From contig JAADVB010000060.1 of the NCBI GenBank assembly GCA_023334545.1, positions 1-64,000 of the forward strand: a stretch of 64,000 nucleotides of DNA, given 5' to 3'. The notes beneath the pieces are model-generated. The model was given only the letters and a program-made list of their open reading frames with translations. It was not told where the DNA came from and made no database searches. Below, piece by piece: positions 1 to 64,000 of this stretch; the first letter of the stretch is position 1, and each line of letters starts with the position of its first letter. The DNA comes from Salisapilia sapeloensis CBS 127946. Lineage: Eukaryota > Protista > Oomycota. Both the position numbers and the translations under genes were made by a program.

Positions 1-379
1 ACGTCAGCAGTGCCGGCCAGAAGATGAGTGTCAGCAGGAACATGACTGCAGCATAGACGATCATGCCAATGAGAAAGACAAAGTCGAATGTCTTCAACCA
101 GCTCTTCTTGTAATCCCCAGCCACTTCTCCTTCTTCCATCAGAGATGTTTTCGGCTGAACGATCTTAACGACTGAGGACACCGTTCCATAATCCGTTGCT
201 GGAGGTTGAGTATTCCATCGTGGGAGATGTGATGGTCGCCAGATGACGCGCAAAAGGATGTAGATTAAGCCGAGCGTCAATAAAGGAAGGAGATTGATTG
301 TCAGGAACTGTGTTAAGGTAATGCGATGGTCCCATTGCTTCGGCGAGACGGATGGAGGAGTTTCGACTGCAAGCTCCAT
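1..379 (-). CDS. Multi-pass membrane protein, N-terminal part (runs off window edge)
   Basis: Hand translation, absent from the ORF track because no stop is in the window. ATG at 379, frame open to base 1: MELAVETPPSVSPKQWDHRITLTQFLTINLLPLLTLGLIYILLRVIW...KSWLKTFDFVFLIGMIVYAAVMFLLTLIFWPALLT. Two hydrophobic TM-like segments; family not recognised. Confidence 0.55.
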   Translation of the reverse strand, partial: MELAVETPPSVSPKQWDHRITLTQFLTINLLPLLTLGLIYILLRVIWRPSHLPRWNTQPPATDYGTVSSVVKIVQPKTSLMEEGEVAGDYKKSWLKTFDFVFLIGMIVYAAVMFLLTLIFWPALLT

Positions 380-731
380 GTCGGAAAGCAATATGGATCC
401 GGTTCACGAGGTAGCAAACGCGGAAGTGTTGGGCTATAGCGACGACCTAAAAATGTTTTCTTCCATCGATAGGACGTTTCGGATGAGATGTGGAGTTACT
501 ATCCTCAACTACATCCCTTCACCTCGAGATACAAATTCTCTCTGTCTGGTGTCAACGGCAGTGACCCGTGAGAAGAGGTGCCAAGTTACCAATGGTGCAA
601 TTACTTGCAGTCCAGTATCTACATCGTGTGTATCTTGTAAGCAGCGGTTCTCTAGTACTTCATGATCCGAATGAGAATCATTTCAACAGTAGATCTTTTC
701 CTGGTAGTACCTTTAGCAACAAGGAAAATAG

Positions 732-3464
732 CTAAAACTTTGGTTCCGGTGACAACTTCCACATAGCCGTGTACTGTGCTTTTCTAGCAGCAATCTTCTT
801 TGCCTCGGCCTCTTTATCTCGCCTATGAGGTGAAATAACGATCTGTCGTCCAGCATGGTTTGGTCTCCCGGGTGTCTTCGGTGGTGTAGACGAAACGCTT
901 TCAGGAGGTCTAGGACTCGATCTACGTGGCGACAAGTGTCCAAACGATCCGCCAAGAGATGGAGACTCTGATTTGCAAGGTGAACACGACGGCGGTGAGA
1001 AGAGGGATGCATTTGGACCGTGTTTGATATTTTTCGTGGGTGGCCCTCGTGATGTGCATGTAGGATTGCTATCATCCGTACCGTCAAACAAGTACGAATG
1101 GAGTGATGAGCTGATATTTAGTTTCTTGTAAAGTCGTCGACCAAGTGCTGTCACGTGCTTTTCTTCTATCTTAGCAGGAATTAATCTTGGAGCAACAAGC
1201 TCTTTCCAAGGTCGGTCTGCGTGATAATACGCAGTAGTGCCAGAACATAATTTGGATAAAGCACGGGCATTCCAGCGTTGTCGCTCTAGAAGTGACTTTG
1301 CAGCACACTCGAGACCATTGGAGGTTAGTCTTCGCCATGCTCTTTCTGGTAGCTCCAGCATTTGAACAGCGGAAGTAGCCATGTAAATTGTGTCATCAGC
1401 GCTAATCTCGGTTCGCATTGATGGTACGATACCAGAAGTAGCGTGGATAACAGCACCACTTAGATCGAAGTATTGCGTCGAACCGATTGTTGCAACTCGC
1501 ACTAGCACTGTCTTCACGTCCGGTTGTTGTAAATCTTCGTCAGTGTGCTTCTTTGGTGTGCGTGGACTTCGGACTGGCAAGTAGTTCAAATGTTCGTCCA
1601 CTGGGATAGTATGCTTGAGAAATACAGCAACTTCGCCACTCTTAATAATTTGCAACGTTCGTCCAGGTGACGACTTCTTCGTGAAAATGTGGCGAGGGGT
1701 GTAATCGGCTTCTCGCACGTCATGGGCAATACGAATGCAATGCGACATATCACTACTTTTGAAGAAGTTGATATTCATGAGAAAATTCGCGCGATCGATC
1801 ATGACGTGACGTATAGACAGCCCAGGAATTTCTTCCATGACTGCTTTCAGGTGAGACTGGTCGAGTACGAGTAAGTCAGCGTCACTCGCTACTATTGCGG
1901 AAGCTGAACGTTGGAGGCGTGACAAGAGTGACAGCTCTCCAAGTGAATAGCCTGCTACCAACGTAGCAATAATGTCAAACAATTGCACTGAAGTTGTGGG
2001 ATTGATGTCTTCATTCACGATATTGATACTGCCTCGTAGGATAATAAATGCCTTACTTTCAATCGCTCCTTGACAAAATAGTTGTTCACCCTTGCTCATT
2101 GAGATGAACTCCATCACTTTGCCTAAACAGCGGCCTAGTTTGATTCGACTAACGTTAACAGGGCGATCAAACTTGTCTAAGAAAGGTGATTGCTGGAGAA
2201 GATGACCAATAAAGCTAGCTTCCATATCTGATCTTTCTGATGGCGCGCGAGACAAAATACGACGAGTGTCGGCACGGATCATACCGAGAGATGAGCTTGG
2301 TGAGTCCCACGTAAGTCGAGATGAAAGAAATGGAAAGTCGTCTCCGATGCGAGGGTCTTTGTTCAAGCTACGAAAGAGGTCGAGGTACATGGTCTTGCCG
2401 GCGCATTTCTTATTGTAAGCTGCCTTGAATTTTTTCACGAACAACACGAGGTAATGAGCTACGCGAGGATTTGCCAAACGCAACTTTCGAGCGTTTGCTG
2501 CTAAGTTCCATTCCTCAATTAACGTCGTCGCTAAGAAGACGTCTGATTCTTCGTCGATAGCGGTAGTTTGCATTCGAGAAGCTGCTTGATAGACAGACTT
2601 GGAAATGCAAAGACATTTGGCTCCTCCTCTAGCTGCGACGGCTGATGCAGTACGAGGCATTCCCAATAGCCCCATCTCACCAAAGCCATTCAACAAGGAT
2701 CTTTCAGCAATGACGACGGTTTCTGCCTCATTGTCATTCTGATCATTAGCATTCTGATCGGGACCATCCATGCCCTCGCAGCTTTCTCCATTCGGTTGCT
2801 GCTCTGGAAGTATGATTTTTACCTTTCCTTCTATTACAAAGAAATAGCCATCGTCTTCATCACCTTGCTTAAAAATGTATTCACGTTCACGAAACTCTAC
2901 CATCTTACTGTTATCGAGCACATACTGCTGCTGCTTTTGGGTAAAGTCTTTAAACAACCGATCGTTTTCCAAGGCCCCATGATGCTTCATCAAATGGCAT
3001 GATCGCATTAGCGGCACTAGAGAAGAGAAGTAGAGCTGGAAAACATCTTCACTCAAGGTCATGCAAATAACATCGCCTACTGTGACTGCATTTGTCTGTC
3101 TGACTGATCCTTGCTGACAAACAAGCTCGAACTCTCCAAAGTATTCTCCTTCACTGTGTGTTTGTGTATGAATTTCCATGTCTGCTTCTTGTGCACTGCG
3201 ACGTCGTCGTTGACCCTGACGAGGTACAGCAGTGGAGATGGCTTGTCTTTGTGTAATAATAACCTTTCCATACGAGATAAAGTAAAGCTTATAGTCGCCA
3301 TCTCCTTCATGATACACGTACTCGCCATCGCTAAACTCTTCCTGTCGTAAAGCTGCAATTAAATTGTCTTGATTGACACCGTGCTCGTTTATTATTCGTG
3401 ACAGCAGCGGCACCGTGCTTAGCAAAAGGCGCTTACGGCCTTCTCCATCGTCGTCCATACGCAC
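732..3464 (-). CDS. Multi cyclic-nucleotide-binding (CNB) domain protein, about 4 CNB domains, no catalytic domain seen
   Basis: 910-aa ORF with repeated CNB hallmarks: GEYVYHEGD..KLYFISYG..GEYFGEFEL; REYIFKQGD..FFVIEG..FGEMGLLGMPRTAS; GEQLFCQG..FIILRG..LGELSLLSRLQRSAS; plus a degenerate fourth copy (LQIIKSGEV). Low-complexity S/P tail. Confidence 0.85.
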   Translation of the reverse strand: MRMDDDGEGRKRLLLSTVPLLSRIINEHGVNQDNLIAALRQEEFSDGEYVYHEGDGDYKLYFISYGKVIITQRQAISTAVPRQGQRRRRSAQEADMEIHTQTHSEGEYFGEFELVCQQGSVRQTNAVTVGDVICMTLSEDVFQLYFSSLVPLMRSCHLMKHHGALENDRLFKDFTQKQQQYVLDNSKMVEFREREYIFKQGDEDDGYFFVIEGKVKIILPEQQPNGESCEGMDGPDQNANDQNDNEAETVVIAERSLLNGFGEMGLLGMPRTASAVAARGGAKCLCISKSVYQAASRMQTTAIDEESDVFLATTLIEEWNLAANARKLRLANPRVAHYLVLFVKKFKAAYNKKCAGKTMYLDLFRSLNKDPRIGDDFPFLSSRLTWDSPSSSLGMIRADTRRILSRAPSERSDMEASFIGHLLQQSPFLDKFDRPVNVSRIKLGRCLGKVMEFISMSKGEQLFCQGAIESKAFIILRGSINIVNEDINPTTSVQLFDIIATLVAGYSLGELSLLSRLQRSASAIVASDADLLVLDQSHLKAVMEEIPGLSIRHVMIDRANFLMNINFFKSSDMSHCIRIAHDVREADYTPRHIFTKKSSPGRTLQIIKSGEVAVFLKHTIPVDEHLNYLPVRSPRTPKKHTDEDLQQPDVKTVLVRVATIGSTQYFDLSGAVIHATSGIVPSMRTEISADDTIYMATSAVQMLELPERAWRRLTSNGLECAAKSLLERQRWNARALSKLCSGTTAYYHADRPWKELVAPRLIPAKIEEKHVTALGRRLYKKLNISSSLHSYLFDGTDDSNPTCTSRGPPTKNIKHGPNASLFSPPSCSPCKSESPSLGGSFGHLSPRRSSPRPPESVSSTPPKTPGRPNHAGRQIVISPHRRDKEAEAKKIAARKAQYTAMWKLSPEPKF

Positions 3465-3586
3465 GACCTATCGACTGATTCGAACTGTAAACTATGCTGC
3501 GATCTATTTTTGAACTAGTAACTCGTGCTCAAATCGATGATAAAACAAACTTTTACTTTTTATTTACGTTGCCAAGAATCAAAATC

Positions 3587-5617
3587 TTAGTCAAACTGAT
3601 ACGAGTTTTCATGAATGGCAGCTGCCATCGGAAGGAGTCTGCTTTTCAAGCGAATGGCAATTTCCATTGCACTCGGGCGTTCGGATGGATCGACCGAGAT
3701 GCAAGCAGATACAAGCGATCGGATACTTCGTGGACAGTCACCTCGCAACACCGGTTTAATCTTTCCTTGCGTAACGAGATGCATGAGGTGCATACTCGTA
3801 AGCTGTTGAGTGCGTACTTCATCATTAAGTGCATAAGGACCCATACATGTATCGAGTTCGGAGAGAACGACGCCAAAAGAGAAGACGTCCGATCGCTCGT
3901 CATATGCTTCTCCTCGTAGAATCTCCGGAGCTGTCCACAAGAGTGTTCCAATGCCACTTGTCATCGTTTCCTCTGTCGATCTCTTCCGGCTGAGTCCAAA
4001 GTCGCTAAGCTTCGCTCGCAGCTCGTCATTCAGTAAGACATTCAGGCTCTTGAGATCGCGATGGATAATCAAAGGACAAAGTGAATGGAGATACACGAGA
4101 GCCTCTGCAATGTCGATCGCAATACTCAGTTTCTCGCTCGTCCAGCACATGCTTGAGCTGAGGTCGGACGAGATGAATGATGACAAGTCTCCTTGAGCCA
4201 TAAACTCGGACACACTACACAAATCCCTCGGGTTCTTCCACGAAAGACAGATAAAGCTGACAATGTTCGGATGGTCCAGTGACGATGCCAATCGTATTTC
4301 TCGTGCAAATTGTGCCACAGCTTCCTTATCATGTTGCTTCTCTGGCAAGAGAGTCTTTATCGCAACCAATCGACCGACGTACTTGCCACGCCAGACTTCT
4401 CCATGCGCTCCACGAGCAAGGACGCTGTCAAATGTAAGCTTACTGAATGGCACCCACTTCTTCATGAGCTCTGCATCAGTGTTAAAGGATGCTAGGTTCA
4501 GAGATGACTGTGTACTGCTCCAGTTCTCCTCTAGCACCGTGTCGTAGTCGGTGGAGCGAGGGATCCTCATACTTTCCAAGTCGAAAATCTTGTCTCCATG
4601 GGGTGAGTAGCTTAGAGATGAGCCACGACTTTCGCGATCACCGGATGGAGATTGGCTGTCACGCAGTCGACAAAGTGTCAACGCTGAGTTCCATGACTCG
4701 CCTTTATTACGGTTACGATGGAGATGAAGGAGGAGGTATGTGGTGCTGAATAGCAAGAGAGCTAGAAGACAAGCGAGGATGGCAATGTAAGTGACAGCTG
4801 GAGAGGAAGTAGCGCGGTCTCGTACTACAGTCGTTGGGATCTTTCCTCCATCTGGGTTACTAGTATTGCTAGCCTCGTTTCGAATCCAGAGGTTCACAAG
4901 TTCTGACTGGATAGGAAGACACCACTCGTCCTTGTTCTCCATCACACGTTGTGTGCATGGTACCACAAAGGATGCTTCTTCCGGACAACTTTCCTCTGTT
5001 CGAAACTTGAGCGATGGCTGTTGGTTGATCGTGAACATGAATGCATCTGAGGCATTCACGAGGCGACGGGCACTTGGCGCGTGATACTTTTCCACGTAAA
5101 AGTCAGAAACGCTAGTCAGTGCTTCAGGACGCTCAGCATACAGTGTACTCGTAGAGTTAATCGACACATCATCCTGGATAGCGCACTTTGCAACACTTTG
5201 CACGGACGCGATATCACATGTGATAGACGCGAAGCTTTGGTCTGTTTTAGGGCATGTTCGTAGTGGGCATTTCGTGGTGGCATTGATCTCATGGGTAGAT
5301 AGGAAGGCACTATTCATATTACTTCCACAAGCCACGTAGACCTGAACGATCTCTCCTTCACCTGCCAAGACTAGACCAGTATCCCATAGCAGTGCTCGTT
5401 GAGCTATGGGTGATATGTCTTGCCAATTTACCCGTAGATCGGCCAGGCGATCAGCGAGCTGTGGTGGCATATTGCTTAGAACAATTGACTTGATATTCAA
5501 GTCTTCACTGTCTTCGCCTGCCTGCTTCCTCTGCAGTCGATACAGCGCCGACGGGATGTCGATGGCTGAGCACGTCGTGATGAGGATAACGAATGCTATA
5601 AGATGTGGACACGCCAT
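3587..5617 (-). CDS. Receptor-like TKL protein kinase (signal peptide, Cys-containing ectodomain, TM, kinase)
   Basis: Likely start MACPHLIAFVILITTCSA at 5617 (signal-peptide-like; the first 100 aa of the listed ORF look like UTR). TM: VTYIAILACLLALLLFSTTYLLL. Kinase motifs GAHGEV, VAIK, HRDLKSLN, DFG, WTAPE. Confidence 0.9.
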   Translation of the reverse strand: MACPHLIAFVILITTCSAIDIPSALYRLQRKQAGEDSEDLNIKSIVLSNMPPQLADRLADLRVNWQDISPIAQRALLWDTGLVLAGEGEIVQVYVACGSNMNSAFLSTHEINATTKCPLRTCPKTDQSFASITCDIASVQSVAKCAIQDDVSINSTSTLYAERPEALTSVSDFYVEKYHAPSARRLVNASDAFMFTINQQPSLKFRTEESCPEEASFVVPCTQRVMENKDEWCLPIQSELVNLWIRNEASNTSNPDGGKIPTTVVRDRATSSPAVTYIAILACLLALLLFSTTYLLLHLHRNRNKGESWNSALTLCRLRDSQSPSGDRESRGSSLSYSPHGDKIFDLESMRIPRSTDYDTVLEENWSSTQSSLNLASFNTDAELMKKWVPFSKLTFDSVLARGAHGEVWRGKYVGRLVAIKTLLPEKQHDKEAVAQFAREIRLASSLDHPNIVSFICLSWKNPRDLCSVSEFMAQGDLSSFISSDLSSSMCWTSEKLSIAIDIAEALVYLHSLCPLIIHRDLKSLNVLLNDELRAKLSDFGLSRKRSTEETMTSGIGTLLWTAPEILRGEAYDERSDVFSFGVVLSELDTCMGPYALNDEVRTQQLTSMHLMHLVTQGKIKPVLRGDCPRSIRSLVSACISVDPSERPSAMEIAIRLKSRLLPMAAAIHENSYQFD

Positions 5618-6161
5618 GATGTGCACACGTTTGTTAAGCGACAATACACAATGAGGCCACGGTCTTCCAAATGAAGCGTTCGGTTTGGTGTTTATTGATA
5701 AGTGATTCCAGCGACAGTCTACGCGAAGCACTGGCCGTTCGATGGCTGCATGTGTTGTAACCTTCGCTATGCGCCAATTCTTTCCACGACTCTCTCTAAG
5801 CGTCCTTTGATTACTGACGTACGCTATGTGACTATTGCTTTCACCAGTTGATCTACATATCTTCTGACCCTCTACGTGATGAAAAACGAAGTTACTGCCC
5901 GTGGATCGTTGCTCCATCCTTCTGGCGCCGAACGACCCTTCAAGCTCGTTGATTGTCCCATATTGTTTTAAATCGGTCTATACGGCTACTTTGAAACAAA
6001 TACATTCTTCTCTTACAACAAAATCATACAAATTGCAATTATACTATATCTAACAGATTGAAACTTACATAAATCAGTAAACAATACTTTAAAAAGGCTA
6101 TTTTTGTACATGAATCCACTGGCCATGAACAGCTCAGAGTTGGATCGACCACACGAAAAGG

Positions 6162-8249
6162 ATGGCACCGTCGTTCGAACAGAAGCTTGCTGCGCTCCGC
6201 AAGGAAGCTGATGAATACGCAGACTACTTGAGTGAAGAAGAGGTGGAGGATGAGGAGACGGCACACCAGCACGAGATGGACGACTTTGTCAATGACTTTA
6301 GCAACTGCGTCGTCGTCGGTGGTCTGCCGGTTGTCAATGAAGCCAAACACGCCAAGCTCTTGGCTGTAGTCAAGAAGATCTTTTCCCAGGTCGGAAACGT
6401 AACGGACATCCAGATGCCGTTTGCCAAGAATGGCAGCACAGCCGGATTCGCTTTCCTCGAGTTCGAAAACGAAGCTAAGGCGAATGAAGCTGTGCGTAGC
6501 ATTCACAACTTTGCGCTAGACAAGCGACACACGTTGCTCGTGAACAAGTACGAGGACATTAATAAGTTTACGAACACCTCGCCAGAGTTCACACCACCCA
6601 AGGAAGAGACGTTCACGGAGCCTAAGAACCTGCACAATTGGCTCTTGGATCCGCACCATCGGGACATGTTTGCGCTTCGATACGGCTCGGAGACCGAGAT
6701 CCACTGGAGTGACAAGGGTGAGACGACGCTAGAGTACGCTGGTGATCGTGAAAAGGTGAATGGCAAGCAATGGTGCAGCCAATACGTCTTGTGGTCTCCT
6801 CAAGGCTCATACCTCGCGACGTTCCACCCGCAGGGTATCGCTCTCTGGGGCGGAGACAAGTTTGAGAAGATGGGTCGTTTCGCCCACCGTAATGTCAAGA
6901 TCGCCGTCTTCTCTCCACAGGAGAACTACCTGATCACGCTGAGCGAAGCGGACCAGGAGAACGCCATCATCGTGTGGGACATTGCCAAGAACCAGATGCT
7001 GCGTGCCTTCCACGCCGGCAAGCCCACTGGTGCCAAGGGCGAGGTCGTTCAAGGTCTCATGACGCCGTTCAAGTGGAGCGCAGACGACCGCTTCGTTGCG
7101 CGACGTGGCAAGGACGTCATTAGCGTCTACGAGCTGCCGTCGATGAAGCTTCTCGAGAAGAAATCTCTTCGTGCTGATGGTGTACACGACTTTTCCTGGT
7201 CGCCGACGGACCCTGTGCTCGCGTACTGGGCTCCTGAAAGCAGCAACGTTCCTGCTCGTGTGTCGATCGTGGAACTTCCGAGCCGTAAGGAGTTGCGTCA
7301 GAAGAATCTCTTCAATGTGAGTGACTGTAAGCTGCATTGGCATCCGGATGGCTCGTACTTGTGTGTCAAGGTGACGAGGCACTCGAAGAGTAAGAAGACT
7401 TTGTTTACGAACTTTGAGCTCTTCCGACTTCGCGAGCCGCTTGTCCCGGTCGAAATGTTAGAAATGAAGGATGCTATCGTTGCGTTTGCGTGGGAACCCA
7501 AGGGCAGTCGATTCGCGACGGTCCATGGCGAAGGTAACCAGCGTTTGAACGTGTCTTTCTACGACATGAATGGCGGTACGAAGACCCATAAGGAAGTGAG
7601 TTTGCTGTACAAGCTCACGGACAAGGCATGCAGCCACTTGTACTGGTCTCCTCTCGGTAACAACATTGTTCTGGCTGGACTTGGCGACATGAACGGTGTG
7701 CTCGAGTTCTGGGACACGGATGAACAGCAGAGCATCACGGTGCAGGAGCACTTCAAGTGCACGAACGTCGAGTGGGACCCGTCTGGTCGTGTCGTGGCTA
7801 CGGCTGTGTGCCAGCCGATGGACAACTCGTACTACAAGTTCCAGATGGACAATGGGTACAACTTGTGGACGTTCCAAGGCAAGTTGCTTCGTGAGGAGAA
7901 GAAGGACGCGTTCTACCAGTTCCTCTGGCGTCCACGCCCGCGATCTCTCCTTTCGGACGCCGAGTACAAGGACGTGATCCGCAACTTGAAAAAGTACGAG
8001 AAACGTTTCTTGGAGATGGACAAGCTCAAGGAACGCGAGAAGCAAGAGGAAGAGGAGCGTCAGAAGCAGGAGATGGAGCGTGCTTTCCGTTCGCTCTTGC
8101 AGGAGCGTATGGCCGAGGCCAAGGCTCAGCGCCAGCAATATGTCGACCTCGTTGGCGGGTACGACAGTGAAGACGAGAGCGAGTACATTGTCGAGAAGCA
8201 CGAGCGTGAGGTGGTCATCTCGGAGAAGGAGCAAGTAGCGCAACGTTAA
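6162..8249 (+). CDS. EIF3B: Eukaryotic translation initiation factor 3 subunit B
   Basis: N-terminal RRM (VVVGGLP..GFAFLEF..FALDKRHTL), beta-propeller with WSPQGSYLATFH..GIALWGG, LKQKNLFNV-like RQKNLFNVSDCKLHWHPDG, FAWEPKG, EWDPSGR, QFLWRPRP, and a charged C-terminal helix. Confidence 0.97.
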   Translation: MAPSFEQKLAALRKEADEYADYLSEEEVEDEETAHQHEMDDFVNDFSNCVVVGGLPVVNEAKHAKLLAVVKKIFSQVGNVTDIQMPFAKNGSTAGFAFLEFENEAKANEAVRSIHNFALDKRHTLLVNKYEDINKFTNTSPEFTPPKEETFTEPKNLHNWLLDPHHRDMFALRYGSETEIHWSDKGETTLEYAGDREKVNGKQWCSQYVLWSPQGSYLATFHPQGIALWGGDKFEKMGRFAHRNVKIAVFSPQENYLITLSEADQENAIIVWDIAKNQMLRAFHAGKPTGAKGEVVQGLMTPFKWSADDRFVARRGKDVISVYELPSMKLLEKKSLRADGVHDFSWSPTDPVLAYWAPESSNVPARVSIVELPSRKELRQKNLFNVSDCKLHWHPDGSYLCVKVTRHSKSKKTLFTNFELFRLREPLVPVEMLEMKDAIVAFAWEPKGSRFATVHGEGNQRLNVSFYDMNGGTKTHKEVSLLYKLTDKACSHLYWSPLGNNIVLAGLGDMNGVLEFWDTDEQQSITVQEHFKCTNVEWDPSGRVVATAVCQPMDNSYYKFQMDNGYNLWTFQGKLLREEKKDAFYQFLWRPRPRSLLSDAEYKDVIRNLKKYEKRFLEMDKLKEREKQEEEERQKQEMERAFRSLLQERMAEAKAQRQQYVDLVGGYDSEDESEYIVEKHEREVVISEKEQVAQR

Positions 8250-8439
8250 GTTTGTAACTTGGCTATAGCTTGAGTCTATCTATAGTTGATTGAAGTTTGG
8301 GAATGCAGCTGGTTGAATAATCTGACTTGTCTTGCATTGAGTATGGTCAAATCGGATGATGTTAGGTATGGTCTAACGGCACCTCATTTTTTCTTTACCA
8401 CCGATCAAAAGTCTCAGGTAGTAGAAGCCAGTGAGAAGG

Positions 8440-9160
8440 ATGACACGACCAACAAGTCCGACGAGTGTGACGTTCATACAGGATGAACCTCGTACACGTA
8501 CGTTCATGTCGGATCGTGCTTTATCGCATACATGTTGCTCACGTTTCTTTCTCGTTAGTTTTTATTCTCGATTGGGATGACACGCTAGCACCTACGACTG
8601 CTGCAGCGATTGCTGGCTTTACACATGAAGATGCAGAGTTAAATTGGACTCAAGATGTACAGCAAAAGTGGGGAGCATACGCTTATCAGCTCGCGTCTTT
8701 CCTGCGAACGTGCTGCCAATTGGGAAAGGTCGTGATCGTCACGAATGCCATGCAAGGGTGGGTAGAACGCTCTTGTCGTCGTTTAATGCCGAGTGTAGCG
8801 CCTATGCTAGCGACCATTCAGATTATATCAGCGAGATCTCGATATCAAAGTCAGTACCCGGGAGATCCAGTGCAGTGGAAAGTAAAGGTCTACAAGTCGC
8901 TATTGAAAACGCATACGAGATGGTGTACGAATGGAAAGCACCAGGTGATTGCCATCGGAGACTCGTGGACGGATCGAGAGGCGATTCAGCTCACATCCAG
9001 CGGCTTTAACGCTCTCCAGTTAAAATCCATCAAGCTACTGAGTGATCCGACGATGGACCAACTGCAGAAGGAAGTCAAGATGCTGGATGGGTATTTGGCT
9101 CAACTAGTGGATCGGGACGAACCACTGGATCTTGTTCTGTCGGATAAGATGCTCCGATAA
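8440..9160 (+). CDS. HAD-superfamily hydrolase-like protein (2 exons)
   Basis: ATG 8440 and intron 8498-8558 (GTACGT..TTAG) give MTRPTSP...PRTLFILDWDDTL. HAD motifs: DWDDTL (I), IVTNA (II), WK (III), IAIGDS..D (IV). Confidence 0.75.
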
Positions 9161-9287
9161 CCTCACGAGGTCATTTACTGTAGAAAGAGAGGCGCTTTAT
9201 AAGTCGAATGATTGCATGTGCATTGTACGAGCGAATGACTTAGATGTGTATGGTTGTTTCTATTTCGTAGATTACGATCTTGTCGAG

Positions 9288-9683
9288 TTAGGAGAAGAAG
9301 ACAAGGTAGGTCGCAACGAGGAAGATGATGAGGAAGGACGCAGACACGATCGCCTTGGTCTTATTCGACGTCGCGATCGACAAGTGGAACTGTTCAATCG
9401 CTTGGCTCAGTTCTTCCACGCGTTTCTCGTAATGCTCTCGCTGTTCCGGTGTCAACCTCCCCTTCTTCACACCGTTCTCTTCCAGTTTCTTATCCTGGAA
9501 AAGAATGCCGTTGCATTTCGACAGCTCGGCGCGTGCCATCGCAATCGCTTGTGCAGCCTTGCCACCGTACTTGGTCGTATAATTCCGGAACTCTTGGTCA
9601 TACTGTTCTGCCGTATCCCGAGCGCCCGTCCGCTCCTTGTATTCGCCTTGCGAGGCTTTCGTCATGCTATTGATCTCGTCCAT
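9288..9683 (-). CDS. Small tail-anchored membrane protein of unknown function
   Basis: Helical, charged body from MDEINSMTK (ATG 9683) ending in a C-terminal hydrophobic segment AIVSASFLIIFLVATYLVFFS. The frame is open further upstream, so the start is uncertain. Confidence 0.6.
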   Translation of the reverse strand: MDEINSMTKASQGEYKERTGARDTAEQYDQEFRNYTTKYGGKAAQAIAMARAELSKCNGILFQDKKLEENGVKKGRLTPEQREHYEKRVEELSQAIEQFHLSIATSNKTKAIVSASFLIIFLVATYLVFFS

Positions 9684-9804
9684 CGCCGTTACGTGCTGTC
9701 TATCGCTCGGTCGTTCAGATGCACAATAGTCTTCACGCTCCAAGCAGACTCCACCTGCTTTTGTACAACGACTAAATTGGAGGTGGGCAAAATCGATCGG
9801 AAGC

Positions 9805-10279
9805 ATGCGACTTCGACAGCTTATGGTGCTCAGTCGAGACGTAGCCAAGTCTCGTGAATTCTTTGAGCATGGTCTAGGCCTACGTCTACTCCGGTCGTCC
9901 GACTCGTTCGTGGAGTTTGATACACAGGCTGGAGCCCCTCTATGCATCCAACAAGCCCACAGGTCTGCTTGTCACCTCTCACTAGCTTGCTGATCCATTG
10001 ACGCTCGGCATAGTGAAGCAGCATGCAGCACAGGCTATAGTCCATTTCTCAACTTCGACATCCAAGACCTGGATGAAGCGATTCCTCGACTCATCATGAT
10101 GGGCGGCATCATGGATGGACCGATCAAGTACCCAGCGCATGGCAAAGTACTTCTTCCTATAAACTATCTTCATCGCCAAGTATAATTGTATTAAATAGGT
10201 CGCGTCCATGCGGTCTCCGGATGGACTGATGATTGGACTATACGAACCAAACTCGTGGGATACCGTCACGTCTGCATAG
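9805..10279 (+). CDS. Glyoxalase/VOC-family protein (3 exons)
   Basis: Introns 9963-10013 and 10147-10198 join in frame: MRLRQLMVLSRDVAKSREFFEHGLGL...LNFDIQDLDEAIPRLIMMGG..DGPIKYPAHGKVASMRSPDGLMIGLYEP. This is the paired beta-alpha-beta-beta-beta VOC pattern. Confidence 0.85.
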
Positions 10280-10333
10280 ATAATAGACCAACGATGGATT
10301 TTTCAATTACGCTTTCGTCGTATAACGCAAGAA

Positions 10334-12096
10334 TTATATTTGATGGAGACTAACGCGAGCGAATGAGTGGGCTCCTTTCTTGTGCCGAAGTGATCGTCTT
10401 GGGTAGCATGCAGCGCACAAGTCATAGTCAAAGCAGACGCTACAGGAATGGTTAGTACGATGTTGAGTCTGTATGGTTAGGTGGACGTACTTGCAGGTGT
10501 AGTAAGGTGTCGCTGGATCAACAATCTCCGAGTCACATCCATCGCATCGGATACCGACGACTGGTTCGTCTAGTCTGTCACTTTCGTCGCTATCATCGAT
10601 CGTAATCACCGTCTGCCCGTTGTCTGTTACTTGCTTCTGTGGCATCCATCCACATCGATCGAAGCATATTCCACTTTTCTTGTGCTCATGATGCTCACAA
10701 CTCACTCTCGCTTTCTTCCCTGGTCCACCCTTCATCTTCCATCCACACATGTCAGCAATGCTCCGGACGACTTGATCACACTCGCCTAAGAGCGACATCT
10801 CAAAATCCTCTTCTTCCACGTCATCTTCATCTTTAAAATTGGCTTCTTTATTCCTATGCTTCTTCTTTCGTTTAATCGGTGTCTTATTTATGACGATCTG
10901 GGGGATATTCGTCGGCAAGAAGGCTGGGATCTCCGATACTGGTGCCACCTTCAATGAAGTCCCGAGGATCAGCAATAGATCTGCTTCCAGTCTATCTTTC
11001 GTGATACTTGCACTAACGAACTCTGGTAGCTTTTCGCCAAAGAATGTGATCTGAGGCTTCAAAATGCCTCGACAAGTCGGGATGGAGCAAGTGGGGACAA
11101 CACCTGCCTGAATGGCTTGAGACAACGACTCGGTGGGCACGACGATCCCACACTTGAGGCATTTGGACCTGGCAAAGCTGCCATGACAAGCGAGAGATTT
11201 CGTAACTCCTGCTTTCTCTTCTAACCCATCGATATTTTGCGTATAGACTCGTAGTAGCTTTCCCTGGTCTTGTAGTAATTTGAGGAATCGATGGGTTGGT
11301 GACGGAGCGACGGTCGTTGGGTTAAATACGCTGCGTACGACTTGATAGAATGGCGAAGGATCGCGACGAAAGTACTCGATGTCAAAGACACATTGCGGAT
11401 CCGGTAGATCTAGTCCCATGTGCTCGACCATTGCGTAGACGCCGTTGGGCGAGCGAAAATCTGGGATGCCACAAGACACACTGATGCCTGCTCCAGCGAT
11501 AACTAGGATCTTACGTGCTCGCTGGATAGCACGACCGACATCTGAAAGGGATTTGATGTTCGGACGAGGCTGTGATAGCCCTCGTGCAGTCACGAGCGAG
11601 TCATTTAGACACTAGAGTATAAAGTTAGTCGATATCGCTAGGATGGTCTGTGCGATGGTTACTTCACGACAGCTATTGGCACCCAAGGTAGCCCCGGACG
11701 GAAGGGCTGGTCGACATCGGTTGTGGTACCTGCGAATGGATGGATGAGACAATTTTTTTTGGCTTTCTTAGAAATGGATCATCAAGTAGCACCGTACCAT
11801 CGATGGCAGACATCACATTGGACGAATGGACTACCACAGACACGATGGCATACGAAGCAATCGCGCTTTTTCTTTGATTTCCGCCTAGAATTCTTCGTCC
11901 GGACGGAAGGTTTCCCACTTTCGTCGTCAATTGCCGTTCGACGTCGTTTGTGGTCGCTCACTTCGTACTCACTATCTGAAGCCTCCCCTTGAGACGATGA
12001 GGAGGATGAATAAGTCGGGATGGCGTCACCCGAGACTAAGGTCGCATAGTCGATATCTTTTAGCTTGGCTTTTCGAGTAGGTCGCCTGGAACTCAT
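10334..12096 (-). CDS. SIR2: Class I (SIRT1/Sir2-like) NAD+-dependent deacylase with N-terminal PHD finger and C-terminal ZZ zinc finger (4 exons)
   Basis: ATG 12096; introns 11730-11797, 11612-11662 (GACTAAC branch point) and 10440-10490 (TACTAAC branch point). Sirtuin core: GAGISVSCGIPDFRS, TQNIDGLE, HG..C-x2-C, FFGE, GTSLKVAP. Spliced PHD: CFVC..CDVC..WYHNRC..CREC. Spliced ZZ: CDGC..YTCNVCFDYDLCAACY..H..HSF. Confidence 0.85.
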
Positions 12097-12596
12097 TTTT
12101 TGTCTAGGTACCTCGACGGAGGATGACAAAGGTATAGAAAAGTGCTGCCTTTGGATGTCTATTCGAGATTGGGCAGGAAGAAATTAAATCGATTTGTTTT
12201 ATTTTGGCATGTACCGTGTGCCACGAATGTGGGCGAAAGGTATATTGAAAGGAAAGACTTTTGTGGACATCAGATGCGAGTACCTGACGGTGGTTTCAGC
12301 TTTAACTGATCTCGACGGAAGAGTGGCGTCCAGGAAGTCGTTACGAACCAAATCAGATTACGTCATAGAATTGATTTGGATGGAAACCTAGAAGTAGGTA
12401 CATGTCTGTATCCGATACATGACTGCATGGGACCTTGGCGACTTCTATCTCCTTTTTCTGGTAACTTTATGGAGAAAGTAGGTGGATGTCTTCCTCTTCT
12501 GACGATACAGTCCAGAGAGATACCTCGCGAACATACGATGGAAGAGTCAATAATGCTCCTACCAATTCGATTGTGCACATCAACTTGGTGTCAAGA

Positions 12597-12612
12597 TCAT
12601 TTCTGCTTTTGC
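12597..12612 (+). promoter_or_regulatory. Oomycete INR+FPR core promoter element
   Basis: TCATTTC-tg-CTTTTGC matches YCAYTYY-NN-MWTTTNC, the published oomycete initiator plus flanking promoter region consensus as I recall it. It ends about 40 nt upstream of ATG 12652. Confidence 0.55.
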
Positions 12613-12651
12613 ATCGTCCGAGTCACATCTCCCTCCACCTCCTGATTCGAC

Positions 12652-14262
12652 ATGGTCAAGCTGTTTGGACTGAGTATCACTGCCGTTTCGCTCATCCTTG
12701 CGCAAGTGAGTGCCCTCGACTCGTACACTGTTCCATCCGTGGACTATACCAAGTTACAAGAACAGTCGACGACGGACAAGGCCACTGAATCCGATGCATC
12801 GGCTCTACTTGACGCTCTCCAGAAGGATGGTATCGTCTCGTTGAGTAACATCCCGGACTATGCCGAAAAGCGAGACGCGTACCTGAAGGCTGCTGCCGAG
12901 TGCGCCGTTTTAGCTCAAGCGAACGAAGCTGACTTCCTCCTCCACCGGACGCTACAGGACGGCACCAAACGCTATACTGTCAGTACGGAGAGTGGTCGAA
13001 AGCTGAAAGAGGCTGCGCAAGACACGGTCGACACTTGCCCAGGTTACCTCGAGGCTTACCAGTCTTTCAGTCAAATCGTGGAAGATGCTGTCGCCAACAT
13101 CGGCAGTGCGTTGGACGCTACGGCTGCCTTTAAGATCTCGTCTGAGAAACTCACTGCTCGCCAGCTAATGGAAGACTCTGTGCACCTGGATCACTTCCAC
13201 GCGTATGAAGCTGCTCCAAAGTCTTCTCGTCGTCTAGAAGACAGTGACCTGTTGTCGCTAGAGATGCACACCGATAACGGTCTGATGATCGCCATGTCTG
13301 CGCCAGAGTACTTTGACGTCTCAAGTGACAACCAAGTGACGAAAAAGGAAGGTGATGGGGCTGGATTGATCATTAAGACGCAGGCTGGGGAACGGGTCAA
13401 GCCGGACCTCAAGTCCGACGAGCTTGTGCTCATGTTGGGCGAAGGTATCAACTCGTGGATCCACACGAGTCCGGAGCTTCATCCGGTTGAACACGGTATG
13501 CAATATCCAGAGTCGGTCACGTATACGGATGAAGGCCACAAGACACTTCGTGCTTGGTTTGGAAAAATGATTTTACTGAACGCTATGCAAGAGATGGCCA
13601 ATTCTGGTATGTCTTTTGATGAGTACTCTCGTCGCACCACTCGCTACCTACTGGCGTCCAATGCTGACAACGACGCTTTTGCCTCCGTTGCCTGTCCACC
13701 GCATCGCCATCTGCAGTCTTCGGATGACCAATGCCAAGTACGCAAATGTACGATGAAGGAAGGTGTGACAATGGACGACATGGAGCACTCGTGTAATATA
13801 ATGTGCAACCACGACAACGGAGAAGACGATGACAAAATGAAGGCACAGTGTAAGAAACAGTGTGACTGTGAAGATGCCACTGAAGATGGCCAACGCTGCT
13901 GGATGTTGTGTGTCGCCGACTTGGATGAAGATGCGTGTCCACTAGACGCACAGGAATGCGATCTCGGCTCGGACTTTGAAAGCATTGGTGTGTCGTGCAG
14001 TTCGGGAGGAAACTCTTCGTCTAAGAGTGACATGGGTCACATGCACATGAGTGGCAGTGGCATGGATCATATGCACATGAGTGGCAGTGGCATGGATCAT
14101 ATGCACATGAGTGGTGCTTCATCCTCTAAGGAGGAAGTAAGTAAGTCAGAGTCCAGCACTGGCTCTGCTTCCGAGAGTGGAGGATCTGACTCGAGTGCTA
14201 TTGCCGTCGCTTCGACGGCACTTTCGGCTATTGCGGCCACCTTTGCTATTCTCTTCCAGTAG
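12652..14262 (+). CDS. Secreted, probably GPI-anchored protein with an IPNS/2OG-Fe(II) dioxygenase-like domain, Cys-rich region and Met/His repeats
   Basis: Signal peptide MVKLFGLSITAVSLILAQVSA. HxD..H triad: MHTDNGL..GLII..LVLMLGEG..HPVEHGM..RAW. Cys-rich segment, Ser-rich linker, hydrophobic C-terminus SSAIAVASTALSAIAATFAILFQ. Confidence 0.8.
   Translation: MVKLFGLSITAVSLILAQVSALDSYTVPSVDYTKLQEQSTTDKATESDASALLDALQKDGIVSLSNIPDYAEKRDAYLKAAAECAVLAQANEADFLLHRTLQDGTKRYTVSTESGRKLKEAAQDTVDTCPGYLEAYQSFSQIVEDAVANIGSALDATAAFKISSEKLTARQLMEDSVHLDHFHAYEAAPKSSRRLEDSDLLSLEMHTDNGLMIAMSAPEYFDVSSDNQVTKKEGDGAGLIIKTQAGERVKPDLKSDELVLMLGEGINSWIHTSPELHPVEHGMQYPESVTYTDEGHKTLRAWFGKMILLNAMQEMANSGMSFDEYSRRTTRYLLASNADNDAFASVACPPHRHLQSSDDQCQVRKCTMKEGVTMDDMEHSCNIMCNHDNGEDDDKMKAQCKKQCDCEDATEDGQRCWMLCVADLDEDACPLDAQECDLGSDFESIGVSCSSGGNSSSKSDMGHMHMSGSGMDHMHMSGSGMDHMHMSGASSSKEEVSKSESSTGSASESGGSDSSAIAVASTALSAIAATFAILFQ
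14041..14114 (+). repeat. 30-nt coding tandem repeat (about 2.5 copies) encoding MHMSGSGMDH
   Basis: ATGCACATGAGTGGCAGTGGCATGGATCAT occurs exactly at 14041 and 14071, with a partial copy at 14101. Confidence 0.95.
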
Positions 14263-14755
14263 CTACATATGGGCTAGAGCTGAACCCAATACGTTTGAAC
14301 CATTCAATCAATGTTTTCCTTGTTCATGATGCAAAGCTGCGTATATGAAATAGTTTGTGCACTTTAATTTTCTCCCACCACTACTTTATTTCCGTAACAC
14401 CTTTATCCACGTTCAGGACTAACCAAATCCAATCGACTAGGTTCAGCCCGTGGTCTTGATCTGGAAATACATCATGACTGTAGCTGATTGAGATTTCTAG
14501 GAAGAAGGTAAACTCGGTGAAATTGAGATACCCCATTCAAACATTTGCTATGTTACAGAGCACTAAGGTGATGTTGAGTACCTCGCATAATAGTTGTTAT
14601 CAAGGTTACGGAAACTTGAAAGACTGCTTTGTAACCACTTCAACACAACTTCAATAAAGTGCACATCTACCTTTTTATCTGATTCAATCGTAATTTAAGC
14701 TGAAGAAGTCTTTCCGTATCTTAATGAAGATCCTTCCCCTTTTATCTCTGCCACT

Positions 14756-16729
14756 GTGATCATTCAGAGTAAGCAGCTCCAGTTTCCATCTCTACCTGAT
14801 GAAGTTGCTGGATCTATCACTGCTTTTCTTGATTCGACGCCAAACAAACGCCTTTTAAAAGTAAGCGGGTTCAAGTCGAATCACCTTCTTCAGCGACTGT
14901 GCATCCTCGTCGAGTGCTCCTTCCCTCGTCGCGAGTGGGATTTTGCAGTTGCCAAAGCTGCTAAAGATGGTCGATTTAATAATATAACCGTTCTTCATTC
15001 CTTTCGTCCACAATGGTGCTTCCCGTTGGCAGCACTGGAAGTCGCTGCCATTCAAGGCCATTTGATTGTAGCTCAGTGGATGTATGCCAATCGACTGTTA
15101 GCATCACTTACCTAATGAAGTATTCGTCATGCAGCTAAAGAAGGCCACCTACAAACAATCCAATGGCTCCATTCGCTTAGAGACGCCATGCGATGGACAA
15201 CGCGTGCAGTGGAGGGCATCTCGTGCTAGCTTAATGGCTCCACCATAATCGAAGTGAAGGATGCACGACCGGTGCTATGGATGGAGCTGCAACGAACGGC
15301 CACTTGCGTGTATTGGAATGGCTAGAAGAATACTAAAACGAAGGTTTTACGATTAAAGCAATGGGGCAGCTCTCAACGGCCACATCCACATTCTTGAATG
15401 GTTATCGAGTCGAATGATACAAAAGGTCCTACAACGTTATCTCATATGCTCGAACAGGCCGCCAAGAATGGTCGTTTAGAAACAATCGAATGGCTGCTTG
15501 CGCATCGAGATGAGAAGCTAGTATATACAAAGGCGGTTGAGGAGGCGGTACCGAAAGATCAATTGAACACCGTTCGATTTCCCTTTCGGCAAGTTCCAGC
15601 GGAGAAACAAGAGGGATCGAGGAGGAATTTACTGAGTAGAAGCAAGTGTAAGACGGGTGTGAATGTACTGCGTTGGTTACTGCCCAAGACTATTTCACAG
15701 AACAAACCTGTTAGTCTTATACTCGACAACTGTGCTCGTAAAGGTAATATCGACTGCCTTCGTGCGCTCCGTGAGCATTATCTAGAAACTTTGGAGCACA
15801 AGAAGCATAAGTTGATATGGGATGCAGTCAAGCACAATCAAATGTTTGTTGTAGCAGATCTTTTTGGTATATTGCAGGACGATAAAGAAACGTATGATCG
15901 GCTCGAACTAGTCACGCAACTCTATGCTATCGACCCAAATGCTAATACATATCCTGTGGAAGATACAGCAATACGAGAGGATGATATCGAGACATTATCT
16001 TTCTTTTTAGAGAGAAAGATGGCAAATGAGCGTTCCTGTACTCTACATGCAACTAGACATGGTTGTTTGAAGACGATTTAATTTCTCTTCGAGGAGTTAT
16101 TCTATGATCCAGAATATCTCATGGACACGGCAGCGGTTAATGGATACATGAGAACCGGTACGTCCACATGTCTGAAGAAAACGGAGGCCACAGCCGGTCG
16201 TGATCATCTCCCAATGGTCAAGTGGCTGCGTGCTAACCGAACGGAAGAGTTTCTTGACGGTGCCATGGATGCTGCAGCTGCCAGTGGAAATCTCGACATT
16301 GTCCAGTATCTCCACGAGGACGGCGACGAATATTGCTCTATTAAAGCGATGAATGAGGCAAACACGAATGGGTATCTGAATGTCGTCGAATGGTTGCATG
16401 CAAGTCGGTCGGAAGGATGTAACGAAATCGCAATGGGGTTCGCTCTCGTATACGGACGTATCGATGTCGTCAAGTTCCTTAATAAGAATCGGACAGAGGG
16501 ATGCGTAGAGTACGGCTTGCATTGGGCAGCCTCTTATGGTCATTTGGATTTGATCACCTACCTCCATCGCAATAGACCAGAGACATTTACGCTTAGTGAG
16601 ATTCATTGGAATGAAGAGGAGTTTAAGCATGAACTAACCCGATGGCTTCAGAAGCATAACCCAGATTTCTCCAAATGTCAAGACTGTCAGCGAGAGGTAC
16701 GATCAAAGAAGAGATGTCGTCTAGATTGA
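14756..16729 (+). pseudogene. Disrupted F-box-like/ankyrin-repeat gene (oomycete-type ankyrin family)
   Basis: N-terminal FPSLPDEVAGSITAFLD (F-box-like). Ankyrin units such as AAKEGHLQTIQWLH, EGCTTGAMDGAATNGHLRVLEWL and AMDAAAASGNLDIVQYLH are spread over several frames, with in-frame stops (e.g. TAA at 15113, and TAA within EEY*NEGF) and frameshifts that have no clean intron signals. Confidence 0.75.
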
Positions 16730-17218
16730 GGCCGTGGGCAAACGACCGAGGGAAGATCTGACTAGTTCTGATTTCAATGAATATTCGCGCTTTACATCTT
16801 AGCTCGTTTAGTTAAGTTCATTTGAAGTCATTTCCGAATAGAATATCTTCATCGACATTATACTGACGCAAAGACGCAGCTACTTGATGTATTAGAGCTG
16901 TGGATATTCTTCTGTGGGAATTACTCCTGCCTAGGTCCAATCGTTGGTCTGAAGCTGGGCAATATCATGATCGAAGCTACTCGTGATTTTATCTAGAAAG
17001 AAAGTCAAATCGGTAAGACTTGAAAATGTTCATGTCGTAATTGACCAAATTTGGAGGTTATTGCGGCCATATTGAGTAGATCTGTCAGCACTGAGACCGA
17101 CTGCAGCAATCATTACGATAAAAAGTATCAATATTGAAGAAGATCATGAAGGCATTGATTAGGAGCTGAGTTAACACCTAATGATAGAAGAATTGAACAA
17201 GAAAACAATAGCTTGACG

Positions 17219-18010
17219 TTACTCCTTTTTAAGACCGGCATGGTTGCCCAAAGTACTTGGCTTTTTAAACGAGCCACCGATGCGATCCCAGACTGTCGTA
17301 TACTGGCCATAGTTGTAGTTAAATTCAGCATGGTGCAGCGTGTGGTGGGCAGCACCGTTGATAATACTGTTGTCCGAGACGTGGAACTCGTCGTGGATGC
17401 TGATTGTCCAATAGTTTACCGCCAGGAAGAGGCACAAGTACGTCACACGATGCATTGGAAACACCATGATAAAGAGGTGGTATGGAAGGCTCTGTAGGAA
17501 GCCATCGACGGGGTGGAAAGCGTGGGATGCAAATGGCGTTGGTACAAGCCACTTGTGATGATCTTTGTGCAGATGCCGATATACTTTCGGGTGATGCAGT
17601 CCACGGTGAATCCAGTATATGAGCGTATCGGAGAATAGGAGAAATAAGAAGACTGAGAAAATCAGATAGCCCCATCCGTACTCATCGACACTTGTGTAGA
17701 GCAACGTATGACCTCGAACTTCGGCTAGAAACCACGGCATCATGAGAACCATCATGAGTGGTATTGCATACACCGATTGCTCAATCTCTTTCCTCATTTG
17801 ATTCGGCAGGAACTTGGGGTGCTTCATCAACTCTTTATCAAACAAAAAGGTGTACGCGAAGTATCCTCCTGAAATATACAGAAAGTATCCACCAGCAACC
17901 GTCAGTCCTGATATGGACATCAACTGACGCATAATATCGTCTCGCGGCATCGAAGCCGGATACATGGTATCGAGAATGTACTCATCGGCAATCTCTACCA
18001 CGAGGTCCAT
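17219..18010 (-). CDS. ERG3: Sterol C-5 desaturase (lathosterol oxidase)
   Basis: Start MDLVVEIADEYILD resembles ERG3/SC5D N-termini. Histidine boxes HRGLH, HKDHH, HHTLHH, plus PTPFASHAFHPVDG and YNYGQY..WDRIGGS. Confidence 0.93.
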   Translation of the reverse strand: MDLVVEIADEYILDTMYPASMPRDDIMRQLMSISGLTVAGGYFLYISGGYFAYTFLFDKELMKHPKFLPNQMRKEIEQSVYAIPLMMVLMMPWFLAEVRGHTLLYTSVDEYGWGYLIFSVFLFLLFSDTLIYWIHRGLHHPKVYRHLHKDHHKWLVPTPFASHAFHPVDGFLQSLPYHLFIMVFPMHRVTYLCLFLAVNYWTISIHDEFHVSDNSIINGAAHHTLHHAEFNYNYGQYTTVWDRIGGSFKKPSTLGNHAGLKKE

Positions 18011-18182
18011 CGCACTACGGTCTCTTTTGTACAAATCTATACTTAAAATTCGTGGTTCCCATCACAATCGTGCTATCGTAATCCGAATCCATCTTCCTTA
18101 TCAGTTGAAGTTTGGCTCATTTTACTTGCGCTAATGAGCTTTTCGCTTTTTTATCGGAACAGACAGGTACTTGGACACGAAA

Positions 18183-19528
18183 ATGTCAATGCCGGTGGAG
18201 GTGAATGAGGGGACTTTGGCACCTATTCAGCCGTTCGTATACGCTCCTACGAGAGCGAAAATATCTTCGAGTTACCATGTATATGAAGAGCTGTATGAAA
18301 ATGAGAAATTGGGCAAACAGAACTTCACGAAGGGCGTCCAAGTGTCTCCTGATGGTCTTTGCATGCTTACGAATAGCGAAGATGGTATCATGCGACTATT
18401 TGAGTGGGATGAATCGGAAGGTGCAAGTGAAAAGGATCATGTAGGATGTATATGTGCATTTGAATGGAAGACTAAGTGCTGATAAGCTGATACCTTAGCG
18501 ATCAACGCTGCAGATGCAAGAAGGGGGTACCGTCTATGACTTTACATGGTATCCTTACATGACTTCTCAAACGCCAGAGTCATGCATCTTCATCACGACA
18601 AGCCGAGATCAGCCAGTTCACATGTGGGACGCCTATACTGGACAGGTATCTTTGTTCGCTTTCTACATGCTATATAAGCATAACACCCTACATTCCACCA
18701 GCTACGAGCTACATATCGAGCATACGACCATCTAGACGAGCTGGCTCCAGCCAATTCAGTCGCATTCAGCACGTACGGCGACAAAATCTTCATGGGCTTT
18801 GACCGTATGATCCGGTGCTTCGACATTACACGACCGAGTCGAAATTTCTCGTCCAGACCTCTGAGTAAGACCCGCCGATCGAGAGAAGGCCAGCGAGGCA
18901 TCATCAGCTCTATTCACTTTAATCCAGATCAATCCAAGTACAAATTATATTCCGTCACGATGGTACTAGCACTAATGGAGATGGTAGGATCTATGCTGCT
19001 GGATCGTATGCTGGCACGACATATATATACTCAGAGGACGAAGGTGAAGAGTTATTAGCGATGAGAGACCATGAAGGTCGAGGCATCACACAGGTCCAAT
19101 TCTCACCAGACGGTCGATTGCTGTGCACTGCTGCCAGACGTGATGGACAGCTTCAATTGTGGGACATTCGACAGACAAGAGAAGTCGTGTACACTTTGCA
19201 TCGCACAAACGATACGAATCAGCGATTAAACTTTGACTTTCACTGTGGTGGGAGGTACCTTGTTACAGGTAGTCAAGATGGACGCGTCTTGCTGTATGAT
19301 TTGATGGATGGCAGTCTCGTGGACGATCGGATCCAATTGTCTGACGCTACGAATGGGATCAGTTTCTTCCCAGATCAGACGAGAGCTCGAGTGGCAGTGA
19401 CGACTGGTCAAAGACACTTCGAGTTACCTGAAGACATGGAAGATAGCGATGGAGAAGAGCAACAAACGTGGCAAAATACGCTGCAAGTGTTTGAGTATGC
19501 AAAACAAGTGAAAGAAGTAGGAAGCTAA
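18183..19528 (+). CDS. WRAP53: Telomerase Cajal body protein 1 (WD40 protein), 4 exons
   Basis: Spliced exons read KGVQVSPDGLCMLTNSED, EGGTVYDFTWYP, TSRDQPVHMWDAYTGQ|LRATYRAYDHLDEL, GQRGIISSIHF, IYAAGSY, GITQVQFSPDG, TNQRLNFD. These are TCAB1/WDR79 hallmarks. Confidence 0.88.
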
Positions 19529-19545
19529 ATAGATGTCGACGTGAT

Positions 19546-20427
19546 TTATCGAGTTCGACCCAGACCACCAAACGACTTTCGTTCTTCCTTGTCTCTCTTT
19601 TCCTCTCGTTCTTCCCTCGAGTATTGAGGTCTGGCTGACGGCGCGGAAGGCTCCATTCGTCCTCGCCATCCACTCGAGCTTGCAGTAGGAGTAGCCTTTT
19701 CCTGTATCTTCTTGCTTTCTTCTTTCTCAGCTAGTTGAGCACGTCGTCTCTGAACCTCTTGCACGTGCTTGGATTGCTTTTCCTCAATCTTACGCAGTTT
19801 CTTCGCTTTCTTTCGCTCCTTCTTTTCTGCCTTTTTGCGTTTCTTTCGCTCCTTCTTATCTTCAGCAGGAGCTTCAAATACGTTTTGACCATGCTGGATG
19901 TCGTAATTGGTCGCCAGCTCTTTGCCTTCGTACGCGTGTCCAGGCAATCCTCGTGGCCCCTAGCTATATGTTAGCATCGTTACTTATATATGCTAGTAGA
20001 TAAGCAAATGTACCATTGCTGAAGCATTTTCAGAGTCAGAATCCTCAGCTTCACGAGCTTCATCTCGTTCTCGTACTTCCTTCGGCAGCTTATACTTGAG
20101 GACATGGTCCACGCGCAGTGTACGATCGAGCACAGAGGCACCATTAAGGTTGTCTACTGCTAGAATAGTACTGCGTTGGTCTTCATACTTTGCAAACGCA
20201 AATCCTTTCGATTTTCCTGTTTTTTCATCCCGAACGAGGTTAAGGTCCTCGATCTCTCCGAATTGGCTCAGCACACAAATCACATCTCCTTCCGACAGCT
20301 CATACGGCAATCCTCCGACATATACCCACGCCGATTCCTTGTACTTGGCGTGCCAAGAGGCTTCCAACGGGATATTCAGCTCGAGTTCACGCTCATTAAT
20401 CCGCTGAATCTCCGCCACGACGTTCAT
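19546..20427 (-). CDS. RBMX2: RES-complex RRM protein (RBMX2/Snu17/Ist3), 2 exons
   Basis: ATG 20427: MNVVAEIQRINERELE..SWHAKYKESAWVYVGGLPYELSEGD..SKGFAFAKYEDQRSTILAVDNLNG..RTLRVDHV. Intron 19960-20013 joins a K/E/R-rich tail. Confidence 0.92.
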
Positions 20428-20522
20428 TTCGTGTTTCGTGTCCAAACTTTGTGTCCGATCATTTTTATCCAATCCGATTATGTAAAAAGTGTTATCTGCC
20501 AATCATATATCTTTATTTCCGT

Positions 20523-22096
20523 TTAGGCAGCTTTTCCTTCCGTGATGCCTTCCATTCGATCCAATACGGTCTTGTAGAGCTTACTCTCTTCGCCGTGGGT
20601 GATCTGAAGCATCTCAAGTGCTTTTCTACCTATTATGACGGCTTTTGAATGGTTTGATGGAGAAGCCATTAAAGTGATGTCCAAGAGTGTCGTCAGGTAG
20701 ATGCTCGCCATGGGGTGAGGTCCGGCGTACACCCAGTCATAAAACGCTAGAATGTCAGTTGCATATAATTCTGCAGTAGCAAAGTCATTTCGCTCTAATG
20801 CCTGGTTGGACATTGTTGTCATGGCTTGTAATATATGCGAGTTGTGTGGATGAAGTTTGGTCTTTAAGCGTTGATAGATCGCTTCCTTGTCATCTGTGGT
20901 TTGTAGTTGTCCAAGGAGAGTATCGACTTCCAGTTTTTCACTTTCAGACCATTCATTTTGCGGTATTCCATCGTATGAGGCATCCAACACAGCGTCACGT
21001 TGGGCGCTGTCTGACATTGGGACGGAGCACCGGCTGCAGTTACAAGTAAAGTGATATCTATCTTGTAGATGTTCCTGTCTTTTAGCACGAGGCAGTGCTG
21101 CATCCACTATGTTTCCATGTTAAGATTCGACGAGTGAAAGATCTCGTAGGAACGTACCGTAGTTGATCGTTACTTCCTCACCAGGATGCAAAGTGTGCAG
21201 TAGACGCAACGTCAACGTGTGAGAGTCTTCATCAAACCTGCACACGAGCTTAAGTAAATGAAACATGGAAGAGAGATCTAGAGCATGTACATGACGGTGC
21301 AGTTGGCATCACAGCTGTGGTTGGCCATGGAGGCTAGAGGGTAGCATCCAGCACCCAATGGATAGAAACGCTCGTCACAAATTGTAAAATTGTTATTTTT
21401 GAATCTGCTGAGCATTCGCGTGAGGTCACTGACGTCATGCTCCCTTGCTATTGCCACATAGGTTTAGATATGATGTGATCTATAGTGTAAGAAGGGTCTG
21501 TACCATCCAAAAGACCGATTTTAACAGCTAATCCGGCAATGAGGGTGAGTACTTGGTCACAATCTTCTTCGAACCAGACCATGTCTGCCGGAAGAGGGTT
21601 TTGATTCACCCCAGCTTCAGCATTTGTCTGGTGACTTGTCAGGAGACGAGAGACTCTCCCGAGAAGGAGAACATCAGCAATAAGTGCCGCCGTCAAGTTG
21701 AGTTTCACAAGGTCTTTGAGTTTCTTGCATTCGACCTTGTGATGTGGTTTCCAGTCCGCTGCTTGGCACTGTCGAGAGCCTAGTTGTGAGAATATCAATT
21801 ACAATTAAGTAATAATAAGTATATCAATGCATCTTACAATAGTAGACGGTTTTGCAAGAGCCACATCGCTGCAGTGATCGTCCGATATCAGCCTCTTGGA
21901 AGCAAGTATGACAGCGAGTAGACCACATCTCCGGGTCCAGCATCTTGGCAGTTGGTTCAGTGCGTAAAATGATCGTACCATCTTCTACTGGTGATGCTAT
22001 GCTATCTTTCAGATAGATACCACGACCATGGTCGCCTGACACGTCTCCATTATTGCCGGAAGCGTCCGAGCTGCTGATGCATATCAAAGCGTTCAT
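20523..22096 (-). CDS. SET and MYND domain lysine methyltransferase (SMYD family), multi-exon
   Basis: HGRGIY (SET-N), MYND finger CHTC..CGSCKTVYYC|SRQCQAADWKPHHKVEC, ASMANHSCDANC near 21300-21370, GEEVTINY, post-SET YHFTCNCSRC, and a helical TPR-like tail. Confidence 0.85.
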
Positions 22097-22173
22097 ATTT
22101 ATTGTCAGCAGGTCGTTCCAATGTTGCGTTGAGGTTGTTCAATCTAGAAGAGTCGTTGAGCAGCTTCAAGGTC

Positions 22174-23187
22174 ATGGGGATCGAGTGGTCGTCTGCACAA
22201 GTGCTTCCTTCAGGGGTTCGACAGAGGATCTGGACGAACGATGGAGGTTTGTATGGTGCTAGAAAATCCATGCCCATGTCAGAAGCACTTGTAATGTGCG
22301 ATGATGGAGATTTGCTTCTTAGTCGAGCGAATGTCACGGTGACAACGAGCCGACAAGTGTCCATGCCTCCGGAGATTGTCAAGAACATTGTCGACATGGT
22401 TCATGGTGATTTCTCATCAGTCCATGCTGCAGATCTACCAAGTAGGTTGTATATTTGATTTGAATTTAAAAAAATGAATCATGTAAATGATGTGTGGAAG
22501 TTTGGAATAGGCAAGTAGATCTATTTTGATATGCTTATCTACGCTTCTTAAGGTTTATCTAGATGTGGTATTCTGCTACGAAAGGATGGAGAGCTGCATA
22601 TTCTACACGCTGACAAAGACGGTCTCAGCTTGGGTCGTCTGGAAGATGTTCTTGAGGCCGGGTCCAAGCGCAACGACAAGGTATGGAAACCTACCTACTC
22701 TCTTTGTCGCACTATCCATCACCCTGCGTAGTTTGCAGTCCGGCGATTCCGTTGTCCAGAAGCATTTGAGTCCATCATAAGTTTAAAAAGCGAGATAGAA
22801 ACCACAAATTGTCCAAGATGGACCAAATTAATCGAGGTGCTGTCGAAGAAAGATACAAGCCAAGCAAATGCAGTCGAGTTACCACCAAGCCTACGAAAAG
22901 TTCTGACAAGAACCTTACAGCTCTATCTCTGCCAGACGGCAACTCCGTCCACAACAGTCGTTCCTGTACACCAAGATCCTATCGCAACACTCAACGCAGC
23001 CTTGATCGTCGCTTTCTACGAGCACCTTGCAGTCGTTTCGCCATCACAAGCCAACTCCACTAGCTATGACGCTCTCCATCCGTCATCTCTCGCGTCCTAC
23101 CCATGCCAAAACTTTAATCACGTCCGGTTCATATCCGATACACTTCTCGCCACGGAAGCTGCACTCATCAATCGTTCATGTCAATAA
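22174..23187 (+). CDS. Hypothetical protein, probably 3 exons, head-to-head with SMYD
   Basis: First ATG at 22174 (MGIEWSSAQ). The middle exon reads SRCGILLRKDGELHILHADKDGLSLGRLEDVLEAGSKRNDK in a frame other than the listed 22526 ORF. A GTATGG..CGTAG intron then joins FAVRRF.. continuing in frame into the 22837-23187 ORF. No family recognised. Confidence 0.55.
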
Positions 23188-23379
23188 ACAAACAGCCTGC
23201 ATGGTTGCAATGATCGAAAGCGAAAACTGTTTTATTTTCGTCGTTGGCAGCATCCTAGCTTCAAAGCTCGTAATCCTCCGCTCATTCCATTCTTATCCTC
23301 CATACAAATCCTCCTTCGCTGCACCTTCACATCCAAGTATACTCGACAGAAATTCAAAGCGTCTGTTCCATTCTGAAAC

Positions 23380-26300
23380 TTACGACTGTGTAGATTCGGC
23401 CATGACCGCATCCGACGTCGTTGAACTCGTACTCGCAGCGGCATTCGACCGCGCAGCCTGTTGTTGCAAGTACCGCCGCATGTCCGCACAACGCTGGACC
23501 TTGCACTCGTCATACGGCTTCGTGCATTGTCTCGCGTGCGCAGCCAAGACACCACGAATGCGTCGGCACAGCAAACACGCTTGGCGTTGCTCACACGACC
23601 GTTCGTGCTGCAGCATCGCGCGCATGCGCTTGCAGTGCATGAACGTACACTCTGGATCCGTACAAGTGCTCGAGTGATCTAGTTGCACGAGCAAATTCGG
23701 GTCTACATTATGAATCCTTCGCTGCTTGTTCTTCTCCGTGTTGCTATCCGCAGACGTCTCCGTGTGGTCAGCAGACGCAGGCGATCCGGCAGGAGACGCC
23801 TGCTGCAACTTGCGCTTGCGAGTACTCTTCGGTGTCTTAGTAGAAGAGGTAGCCTGCTTCTTCTTCGAAGGACGACCTCGTCCGGCAGGAGGAGATGGGT
23901 CCTGCGCGAGTGCAGCTGCAGTGTCCTGTGCTTCGATCGCGACGGGGTCGTCGAGAGGAAGGCCGGCACCAGGACGAGGGATGGGGACGATTTTGAAGAG
24001 ATGGAGCGTGTGCTCGTGCGTCGACTTCGCCTTGCAGTCATCACAGAGGTTGAACACAGGGCAGACAGAGCAGTTCCATCGGTTGCCACTGACGAGTGCT
24101 GTTTTGCATCGAGAGCAGCTGAAGGTAAAGCCTGTGGTACCTTGGTTGAATAGATGATACAGGACCATCATCGACGAATGCTTTGCACGTCGGAGCTGAT
24201 CGAACTGGCAGTGGTTGTTCTGACAGTACATGAGGAAGGCCTCGCGAGTGTCAAAGATCTCGCACGGCATGACCACATCATCGATCTCACCGTCACTCTT
24301 GCGCGTCGCTTGCTCCTTTCCTTCCTCCGTCTTCGTGTCTTTCGACTCCCCTTCCGTTGACTCCTTCTTGACATACGCATCGAGACTTTCCTCCTTCTTG
24401 TCACTTGTACCTGCCTCTATCTTCTCTTCTTTAATAGCTGGTGCCTTCTCCTCTTGCTCTACCGTCGGCTCGACGTACTCGAGTGTGAGTGGGAACTTCA
24501 GTTCTTGCAGATCCAAGTCGGTAAGTTCTGACGCCGACGCCTTTTCATTCGAAGCAGCGAGTCGTCGACCGACTTCCTCCGCACGTTTGACACCAACAGC
24601 AGCCGTCTCGAGTCGACTGGATAACTGCGTCTTGTTCGCTTCATAGCAAGAGGTGCAGTAGTAGTGCTGATAGTGTCGTGGCGGAGTGTTCCGGACACTA
24701 GAAGACGACGGCCTGATCTTCTTGACAGCTTCTAGGAGATTTGCGACGGCTGCAGACGGCTTGTGGGTCGTCAAGTGCCAGTAGCCTTGGTTGACCATCG
24801 CTTGACCACACTTGTGGCACTTTGGATAGAGGTCGACGACAAAGAAATCATCTTTTTGTGGCTCGAGAATGCCTTTTAGTTTTTGCATGAGCGGATCAGG
24901 ATTGACGACGACCTTATTGGGTGTACTCGGCCTGTTCATGGCCTTGCCTCCTTTCTTCGACCTCGACTTGGATGCACTACGTGTCGCAGCGCCTTTCGGT
25001 TCTTTATCCTTTTTCCCTCTCTTCTTCTCGTTCGTCTGCTTCTGGTACGACGACGACTCTTGGACAGGTGAAGCCGTTGGACTCTTGGCTTCCATCGTCG
25101 AGACAGAAGTCTCTTGTCCCTCCGCCGTTTTCTCTCCACGACCATTCGCAGGTTTCTCCTCTAACTGTTTAATCAAGTCTTCTGCTAATCGAGGCCAGTA
25201 GTCTCCTTCAAAGTACGGCAGATCGACTGCGCGTTTCTTCTTGAGATAGTACTCGGCATATAGGTTGGAGATATTGACGACAAGACCTTCTTTTTGAGCA
25301 GCCTTGAGTAGTTTCTGATACCACTGTCGTAGTCGAGCAGACTTGGGGATCTTCTGGTTCTCAGGCTTGCAGAAGAAGATGTAGTCATCACCTTTTAGTG
25401 GCGGACAGGACCAAATGTGTGCCGTGTGAAAACCTCGATTCTTACAGTCTTCAAAGAAGCCCAACATGACTTGTTGATGCATGAGCGTGCGGAACTTTTT
25501 CGGTAAAAAGAAATTGACAGAGTCCAAGTACGACACGTACACGCGTCCAGCGTTTGGAGACAACGAGTCAGGACCGTACTCTTGGACATAAAGCGTAAAG
25601 ATAAGCACGTCGACACCTTCAAGCTCTTGGAAGACACAAATGCAGCGAGATCGGTACGTTAGTTGGAGAGAAGAACCATTTCCGCTCTTCGTCTGCTCTT
25701 TGCCATTGCTCTGGCTATCTGCTCCTGACCTTTTCCGTTTAAGCGATCGTTTCTTTGGTGTCTTCGTACCTGCAATCTCTAAGGAAGCGTCTGTCTGGCC
25801 TTGACTCTGGCCTCCGTACTCTTCTTCTAGTAGCTTTCCTAGTCTTGGCTTTACTTGCACTTGCTTTTCGACACTCAGGACTTCACGTATAGTGATACGG
25901 AGCTTGGTGTCGGACTGGACAGGTTCACTACCACGCACTGTCCCAACACGGTCGGAGCTCCCGAGGTTTCCCATACGATAGTCTTCCTCCTCTTCTGCTT
26001 GCTTTAGAGACCGAAGGACACGCTCTTCGATCAACTTGGCCATACGCGTAAGAGGCAATCGGCGGGCTTTTAACCCGTTGTCGACCGAAGGTGGCACGCC
26101 AGACGCACGCTGCTTCTTCGTGCAGACGGGACAGACGAAGGGTTCTTGCTCGCCAGAGATCGCGTGGTTGCGTTCGTTGAATAAAGCGCAGATCTGGTGG
26201 TACCAGAGCTTACATGCGTCACATTCGACCCACGGTTCTTCCGCGACTTCACTGTTCTTCCGCTTCACAAGCGATGATTTCGTGAGTACGCCGTCGAAAG

Positions 26301-29235
26301 GAGCGATTCCACCTGGCGCAACCTCAGACGTCTCGGCCGTCGGTACAGATAGCTGTGGCAAGGCAGACATGTCGATAGGACCGTCCTTCATCTGCTTGTA
26401 GCAGTTTGAGCACCAGTGATGCTCGCCTCGTGGATCGCTATAGTAGTGCGTATGACGACGAATACGTCCGCCACAAGGACCGCTGCAGAAGAGCATGCAC
26501 GGAGCAAACTTGAACGAGTCGCCACCACAGAGCTGACAGATTTCATCTCGTCGCTGCTCACATCGTTTAAACAATTGGTTCTCGAGCTGTTTTTTCAGCG
26601 AAGCAAGCGATCGGTTGAACGACGCTAAGAGCTGTTTGGCTGCCTGGTTGAACTTGTTCGCGCTACTATTGTACGCGATGCAGTTTTCAAAGACAAGTCG
26701 AACGTCTCCGGCAAAGGCTTCGACACTATTGTAGTGTTCATTCTCCAATCGTTTCTTGATCGTCCCTAAGTCCATGGGACACTTGACAATATCAAAGTAG
26801 TCTGGGATATTCCATTGGACAGGATCCACAGGCGAGTTAAACGTCCATCCGAACTCACTTTCCATGAGTTTCGTTAATAATGGCATTAAACGATTCTTGA
26901 GTTCCGGAAGGGAAATGTGACCACAGAAGCTAAAACGTAACGACCGAATGTGTTCCTCCAACTGCTCCGCGGACATGGAATCCAGGTACGAAATGTCTTG
27001 GTCGGAAGAGTGCTGACCGTTCTGTAAATCAGCCTGTGTGCCACGTACCACAAGTCCATTGAGTACCATCGGCTCTGCTTTGCCTCGACCTCGCTGGGTC
27101 TTCGCCTGTGCTCGCGCTTTGGCAACCTTGGCTTGCTCCTTACGCCGCATCTTTTTCTCCTTTTCACTCTGCAGTCGCACTGGTTTCTTCTGTCCGGACG
27201 TATCGGCTGTGTCACTCTCATCGACACTTTTGTCCATGATTCCATCGCCACTCGCGTCTCCGTTGGAAGCTTGCGAACCGGTTTCGTGGTTCGAAGCGGA
27301 TGTCGTAGCGTTGATAACTGCTGTCGTGGTGTTCATGACCTTGACGAGCGCACGGACATTGTCCGGAGCTTGATTCGCATGCGTCTGGAGTTTGGTCGCG
27401 TCTCCTTTCGCAGCATCTACGAGACGAATGGCATGCTGGACAGGTCCACAGACGTCGCACTTGAGCTTAGAGCATTGCTTAAAGTGCGACAAGACGTATC
27501 TAGACGATATGCAGTGCTCCGTTCGACACTGCGGCTGCTTGCAACTGCAAATGTGTTTCCACAAGAGCTTCATGCCACTGCAATACGGAAGCGGACACGA
27601 GTCAGAGTTGCAAGTGCTCACGTGGCGTAGCATACACAACCGTTCTTGCTGCCTACGAAGCACGAGCTTCTGTTCATTCTCGTTCAGACGTGGCCTAATG
27701 GCACTACAGACATCGCATCGAAGGTTCCGACACTTGCGAAAGTGAGAGAGTAGCTGCCTTGTGGATTTGCATCCGACTGTCGCACAATTCGCATCTGCAC
27801 AGCGTGATACGTGCGCGAGAAGAGCTCTAGTGCGCCCACAGTACTCGACGCTACAGTTATTCGAAGAACATGTGCGAGCGTGCTTTAACTGGATGAGTCG
27901 CCTCTTGAGCTCCTCTCGTTTCTGCGCGATCGAAGCGTCATTCATCGGCACTGCAGCTGGCCTCGAGTTCCCAGATCCATCAAATGATCCGCTCGTGTTC
28001 ATTGCCATGCTAGAAGAAGCTGCTTGTCGCTGCTGCATCTGCTGTAGCTGTTGCATCCGCCTCAATTGCTGCATCTGTTGCATCTGCTGCATTTGCTGCA
28101 ACTGAGGACCAGATAGACCCATCGTCGAGTACATACCAGAGCTCATGGCAGGCGCTGAAACCATAGCAGGAGACTGCTGCTGGCTACTAAAGTTACCAAC
28201 AGAGCCACTTGACATGCCACCGCTCATGTCCAATGGTACACTCATCGGCACGCTGTTGAACTGAGCAGATGACACTGCTCCGGCGTTCATGGCACCAGAC
28301 GTATCGCTTCCATCACCAAACCCAGCGACTGCTTTCGCACCTGGTTGTAGCTCCGATGCAGGCATCTCTATCGGTTTATCACTAATCCCGTTCGCCATTT
28401 CATTCGTCTCTCGTTCGAGTTCATCAAGAATAGACGCGTTGTTGGCGCTCATGGAGCTACTGCTAGCAGCCATCGGCATGGACGTTGTCGATGGGTTCAC
28501 TTGACTTGTACCCATGGATGCCATGGGTTGTTGTGAGAAAGGAGCGCTGGACAGACTATTTCGGGACGACTGGAACTGCGCTGCGAGTTGCTGCTGCTGG
28601 CGTTGTAATAGCTGCATTTGTTGCTGCTGAAGCTGTTGCTGCGTCTGGTCTGGATTAACGGACGTCGACTGAGCTGAAGTACTGGCATTGGATGGAGCAG
28701 AGGAAGCGGACGGATTCTGCTGCCGTTGCTGTCTCCTGGAACTGTTGAGAGCTTGCTGCAACCGAGCTTTTAAAGTGTGCAAGTCCTTGTACTCGTCCTT
28801 GGACTTCGCACCCATGTAGAGCATGTGCTCTAGCCTCCTTGCGATCTCACGTGGATTGTAATCAGCCGATTGCGGTCGATTGGAACTCTTCATGATCAGC
28901 GTAAAGCTAATATATGACCGTTCGTTTAGCTATAATGAATACGAGATATGAAGATGAGCGTACATTATTTTAGCGATTTGCTGCCGAGTAGATCGGTCTG
29001 CATCCTTGTCTCTCCAATCCGAACCTCCGTTTGACATGGTAGCACTTACCTGACCAGTACCATTACTTGTACCGACCGTATCGTTCGTGCCAATAGATTT
29101 CGAGTCAGCGCCAACACCGGATACTCCCGTATGTGTTCCTTCGCTTGCAACTGGACCTGCTGGAGAGGATCCTAGTGCCGAATCGTCTTCGTTTGTTTCC
29201 CCCGTATTGGCCCCTGACTCGACCGTAGAGTTCAT
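23380..29235 (-). CDS. CBP/p300-family histone acetyltransferase (KIX-like, Q-rich, 2 TAZ, bromodomain, PHD, HAT, ZZ, TAZ), 2 exons
   Basis: Intron 28907-28963 joins the 28930-29235 exon. Bromodomain FNSPVDP..PDYFDIVKCPMDLGTI..VRLVFENCIAYN; HAT YVSYLDSV, HIWSCPPLKGDDYIF, PYFEGDYW; ZZ CSRC..CSVC..LCDDC..H.H; TAZ HARTC..C..C. Confidence 0.95.
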
Positions 29236-30187
29236 GCCCTAGAACCACGTTGTTAAGATCTTGTTTATAGGCGTAGTTGGGATAAAAATATACGTTTGAT
29301 GTCGTGGCAGTCGAGTTCGCAGTAGGTTCCGTGCTAGATTGTGGTGGCATCGATTGCTCTAAAGCGGACATGCGCTGCTAAAAACAGAATCCTACACTGC
29401 CCGTAACGATCTTCCGACTATGGATTGCCACAAGAAAATTGTCAATCAGGACTGCGAGGCATGCGTTAATACAGCACACTCACGTTGCTACCTTTTCCTA
29501 CAGTTTGCAAGCTTGGTGCTGCAGGAATATCGCTTTTCGAAAGATTAAACTGGAAATCCAAAGCTCCTAGAGAATTTCAATCCAATGTCAGTATATGCCG
29601 TTTAAATCATCCAATATGGACTATAAAAGCACGAATGGATGTACACATCCAGTCCGATGATAATCAAACGTCATGGACATCCATACGCAGAAATATAGAT
29701 AAGGAGACTACTTTATAGTTTCACTTGCAAGTTACATTTTATACATACCGAAAGAGAAGATTTGACTTGGATTTTGTATGGAAACGATGTTCGTCCCAAA
29801 AAGAATGCTGATCCTCCGAGCGCCGAGGGACAGGCCAGGACGAGGCTAGTGCGGTAAAAGGCCTCTTTTAGGGAACTTGTGGGATCGAAGAAGCGAATAC
29901 GTGAGGTTCTCCGCGTCTGCGATGTCGACAGGAGCGACGGAGCCGTCTCAAAAACTGTCACGTAGTAGAGGAGAATTACCTTTGTTTTTCTTTTTCTCTT
30001 CCCCCCGAACCAGAAATATTTGCCGCCACATGATTGGTCCGTTTGTCCCGTTTAATCTGGATGTATAAATATCCACCACCGGGTCTCGAAATAGTAACCC
30101 TGTTCAGGACTAAATCATCGATAATGGATCGTGAATTGTCATGACGGCAACTTAATCTGTACGATTTAACGTACGAAAAAAGACGAA

Positions 30188-31125
30188 TTAATGCATTTTG
30201 TGTACGAAAGAAAAGAAAAAAGAAAGAAAGTGGCCACTATCCAAATTATTATTGTAGAGTCTGCTACTAGCGTGAATAACGGCAATTTGTAGATGCAAAA
30301 AGCTAACTTTTAATGTGGTAATCTTCGTTTTGTGTTTTCCAAGATTGATATCGACAAGACAGATTTCCCCCCTGATTGTTATTATGCTTGGATTAGTCTT
30401 TTCGACGGCTAAAAAGTAATCATCTTTTTTGGTGTTGCTTTCTCGAAGCCTGGATACACTCAGCTCTGCACCTTGCTCCTTTTCGACGATAAGTAGACAG
30501 CAATGGAAACCCATCCGGATCGATAGGAATGGTTCAGTTTTGCTTTTTATTTTCGATATGCCTTGCTCAATTCGTATAGGAGTTATCTTCTCCTGATAAC
30601 AATAGACACGCAATAGCTCTCTTGTTCTCCCTTCGATCTTCTCTTTCGTTTTATCTTCGAATAGAAATTCTACCTTTCTACAGCTTAGAAATCAATGTCC
30701 AGGATCATAATCAAATAGGCCTAACTTACTATCCATTACACGAGCGTGAAATGCATTCCACTCTTCTTTCTCTCTTTTATAACCTCATGCGCGAGAGCTT
30801 GCTTTTATTCCGCACGAAGTGTTAGTTTCCAAAGATGACAGAGATGCGATCACGATCCGATAGTCAAGGCGTAGCCATACAAGACAATATTCATAACCTC
30901 GGTTTTTAGTATCGCCTCTGGATTCAACTAACGTGAACAAGTCCAAGGAAAATCTATTGGCAAGATATATTCAAGAAACATTGAGCGATTGGAAGGTTTA
31001 TGGCGGATATCATACAGCGCCCAATCGACAGCATTAGCGTGTCATTTGATTGTCTGGGTTACAACCAAAACAATAACTTCAGTTGTACAATCAAACCATT
31101 CACGATCCTCTACTTCTACACGTTG
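30188..31125 (-). pseudogene. Degenerate low-GC coding remnant of unknown, possibly foreign or mobile-element origin
   Basis: The frame of ORF 30188-30613 extends to 30997: 269 codons with only three internal stops, all TGA (30973, 30787, 30694). An adjacent frame continues protein-like to about 31125. Two sampled 60-nt lines are 35% and 40% GC, below the flanking genes. No family recognised. Confidence 0.45.
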
Positions 31126-31648
31126 CTAGCTACCACTTTTATTCACTTTACGAGTAAGTTAAAATGTAGAGAAATTTTACAGGAAAGTACAAATTGGAAA
31201 TGACACGCAGCTTTTGGTAGATCCCACAAAAGCGTAAACACGTCTAATCTTATGTTCATGATAGGGATACTACGCCTAAAGCTAGCATACACCCGTACAT
31301 CATAACTGATAATTTCAAAGGCGTAAACTAATTCGTAATCGGCATTTAAACTAAAGGAATTCTTTCATAGATAGTGGGCCCTCTGCAACGAGAGGAGACA
31401 ACAGAAATTGGAATAGGCTACAAGAGCCTCTTCACGGGGTTTGGATGTAGTTTTCAACTAGCAATCACGACGACTCAGCTAGAGCTTCAGTGCCGATCGT
31501 TTTGCCCCAAGCGCAAAGATGCTCACATAGATGTTCTAGCATTTAATTTATACTCTTTTCAAAATACTACTGGTTTCAACATACTTTATCACTTGTTCTA
31601 ACGGACGCTCTAGGAGCCGCACACAAACCACCACCAGAACAACGAGCC

Positions 31649-32225
31649 ATGGCGGAGACTGAGGTACCTACCGGCGGGAGCAAGATCATGCATGACACAG
31701 CCCAAGGGGCGGCCTTTGGCTTTATCTATGGCTCGATCCAGTCCGTCTGGGCCATCCCGCGACTCGGAGACCAGCTCCCGAAGCTGTCGATGCAGCTGAG
31801 CCACATTGGTCGCCACACGATGGTCTTTGCCGGCGTTGGTCTTCTCTTCTCTGCTAGTACCGAATTTGCTGTACGTGTTTTCATATGCACAATTGTGTCA
31901 TGACAAGTTTGCATGTATATTAATATGTTGGTATATACTTGCAGGAAGCTATTCGCGCCAAGGACGATGCGATCAACGCTGGTGTTGGTGGTCTCGTTGC
32001 CGGCACGACTATCCCAGCGATGCTGACGAAGAACGCTCGTCTGGCTGCTGCTACAGGAGTCATCGCCGCGGCTGGCATGACTGCTGCTTCCTTCTGGTAC
32101 GACTCTCCTTCCTCAAATACACCGCGAAAGATCATTAACGTGATATTGCATCGTACGACAGGGAAAAACAGAGTGACAGTGCTTTCGACAAGTATCGTGA
32201 ACGTCGCTTTGCGGATCGCCGCTAA
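31649..32225 (+). CDS. Tim17/Tim22/Tim23 (PRAT)-family mitochondrial membrane protein, 3 exons
   Basis: Introns 31871-31944 and 32097-32161. GxxxG-rich TM helices GAAFGFIYG, FAGVGLLFS, and EAIRAKDDAINAGVGGLVAG (PRAT-like RxKDDxxN motif). Ends WEKQSDSAFDKYRERRFADRR*. Subfamily (e.g. NDUFA11 vs Tim22) not resolved. Confidence 0.8.
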
Positions 32226-32725
32226 GACGTGTCTTGTGGACTTTTCACGTCCGATGTAGCCAACTCCAAGGACGATGGAAATACAGTCTTCCTTTTCTTT
32301 TCTACTTGGCACAAGCTCACATAGTCATGAGGTCAGATCTATCCGTACTTGTCGCCACTTGTACAGGGGAGAATCGTATGAGGAATCGCATGCGACCTTT
32401 CCACTACCAGCTTGCATTTAGACTTGATTTCACTATGGTTTCCTCTACCGCACGTCGCTATTCTTAAACCACGCCGTCGGTTCATCTCTAGAGAAGTAGA
32501 CGTGCTTGTAAAGGCAGAAGCATACGTCTATTCAGTCTTGGTCTATCTTGTTCCTTGTATCACTTGTCTAGTGCAAGGGTAGACTTGTCTTCGATATCGG
32601 CACAAGTATTCTTTCGTTCTTCCTAGATCCTAGTTATCCGGTAGAGAGTACCTGCTACTGGTCATTTTCTCCTTGTCGATCAAGTTTAAGGCCATTTTCC
32701 AAGTGCCGATTGAGAACAAGGTCGG

Positions 32726-35700
32726 ATGGGCGACGAAAGTGAGTACACGCCATCGAAGACGACGGCCAATGTCATTGAAATCCCGTACACGACGCCACAG
32801 CATTCACTTGCGATGCAATCGAGACGGGCACCGGCCGTTCGTCAAGCTCTCGTTGCTTCCAATTGTACGTCTATCGTTTGATTTTCTTTAATGTCTACTT
32901 TGGTCATTAACATGTCTTGTGTCTAGTGGTCAATTGCACCGTCGAGAGCTGGATGACTGCGATCGATGAGAATGCAGGCAAGTGGGAGGAAGGGGAGAGT
33001 GCAGTGGATAAGGAGGTCTTCATAAGCACATTACGCCTTCTCCCAACACTTCGGACGGGAGAAGCGTTCCAACCGGTGGAAGAGACCCTCGATCGGATCT
33101 ACCAGTCCTTCCTCACGGCTGACCGAGGTGACCGCTATCAGCTCGCCATTGCCTGTCTCCCGCTATTACATGGTTCTATGCGAAAGAAAGTAAGAGCTGC
33201 GTTACGACTATGTCTACAGAGTTCCGACGAGAACTCGGAAGCAGACAGTCGCGTCGCAGCAAGTGCCTTGACGACAGCACTCACGGATCTTTTGCTATCG
33301 ATAACTGCCATCTTTGACCTCGAATCATCTAACGTCACGGAAGAAGAGGAAGAGTCGAAGAGTACGGAAGAAGACTTGTCCAAGCCAGCTGCAGACGTCA
33401 TTGCCGAATGCGTGCAAGAAGTTGTGGAGCAATTGTATCGCGATAATGAGCTCGAGCCGGACGCGACGGCAGATTTTGAAGAACACGTATGGCCGTGGAT
33501 GGAAAAGAATGAAGCGAGTGCGATTCCGTGGTTGAAACTCGTAGACCATTCCAAGTGGCCGATGACGAGAAGGTTTACGAAACCAGCATCCAAGGCATCG
33601 AATGCATCTCCCCCACCTTCATCTCATGAAGATGAGAATGGAGAAGAGGAGGAAGGAGAACAAGCAGGATTGAGTTTCCAGTTCTCCAGTGTCGAAGGAG
33701 GAGACGTTAGCATCGGTCCAGAACAAGCGGATATTCTCTATGACTTGCTCCTCCAGTCGGCCTTAACAAAGCTGACGCCTATGACGATGTACGAGACATT
33801 CGTGTGCCACACGGACGACGGATTGTTGGAAGCGGATACGTTCATCGATGCTGTCGAAGAGCTCATTAGCATGACCGGCGTGCCGCATTTGATCCATGAC
33901 AATACTTTTTTGGATATTATCATTGAGATCTTCCGTAGCTACTTGACGAAAGACGGTGTCAAAGTCGATGCGTATGAAGTTGCAGCTGGCTTTAGTCTCT
34001 TTGCATGGGGCTCAAAAAGTGACAAGCTCGGTGCAGCATTCCATTACTTTGATGCCGAAAGCAAAGGTCATTTAGACCGAGCACAGTTCTGGCGTTTCCT
34101 TCGATCCGTCCTGATTATGCTCCTCTACTTGTCTCCACCGGATGAAGCTGCTGTGAGTACGTACGGTTCGATCGTGGAGCTCGTGGATACAGGTGAAGAG
34201 GATATCATGAACATTGTCATGTGTGAATTGGAAGATGAAGAAGATGAAGCTGAGAATGAAGATGCAGGAAAGGACAAGGAGGCACTAGAACCGATGCATG
34301 AATTTGCTTTTGAAGACTTTGGAGAGTGGTATAATGCCGGTGGTTTCACGGCCATGAGCTGGTTGGAGTTGTTGGATTTACGCAAGTGGATCTTTGTCAC
34401 ACCGGACTTTGATGTCGATGGACTTGATGTCCAAGCAGTCGACCCGGCAGTTGCTAGCACGAGGTATTATACCATGAACAACATCCAAGTGGATGTAGAT
34501 GCCGAGAGTGAGACGAATAGCTTTACGGCTGGTGACAATACGTTCACGTACGGTCACGTGATTAAAGAGATGGACGATGAAGATGATTTGGAGAGTAGTG
34601 ACACGAGCTCCAAAGTGCGAGAGAAAGCAGGCTTGTCACATAGTTCATCTAGTGCGAATCTGTCTCGAGCAGGCAGTAACGTCGGCAGTACGATGCCTGC
34701 TATCGTCTTGAAGAACGAGATCGTCCTCGAGTTTGATCTTCCGTTCGATACGACTGACGACTCAGTGTCTGAACTCCCGTTGACGACGCTTAGCTTTGAT
34801 AATGGCGACTTGATCGTGTATAGTGAACTCCAGCGTGTGACGAGACTACGACAGGTTGAGCTCTTCCGTCTCTACGATACGTTCGATCCGTACATGGCGC
34901 CTGGAGCTCCTCCTTATATCGACAAGAGTACCTTTAACACGTGCATTAGCAAGTTGCTACCGAGAGATGTGTCTCCAGGTGTCGCGAAAGCATTTTCGGT
35001 GCATGCGAATACGAGGATTCCGCCTCGAACAGTCGGACGAGGAGAGGATGACAAGATGGTGGCAGATACACTCACACGTCTTTTCTTTGCGTTCAATCGT
35101 GGAGGTATGGGTCAGATTGATCTCGTCGAGTTCCTATCGGCATTCACGATGTTCTGTGCTGGATCAAAGAGCGAGAAACTTGCGTTTGCGTATCGATTGT
35201 TTGATAATGATCGAGATGGATGCTTAAGTCTTCGTGAGATGTGGAAGTACTTGCGATCGTTCTTGACCATGATGCTTGCACTCGGGAACGGATCCGATCT
35301 GTCGGCAGAAGCCATTGCTAGTGTCGCGGATACGACGTCTATCGGTATCACGAACGCTATCTTTATCGACTTGCAGAAGAACACGGGTAGGTCTTCTGGT
35401 GACGGCAACGGTCGTCGTCACCCGAGGTCTTTATCCGACGATGGATTGGACCAGTCGGATGGCAACAGTGGTGTCGTATCGTTCGAAGAGTTTGCTCGAT
35501 GGTACTCGACGGATGGATTTAATATCATCGCGTGGGTCGAACTCTTGGACTCGAAGAAATGGCCAGAAGTGGATCCACAAGTCTCGGACGTCATTCTCAA
35601 GTACATTTGGCGTCAGCAACAAGCGATTGCCAATGCTGCACAACGAACTTCGGATCCAGAATCTACTTCATCAAACGATACAGTGTCTTCGAATGAAAGT

Positions 35701-38700
35701 GGACGTCGCGAACGTAATTCTTCTTTAGATAATTCATATCCCGAGACCGTACGGAGTAACTTGGAGGATAATGAGACTGGCGTGGAGCACCTTGCGCCAT
35801 CCTCTCAGCGTCTATCGAGCTCAGCTAAAGACTTGTCGTCTGTAGCACTCCAATTCCAACTCACGAGTTATGATAATATGGTCCTTCGCATTCGTCTAAA
35901 AGACGTTGCGATCGTCTACACGATCTCGGAACGCATGAACTTTAGTGCCATGTCGATTAATAAGCTAAAGAAATTACTGGACGAACATGCGCATGGACGG
36001 ATGCTGACCAAGACTGGCTTCCTACGTGCTATGCGGCAGATGGTGCCTCGAGAGGAACTCACAAACGACGATCAAGAGTTCCTATCCTTCCATCTCATGC
36101 GTGTCTTTACCTTATTCGAGAGCGAGACATTGCTTGAAGAAGAGGAGGAAGACGGGCAGCGACAGGTGAACTCGATGGCGAGTTCGAATGGTATGTCTAC
36201 GGTACAGAAGCTGCTGCTTACGACAGGGTTGAGTATCTTTTGCGGAACAACTAAGAGTGCCAAGCTCAGTGCACTCTTTAAGCTCTTCGATCCCCAACGC
36301 AGTGGCTTTGTCTCCCGTCGTCAACTGTTTGAAATGCTCAAAAGTATTCTCGTTGTCCTCTTCGCCTTCTCTAGCTACAGTGCCTCCAAGACCCATAGTA
36401 ACGACACGAGTACGTCGAACTCTTGGAGCACGAACTCGGCGGCAGAGAAAGCGGCAGGTGCAGTAGTATCGAAATTGTTTTCCGAAGCTCGATCGAAACA
36501 CTCGGATGCCGTGAGTCTATCGGAGTTTGCTTCGTGGTATGCTGCAGGTGGGTACATGGATTGTCCGTGGCTTGAACTTCTCGACTTGTCCAAGTGGCCG
36601 GCAAAAGAAGCGTTTGAAGCGAGTAAACGGGAGAAGCCTCTCATGTATGCGTTTGAAATGGCGGATGAAGGGAGTATTCTTAACTTTACAGAGCATGATA
36701 TTGCCAACTACTTGTCTGTCGTGACGTCCACCAAGCTCCGAGAGCTTAGTGTCAACAAGGTGTACGATGCTCTATTAGCCTACGCGACTCCGTCTCCAGA
36801 AGAAGTACGAAAGAGGTCGATGGCAGAAGATCCGAGTGCCTCTGGACTTAGCCAAGCCTACTCGTATGCTGCAGTTGAAGAGGATGAAGGTGCTTACCTC
36901 GAGATCACGCGTAGTAACTTTTACGCTTGCATTCGTAGTCTCGTGCCGAAGCAGCATATGCCAGAGAAGTCTCAGAAAGCAGCATCGAAGCTCTTGACGC
37001 GACTCTTTAATGTGTTTGATCGGAAAGGAGCTGGGAGAGTGAATGCATTGGAGCTTGCGTGTGGCATGAGTATCGTCGGTAAAGGCTCCAAGAGTCAGAA
37101 ACTGTCCATGGCGTTTGACTTTATCATGCGCATGCGACAGCAACGACGTCGTACGCTCGGTCAGTTTACGACAAACCTCGGTGGTGTCGATAGCACGGCA
37201 CCTGGCGTCCAGAGCAGTACGAATACAGGTACAGCCACAGGATTTGGTTTCCCCGTCACGAATGGACTTGTGGCGAGTAGTAACTACGCGACAGCCACAC
37301 GTCGAACGAATGCGCAGAATGACGACATGAATGCACTTCCTCACTCGGTGCTCTTCATCTACCTCCGTTCCTTCCTCCTAGCTCTTATGGCACTAAGTGA
37401 CGGAACGTATCGTCTTGGTCTGGAAAAGATTTACGTCGAAGCAGATGACTTTATTGAAGAAGCGATGGGGGATTTAATGACCGACGTGACTAATCAAGGT
37501 CCGAATAACCCACCGACGAGTTCTAGTAACCTCGCTGGATTTGGAAGTGCGCGATCACGTGTCCAAGTCACATTTGAACAGTTTGGCGAGTGGTACAATA
37601 ACGGAGGTTTCCAACTCATTTCCTGGGTCGAGCTCTTGGACGTCGAGAAGTGGGCACAAGAAGCTCAGATGGACCAGACGAACTCGACGGCAAGTGCTGC
37701 GCCACCGACGGCAGGGAGTGTCTATAGCAGACACATGCCGGTGATGGGATCTCAGCGGACGAACATGAGTGTCACGGCGTCTACCCAAGCGATTGAACCA
37801 CTTAAGACAACTTCGTACAGGAGTAAACAGCCGAGTACACGTCGGAAGCAAGTGCGACGTAGTGACATTGTGCTTGCGCCGAAGGAAGGTGAAGGTGGAC
37901 ATGAGTCGGAAAGCGACGGGCATAGAACCAAGGAGCGTCGAGAGTCTCTGGATGATATGGGACTTAATACGGAAGGTCCGGTGATGGTCTTCGCCATTGC
38001 ACCGGATGCTGCAGAGCTCCAGTTCTTCCATGAAGACATCAATCGCCTACGTGTCTTCATGGCGCACACGCAGCTGCATAACATTTCTGCTTTGCATCTT
38101 AGTGGTGCGTTGAGTCAAGCTCTGGACGTTGATGTGAGCAGCTCTGCGCTTTCTCTTGCGCCCGTAGGTACCTTTATGGATGCTGTGGAGCAATTGTGTG
38201 CTGCCAGCAGTGAGACGGGATACCTCACGAATGAATCAGAGGATCTACTCCAGTCTCTCCTTGCTGTCTTTGCACGTGAATCAGGTGAAGAGGAGGAAGA
38301 TGATCAAGTGGATGTCGTCAGTGCCATTTGTGGTCTCATGGTCATCTGCAGCGGCACGATAATCGAGAAACTGAAGTGCGGTGCACAGATGCTGGAAGAT
38401 GATTTGGACGAGAACGCTGTGATTGTGAAGATGGGGACACTTCGAGCGTTGCTAAGTAGCTTCTTGATGGCGTTCTACGGCATTAGCAGCTCGCTAAGTC
38501 CTGAGATTGTACGTTCCTCGGCTGATTTAGGCGCGAGAGATGTCTTACAAGCGTTTGAGAATGTCGAATCCCCATCGTCTTCTACGGACATGGCGACGTT
38601 TGAAGAGGACGTGAAGCCTGCGATGGACGATGCAGACTGGCAGCGCAAGATTTCGCTAAAGGAGTTTAGCGATTGGTTTAGTGAAAGCGGGAACTACTCC

Positions 38701-38784
38701 CTTCCGTGGCTTGAGCTTGCTGAACTCGAACGTTGGCCACCGGCTATTAACGTCTGCGGCACGGATGTATCGACTGGTGTGTAG
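32726..38784 (+). CDS. Giant multi-EF-hand protein built from repeated calcineurin-B/NCS-like modules, 2 exons
   Basis: ATG 32726 and intron 32865-32926 join the 1955-aa ORF. EF-hand pairs such as FNRGGMGQIDLVEFL..KLAFAYRLFDNDRDGCLSLREM. Each module ends in F.(E/D)F..WY..GG....W(L/V)ELLD..KW. Confidence 0.88.
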
Positions 38785-38971
38785 TGCATACGCTTGGACA
38801 CTTTTTAGGTTAATGCTTTTGATTTCAAAAAAAACTATTTCATTCATTTCATCCTACTCGTGTATCCGGAACGACAAACGGAACGTGTATTCGGTACTTG
38901 CGAGAGTCTTTGGCAGTCTGCAAAATAATAGCTTCAAAAGCGACCGCCAAGAGATGCGGAACGTCTCGAGT

Positions 38972-40063
38972 CTACAGATCGTACGATGTACTTGGACGCG
39001 AATACTTGTCGTTACTGCCAGTCGTACTGATCGCGTGCAATTGTTGCAGGTCGGAGTCACGATGCGGCTGGACACCTTGCTGCGTTGAATTACGCGCGGT
39101 TTGTGTAGTGGAATAAAATGCTGTACTTCCCTGGTCTGGTGTCTTGTCGAGCGTTGATTTCTGATCGTTCGGCGGTTCCAGCACGGCGACGGCACTCCCT
39201 CCAGCCTCATCTTCTTCCTCCTGCTTTCGTTTCTTCTCTTGTTGTTTATTCCACAACGCACGTGCGGAGACTAGGATGGAGAAGAAGGCTGCGACTGCAC
39301 CAGCGATCGTGACTGCCCATTTCCATGGAGCCAGTGTGTCACAGGCAGGGGGGTTGGACCAATCGCTCACGCATACGCACTCGTCGTTAATAATGGAAGC
39401 ACGCTGGAGATTGCAGTCGGCGTTTTTATCTTTATGCTCGGATTCTGACTCGTCCTTGCTTTCCTCCTTCTTGTGTGTGGGAGCTGGGGGTGCGCTTTCT
39501 GAACACGTATCATCACCGTCGCCTTCGAGCACCTTGACCTTGACTTCCCCCGACGCGTGTCTGCATGTATCATTTCCCCATCCTCGCATGATGATGTTGC
39601 CAACATTCTTGGGGCAAATCATGAAGTAGTCATCCGCCGTCTTCGCCTTGGAGTCCTGAAGATTCGGTGTATCGGTTTTCTTCTGGTTCTTTCGGATCCT
39701 CAAGAACGTGACTTCTTTGACGTCTTGCCATTGGAACTTAAGCCATTGCCCCGTCTTGATCGTCGGGGTCGTTCCGTCCGAATCGAATTCGACGTCCGAG
39801 GAATAGTCTGGCTGCGAAAAGGTGCCGCAGTCAAAGCAGCAGAGTCCCCCACTTTGGCATTGGCTGAAGACAGTCGGGTCGAAGTCGATGGGTCCGCTGG
39901 CTTTCTGTGTTAGACATTTATCGCAGCACGGGCTATCACTCTTCGAGCTCGAGTCGAGTCGACGAATCCACTGTGTGTACGGGAATTGTTCCTGTGCGGC
40001 CACAGTGACTGTGATTGCACACGCCCATAATCCGAATAGAGTCAAGAATCGTGACGCTTTCAT
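38972..40063 (-). CDS. Single-pass type I membrane protein with Cys-rich ectodomain and EGF-like motif
   Basis: Start MKASRFLTLFGLWACAITVTVAA (signal peptide); CCDKC..C...CCFDC; EGF-like CNLQRASIINDECVCVSDWSNPPAC; TM WAVTIAGAVAAFFSILVSA followed by a basic stop-transfer stretch. Confidence 0.8.
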   Translation of the reverse strand: MKASRFLTLFGLWACAITVTVAAQEQFPYTQWIRRLDSSSKSDSPCCDKCLTQKASGPIDFDPTVFSQCQSGGLCCFDCGTFSQPDYSSDVEFDSDGTTPTIKTGQWLKFQWQDVKEVTFLRIRKNQKKTDTPNLQDSKAKTADDYFMICPKNVGNIIMRGWGNDTCRHASGEVKVKVLEGDGDDTCSESAPPAPTHKKEESKDESESEHKDKNADCNLQRASIINDECVCVSDWSNPPACDTLAPWKWAVTIAGAVAAFFSILVSARALWNKQQEKKRKQEEEDEAGGSAVAVLEPPNDQKSTLDKTPDQGSTAFYSTTQTARNSTQQGVQPHRDSDLQQLHAISTTGSNDKYSRPSTSYDL

Positions 40064-40586
40064 TCTTCGTCTAAGTCGTTGCAATCTGAATCCGAAGTGT
40101 TAGAGAGGTAGCAAGGAGGCAAGCATTCAACGGACGCGCGCTGAGGAGTTGTGCGTCGCACTAGCGTTTGCTTCGAATCGATCGTTACGTAGGTGATTGG
40201 TCCTCAAACCGGCTTGCGCCCCCACTTCTTAGGATTTAACTATGCGACAGGAGGCGTGTCGTCCCTACATCATGTCGTCGATCGTACAGCTTGGCCAAAC
40301 CTACCACTGTCCCGCTCGATGGATGTAAAATCTAAGAGGAGTCTACTGGCGCTACAAGACGATCTTGTCTGCAAGATGACGGACAGACAACACGGACACT
40401 TGTCTACTTCGTGTAACTAGAACTCGTAGACAAAGAAGCTCTGAATTAGATGTGGTATAGAGTGGTCAAGCTTAATCGATCTCTGCGCATACAACAACAA
40501 GAAAAAATATCCATTAGGCGTGCGTAAATCGTGTTTTGTATAAAAATCGATCAACTAAGCTGCGCATCGGATCGGATAAAAAAGCT

Positions 40587-43500
40587 TTACATTCGCCAGA
40601 CGCGGCTGTTGGTCTCGGCCTCGAGCTCCGAGTCCGGAAATTGACGCGATTGCAATAACGATTGAGATCGAGGCTGATTCGCAGGATACGAGATCTGCTC
40701 CTGGAACAGATTGTCCGGCAGATTCTCCAGCTCTTCGATCATCGTGCCTTCATATAACGAATCTTCCTGAGCTGGCATCGTCGGTCTCGTGCGCACTTCA
40801 CTAGTCTGCTGCGGTCCATCCTGATATGTCGCCGAGTTCCGATTAAACGTCTGCGAGTAGTGCCACTCTTGTTCCGTCTGCCTATCACTCGTTGGCGTCG
40901 TGCTCCGATTGTAAGGCGTCGAAGTAGCGTCTGTGCTCAAGCTAAACTGGCTGCTACCACTGTGGGAATGGTGCAGTTCAGGAGGTAGACGCTGACCTTG
41001 CGTGTTGGGTGTAAACGCATTCACAGCTCGAGAGTTCATGATCGCCTGCATGATCCGACGACGTCGTTGCTGGTCCATCTTACCACCACCTGATGCTTTC
41101 GGACCGTCTTCTCCAGCCTCTGCTCTCTGTCGAGCTTCTGCCGCCTCGCGTTCCTTCTGTCGACGCTTCTCTCCCTTGAGTTGAATCGCTCCTTGCTTCG
41201 TACTGGCACAGTAGAGGAAGAGGACGACCGTGAGTGCCATGCAGCAGACGCAGAAGACGAACATGGTGGCTGCGAGAGACGGAGATAAGAAGTAGACGAG
41301 TCCCTGGACAACGTACGAGACGCAGAGTGAGATGCAGAAAAAGAGCGTACGTCGACGCATCGGGAACATCTCGAGAGCCGATAGATTTGACACGTTCAAG
41401 AGACTCAGACCAGACACGACGTAGATCATGACAGCGATCACCTGCACGGACGCATCAGACTTGCCACCCGTCGCAGCGTCTGCGATACCAGCAATAAGCG
41501 ACGCCAGCGCCAGAAACGGCGTAAAGTCCTTGAGGAGTGTCTTGCGCCTGACATTGTCGACCAAGATGCTACCGAACGCTAGACCAAAGCCGCAGCTCAT
41601 ACCAAAGTACATGGGCCAACGGTTGGTAAACGTCCCTTTTTCATCTCCGTCTTCATCTTCCTTCTCGACGGACAGACGTGGGAGCATGGCTTGTGATAAG
41701 AAGAGTCCGAACATGGCTTGCAGACAGATGGTGAAGGCGATGCGGAACGTCATGTTGACGTCCTCGATCTTACCTGTCATCTCGTCTTGCACAGCCTTGA
41801 TATCCGCATCAACTTTCTGTCGCCTACGCAATGTTACGAAGGATTCTCGAGCTGGCTCCGGTTTACCTCGAGCAATGAGCCAGACGGGGCTCTCGGGTAG
41901 GAACCAGAGCGCGACGAAGAGCACGAAGAGCATAGGTGCGACGACGTAGATCGGCTGGAGACACCACGTGTACTGGGGTTTGTTGCTAAACTGTTCCGAC
42001 ATAGAAGTGATATCTGAGCTCGCTTGCATCGAGTTATGGACGAGGTATCCCATCATGGCACCTAAGAGGAAGATCCCGACGCTCTTTCCTCGCCATCCTT
42101 TCGTACAGATCTCAAACGCCCACAGCAGATAGTTCATGAACACCATGGCACTACCGGCATTCGCTAGAGCAATCGATGCTGTGATGACACCAGTGCTCGG
42201 TGTGAAGTTAAGTCCGAGGGAGACGGCGATAAGTATGGCACCAATGCAAATATTCCACTTGCGACCAAGGAGTTTTCCGAGACCGTAGCTGATAGCAATC
42301 GCCAATATGGATGCGACGGCACCAATGAGCTTGGCATATCCGTTGCTCATAAAGTCCAGATAGTTCTTCCCGTCATTTGCAAATGTCTCCGTGACAAAGT
42401 AATAGAAGCTCTTGTTGATAAAGTTGTCACTCGGATCATTTACATAGCCAAGTCCCATTAGGAAACTTTTCATGAAGCCAAAGATGAAGCCGACGAGGAG
42501 ACCCATGAGGATCGCTAGAGAGGCAGCAACTTCCGAACCAGAACTCAATGCACGAGAGAAACCGCCATTGTACATCATACGTGTCTGGAGGATGCGCATG
42601 AACGGGAGTAGGGAGAGAATGAAGAGTGGGAGGACGAGGAAGACACTGACGATGATGTCCATGAGGAAACCAAGAGACGAGATCGGACGCCAGTGCGCGA
42701 CCTTGAAGCCGTAGACGCCGTGCATGGCGACACCATACTGGCAAATGGTGTTGAGGCCGAGGATGATGCACACGGTGAGCGTCACTGCCTTGAGCATGGA
42801 CCATCCGGCGATGAGGCAGATGATCAAGGGAAGGAGCGTGAGGCCAGAGAGCGTGCCGACCATGTACACGATGCCACGGATCATGAGCAGTTTGGACTTT
42901 TGGCGACTGCCCATGGTCATGCTCACCATGCGATTGCCAAACCAGAGCATGAACCACGCACCGAGGATCATGGGCACTAAGAGACCGAGCCATCCTAAGG
43001 AGAATTGTGTCGTGAAGACATAATACATGGCAATGGGGAATCGAAGTTCACGCAGACAGTATGTGAGTCTACCCATGCCTCCGAGGTTGGCATTCAAGTC
43101 CACATCTTCCTTCCACCATTCAATCCATCCGTCTTTCGGGACAGGAATCGTGTGTGCCGTGGCAGGAGCTTCATCCTGTGCGACTTCATCTTCATTTCGC
43201 ACACGCATCATCCAGGCAAACCAGTTGGAGATATCGATATTCGTCTTTGCGAGTACGAGACCGTCGGTATTGAAGATGAAAGGCGCCATGAGCCAGCACG
43301 AGCCAAGCAGCAGGACTGCAAAGGATGCTAATCCAAAGCTCTGTCCACCAGATGATCCATAAGCAGCCAAGTTGGTGATGTTCTCCGGCACTTTCTCCGG
43401 TTCATCTTTACAGTCAAAGTCGGCGTTTTCACAAAAGTCATCGAGAGCATCGACACCGAGGGAAAAGTTGGCGTAAAGACCATAGAGACCCATGATACCA

Positions 43501-46500
43501 ATGAGCTCTACAGCCTTACGAAAGTGAGAGACACCATACTCTTTAAAGAAGCTGACCATCGGGTCTCGCGTGATGTTAAAGCCACGACCAGTTGCACGAT
43601 ATTTACTTCCACCACGTAGCAAGGCAACGTCAAAGAAGTGTGCTTTGGTGCCAGTTAAAAAGACGTAGAAGACGATCCCCATGGTCGCAAAGAGTTCAAA
43701 GATCTGGAAGCAGCCGTTCTTGAAGCCAAACTCGACGACAAGTGTCGCCATGAGTGGGAGTGTCGTGAGCATACCGAACTGTAGAACGTATTGTGTGCCG
43801 AGGACTGCAGAGAGCGATGCCATCGAGTCTGACTTGGCCACAGCATCTTCCTGCAAAGCGACGTGCGTACCAACGTAGAGCTTCGAGTAGGCGTAGACGA
43901 AGACACAGAAGACGGTTAATGCGTTGCAAATGTAGAATCCAAAGTGTCCGTAGAACATCGAGTTGAGTCGGAAGAAATCCAAGTGACTCGACATACGATG
44001 TCCTTCTCGACTCAAACAACTTTCAGCACATCCGTTCGAAAGCTTCGCTTCGAACGCATTGATCTGACTGAGCGTCACGTCTCGACCTTTACCACATTGC
44101 ATGAACTCGACATGCGTAACTAGGCCTCCTCGAAGCGTCACATTGTATCCGCTAAACACATCCTCTGACAAGTTGATACCTTTCGACGCTTTTGAAACAC
44201 CACCACTCGTCATGACAAACGACTTTTCAAACACATCTGGATGTCCATAGTGCATTCGACTGCGTAGAGGTTTCGCCAGCACACGCTGCGTAAGTGTTAC
44301 AAAGACCAGCTCCTGTAGCGTCATGAAACGAGCGAGAGACGATGCACGACCGGTGAAGACGTGCTCTTTCATGCCAATGACCGTGACTTCTTCCCCCGTC
44401 TCGGTGACCGATGTGGCGAGGAAGTTGGGCATCTTGAGACACTCTTCAAAGTAATGCTCTTGGTTCATATCGATCGTCTGGAGGTATTCTCCTCTCGTGA
44501 AGACAAGTGCAACGTTCTGATTCTCTGGTTTACCTTCGCCAAGGATCGGATTACCAGGTAGTTCATATCGATACACTTCGACGATTTCATCTCCTTCCGA
44601 CTTGGCAAGGACACAATCAAATCGTTTGTCACCATCATTCAGTTCGATCGTATCGACGAACGAGACACGCCAGCTAGGATACTTTTTCATGAGATAGTCA
44701 ATGTCATCTGCACGATGGTCACCCTTGGCAGCTTGGGCAGAGTAGATCTGACAACCAGTGATGTACGAAAACTTAAGCGACGAGATGCGGTCCATGTCTA
44801 CTACCTTGTCAGCTTCACTCATATCCGCTGAAAAGAGCTCCATCCAACGTAAGAGACGGATCGCGTCTTCGTACATCATCATGCCCTGCACAGTACGTGC
44901 GAGCGTCTGACCGCGCAGACTCGCCCACAGTCGTACTTCTCTCGGCACAGCTTCCAGTGCTTCATCAAGAGTCGCAAGACCCATGCGTTCTAGAAAGTTA
45001 CTCCACTCTTCAGCGTGGAACGTGATGAGGTACTTCATAATCGACAGCTCTTGCTGTCCCTTGGCCTTTGCATGCTTGTCGACAGCTTCAAAGAGCGGAT
45101 TGCTGTTCACTGGATCGCTTAGCTCGGCAAGTGTGAACATGACCGTCTCGCTATAGTACGGTGTCATGACGCTAAAGGACGGCATGGCTTCGAGTGATGA
45201 GATGGTGGGCATCTCCATCGACAGCGAGTGCAGGAAGAAACCCATGCGACGCTTCGCTTCAGCGCCTCGTGGCAAAGCATTCGATACGTCTAGTTTCAAA
45301 AGGAAGAAGAGACGTGTGCAGCTGGACATGAAGGCTTCTCGAGCGTGTCGAGAAGACGCTTCGAGTCCCATGCTATTCTGTCGCCGAGGCGCAGTGAACA
45401 TAGTACTTTCACCAAAGGCATCTGCTTTATAAAGTGCAAGGAGCTGTTCTTTCTGGAACGTCAAGTCGGACGAGTCGAGGAATGCGACGCGACGGAGACG
45501 CGAGACGACCGTTTCGTCGTTCACCATGAGCTCAATGGTACCGACCATGTCTCTCAAGTGTCGTACGATCTCACTTACTTGCGAATGGAACTCGGCACGC
45601 AGAGGCTCCGTGTCACTCGATGTGCTTTCCAACGCTTCTACGTCTTCCGGAAGATCGAGGATGTCCGTGAGTAGCTCTAGAAGCTGTTCATTCAACGTAC
45701 TCATGTACTGGAAGTCGACTAAAGACATGACGTCTTGAGCACTGACAAAGTAATCGAGGATCTGCAGAACGTTCTCTCCGTCCTTGTCACCTAGTAGCAG
45801 GAAGATAATGTCTCGGAAGAGCTCAACGCCGTGACGAACGGCATCCATAGCCTCGATAGCAGCAATCTTGTTCACTAGATCGGGCGTCGTCTTGACGTTA
45901 TGGCTATGTGCTTCGGAAGCGATTTCAATTGCCTTGGGAAGCTTGCCAGCCAAGAGGAAGATCGGGTCTTCCACACGTTCGCCGTTACGCAGTAGTCTGT
46001 ACTGCAGCATCACTGTCTCGCGGTCGTCTAGCAGATCGTTGAGACGGAAGCTGCTAACGACTTCGTTCCAGATGATGGCAAAGCGTAGACGTTTCATGTC
46101 TTGCAGCACAGGCGTCTCGAGACTCTCTCTATCTCCCATTGGCTTCTGCTTCTTCGCTTGATCACTCGAAATCGTGTTGTCAAAGCGGCTTGGCGCGAGG
46201 TACAAACCTTTTTGTAGATCCAAGAGCGTGCCGTAGTGTCCTAGTTTCAAGCGGAAACCCATGATCATACCGACAACACTCTGGTACAGGATGAACCAGA
46301 TCTGTAGATCGTACATGTACACCACTAGGACAGGTGCCCAAAGCGCTAGGATGAAACCAATGTTATGGTTAGACTCGAGGACACCTTTGGCTTTTTGCTC
46401 TTCCGGAACAGGCAAGTCCCAAATCTCGACTGATGGACCGACTAGAGGCTTGATCATGAGTTGGAGACTAAAGAGGAATTTACAGAGGAAGATGACGGTC

Positions 46501-47882
46501 CAGGAGAGTCCGTACATGCCGAATTGATGCCATGGCTGGCCCATGTCTCGACCAACGTACTGCTGGTTCGTACCATCGAGCCCGTTTAAGATCGAGACGC
46601 TCCAGACGAAACGACCAAAGCACATGCGCGTGACGGAAGACATGAGGACAGGGATGAGGTAGATGATGAGGAAGCTGAGTGCCGACGCAAGGTACGTTCC
46701 TTCTTCTCCACCGCCTGGAAGCGCACTGCTTAAGCCAGCCAACGCAAAGTTTTCATTCGGCGAAACGAAGACGAGGAGGAAGAGGCAGAAGAAGATGGTG
46801 TGCCAGGCGAAACGGATGAAGATGCCCATTGCGGTGAATGGGTTCTTAAACGTCCGGATGCCGTAGAGCCATATTTGGAGCCCAGCCTTGACCATGAGCA
46901 GACCTGTGACGGTCATCATGACCGAGTAGAGTGCATGCAGTCTTGTCTTCTTCTGTCCACTCGAGAAGAACTTGGAGTAGATCATGAAGCCGGAGGTCGA
47001 GTCCGGATCTGAGCGGTAGGCGATGTATACGATGGCGACTTGCAAGTGGAAGACGACGAGGAGGAAGTACCATAGACGGAAGAAACCGAGTAGAGGGTTA
47101 AATACACTACGTTTTTCCTTGAACGTCTTGTGCTCCTGTGCTGCGAGTGCTTGGGATACATTGCGTTCATCAAAGTCAAGACAAGTCTTTGTCCAGAAGA
47201 ACTCGTTCACATCGTCGTAGTTGATAATGTCCTTGTGATCCAATGGACGCTTCCCTTCTGGTGCCGATGCGGTCTTCATCTGCGCCACGTGCTTGTACAC
47301 GGGTCGAATGATCTCCTTAAGGTAAAATCCTTCTTCCACATCCGGCAGCGTCTCGACGTTACTGAGTTTGTATGAGACGCTATGGTAGAGAAAGCATAGA
47401 CATTCAGGCATGAAGCGAATGTTTCCAGCTTCTCCCCACATGAGTAGGAAGAGTGCGATCTGTCGCTCTTTCATCGGTCCGTCATGTGCCTCTGCTCCAT
47501 GCGGTTTCACTCGCAGAAACTCACACCATTTAACGTAATTCTTCAGGAACTTTGCATGCACTCGATCAAGCGCTTCCCCTTCGACATCCGCGACTTTATT
47601 CTCGTTCCGTAGACGGTATTGGTAGTTTGTAAACCAGCATCCGAAATGCTCTTTCTGGTTCGCGACGCTGCTTTGTTGGAAGCCAAACTTGCGCTGCAAC
47701 AACTCAAACGGTCCATGACGCGCAGCTTCCGCGCCTTCGGTGGGAAAATTTTGGAATTCCAGCCCAGGCGTGTCCTGGAACGACGTCAAGTGCTGGAGCG
47801 ATGGCTCGCGACTCGTGTCGATGTAGTTATGTGCAGCCGTCCGGCGACCAGGCGTGTTTCCGCCGCCAAAGTGATGCTGCAT
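40587..47882 (-). CDS. FKS: 1,3-beta-glucan (callose) synthase, GT48, fused to a C-terminal sugar-porter/MFS-like domain
   Basis: First ATG 47882 (the listed start is GTG). FKS dom1 LLMWGEAGNIRFMPECLCF; catalytic core WASLRGQTLARTVQGMM, GEGKPENQN, IDMNQEHYFEE, HYGHPD, NLSEDVF, QCGKGRD. C-terminal MFS motifs LGKLLGRK, PESPVWL, LVDNVRRK, EMFP. Confidence 0.95.
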   Translation of the reverse strand: MQHHFGGGNTPGRRTAAHNYIDTSREPSLQHLTSFQDTPGLEFQNFPTEGAEAARHGPFELLQRKFGFQQSSVANQKEHFGCWFTNYQYRLRNENKVADVEGEALDRVHAKFLKNYVKWCEFLRVKPHGAEAHDGPMKERQIALFLLMWGEAGNIRFMPECLCFLYHSVSYKLSNVETLPDVEEGFYLKEIIRPVYKHVAQMKTASAPEGKRPLDHKDIINYDDVNEFFWTKTCLDFDERNVSQALAAQEHKTFKEKRSVFNPLLGFFRLWYFLLVVFHLQVAIVYIAYRSDPDSTSGFMIYSKFFSSGQKKTRLHALYSVMMTVTGLLMVKAGLQIWLYGIRTFKNPFTAMGIFIRFAWHTIFFCLFLLVFVSPNENFALAGLSSALPGGGEEGTYLASALSFLIIYLIPVLMSSVTRMCFGRFVWSVSILNGLDGTNQQYVGRDMGQPWHQFGMYGLSWTVIFLCKFLFSLQLMIKPLVGPSVEIWDLPVPEEQKAKGVLESNHNIGFILALWAPVLVVYMYDLQIWFILYQSVVGMIMGFRLKLGHYGTLLDLQKGLYLAPSRFDNTISSDQAKKQKPMGDRESLETPVLQDMKRLRFAIIWNEVVSSFRLNDLLDDRETVMLQYRLLRNGERVEDPIFLLAGKLPKAIEIASEAHSHNVKTTPDLVNKIAAIEAMDAVRHGVELFRDIIFLLLGDKDGENVLQILDYFVSAQDVMSLVDFQYMSTLNEQLLELLTDILDLPEDVEALESTSSDTEPLRAEFHSQVSEIVRHLRDMVGTIELMVNDETVVSRLRRVAFLDSSDLTFQKEQLLALYKADAFGESTMFTAPRRQNSMGLEASSRHAREAFMSSCTRLFFLLKLDVSNALPRGAEAKRRMGFFLHSLSMEMPTISSLEAMPSFSVMTPYYSETVMFTLAELSDPVNSNPLFEAVDKHAKAKGQQELSIMKYLITFHAEEWSNFLERMGLATLDEALEAVPREVRLWASLRGQTLARTVQGMMMYEDAIRLLRWMELFSADMSEADKVVDMDRISSLKFSYITGCQIYSAQAAKGDHRADDIDYLMKKYPSWRVSFVDTIELNDGDKRFDCVLAKSEGDEIVEVYRYELPGNPILGEGKPENQNVALVFTRGEYLQTIDMNQEHYFEECLKMPNFLATSVTETGEEVTVIGMKEHVFTGRASSLARFMTLQELVFVTLTQRVLAKPLRSRMHYGHPDVFEKSFVMTSGGVSKASKGINLSEDVFSGYNVTLRGGLVTHVEFMQCGKGRDVTLSQINAFEAKLSNGCAESCLSREGHRMSSHLDFFRLNSMFYGHFGFYICNALTVFCVFVYAYSKLYVGTHVALQEDAVAKSDSMASLSAVLGTQYVLQFGMLTTLPLMATLVVEFGFKNGCFQIFELFATMGIVFYVFLTGTKAHFFDVALLRGGSKYRATGRGFNITRDPMVSFFKEYGVSHFRKAVELIGIMGLYGLYANFSLGVDALDDFCENADFDCKDEPEKVPENITNLAAYGSSGGQSFGLASFAVLLLGSCWLMAPFIFNTDGLVLAKTNIDISNWFAWMMRVRNEDEVAQDEAPATAHTIPVPKDGWIEWWKEDVDLNANLGGMGRLTYCLRELRFPIAMYYVFTTQFSLGWLGLLVPMILGAWFMLWFGNRMVSMTMGSRQKSKLLMIRGIVYMVGTLSGLTLLPLIICLIAGWSMLKAVTLTVCIILGLNTICQYGVAMHGVYGFKVAHWRPISSLGFLMDIIVSVFLVLPLFILSLLPFMRILQTRMMYNGGFSRALSSGSEVAASLAILMGLLVGFIFGFMKSFLMGLGYVNDPSDNFINKSFYYFVTETFANDGKNYLDFMSNGYAKLIGAVASILAIAISYGLGKLLGRKWNICIGAILIAVSLGLNFTPSTGVITASIALANAGSAMVFMNYLLWAFEICTKGWRGKSVGIFLLGAMMGYLVHNSMQASSDITSMSEQFSNKPQYTWCLQPIYVVAPMLFVLFVALWFLPESPVWLIARGKPEPARESFVTLRRRQKVDADIKAVQDEMTGKIEDVNMTFRIAFTICLQAMFGLFLSQAMLPRLSVEKEDEDGDEKGTFTNRWPMYFGMSCGFGLAFGSILVDNVRRKTLLKDFTPFLALASLIAGIADAATGGKSDASVQVIAVMIYVVSGLSLLNVSNLSALEMFPMRRRTLFFCISLCVSYVVQGLVYFLSPSLAATMFVFCVCCMALTVVLFLYCASTKQGAIQLKGEKRRQKEREAAEARQRAEAGEDGPKASGGGKMDQQRRRRIMQAIMNSRAVNAFTPNTQGQRLPPELHHSHSGSSQFSLSTDATSTPYNRSTTPTSDRQTEQEWHYSQTFNRNSATYQDGPQQTSEVRTRPTMPAQEDSLYEGTMIEELENLPDNLFQEQISYPANQPRSQSLLQSRQFPDSELEAETNSRVWRM

Positions 47883-47908
47883 ATACGTTGCCCCCTCTTC
47901 CACAGCTT

Positions 47909-47924
47909 TCTAAAGTCGAAATGA
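47909..47924 (-). promoter_or_regulatory. Possible INR(+partial FPR) core promoter of the glucan synthase gene
   Basis: Minus strand TCATTTC-ga-CTTTAGA: exact INR match, imperfect FPR, about 27-42 nt upstream of ATG 47882. Confidence 0.35.
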
Positions 47925-48180
47925 ACGTCTGGATTGCGGGACTTGAGCCTCGTTTCTCAATAGGTGAAAACATCCTATCCCTTACGTGCAGTAGGTACAC
48001 CTGTCTATCTTTATAAAGTGCATTTCAACGAACAAAATGTATAGACGGAAAAAGTAGTTGTCCAGATGGGTTATTAAATTTGGAAAAAATCCAAACGACG
48101 TAAGACTCGAACAAGATTTCAAATGTGAAAATCCATCGGCTGCCATCAAGAGACCACGACGTCGAGTATCGAGATGGAGG

Positions 48181-51100
48181 CTACAAGCATAATTCCAGAT
48201 ACGTACGTCCATAGGTATTCGTCGCGTCGTCTTCAATGGCAGGGTATGCTGGTGTTAAACCGTCTTGCGCATACATGTACAACGAGTTGTATAGTTTCCA
48301 ATAGACTTCTCGAACACGTCGTGCTGGATGGAAGAGACCTTGCATCACGTACTGGAGGATGACATGCGGCCCGACGGCGACTCGACAGCCTTCAATCGCG
48401 TCAAAGACAGCATTAATCACATGTGGCGAAGTCTCAAAGACATTCGGCCAGACGTAGTTGAGTAAATGCACGAGCGCATCTTCACATCCGAGGCCAACAA
48501 CACCAAGCGCCATGTGCTTGACCGTCGTGCAAGCAGTCTGTCGATGCACAAGATCTCTATCCATAAGTGCATCCTGTAGCAACGGTGTCACAGCGTAAAT
48601 GTAGTCCTTGGACACTTCGCCAATGTACTCAAACATGAATGAAAACGCTTTCAGGACACCGTTCTGGACGTTTAATTCCGGCACACGGTACTCATTCATG
48701 AGCGCAGGGACGACCGTGAATGGCGCACACATCTCTGCAACGATAGCAATCGCAACGGTGGTGCACACGCGGTTCTGACGCTCTTGCACCTTAAGGTTAT
48801 TCAGCAACGTATGCAGCACATCCTGTGGTCCAATGGCCTTGGCAAGGTACCCGAAAGTGTTCACAGCAGCACGTCGGATGCTCTTCTTGTGTGCATTCAA
48901 AAGCTCCAGCAGTTCAAAGCAGATACGCATCCACTCTCGAGGCGACACGAACTCTTCGCCACGATCCGCGATGCGTCCGATGAGGTCGACGCATTGTTCT
49001 TGGACCTTTTCATGTCGATTCTTAAGGATAGGCGTGACGCGTGGCAGGAGATCTTTGATCGGTGGTGTCATCTTGCTCATACCAATGACGTTGACGATGG
49101 CTTTCAAGGCTCCGAGGATGGAGCCTAGGACTTCTGGATATTCTTCGCCAAGGTACTCGTACAAGACGACGCCCATGTGACCCATGAGTTGCTCCTGATC
49201 ACACGTCTTCATGACGCCTGCGATACGGCTGACTAGATCTGCTGCTTGCATACGTACCTTTGCTGGCTTGTTATTCAGACGCCACTTGATGGTACCACAG
49301 ATTTGCGGCAGGTAGTTCTTGGCACGTAGACCGAGGGCATTGACGACAGTGCCAAATCCATCGAGCAAGACCGACGTGTCGTCTGCTGTCTGTTCCTGGA
49401 AAGCGTAGAGAACGCCATCGAGCAGTCTTTCTTCCAGTTCACTTCCAATATCCGTCGCGCCGAGGTTGGCAATAATCTTCTGGACGGCATCCATGACCAT
49501 GCGTCTATACGGCTCACTCTCGTCCTTAAGGTCATCCACGACACGCGAGACGATTTCACTTGCTCCGACTTTATTCGCAATCTCAACTGTCGTTTCAACA
49601 AGCTGTCGATAGTTACGTCGATCGAGCGCCATGCGTCGGACCCAAAAGTGTCTGAAAAAGTCCGGTAGGATCTCTTCTCGTACGTATGAAGCTTCGACGC
49701 CGTCCGTCGCAACACATTGCTTGACGACTTTCAACACGATCTTCTTCATCTCTTCATCTGGGCTCTGGAACTCTCGAATTAAAATCACCATCACCTCTCG
49801 TGTGTAGTAATTCGCGTAGTGCGCGTCCATGAGTGGGATGATAAAGCCCACGGCCTTGAGGAATGCCGCGAGGCCTTTACCACGGTGCTGACGGATACCT
49901 TTCCAAAGCGGCTGGAGGACGCAGTCGAACGATTCGATGCCGTACGGATGCGCTGCTTCAGCTAGTGCTGCCAATGCCAAGGCAGTGATCGTACGCACCT
50001 TTTGATCGTCCTGGAGACCGTGCTGAATGATCTCCACGAGGTGCTTCAAGTGCGGGAGGATGGCACAACCCATGAGAATCGCGATTTGCTGCACGATCTT
50101 GATACCCGTATGACGTGCCTGCCATGACTTGCGACTCTGACACACTGCCTTGAGGAAAGGCAGGAGCGACGGGACGCCAAGAGCTGATGCGACGACGGCA
50201 AAGGCTCGAGAAGTCGTATTGCGAACGTACTCGTCTTCATTATCCAGGTCAGGTCGCATGGTCGAGATCATCGTTGCCAGTCCTGCAGCTTTTGCTAGAT
50301 TGGATATGATCTCACGACCTTCAACACGTGCATAGTAGTCTTCATCGATCAGCATCGGTTCGATCGGAACAAGAATCTTGTGCACATACGGACGGACGAG
50401 ATCATCGAGTTTGTACATGACTCGATCGATCACTTTCACAAGTAAATGCCGTTCCTGATCTTCCAGCGTCATGGATCGAAGCAGTGGAAGGATCTGGTTG
50501 AACAACGGACCGGCACCAAATTCACGTGCATTCTCGGTGATCTGACGCAGTGCAGACTTGCGTTGCGGAGGCGTTCCGTTCTTAATTTTCAACAGCAGAC
50601 GCATGATCTTACGTTCCTTGGCGGTCTCGGCATCCAAGGCCTCTTCATCCACTTCATCCATTAGTTTGCCAAAGTACTGGTAGTCCTCCGGCTTAATGTA
50701 CGGCATAGATGCATCAGCAGCACCGGATGGAGTCATGGGCACGCCGTATTCAGCTCTTGCCGGTGTCTCCTGCATCTTAAATCCTGGTGTCTGACCCATG
50801 GGCGTCGGCGTCGACAAGAGCTTACGAGATGGTGTACGGATCGGGATGTAGTTGGCAGGTGGATCTAGAATCTTATAACCTGCGGATGGGAACATGGCAT
50901 CAAGCTCTTCGTCGGACATTGGACGATTGCGCTCTTCCACTTCATGCTCCCACCGCATGCGTTGGGCAATCTCCGGCGTCACAGAGCCAGCCAAAACACT
51001 CATACCTTTACCAGGCGTTGCATCCTTGGATGCCACCGGTGTTTCGTCCCAACGAGAGCGTCTGCTGCCGGGCGTTGGCGTCGCAGATACTCCTCCTGCA

Positions 51101-51867
51101 CCGCCAGACACGGGTGTGGCATCCCACTTGGAGCCACTGGGCGTGGCGGATGGAGTCGCGTCCCATCGATTACGCTTAGGTGTGGCAGCAGGAGTGGTGT
51201 CCCACTTGGCGCCTCGAACGGGTGTGTCTGCACCGCTCGATTCGGACCCTTTATCCCAGTCAGATCCACTTTCCTTGTCTGTTTTCGGCATATCAGGCTG
51301 GGCATTGCCGCCATCGTCCCAACGCATGCGTTTACGACGCTTAGGCGTCGGTTCATCCTCAAGCGATGAAGACTCTTTGGTCTCGCCAGCTTGGCCTTTC
51401 GTTTCCTCTTGCTCCTGTTGTTTCTGACGGATCTTGCGCATGACTTCTGCACGCTCAGCTTCGAGACGTTGGGACTGCATAATATCTTTATAGGACCGCT
51501 GTGGTGTCTTGCCATCGAATGCGTCGCCACGCTCAGGTGAGAGCACGCGATCCCATCCTCGTTTACCGTATTCATTCTGTCTGTCCATGATTTTAGTGTT
51601 CACGAGACCAGAGCCATTGCCTTCAGCCGCTCCGTTTGCAAATGGATCGTGCGATTCGTCCACGAGACCTTCCCGAGCAGCATCCAAGGACATGCTCTTC
51701 TCTTGCTGTCTTGCTTGCGAAGCAGCCGGGGCCTCCGACGTGTCTTGCTCATCACCTTCCAGTGGGATGGAATCAGCATATCCTTTAAACTTGTCATCTG
51801 AACCGTATAAATCCTGATCGAAATGGCCTTGAGCTCCAAGACCGACTTTTTCCGATTCCGACGACAT
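48181..51867 (-). CDS. SF3B1: Splicing factor 3B subunit 1
   Basis: Start MSSESEKVG at 51867. RWDxTP ULM repeats, [28 protein letters not shown], and HEAT region [45 protein letters not shown]. Intronless. Confidence 0.98.
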
Positions 51868-52861
51868 GGCTGCTGTATTTATTCTGCTATGAAGATGGGA
51901 AAAGAGGTGTGAAATGGCAGGTAGATGAAGCTCCTGGTGTTCACGTAAATCGAGTATAAATTGCTTTGCTGCAAAGGTGGAACGTCTTGCCCGATGATCG
52001 CTCTCCTCTTCTTCCTCGCTCGCGTTTCGACTGCGCGTCCAACGGGCCGTGAAGCATACAAATATCCAGTTATTCGAAAGCACTCGACTTGAGTATGGAG
52101 ATGCGATTCGAATTTAGTACTGGACGCTGATTGGTTGATAATATATTCAAGGTTGAAATAAAATAGATTCTTTACTTTACTTTTCTTTTTCATTCTTTCT
52201 TTGAGGAAGACGCGGGTGCGTCTTGATCATGAGATAGGCTTGCAGTATTGCTTGCTGAAGCTGCTGGTGCTGGATACGGTTAAATGCTGAGTTACTGCAT
52301 GGTACGCTATACCAAGGAATGGAGCACACACGGTCTAACTTGAGACTTGTATGGTGTCATTCTAATCCTACCGTTCTACTATCAGTACAATGCGTACGAT
52401 CAGAGCGTGCAATCATCCTGCTCGGTGTCTTACGTTCTCTGACTTATTCAAACGTATCAGATCTAGAATTAATCCGCTCGTCAAAGTTTTCCGACCAGTT
52501 TTCGTCGAGTTTCCACGAGCTTTTGATGCCAAAGTTTCCGCAGAAAGTGTATCCAAATCCAGAGCTTTCCAGTGGCGACACGAATCTGTCTCAAGAAACT
52601 TTGGCTTGTCACCCTCTTCGTCCAAGTTACCAGCCATGGATTTCTCCACCCATGTACGCCTTTCGCATCATCATCTCCACCGCTTCAGTACAAGCTGTAC
52701 CTTCAGAATGTTCAACCAGCCATACATCGCATTCTGAAGCTCATCACAAATCGCGATTTCAACCTTGCTGGCGTGCCCACATGTCTGGCCCTTACTTTCT
52801 CTACCGAGTGGCTGCAACCCCAATCCAGTGAATCCCGACTCACTAAACAAACGACTGTTCT

Positions 52862-54145
52862 ATGCATCCCGCTCTTAAACGTGGGAGACCATTAAATCGG
52901 ATTCTTGTCAACAGTGGTAGGGGTCATGGCAGCAGGTCATTTCTTATCTACGTGAGGGAGAGTCTGCCTGGCGTCACCCACCACGAGCGCATGACGCACA
53001 CTCAACGTTGCTCATCCCGGACGCAAGACTCGGCCGAAACGGTCGTACGCTCCAATTTTCATTTGAACATGACCGAAGTAGATCAGCTCCGTGGGAACAC
53101 TATGCGCAGTCTATCGTCGCAGAACCTCTTCCATCGAACGGCTAGTATGTGCAGCCAAAGCAGTCAGAGCAGTCAGAGCAGTGTCTCGAGTAGCTGCTCC
53201 AAGTCCAGCCTGAGCATACCGTCCATGTCTCCCCGTATCGACATTCCATTGAGTGGACGTCACGGTAGCAACGCCTCGACGAATGGTCCGATGACGCTGG
53301 AAGACCTCGAACGATCACTTCGTTCGTCTCCTCATGCGCAGTCAAAATCTGGCGACGATAGTACAAAAAAGCTCAGATCATCCTTTGTCAAGTCCGTCGT
53401 CAGCATCTTTAGCAAAAGCAAAGACGCCAAGAACGAACAAATGGCGAGCACAGGTACAAGCGTCGGTAGTCTCTTTGACGAAGAGCCGGAATACTTTCCC
53501 AAGCTATCTTCACCTTGGGGACAACAGTCCTATCAATGCAATTGGACGGAACTCGCTGCGACACTCTTTCATCGTCCAGTCCTCGACGACATTGCTCGTG
53601 TCCAAAAAGCACTAGTGGCGTCGGAATGGAGTGAGGAGCGCTTGAGCAGCTTACGTCGATGGCTGCTGCAGCTAGAGGTCCGTGTCAACCTTGTTCGACG
53701 TTTGAAAGCGTTGCTACAGGAAGAGCGGTCTGTCGTAGCTGGTGTAGACCCAAAACTATCGCCTTCCCAACTTACCAAGTTCACAGAAGTGTTGGAAAGC
53801 TTGACGATCGATGCATTCGAGACACAAGAGCTGTATCGTGAAGCCGTAGGTGAAGCCCTGACGTCTCTAGTGCAGTCACTGAACAAGGATGGATCGGCCA
53901 TGGCGGAGTGGACGGTGTTTAACATGACGGAAGCCCTCGAGTACCAAGCGCTGAGCAACATGTTTCATCACATGAGTGATGAAGAGCCTGCAGGCGTCAT
54001 CCTCGTACAGATTGTCAAGAGCTTAAATGACACCGAGTCAGCTTCGTTGTTAAATTGCTGTGACATGGACATTCAATTGAAACTCATGGAGGATTGGAAG
54101 CAGGAACATGATCGTTATCGAAAGCTCGTGGATGCCATGAACTAA
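52862..54145 (+). CDS. Hypothetical protein (Ser-rich N-terminus, helical C-terminal region)
   Basis: 427-aa ORF with host-like composition. The true start may be a downstream ATG (MTHTQR or MTEVDQ). No family recognised. Confidence 0.65.
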   Translation: MHPALKRGRPLNRILVNSGRGHGSRSFLIYVRESLPGVTHHERMTHTQRCSSRTQDSAETVVRSNFHLNMTEVDQLRGNTMRSLSSQNLFHRTASMCSQSSQSSQSSVSSSCSKSSLSIPSMSPRIDIPLSGRHGSNASTNGPMTLEDLERSLRSSPHAQSKSGDDSTKKLRSSFVKSVVSIFSKSKDAKNEQMASTGTSVGSLFDEEPEYFPKLSSPWGQQSYQCNWTELAATLFHRPVLDDIARVQKALVASEWSEERLSSLRRWLLQLEVRVNLVRRLKALLQEERSVVAGVDPKLSPSQLTKFTEVLESLTIDAFETQELYREAVGEALTSLVQSLNKDGSAMAEWTVFNMTEALEYQALSNMFHHMSDEEPAGVILVQIVKSLNDTESASLLNCCDMDIQLKLMEDWKQEHDRYRKLVDAMN

Positions 54146-54226
54146 GAACAAGTAGTAGTGATAATTGTAGAGCGAAATGGAACCTAGTGTGTTTAAAGAA
54201 GACGTGGACTTGTTTTAATTGCGAAG

Positions 54227-57217
54227 TTATCGCTTCGTAGCTTGGTTCACATCGACATTGGTCAGTCGAACGCATCCAAGCGCACGTTCTGGTAATTCAT
54301 CTCGTTCCTGCGCTTCAATGACAAAAGCCAAGTCGATCACGAGCTCTGGTGCTTGGCCTAAGAGGATTTTCACTAGTGCCGAAGCAACGACGGAGCTCCC
54401 AATGTCATAGTCAATCTCCAAGTATTTGTCTCCTCGATAGCATTTCATGTCGACTTTCGTGCCGAGGATTGCCGGTGTCGATCCGACGCCGTGCTGTGTG
54501 CGCCACGTGCCCTCGACGACTCTCGGTATCAATTTAAGTCGCTTCCGACGCATTTCGTCACTGTCTCCACGCAAAAATTCATCACAGAGTGCACCAAAGC
54601 CATCTAACTTTTTCCCTTCGTTCTCGGCACGTGCAAAGTAGATGACAAGTGATCGACAAGGTGGTCCAGGAAGCATAAAGTTGACGATGAAGAGAAACGG
54701 GAGCTGGGAGTTGGATGATATCGACGATGTACCGACATGTTGGACTCGATCTCTACTTGCATACAACTCGACACCGATTAAACGCATCGCTTGTGGAGCC
54801 GATGCACGTTTAATGGATGTAGAAAGGTACTGAGCTCCTCGTACGAAGAAAGTCGATGCATCTGGTTCGCTCCAAAAGTGGGTTGGAAGCGGATGTGATA
54901 GATTCGGACCATGTTCGTATGGCTCTAGGATCGGAACGGGGATCTCCGACACAATGAGTTGACTGCGAGGTGACATCTGAGGGGCGACATTCGACGTCAC
55001 ATCCGGCGTCTTTCCTTTCTCGATAAACGTACTGCATGCGACACCTCCATCATATCCATTCAGCGCCGAGATCATTTCCAACACACGAGCTCCGTACGCA
55101 TGTACAAAGTACCAATATCGAGCAACAGTCGAGTCCAGCCATCCATTCGGATTCAACTGTAACGTGAGTGTGACCCATGCATCCGCCGTGTCTTCATCGG
55201 AATCGACTCGAGGCGAGATGATGAAACCTCCTCCGAGCATACTAGCACGAACGGTATCTTCATTCGGCCGTGGACAGTCTTTATGAGTCGTCGACTGGAA
55301 GCAGACAAAGTAGGATCCGTCCTCTTCCTTTCGCCAGTATCGAAGAAGACACAAGTCACGCGATTCAGCCTCGATCGGCCAGAGAGATATCGGTGATAGC
55401 TGCATGTGGAGCACATCACTATGATCCTTTACATCCTGCTCGACGACGGATGTACTAGCAATGATATGATTATTGCGGTAGAACCGACTCTCTGTGTCCA
55501 TGATCAAATCTAAAATATCTTTCGGCGACATCTGCACGCGCTGTCTTGTGCGTAAAGCAGGTGGAGGCCCGGCTTTCCATCCTCTATGCTGCTGCGTCCG
55601 CTCTACTTCTACTCGAAGCTGGAACGAATGATCATATAACGTCCAGTATGTTTCCTGAGAGAAAGTTGCTGATGTCCGGAACGTTTTTACGATCGATCGT
55701 GGTGCATTCCCAAACGACCCCGTACGCGGTCGGGATATCTCGGACATCTCCGATGCATCCATGCTGCCCGCGTGGATAGTAGCACTTCGCATGAGGCGAG
55801 AGACTTCAAGCTCAGCTCGTTCCGCCGCGGCGTCACTGATTAAATCATGGTCATGGTCCATGTACCAGCTCAAGTACCGCTTCCACTGCTCTTCCGCCTG
55901 GAGGATGCACTCCAAAATACTGTTTCGCCACCACTCGGCAATCTCGAGCGACTCGGCTGCAAGTGCGATGGGACCACGGTTCCGGTGCTGGACGATGATG
56001 GCTCCAGCACCAGCAGCACTCGCAGCGGCGGCAGCGCTCATTCCCATGCCCATCATACCGATACCGACGCCAGCTAAGCCTCCAGTCAGCACAACTGCCG
56101 TTGCAGCAGTGGCAGCCGCAGCCGCAGCTGCAGCTCGATTCCGGAAGCGTCGTGATCGACGACGTTTGTTCGATAGAGGTTGTCCATGCTGCATATCACC
56201 TTCAACATCCCCGTTGGGATCTGGAGAAGAGGGTGTGGAGTCCATGAAGCTGTTATTGCCACGATTGGTGGTGGTAGATGGCGAGCCAAGCGGTTCGTTC
56301 ACTGCATTCTGAGCGTTACGAGATGCTTCTTCGATCTCTTCTGCCGTCACGTGCGTTAAATGACGGATACGGAACGTGTACAGACGCTTTGCCTCAATCT
56401 TACTGGAAGAAACACGTACGTCATCGACAGTAGTGCCAGGTCCAAGTACGAACCAGCCACGCGGATCGCGATCTCCCTTTCGTCGAAAGTAACACAAGTA
56501 GTGCGTGCCGTCTGCCGTCGTTCGAATCATAAAGTACCGTTCTCGCCATAGATTGACGTGCTGACCCTTTTTGCGCAGCCATCCTTCCATCCGTATCTCT
56601 TCAGAAGACGATGGCACTCTGTTGAGACTGACGCCGGAGAGTCCAAGTGGAGGTGCTCGCATTGGCATGGAGCCACTTGATAATGGAGGTTGGTCCGGCA
56701 TCGGCTGAGATGCGAACTGGATGAGCTGTCGATCTCGTTCTTGGCAGATTTCATTCACAAACTGCACTAGACGAGGTTTCATGACTTCCTTCACTAGGCT
56801 ATCTTCTAGCATACGAGGTCGAGGTTGATTGTACGACGAACGAGAGTCTCTGTCTTCTTCATCAAGACTAATAGAGCGTTCACCATCTACAATCTCCTCA
56901 TCCAGTTGTGAAAGGGACGATCCACTCCGCTCTTCTCGTCGCTTAGCTGAGAATGCGTTCATCAATTCATCATAAAAGGCATTGCAGCGTTCGACAAAAG
57001 CTGGTTCTTGATGTATATTCGGTCGCTGGGCCTGAATTTGCGGTGCAGAGGCATAGACACTCAGACAGAGCTTCTGGAGTGCATTCAGGACGACACGCTT
57101 GCCATTTTCTCGACTAGCATAGCTCGCGGTGATGTAGTCGGACATGATGACCTCAAGCAGCATGCTCAGTCTGTCTGCATCGAGCAAGGCATCAGGAACA
57201 CTGCCTCCTGGTGCCAT
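54227..57217 (-). CDS. EDR2-like PH-START-DUF1336 lipid-binding protein
   Basis: PH: EGWLRKKGQHVNLWRERYF..LAAESLEIAEWWRNSI. START: LLRYWRKEEDGSYFV..VRA..GGGFIISP. DUF1336: WSEPDASTFFVRG..FIVNFMLPG..RLKLIPRVVEG..YLEIDYDIGSS..ELPERALGCVRL. First ATG 57217; upstream exons are possible. Confidence 0.9.
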   Translation of the reverse strand: MAPGGSVPDALLDADRLSMLLEVIMSDYITASYASRENGKRVVLNALQKLCLSVYASAPQIQAQRPNIHQEPAFVERCNAFYDELMNAFSAKRREERSGSSLSQLDEEIVDGERSISLDEEDRDSRSSYNQPRPRMLEDSLVKEVMKPRLVQFVNEICQERDRQLIQFASQPMPDQPPLSSGSMPMRAPPLGLSGVSLNRVPSSSEEIRMEGWLRKKGQHVNLWRERYFMIRTTADGTHYLCYFRRKGDRDPRGWFVLGPGTTVDDVRVSSSKIEAKRLYTFRIRHLTHVTAEEIEEASRNAQNAVNEPLGSPSTTTNRGNNSFMDSTPSSPDPNGDVEGDMQHGQPLSNKRRRSRRFRNRAAAAAAAATAATAVVLTGGLAGVGIGMMGMGMSAAAAASAAGAGAIIVQHRNRGPIALAAESLEIAEWWRNSILECILQAEEQWKRYLSWYMDHDHDLISDAAAERAELEVSRLMRSATIHAGSMDASEMSEISRPRTGSFGNAPRSIVKTFRTSATFSQETYWTLYDHSFQLRVEVERTQQHRGWKAGPPPALRTRQRVQMSPKDILDLIMDTESRFYRNNHIIASTSVVEQDVKDHSDVLHMQLSPISLWPIEAESRDLCLLRYWRKEEDGSYFVCFQSTTHKDCPRPNEDTVRASMLGGGFIISPRVDSDEDTADAWVTLTLQLNPNGWLDSTVARYWYFVHAYGARVLEMISALNGYDGGVACSTFIEKGKTPDVTSNVAPQMSPRSQLIVSEIPVPILEPYEHGPNLSHPLPTHFWSEPDASTFFVRGAQYLSTSIKRASAPQAMRLIGVELYASRDRVQHVGTSSISSNSQLPFLFIVNFMLPGPPCRSLVIYFARAENEGKKLDGFGALCDEFLRGDSDEMRRKRLKLIPRVVEGTWRTQHGVGSTPAILGTKVDMKCYRGDKYLEIDYDIGSSVVASALVKILLGQAPELVIDLAFVIEAQERDELPERALGCVRLTNVDVNQATKR

Positions 57218-58700
57218 CTTCCCTCCCGTCAGCTCCTTTTCGCTAATCAAATGAAGGGGATGTGCCAGAAGGAGGCTGGATTAGTTTTAGTGTGTGAATC
57301 GTACATAGTGATGACGCTCCAAGTTTCCTCTTCCTCGTTATGCTGTCTCTATCCATGCTGATCCATGCAAACGGAAACCGTTGTTTTATCGTATAATGCC
57401 TATGCTATGAGGCTCCGGAGTAGTGTTTACATGTATGACTAGGCTTCTTGGGTTGCTTTATGTTGTGTAGCTTCCTGCATCGGTTGGAGATCATGCGTAT
57501 GCACCTCGAGCGTGTACCATGAAATGCTGATGTCTCACTACCAGACGTTCATCTTGTATCCAATGGTGGTACGATGCAACGCATCTAGGCCGCAAGAAGG
57601 ATTCTCTTTGTCTCGTGAAGATGTTTTAAAAAGTGGTAACCTTGTCATTGACATTCGTATCCTCTCATGTAGCTTGCGGTGCTTCAAACGCAACTTTATT
57701 TATTCCTGTGGAATGAGCAAGCACACTCTACGAAAACTGCGACAAGAAATGCGCATAAATCGCTCCCGTAAACATCTATCAGAATACTGTTCAGTCATCT
57801 TGCATGAGTCAAAGCAAATCCACTGGTGGTGCGATTCTTGATACTTACTGAGTACCTTCAGACCGCGGGTGGAGCATGAAACTTTTGCTTGGAACTGGCA
57901 CGAATCATTAGGCTCGTATTCCTAATGCCTTGAATGAAGACAAGCAAACATTTACATTGAGGACTGGTAGATGCATTTGGTAATGCATGAAGCTCTCTTG
58001 TCGAGGTTTCACAAGCACAAACCTATTGTTTTGTTTCAATTACCTCCGCCTAGACTCTGTATCTACGGAGCCTACTCTGATGAACATCACTTGTGCATTG
58101 ATGTAGTGAAAGCTCATATTTCGTACAGTTTAGAAATGGTATTCAGATTGATATTCATGGCTTTTCATCAGTGACTATTACACTAAACGAGCGAATAAAT
58201 AAAAGGTGTAATTGCGTTGATCCTAATCGTGGTTCTCAGACGTAGAATAGGAAATGACAATAGCAATCAAAGGTTCATCTACTTCCAAATTCCTATATCC
58301 ATCTCTGTAGATCGCACAAGCTAGCCTTTACAAGCACTAATGGGTCGACAAGCAAGCATGAAGTATCGTCAGTCGCTCGACATCGATGCACCTCAGTTTC
58401 ATACCAAACCATTCGATAGTCTTCAAGTCATCGTTCTTGGTCTTCTCGTCACTTCCAAGGTCTCTAAACTTTTCTACAAAAATGCGAATACATCTTGATC
58501 TTAGATATCTCCATTTATGCCCAGTTCCCCATAACCTTTTGCTCCTTATGCCATTCCTACTTTCATTAGTGAGAGATCGTGTCGGTGGTAGTTGCCTGAG
58601 CGAACAACTGTTGGGAGTGCCGATTGGTCGAGTCAGTTAGTAACCGAATACGTTCCATCCAACTTGAGCATTTACACGGTCGTGCGTGGCGGATTCAAAT

Positions 58701-60452
58701 ATGCACGAGTGGTCTCCTGTACAGAATTTGACGATACTGGAGGCTAGTGGGAGCTCTAGAAGTAGCTTCGAGAGCGAAGAGGTTCCGTACAAGCATTCGG
58801 ATGCACCGTCGACGAACGTTGTCCATAAAGCTGATTACAAGGACGAAGAGCTCTTCGGACCAAGACTGTCGTCTCCTGATGCAAATGGCAATGGGAAAGC
58901 AAGCGTCTGGAAAAGGTACTTGTTCGATCGCAAGCCACTGGGCATACTAGTGAATTACGCAGCCATCGGCCTCTTCGTTGGCTTCTTCCAAGCTATCTAC
59001 TATCCGTATTTGAAAATATTTTTGAACATGTCTGAGACGGAAGCGGATGCCGCTGAAACTTGGATGGCACTACCGTGGCATCTAAAGTTCTTCTTTGCAC
59101 TCCTCACGGATCTCTTTCCCATACGTTACTATCGTCGAAGACCATATATCATCGCTGGATGGAGTCTCTGCTTGCTCTACGCGATCATCATGGCTGCGCT
59201 TCCGGCGCCAAGTCCATACTACAGCAATGGAGCTGTCATGAATGGGAACAGTGCAGATGCAGGACGAGGATACATTAGTCTTTTCGTGCTAACACGCTTC
59301 GCGTTAGTTGTCATTCAAGTAGCTGTGGATGGACAGCTCGTTTCATTCCACTGGAAGCAAGAACAGAGTTTGGATCGAAATAAGGTTCTCTTCTTCGGTG
59401 ACTTGACTGTGGCAGCTTATTGCCTCAATTACGCATGCCAGGCACTCTCGAGTTTCTTGGTCGCGTTCCTTTGTAGTAGTGAGGCGTATGGTGGAGACTT
59501 TGGATGGGGAGCATCCATCAGTGCGATGATGACGATCCCACTCATCGCTGGAATTGCTGCTATATCGCTGTCTTGGTTCTTCGTAACGGAAGACCAAATG
59601 GATGCATCGGATGGTAGCCGCGTCTCACGACTGCAGGCCTTACGTCATGATAGAGCAGTGTGGCAAGTAGCTGCCTATGCCTTTTTGTCAAGGCTCTGCT
59701 TTCTTTACTATGCAAGTACAGCAAAAGCGATTTATGAATTCTGGGCTCCCGTCGGCCAGTTGGTCAATGGTGTCTTTGACTTTATCAACAATATCGTCTA
59801 TGCAGTTGCTGGTTTGTTCATGCTCCGACTATTATCAACGTCATTTTCATGGAGGAAGATGGTTCTAATAGCGTTGACTGGTTCGCTCGTCTTCACAGTA
59901 TTCCCACCACTTTTTACTGTCTACGGAGTCGTTCGGAACGAATGGTTCTCGCTCATTTGGGAGCAGTGCGCTGCCTTGTTTGAAGCAATCGGATACTACA
60001 TTGTCCTCGTTTCAGCTATCAGTGCCTCAGACGTCGAACGTGGACTTGAATCGACATCCTTCAATGCCGTCTTGACCGCTGCAAACATCGCACTACCGTT
60101 TGCTGTGTCGTTATCTCAGAGCATTGGTGCTCACTTCGATGTGTACGACACAGACTACGAAGCAGATACATCCGAATCACACTCTAAAGTGCTCATGTGC
60201 TTTATTATCGTAGTAGTCGTGAGAGTACTACATGTTCCAATGTTACTTGCGCTACCAAAGGATGGATTCGATGGCATCCAGGATATGAAGTTCAATGTGG
60301 AAGGCTCCGAGCAGAGTGTTTATCAAATGTGGAAACGCAGATGCGTTCTAATCGTTCTAGGCTTTGCTGTCTTCTGGGCGATATTGACGACATGTCTTGC
60401 AGCAACACAAAACACATCGTGCTTGACGGTTGCTGGAGGAGAAGGCTGCTAA
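58701..60452 (+). CDS. Folate-biopterin transporter (BT1/FBT)-like MFS membrane protein
   Basis: First ATG 58701. About 12 hydrophobic segments; PWHLKFFFALLTDLFPIRYYRRRPY matches the BT1 PW..K......D..PI.GYRRRPY motif. Confidence 0.85.
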   Translation: MHEWSPVQNLTILEASGSSRSSFESEEVPYKHSDAPSTNVVHKADYKDEELFGPRLSSPDANGNGKASVWKRYLFDRKPLGILVNYAAIGLFVGFFQAIYYPYLKIFLNMSETEADAAETWMALPWHLKFFFALLTDLFPIRYYRRRPYIIAGWSLCLLYAIIMAALPAPSPYYSNGAVMNGNSADAGRGYISLFVLTRFALVVIQVAVDGQLVSFHWKQEQSLDRNKVLFFGDLTVAAYCLNYACQALSSFLVAFLCSSEAYGGDFGWGASISAMMTIPLIAGIAAISLSWFFVTEDQMDASDGSRVSRLQALRHDRAVWQVAAYAFLSRLCFLYYASTAKAIYEFWAPVGQLVNGVFDFINNIVYAVAGLFMLRLLSTSFSWRKMVLIALTGSLVFTVFPPLFTVYGVVRNEWFSLIWEQCAALFEAIGYYIVLVSAISASDVERGLESTSFNAVLTAANIALPFAVSLSQSIGAHFDVYDTDYEADTSESHSKVLMCFIIVVVVRVLHVPMLLALPKDGFDGIQDMKFNVEGSEQSVYQMWKRRCVLIVLGFAVFWAILTTCLAATQNTSCLTVAGGEGC

Positions 60453-60638
60453 GCCACGTCTGCCCAATGCGTACTTGTTATCAATATATGTTTGTTGTCC
60501 ATACATCTCGCTCTTATGTCATGTAAACTCTCGTCATATTGCTATCACTATCACTATGTCACAAGAAACGTTGAAAGTCATCTAACAAAGAAACATTCTT
60601 CATTGTCCATGTTATCGCCTCTGACATAGCATCGACAA

Positions 60639-62387
60639 TCACTGCAATTGCTTGGCAACGGCCGAAATCCAGCATGCTGCTGCCTTTGCACCAGGATCAG
60701 GCACATCCTTGCCATGGTCTTCTCCAACGTATCCGGATCGTCCAAATGCTTTTGTCGTCGAAATATCTTTTGTCTTTTCAGCACCTTCTTCAGCTGCCTT
60801 TGCTGCAGCATTCGCCATCTCTGCTCCATTCGAACCATTAAAGACCGCTCTTCCTGCAGGTAAAAGCGCATCCAGCATCGTTCGAGAGCCTTCGCTCGCA
60901 CCACCGTACCTCTTGATAGCGTCGGTACCAGCCTGGAAGCAGTTAGCCCAGGCTTGCGCATCTGCTTTGCCACCTTGCTCGATCGCGCCAGCAGCCGTTG
61001 TGAAGAAGATGTTGTACAGAACGCCCGAGGTACCTCCAGCGCTCTTCCCGAGTGATACAGCAATGGCACGTAGTGTATCGGCAGGGTCATTAAGTGGGTA
61101 GTGATCCGCCATATCGCTCTGGATCATTTGCGCAGCCTCCTTGAAGGTCGTGCCGCAGTCACCATCGCCGACCTTGTAGTCCCAAGCCGTCAGATCCGGT
61201 TCCGCCTTGATCAATGCTTCGCATGCACTACTTATACACTTTTCCAACAAGGAGCCTGTTTCACTTAGTTGGGACGGACGAGAGAACGCCTTCGTGCTGG
61301 TCTTCGAAGCGCCACCTGCTTCGAGGATATATTCTTCCTCGGTACGTTGTGGGGCAGCGACGTAGTTCCATCCAGGCGCACTGGCCGGGTGGTCAAGGTG
61401 TCCCAATAGCTTCTGGTCACCATCCGAGTGCCAGACAGTAAGCGAGAATCCAGCCATGTCCAAGGAAGTCATGTACGCCCCAACGAGCACACGTTCGACG
61501 ATGACGCCTTGCTTCTCTAGTGCTTGGACAGCGTACTTGGCAACAACGTAAAGCTCCATATTGGTAGTCGAGCCGAGGTTATTGATCATGAGCACACATT
61601 TATCTCCTTTCGTCACTTGCACGTGCACAGGAGACTGGTTGTCGAGGATCTTGTTGATAATGCGCTGCGTGAGGGCAGGTACTTGCTCCATTTCTGCCTT
61701 TTCCATGCCAGGTTCTCCGTGGATGCCGAGTCCAAGCTCCATCTCGTTGTCTCCGAAATCTCGAGACTGATCGTCTTGCCCAGGCAGTGTGCAAGGCTTG
61801 ATGGCTACGCCCATGGTGCCTAGCGTCTCCGGCTTGGTAACCTTTTCCAGCATCGCGATAATCTCTTCAAGTGATGCACCTTGGTGGGCAGCTGCCCCAG
61901 CCAGTTTGTGGGCAAAGACGGTCCCACTGAGTCCACGGCGACCGGCGTTGGCGTTCACCACGGCGACATCTTCCCCGACAATGATCATATCGACCTTGTA
62001 CCCCTCCGCTTTGGCTTCTTCAACGGCGAGACCAAAGTTGAGTCGATCACCCGTGTAGTTCTTGACGATTACTACCGTTCCGTGTGGTCCAGCAACCTTA
62101 CGGATCGCAGCGAGGACTTGCTGCGTCGATGGTGACGCGAAGACGCCACCACAAACAGCAGCCGTGAGCATACCAGAGCCGACGTATCCGGCGTGAGCCG
62201 GTTCATGCCCTGATCCACCTCCCGATACCAGCGTAACTTGCTGCTGCTTAATACTTTCAAAGTCGCGATGCACCACGACGCGTTCGTCTCGAAGTAGCGC
62301 AAGATGCGGATGTGCTCGGACCATGCCTTCGAGCATTTCATCGACAATGCCTTGTCCGTCCGTCACGAGCTGCTTTGCTTTCACCAT
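60639..62387 (-). CDS. DAK1: Dihydroxyacetone kinase / triokinase (fused DhaK-DhaL)
   Basis: SGGGSGHEPAHAG, GGVFASPS, KNYTGD, GRRGLSG, GLGIHGEPG, VGDGDCG, GGTSG, RTMLDAL, FGRSGY, DPGA. Confidence 0.96.
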   Translation of the reverse strand: MVKAKQLVTDGQGIVDEMLEGMVRAHPHLALLRDERVVVHRDFESIKQQQVTLVSGGGSGHEPAHAGYVGSGMLTAAVCGGVFASPSTQQVLAAIRKVAGPHGTVVIVKNYTGDRLNFGLAVEEAKAEGYKVDMIIVGEDVAVVNANAGRRGLSGTVFAHKLAGAAAHQGASLEEIIAMLEKVTKPETLGTMGVAIKPCTLPGQDDQSRDFGDNEMELGLGIHGEPGMEKAEMEQVPALTQRIINKILDNQSPVHVQVTKGDKCVLMINNLGSTTNMELYVVAKYAVQALEKQGVIVERVLVGAYMTSLDMAGFSLTVWHSDGDQKLLGHLDHPASAPGWNYVAAPQRTEEEYILEAGGASKTSTKAFSRPSQLSETGSLLEKCISSACEALIKAEPDLTAWDYKVGDGDCGTTFKEAAQMIQSDMADHYPLNDPADTLRAIAVSLGKSAGGTSGVLYNIFFTTAAGAIEQGGKADAQAWANCFQAGTDAIKRYGGASEGSRTMLDALLPAGRAVFNGSNGAEMANAAAKAAEEGAEKTKDISTTKAFGRSGYVGEDHGKDVPDPGAKAAACWISAVAKQLQ

Positions 62388-62760
62388 CGTATCTTCGTAC
62401 GGTACAGATCGGATGTACGTCCTCGCGTGCGAATTGAAGAATGTCCAAGGATGCTCCTTGAAGTCGCATGATGTCTTTTTTCTAGACCAATATTTAATAT
62501 GCTCACGGACTGTTTCTAGAGAGAAACCTTATTCTCTCTGCTCTCTCTTCTCTCTACTTAATGATGACGTGGACATAAAGTAGTGGGTACATGCAAAGGC
62601 AAGATACATGGTGTATCGGGCTAGATCGACCATAATAATGTCGTTTCAGGCATGGATATTTCAACAGGGGTGTTACACATCAAGATGGGATGTGCTTGCA
62701 GTCGAGACAGGATTCAAACGTGGCAATCGACCGGACGCTGAATAGTTTTGCAAGGGGCAA

Positions 62761-64000
<1,240 letters not shown>

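Follow-up and report, generated by a model that had tools for sequence, protein, structure and literature searches.

The locus at 10,334-12,096 of the window, a 64,000-nucleotide stretch of contig JAADVB010000060.1 of the oomycete Salisapilia sapeloensis CBS 127946, raises two questions: whether a PHD finger, a sirtuin and a ZZ finger are joined there in one protein and, if so, where such an enzyme would act. The raw ORF track of the minus strand contains a 115-aa ORF (11782..12129) and a 419-aa ORF (10334..11593). Excision of 11797-11730 (68 nt) and 11662-11612 (51 nt), both GT..AG, fuses the two ORFs in frame. With a third intron, the PHD-Sir2-ZZ gene consists of four exons on the minus strand, running from ATG 12096 to TAA 10334 with 1593 coding bases and 530 codons. 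Neither finger was visible in the raw ORF track, as the three short introns cut through both. The parts of the gene, with the evidence for each in brackets, are as follows.

12097..12273, minus strand: 5' leader, minimum extent (contig ends)
11798..12096, minus strand: exon 1, coding part, with start codon, N-terminal motif, basic cluster and PHD ligands 1-4 (ORF, alignment, contigs)
11730..11797, minus strand: intron 1, 68 nt, GT..AG (skipped in contigs of four runs)
11663..11729, minus strand: exon 2, 67 nt, with the PHD His and the sixth and seventh ligands (contigs, alignment)
11612..11662, minus strand: intron 2, GT..AG, 51 nt, including a CTAAC that resembles a branch point (skipped in contigs of four runs)
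10491..11611, minus strand: exon 3 (sequence, Pfam, contigs, structure-database search)
10440..10490, minus strand: intron 3, 51 nt, GT..AG, stop-free (skipped in contigs of four runs)
10334..10439, minus strand: exon 4, coding part, with TAA stop 10336-10334 (sequence, contigs)
10295..10333, minus strand: 3' UTR, minimum extent; overlaps the convergent neighbouring gene at its 3' end (contig ends)

The splicing pattern is seen directly in assembled reads. The stretches 11612-11662, 11730-11797 and 10440-10490 are all skipped in contigs of four public runs; the skipped stretches are CT..AC on the plus strand, hence GT..AG in the direction of the gene, and the contigs contain 0 letter differences. 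A single contig covers all four exons in each run. The joint of intron 1 is listed in the contigs as 11725->11794 with 'cut +4'. The four runs represent three samples from one study and their RNA label is a guess; they are taken here as transcript-derived because five GT..AG introns of two neighbouring genes are also missing from them and the intergenic stretch 12275-12595 is uncovered. The gene is expressed, its spliced form being carried by these transcript-like contigs. The 5' contig ends across the four runs are 12273, 12206, 12125 and 12101, and a possible upstream ORF of 23 codons (12270-12199) lies in the leader. At the other end, contigs of one run stop at 10295 for the sirtuin gene and at 10307 for the convergent neighbour, and the two genes are merged into one contig in two runs.

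The reading frame is consistent with each splice. Intron 1 splits a TG|G codon, giving Trp, exon 2 (11729-11663) contributes 22 residues, and exon 3 opens with the codon TGT (11611-11609), which supplies the eighth zinc ligand of the C4HC3 pattern. The remainder of exon 3 encodes a linker helix, the entire sirtuin core, a hairpin, an acidic linker and the first half of the ZZ finger. Intron 3 (51 nt) is in frame and stop-free inside that finger and splits an AA|C codon for Asn; the C-x2-C pair of the ZZ finger is restored only once it is removed, and its retention would lengthen the ZZ finger by 17 residues. Alignment of the exon pieces with oomycete orthologues reveals 0 residues missing or extra at any junction. 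The earlier note had proposed the fusion of the two ORFs through introns 11730-11797 and 11612-11662, with the last PHD ligand provided by the first codon of the sirtuin exon. Both proposals are borne out: the introns are absent, to the base, from the transcript-like contigs of four runs, the junctions are gap-free against orthologues and the column of the eighth ligand is at least 90% conserved.

Orthologues of about 530 aa are found in Phytophthora, Pythium, Globisporangium and downy mildews; the exon translations align with them gap-free, and their Pfam content is PHD, SIR2 and ZZ. Identity to these orthologues is 43-49% over 95-99% of exon 3, and no identical protein was present in the protein database searched. 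The gene tree places the window protein inside the oomycetes as sister to the Pythium/Phytophthora/Lagenidium set (100/100 and 96/94), outside which it forms a long branch. Judged by sequence, the window protein is an orthologue of the PHD-Sir2-ZZ sirtuins of the PifSir2.2 type. Among the 120 matches listed, Sir2-ZZ is widespread in stramenopiles and the PHD finger occurs only in oomycetes, so that within those matches the PHD finger looks like an oomycete addition. Conservation of all zinc ligands and of the ZZ cage holds from Saprolegniales to Peronosporales, and that of the ZZ finger reaches brown algae and diatoms.

The PHD-Sir2-ZZ order, as the earlier note had read it, is thus supported by transcript contigs and by comparison, with Pfam finding all three domains in the orthologues. 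The accompanying statement that no characterised example was known stands. The literature search found no functional study of oomycete PHD-Sir2-ZZ sirtuins, only a 2016 survey and a 2024 review, but the architecture was catalogued in 2016 and the claim of novelty was too strong. Wang et al. 2016 described class III HDACs with Sir2 and two of PHD, RING and ZnF-ZZ (PMC5112689), the 2024 review lists PifSir2.2 as the PHD-bearing Sir2 (PMC11261156), and one NCBI record carries the product name 'ZZ-type, PHD-type, Sirtuin family'. The architecture is confirmed as real, conserved across oomycetes and already catalogued, and the window gene is a further member.

The catalytic domain and the segment that follows it are defined by these features.

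10940..11494, minus strand: Sir2 catalytic domain, covering the whole of Pfam PF02146, 1-180 of 180 (E 2.6e-56, 190.8 bits; curated cut-off 24 bits; a further search gave the same location)
11174..11188, minus strand: CHGSF motif with the catalytic His (aligned to human SIRT1 CHGSF; His and Gly invariant)
11072..11161, minus strand: structural zinc site of the small domain, CLKC ... CSIPTC (4/4 Cys columns invariant)
10646..10699, minus strand: conserved Cys/His-bearing segment after the core, predicted beta-hairpin (orthologue model, structure alignment)

The nearest solved relatives of the core are SIRT1 (2.4e-67) and yeast Sir2 (1.6e-64); the other sirtuin classes match more weakly, SIRT2 and SIRT3 at about 1e-51 and SIRT5 at about 1e-23. 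The core is 44-45% identical to SIRT1, and the motifs GAGxS..GIPDFRS and TQNID and the catalytic His in HG align with human SIRT1 in columns that are invariant in the family alignment. The catalytic domain is therefore closest by sequence to class I, SIRT1/Sir2 type. A folded orthologue, standing in for the window protein, aligns with SIRT1 and Sir2 at Z 31-32.5. In this model the segment after the core forms a hairpin (strands 402-404 and 410-413, pLDDT 85-91). Alignment with SIRT1 constructs that contain residues 641-660 extends to model residue 416-438, whereas alignment with core-only SIRT1 ends at 398. The hairpin, in which the F413 column is nearly invariant in the family alignment, is thus predicted to take the place of the C-terminal regulatory segment of SIRT1. 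An acidic linker separates it from the ZZ finger.

The N-terminal part of the protein contains the PHD finger, a conserved motif and one of two basic clusters.

12007..12084, minus strand: conserved N-terminal motif RPTRKAK..D-[IV]-DYA.L..G..IP.Y (alignment, Saprolegnia to Phytophthora)
11863..11886, minus strand: basic cluster RRKSKKKR, directly N-terminal of the PHD finger (alignment; orthologues have KKKRRK in the same position)
11609..11859, minus strand: PHD finger (C4HC3), exons 1-3, cut by introns 1 and 2 (alignment, profile vs PDB, orthologue Pfam)
10847..10873, minus strand: second basic cluster KRKKKHRNK, in an insert preceding the last core helix (alignment)

The region of the orthologue model that matches the N-terminal motif is disordered (pLDDT 33-44). 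Both basic clusters are conserved in the orthologue alignment, and RRKSKKKR is a candidate nuclear localisation signal. From its sequence, the protein is predicted to be an NAD-dependent protein-lysine deacetylase and is probably nuclear.

The PHD ligands have canonical order and spacing across exons 1-3 (C-x2-C, C-x2-C, x4-H-x2-C, C-x2-C), and conservation reaches 90% or more in 8/8 ligand columns of the PHD family alignment. Domain calls for the window protein are based on exon pieces and orthologues. Pfam detected no PHD finger on the separate exon pieces, and this result, together with a ZZ match that stays below threshold, is expected because the introns split both fingers, and does not count against them. 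Orthologues are borderline for PF00628 (23.4-25 bits; cut-off 24), and two Pythium-type proteins reach 16.5-20.7 bits. The matches of the family profile in the PDB are PHD fingers (best E 4.1e-09), the best being PHF12, KDM5A PHD1, CHD4, AIRE PHD1, JADE1, KDM5B PHD1 and PHF21A/BHC80. The PHD fingers of PHF12, KDM5A, CHD4, AIRE and BHC80 are readers of unmethylated H3K4, and a canonical H3 tail is encoded in the same genome. The residues that decide H3K4 state preference vary among orthologues, which counts against reading of unmethylated K4: the acidic residue preceding the first PHD Cys is not invariant in the family alignment, and the residue before the zinc-binding His is Trp in the window protein and Pythium-type proteins and Leu, Met or Val in Phytophthora. 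An H3K4me3-type aromatic cage is unlikely as a conserved function, as conservation of the single cage-like Trp does not extend to Phytophthora or Saprolegniales and the position before the seventh ligand is not aromatic. A RING finger was rejected: its ligands would follow the order C3HC4, those observed follow C4HC3, and every one of the best solved matches is a PHD finger. A complex prediction pairing the PHD finger of the Globisporangium orthologue with residues 2-36 of the histone H3 encoded in this genome, run without an alignment and without controls, scored 0.00 and returned no answer.

The second finger lies at the C-terminus.

10367..10546, minus strand: ZZ finger (C-x2-C, C-x2-C, C-x2-C, H, H), split by intron 3 (alignment, profile vs PDB)

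Its pattern corresponds to two zinc sites, C-x2-C ... C-x2-C and C-x2-C ... H ... H, and conservation in the ligand columns of the ZZ family alignment is 90% or higher. Orthologues have exactly two residues between the Cys of the pair at intron 3. Pfam PF00569 matches the unspliced frame partially, at 19.7 bits against a cut-off of 21.4, and orthologue ZZ fingers reach up to 30.5 bits. The ZZ finger of the window protein contains an acidic cage, formed by the Asp that follows the first Cys, in CDGC, and by DYD, which precedes the fifth Cys; oomycete orthologues have D or N at the first position followed by DYD/DFD, with Asn replacing the first cage Asp in Phytophthora. Residues equivalent to the cages of p62 (Asp129/147/149; PMC8038991), HERC2 (D2709/D2728/D2730; PMC9001736) and ZZZ3 (D824/D848; PMC6138639) are all present in the window ZZ. 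In those three proteins the cage grips a free protein N-terminus (PMC8038991, PMC9001736, PMC6138639). H3-binding ZZ domains follow a rule of Asp/Asn plus Asp in the cage, although not all acidic-cage ZZ domains bind H3 (PMC6138639). By its cage residues, the window ZZ would belong to the N-terminus-binding subtype.

It seems likely that the protein is a SIRT1/Sir2-class deacetylase that carries its targeting modules within the same chain, the fingers docking on histone H3. The PHD finger, the ZZ finger or both would dock the enzyme on the extreme N-terminus of H3, the most plausible target being a tail that is not methylated at K4. The tethered catalytic domain would then deacetylate nearby lysines and keep chromatin hypoacetylated, one chain doing what HDAC complexes do with separate PHD subunits. 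Histone reading by the two fingers is suggested by their sequences. The earlier note had called both fingers histone-reader types; the PHD profile matches and the fit of the ZZ cage agree with this description, but the ZZ finger is nearer to p62/Nbr1 than to p300/CBP. A stronger form of the proposal is possible but doubtful: an H3 docking cassette in which the PHD finger would take a tail with unmethylated K4 and the ZZ finger would cage Ala1, so that two tails or nucleosomes are held and hypoacetylation is maintained or spread without Sir3/Sir4-like partners. The earlier note had likewise suggested that silent chromatin could be nucleated or spread in the absence of such partners. In such a cassette the fingers would flank an eraser in the PHD-ZZ order of the p300/CBP writers. 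One point against H3 docking is competition: on a single tail both fingers would target the same four N-terminal residues.

SIRT1 has many non-histone substrates, and a SIRT1-like enzyme could instead serve protein quality control or non-histone deacetylation, with a ZZ finger that reads non-histone N-termini (arginylated N-degrons, cargo), as in p62, Nbr1, KCMF1 and PRT1, and a PHD finger acting as a general adaptor. The ZZ profile speaks for this reading. Nbr1 (4e-13) and p62 (6e-10) are its best matches in the PDB; CBP, HERC2 and p300 follow at about 1e-7, and Ada2 and KCMF1 ZZ domains are matched as well. The CDGC plus DYD cage is identical to that of p62 (PMC8038991). By sequence the window ZZ is nearer to the p62/Nbr1 type, which binds N-degron or cargo N-termini, than to p300/CBP. 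Sequence cannot separate an H3 from an Nt-Arg ligand because the HERC2 ZZ binds both in one pocket (PMC9001736). This alternative is nonetheless unlikely, since the PHD profile matches chromatin readers of HDAC and demethylase complexes, the NLS-like basic clusters are conserved, the catalytic domain is of the SIRT1/Sir2 nuclear class, and the Phytophthora orthologues have Asn for the first cage Asp, as do p300 and CBP (PMC6138639).

It is less likely still that the fingers regulate the core from within or recruit partner complexes with no histone contact, comparable to the N-terminal domain and C-terminal segment of SIRT1. The conserved hairpin predicted in place of the SIRT1 regulatory segment would suit such a role, as would the strongly conserved, disordered N-terminal motif, which resembles a docking peptide for a partner; moreover, some PHD or ZZ domains do not bind histones (PMC6138639). 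However, conservation of ligands and cage from Saprolegniales to Peronosporales suggests an external conserved ligand, and no interdomain contacts could be read from the orthologue model output. Finally, a gene-model artefact, in which chance splice-like signals join a small PHD gene to an adjacent sirtuin gene, has the raw ORF track with its two separate ORFs in its favour and is refuted by single contigs of four runs that span the four exons with exact GT..AG removal, by orthologues of more than 10 oomycete genera that are uninterrupted at every junction, and by an eighth PHD ligand and a ZZ C-x2-C that are present only after splicing.

Oomycetes include major crop and fish pathogens. The 2024 review attributes their plasticity to epigenetic regulation and states that no 5mC DNA methylation has been found in oomycetes (PMC11261156). 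With two fingers of histone-reader type in the same chain, a SIRT1-class eraser is a compact, testable candidate for the way in which hypoacetylated chromatin is targeted in these organisms. Were the docking cassette to prove true, the protein would be a one-protein silencing module relevant to the epigenetic switching of oomycete effector genes. Results obtained with one member would transfer across oomycetes because the protein is conserved from Saprolegnia to Phytophthora.

PifSir2.2 and its orthologues share with the window protein the order PHD, Sir2, ZZ, the N-terminal motif and the hairpin. Unlike the PifSir2.2 type, the window gene is interrupted by three short introns, which divide both fingers, and unlike the Phytophthora orthologues, its product retains Trp before the PHD His. 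SIRT1 and Sir2 resemble the window protein in the core motifs checked and the aligned zinc site, and the hairpin aligns with the C-terminal regulatory segment of SIRT1; in contrast to the window protein, the SIRT1 and Sir2 sequences among the matches have neither a PHD nor a ZZ finger. SIRT1 and Sir2 reach chromatin through partners, for example Sir4 and Sir3 or transcription factors. The Sir2-ZZ sirtuins of brown algae, diatoms and Phaeothamnion group with the oomycete proteins in the gene tree. Behind a SIRT1-like core they carry a ZZ finger that agrees in ligand pattern and cage Asp; among the matches listed, their short N-termini yielded no PHD finger.

Outside the sirtuins, p300 and CBP (bromodomain-RING/PHD-HAT-ZZ) also have a PHD finger before and a ZZ finger after a catalytic domain acting in lysine acetylation, and the ZZ profile also matches their ZZ domains in the PDB. 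They are writers rather than erasers and have an unrelated catalytic fold, and the similarity in layout is an analogy. PHF12 (Sin3B), CHD4 (NuRD) and PHF21A/BHC80 (LSD1-CoREST-HDAC), all among the best PHD profile matches, belong to complexes that couple reading of the unmethylated H3 tail to deacetylation. In those HDAC complexes the reader and a zinc-dependent HDAC are on separate chains, whereas in the window protein a reader-like finger is fused to an NAD-dependent sirtuin.

The sirtuin gene lies on the minus strand in four exons, from the ATG at 12096 to the TAA at 10334. The ORF track presents it as two ORFs, which the earlier note claimed to be fused by intron removal into a PHD-Sir2-ZZ protein:

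11782..12129, minus strand, ORF of 115 aa
10334..11593, minus strand, ORF of 419 aa

In the window sequence, a GT at 11797 stands just before the end of the first ORF, AG 11731-11730 is followed by 67 in-frame bases up to a second GT at 11662, and AG 11613-11612 is followed by TGT, the opening codon of the sirtuin exon. The spliced peptide reads C-x2-C, x10, C-x2-C, x4, H, x2, C, x14, C-x2-C, a C4HC3 pattern whose last Cys is supplied by exon 3; the eighth PHD ligand is indeed encoded at the very start of the sirtuin exon, as had been proposed. A third GT..AG interval, 10490-10440 inside the C-terminal finger, is 51 nt, in frame and stop-free, and therefore does not interrupt the raw ORF; its removal regains a C-x2-C pair of that finger. 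The coding sequence has 1593 bases, or 530 codons plus TAA.

A search of public runs gave four, from one study and three samples, with 78-84% of sampled words of 10200-12300 present. Aligned over 9600-12800, their contigs cover the gene without a mismatch, and precisely three intervals within it are absent from them: 10440-10490, 11612-11662 and 11730-11797 (the last entered as 11725->11794, 'cut +4'), each CT..AC on the plus strand and thus GT..AG on the gene's strand. Two GT..AG introns of a convergent plus-strand neighbour are also skipped, and the intergenic 12275-12595 is uncovered. The runs are labelled 'RNA? (a guess)' only, and were treated as RNA-derived because five introns are precisely removed and intergenic DNA is silent, unlike in genomic DNA. 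The four exon translations, entered as separate fragments, each fall in place among 16 orthologues with no residue lost or gained at the junctions, as is also seen in the PHD-region and ZZ-region alignments. The earlier note's observation is confirmed to the base, and the gene model and architecture are almost certainly correct. The reading of the fusion as a gene-model artefact is refuted.

For intron 3 (10440-10490, minus strand) the contigs, which drop rare variants, hold the spliced form alone. Some intron retention may exist, since contigs cannot reveal rare isoforms; retaining intron 3 would give a full-length protein in which 17 additional residues lie between two ZZ zinc ligands. The 5' leader has a possible 23-codon upstream ORF (12199-12270, minus strand), with an inner ATG three codons ahead of its stop, covered by the longest contig alone (from run X1, one of the four, reaching 12273). 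Downstream lies the neighbour:

9805-10279, plus strand, convergent gene of three exons, ~123 aa, introns about 9963-10013 and 10147-10198

By eye its product looks like a glyoxalase/VOC-type protein. Both introns are removed in the contigs of these runs, its stop codon is 54 nt from that of the sirtuin, and transcripts of the two genes share at least 13 nt (10295-10307), with one joint contig in two runs.

The Pfam SIR2 match is full-length (2.6e-56), and among solved structures human SIRT1 (2.4e-67) and yeast Sir2 (1.6e-64) are nearest, with SIRT2/SIRT3 far behind (~1e-51). In the alignment with these solved relatives the NAD-binding motifs, a Cys4 zinc site and the CHGSF motif with its catalytic His are all present, and their columns are invariant among 41 aligned sequences. 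The AlphaFold model of the Pythium oligandrum orthologue (mean pLDDT 76.8; core mostly >90) matches SIRT1/Sir2 with Z 31-32.5. The protein is very probably an active deacetylase. The core is followed by a conserved segment:

10699-10646, minus strand, post-core segment CEHHEHKKSGICFDRCGW, conserved, with a beta-hairpin predicted in the orthologue model

In that model it forms two strands (pLDDT 85-91). Alignments with SIRT1 constructs containing residues 641-660 reach model residue 416-438, and those with core-only SIRT1 end at 398. We read the segment as a putative built-in counterpart of the SIRT1 C-terminal regulatory hairpin, with the caveat that the structure alignment output gives first and last aligned residues only. 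Conserved Cys/His of this segment (..H..CF.xC.C in orthologues), between the core and the ZZ finger, could form a small extra metal site.

The exon-3 translation found 4628 relatives. The best matches, oomycete proteins of ~530 aa, come from Phytophthora, Plasmopara-like, Bremia, Peronospora, Globisporangium and Pythium and share 43-49% identity across 95-99% of the query length; Saprolegnia and Achlya come next (38-40%). No identical protein is in the database searched, and the locus therefore appears unannotated there. Pfam detects PHD, SIR2 and ZZ in orthologues, and the architecture extends across oomycetes. The maximum-likelihood tree places the window protein inside the oomycete clade (support 100/100), on a branch arising after the Saprolegniales split and sister to a group of Lagenidium, Pythium, Globisporangium, Phytophthora and downy mildews (96/94). 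A white-rust-like or other early-branching member of that line would be expected in such a place. Among 120 listed matches, sampled by simple ligand patterns with Pfam checks, PHD and ZZ occur together in the orders of Phytophthora, Pythium and Saprolegnia, and ZZ without PHD in brown algae, diatoms, Phaeothamnion and a number of marine transcriptomes; fungal and animal SIRT1/Sir2 proteins showed neither finger. From these matches the ZZ fusion looks older and stramenopile-wide, with PHD an oomycete addition. The host assembly (22.4 Mb, 1365 contigs) has three sirtuin loci; of the further two, on contigs C534 (56809-57510) and C425 (6276-7016), one gives a match that contains stops, which probably reflect introns, and the other consists of two separate matches.

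The architecture is already catalogued, in a 2016 survey whose class III HDACs include proteins combining Sir2 with two of PHD, RING and ZnF-ZZ (Wang et al., PMC5112689), in a 2024 review that gives PHD only to PifSir2.2 among P. infestans sirtuins (PMC11261156), and in the product name of one NCBI record (P0005: ZZ-type, PHD-type, sirtuin family); to these the window contributes a divergent member with transcript support. No study of function, binding or localisation of these sirtuins was found. The earlier note, which knew of no characterised example, was right in that respect and overstated the novelty of the architecture; its proposed self-targeting deacetylase is plausible.

The ZZ profile matches solved structures of Nbr1, p62, Ada2, CBP, HERC2, KCMF1, p300 and PRT1 (E down to 4e-13), and all zinc ligands are conserved in the ZZ-region alignment. 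The Asp that follows the first Cys (CDGC) and the DYD ahead of the fifth Cys align with p62 Asp129, Asp147 and Asp149, which make up the negatively charged patch where the free N-terminus of the ligand is bound (PMC8038991). These positions also correspond to the cages of HERC2 (D2709/D2728/D2730), which binds both H3 ARTK and Nt-Arg (PMC9001736), and ZZZ3 (D824/D848), which holds H3 Ala1 (PMC6138639). Since ligands and cage residues agree, the ZZ finger is very likely an N-terminus reader. The main alternative is that it reads non-histone N-termini, like p62/Nbr1. H3-binding ZZ domains all have an invariable Asp plus Asp or Asn, and the cage by itself is insufficient (PMC6138639).

The oomycete PHD profile matches solved PHD fingers (E down to 4e-09), foremost PHF12, KDM5A PHD1, CHD4, AIRE PHD1, JADE1, MTF2, WSTF, ATXR5, KDM5B PHD1, DPF2/3 and PHF21A/BHC80; TAF3 and BPTF, which read H3K4me3, have lower scores than this group. 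Most of the top matches recognise an H3 tail whose K4 is unmethylated, and several belong to deacetylase complexes as subunits. At residue level the PHD-region alignment gives a mixed picture: the Pythium/Phytophthora line retains the Asp that follows the third Cys and Saprolegniales do not, the acidic residue ahead of the first Cys is common and not invariant, and a Trp precedes the zinc-binding His in the window protein and in Pythium-type proteins and is missing from Phytophthora. A second alternative is that the fingers regulate the enzyme intramolecularly or recruit partners. A motif ahead of the PHD finger exceeds it in conservation across oomycetes:

12084-12007, minus strand, N-terminal motif of 26 residues, RPTRKAK..D-[IV]-DYA.L..G..IP.Y, conserved from Saprolegnia to Phytophthora

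The motif has no Pfam family and may be a docking peptide; the orthologue model predicts it to be disordered, and its Arg/Lys-rich start is loosely like a histone tail.

The preferred explanation is a nuclear SIRT1-class deacetylase that would be tethered in cis to H3 tails via its own fingers. Two basic clusters, one directly ahead of PHD and the other in a core insert, appear to resemble nuclear localisation signals, and a canonical H3 N-terminus is encoded in the host genome. As a whole this explanation, in which docking is the step we infer, is fairly probable; the chance that at least one finger docks on histone tails is roughly even. Such tethering would be analogous to that of HDAC complexes with PHD subunits, and the layout parallels that of the writer p300/CBP, whose catalytic domain likewise lies between PHD and ZZ fingers.
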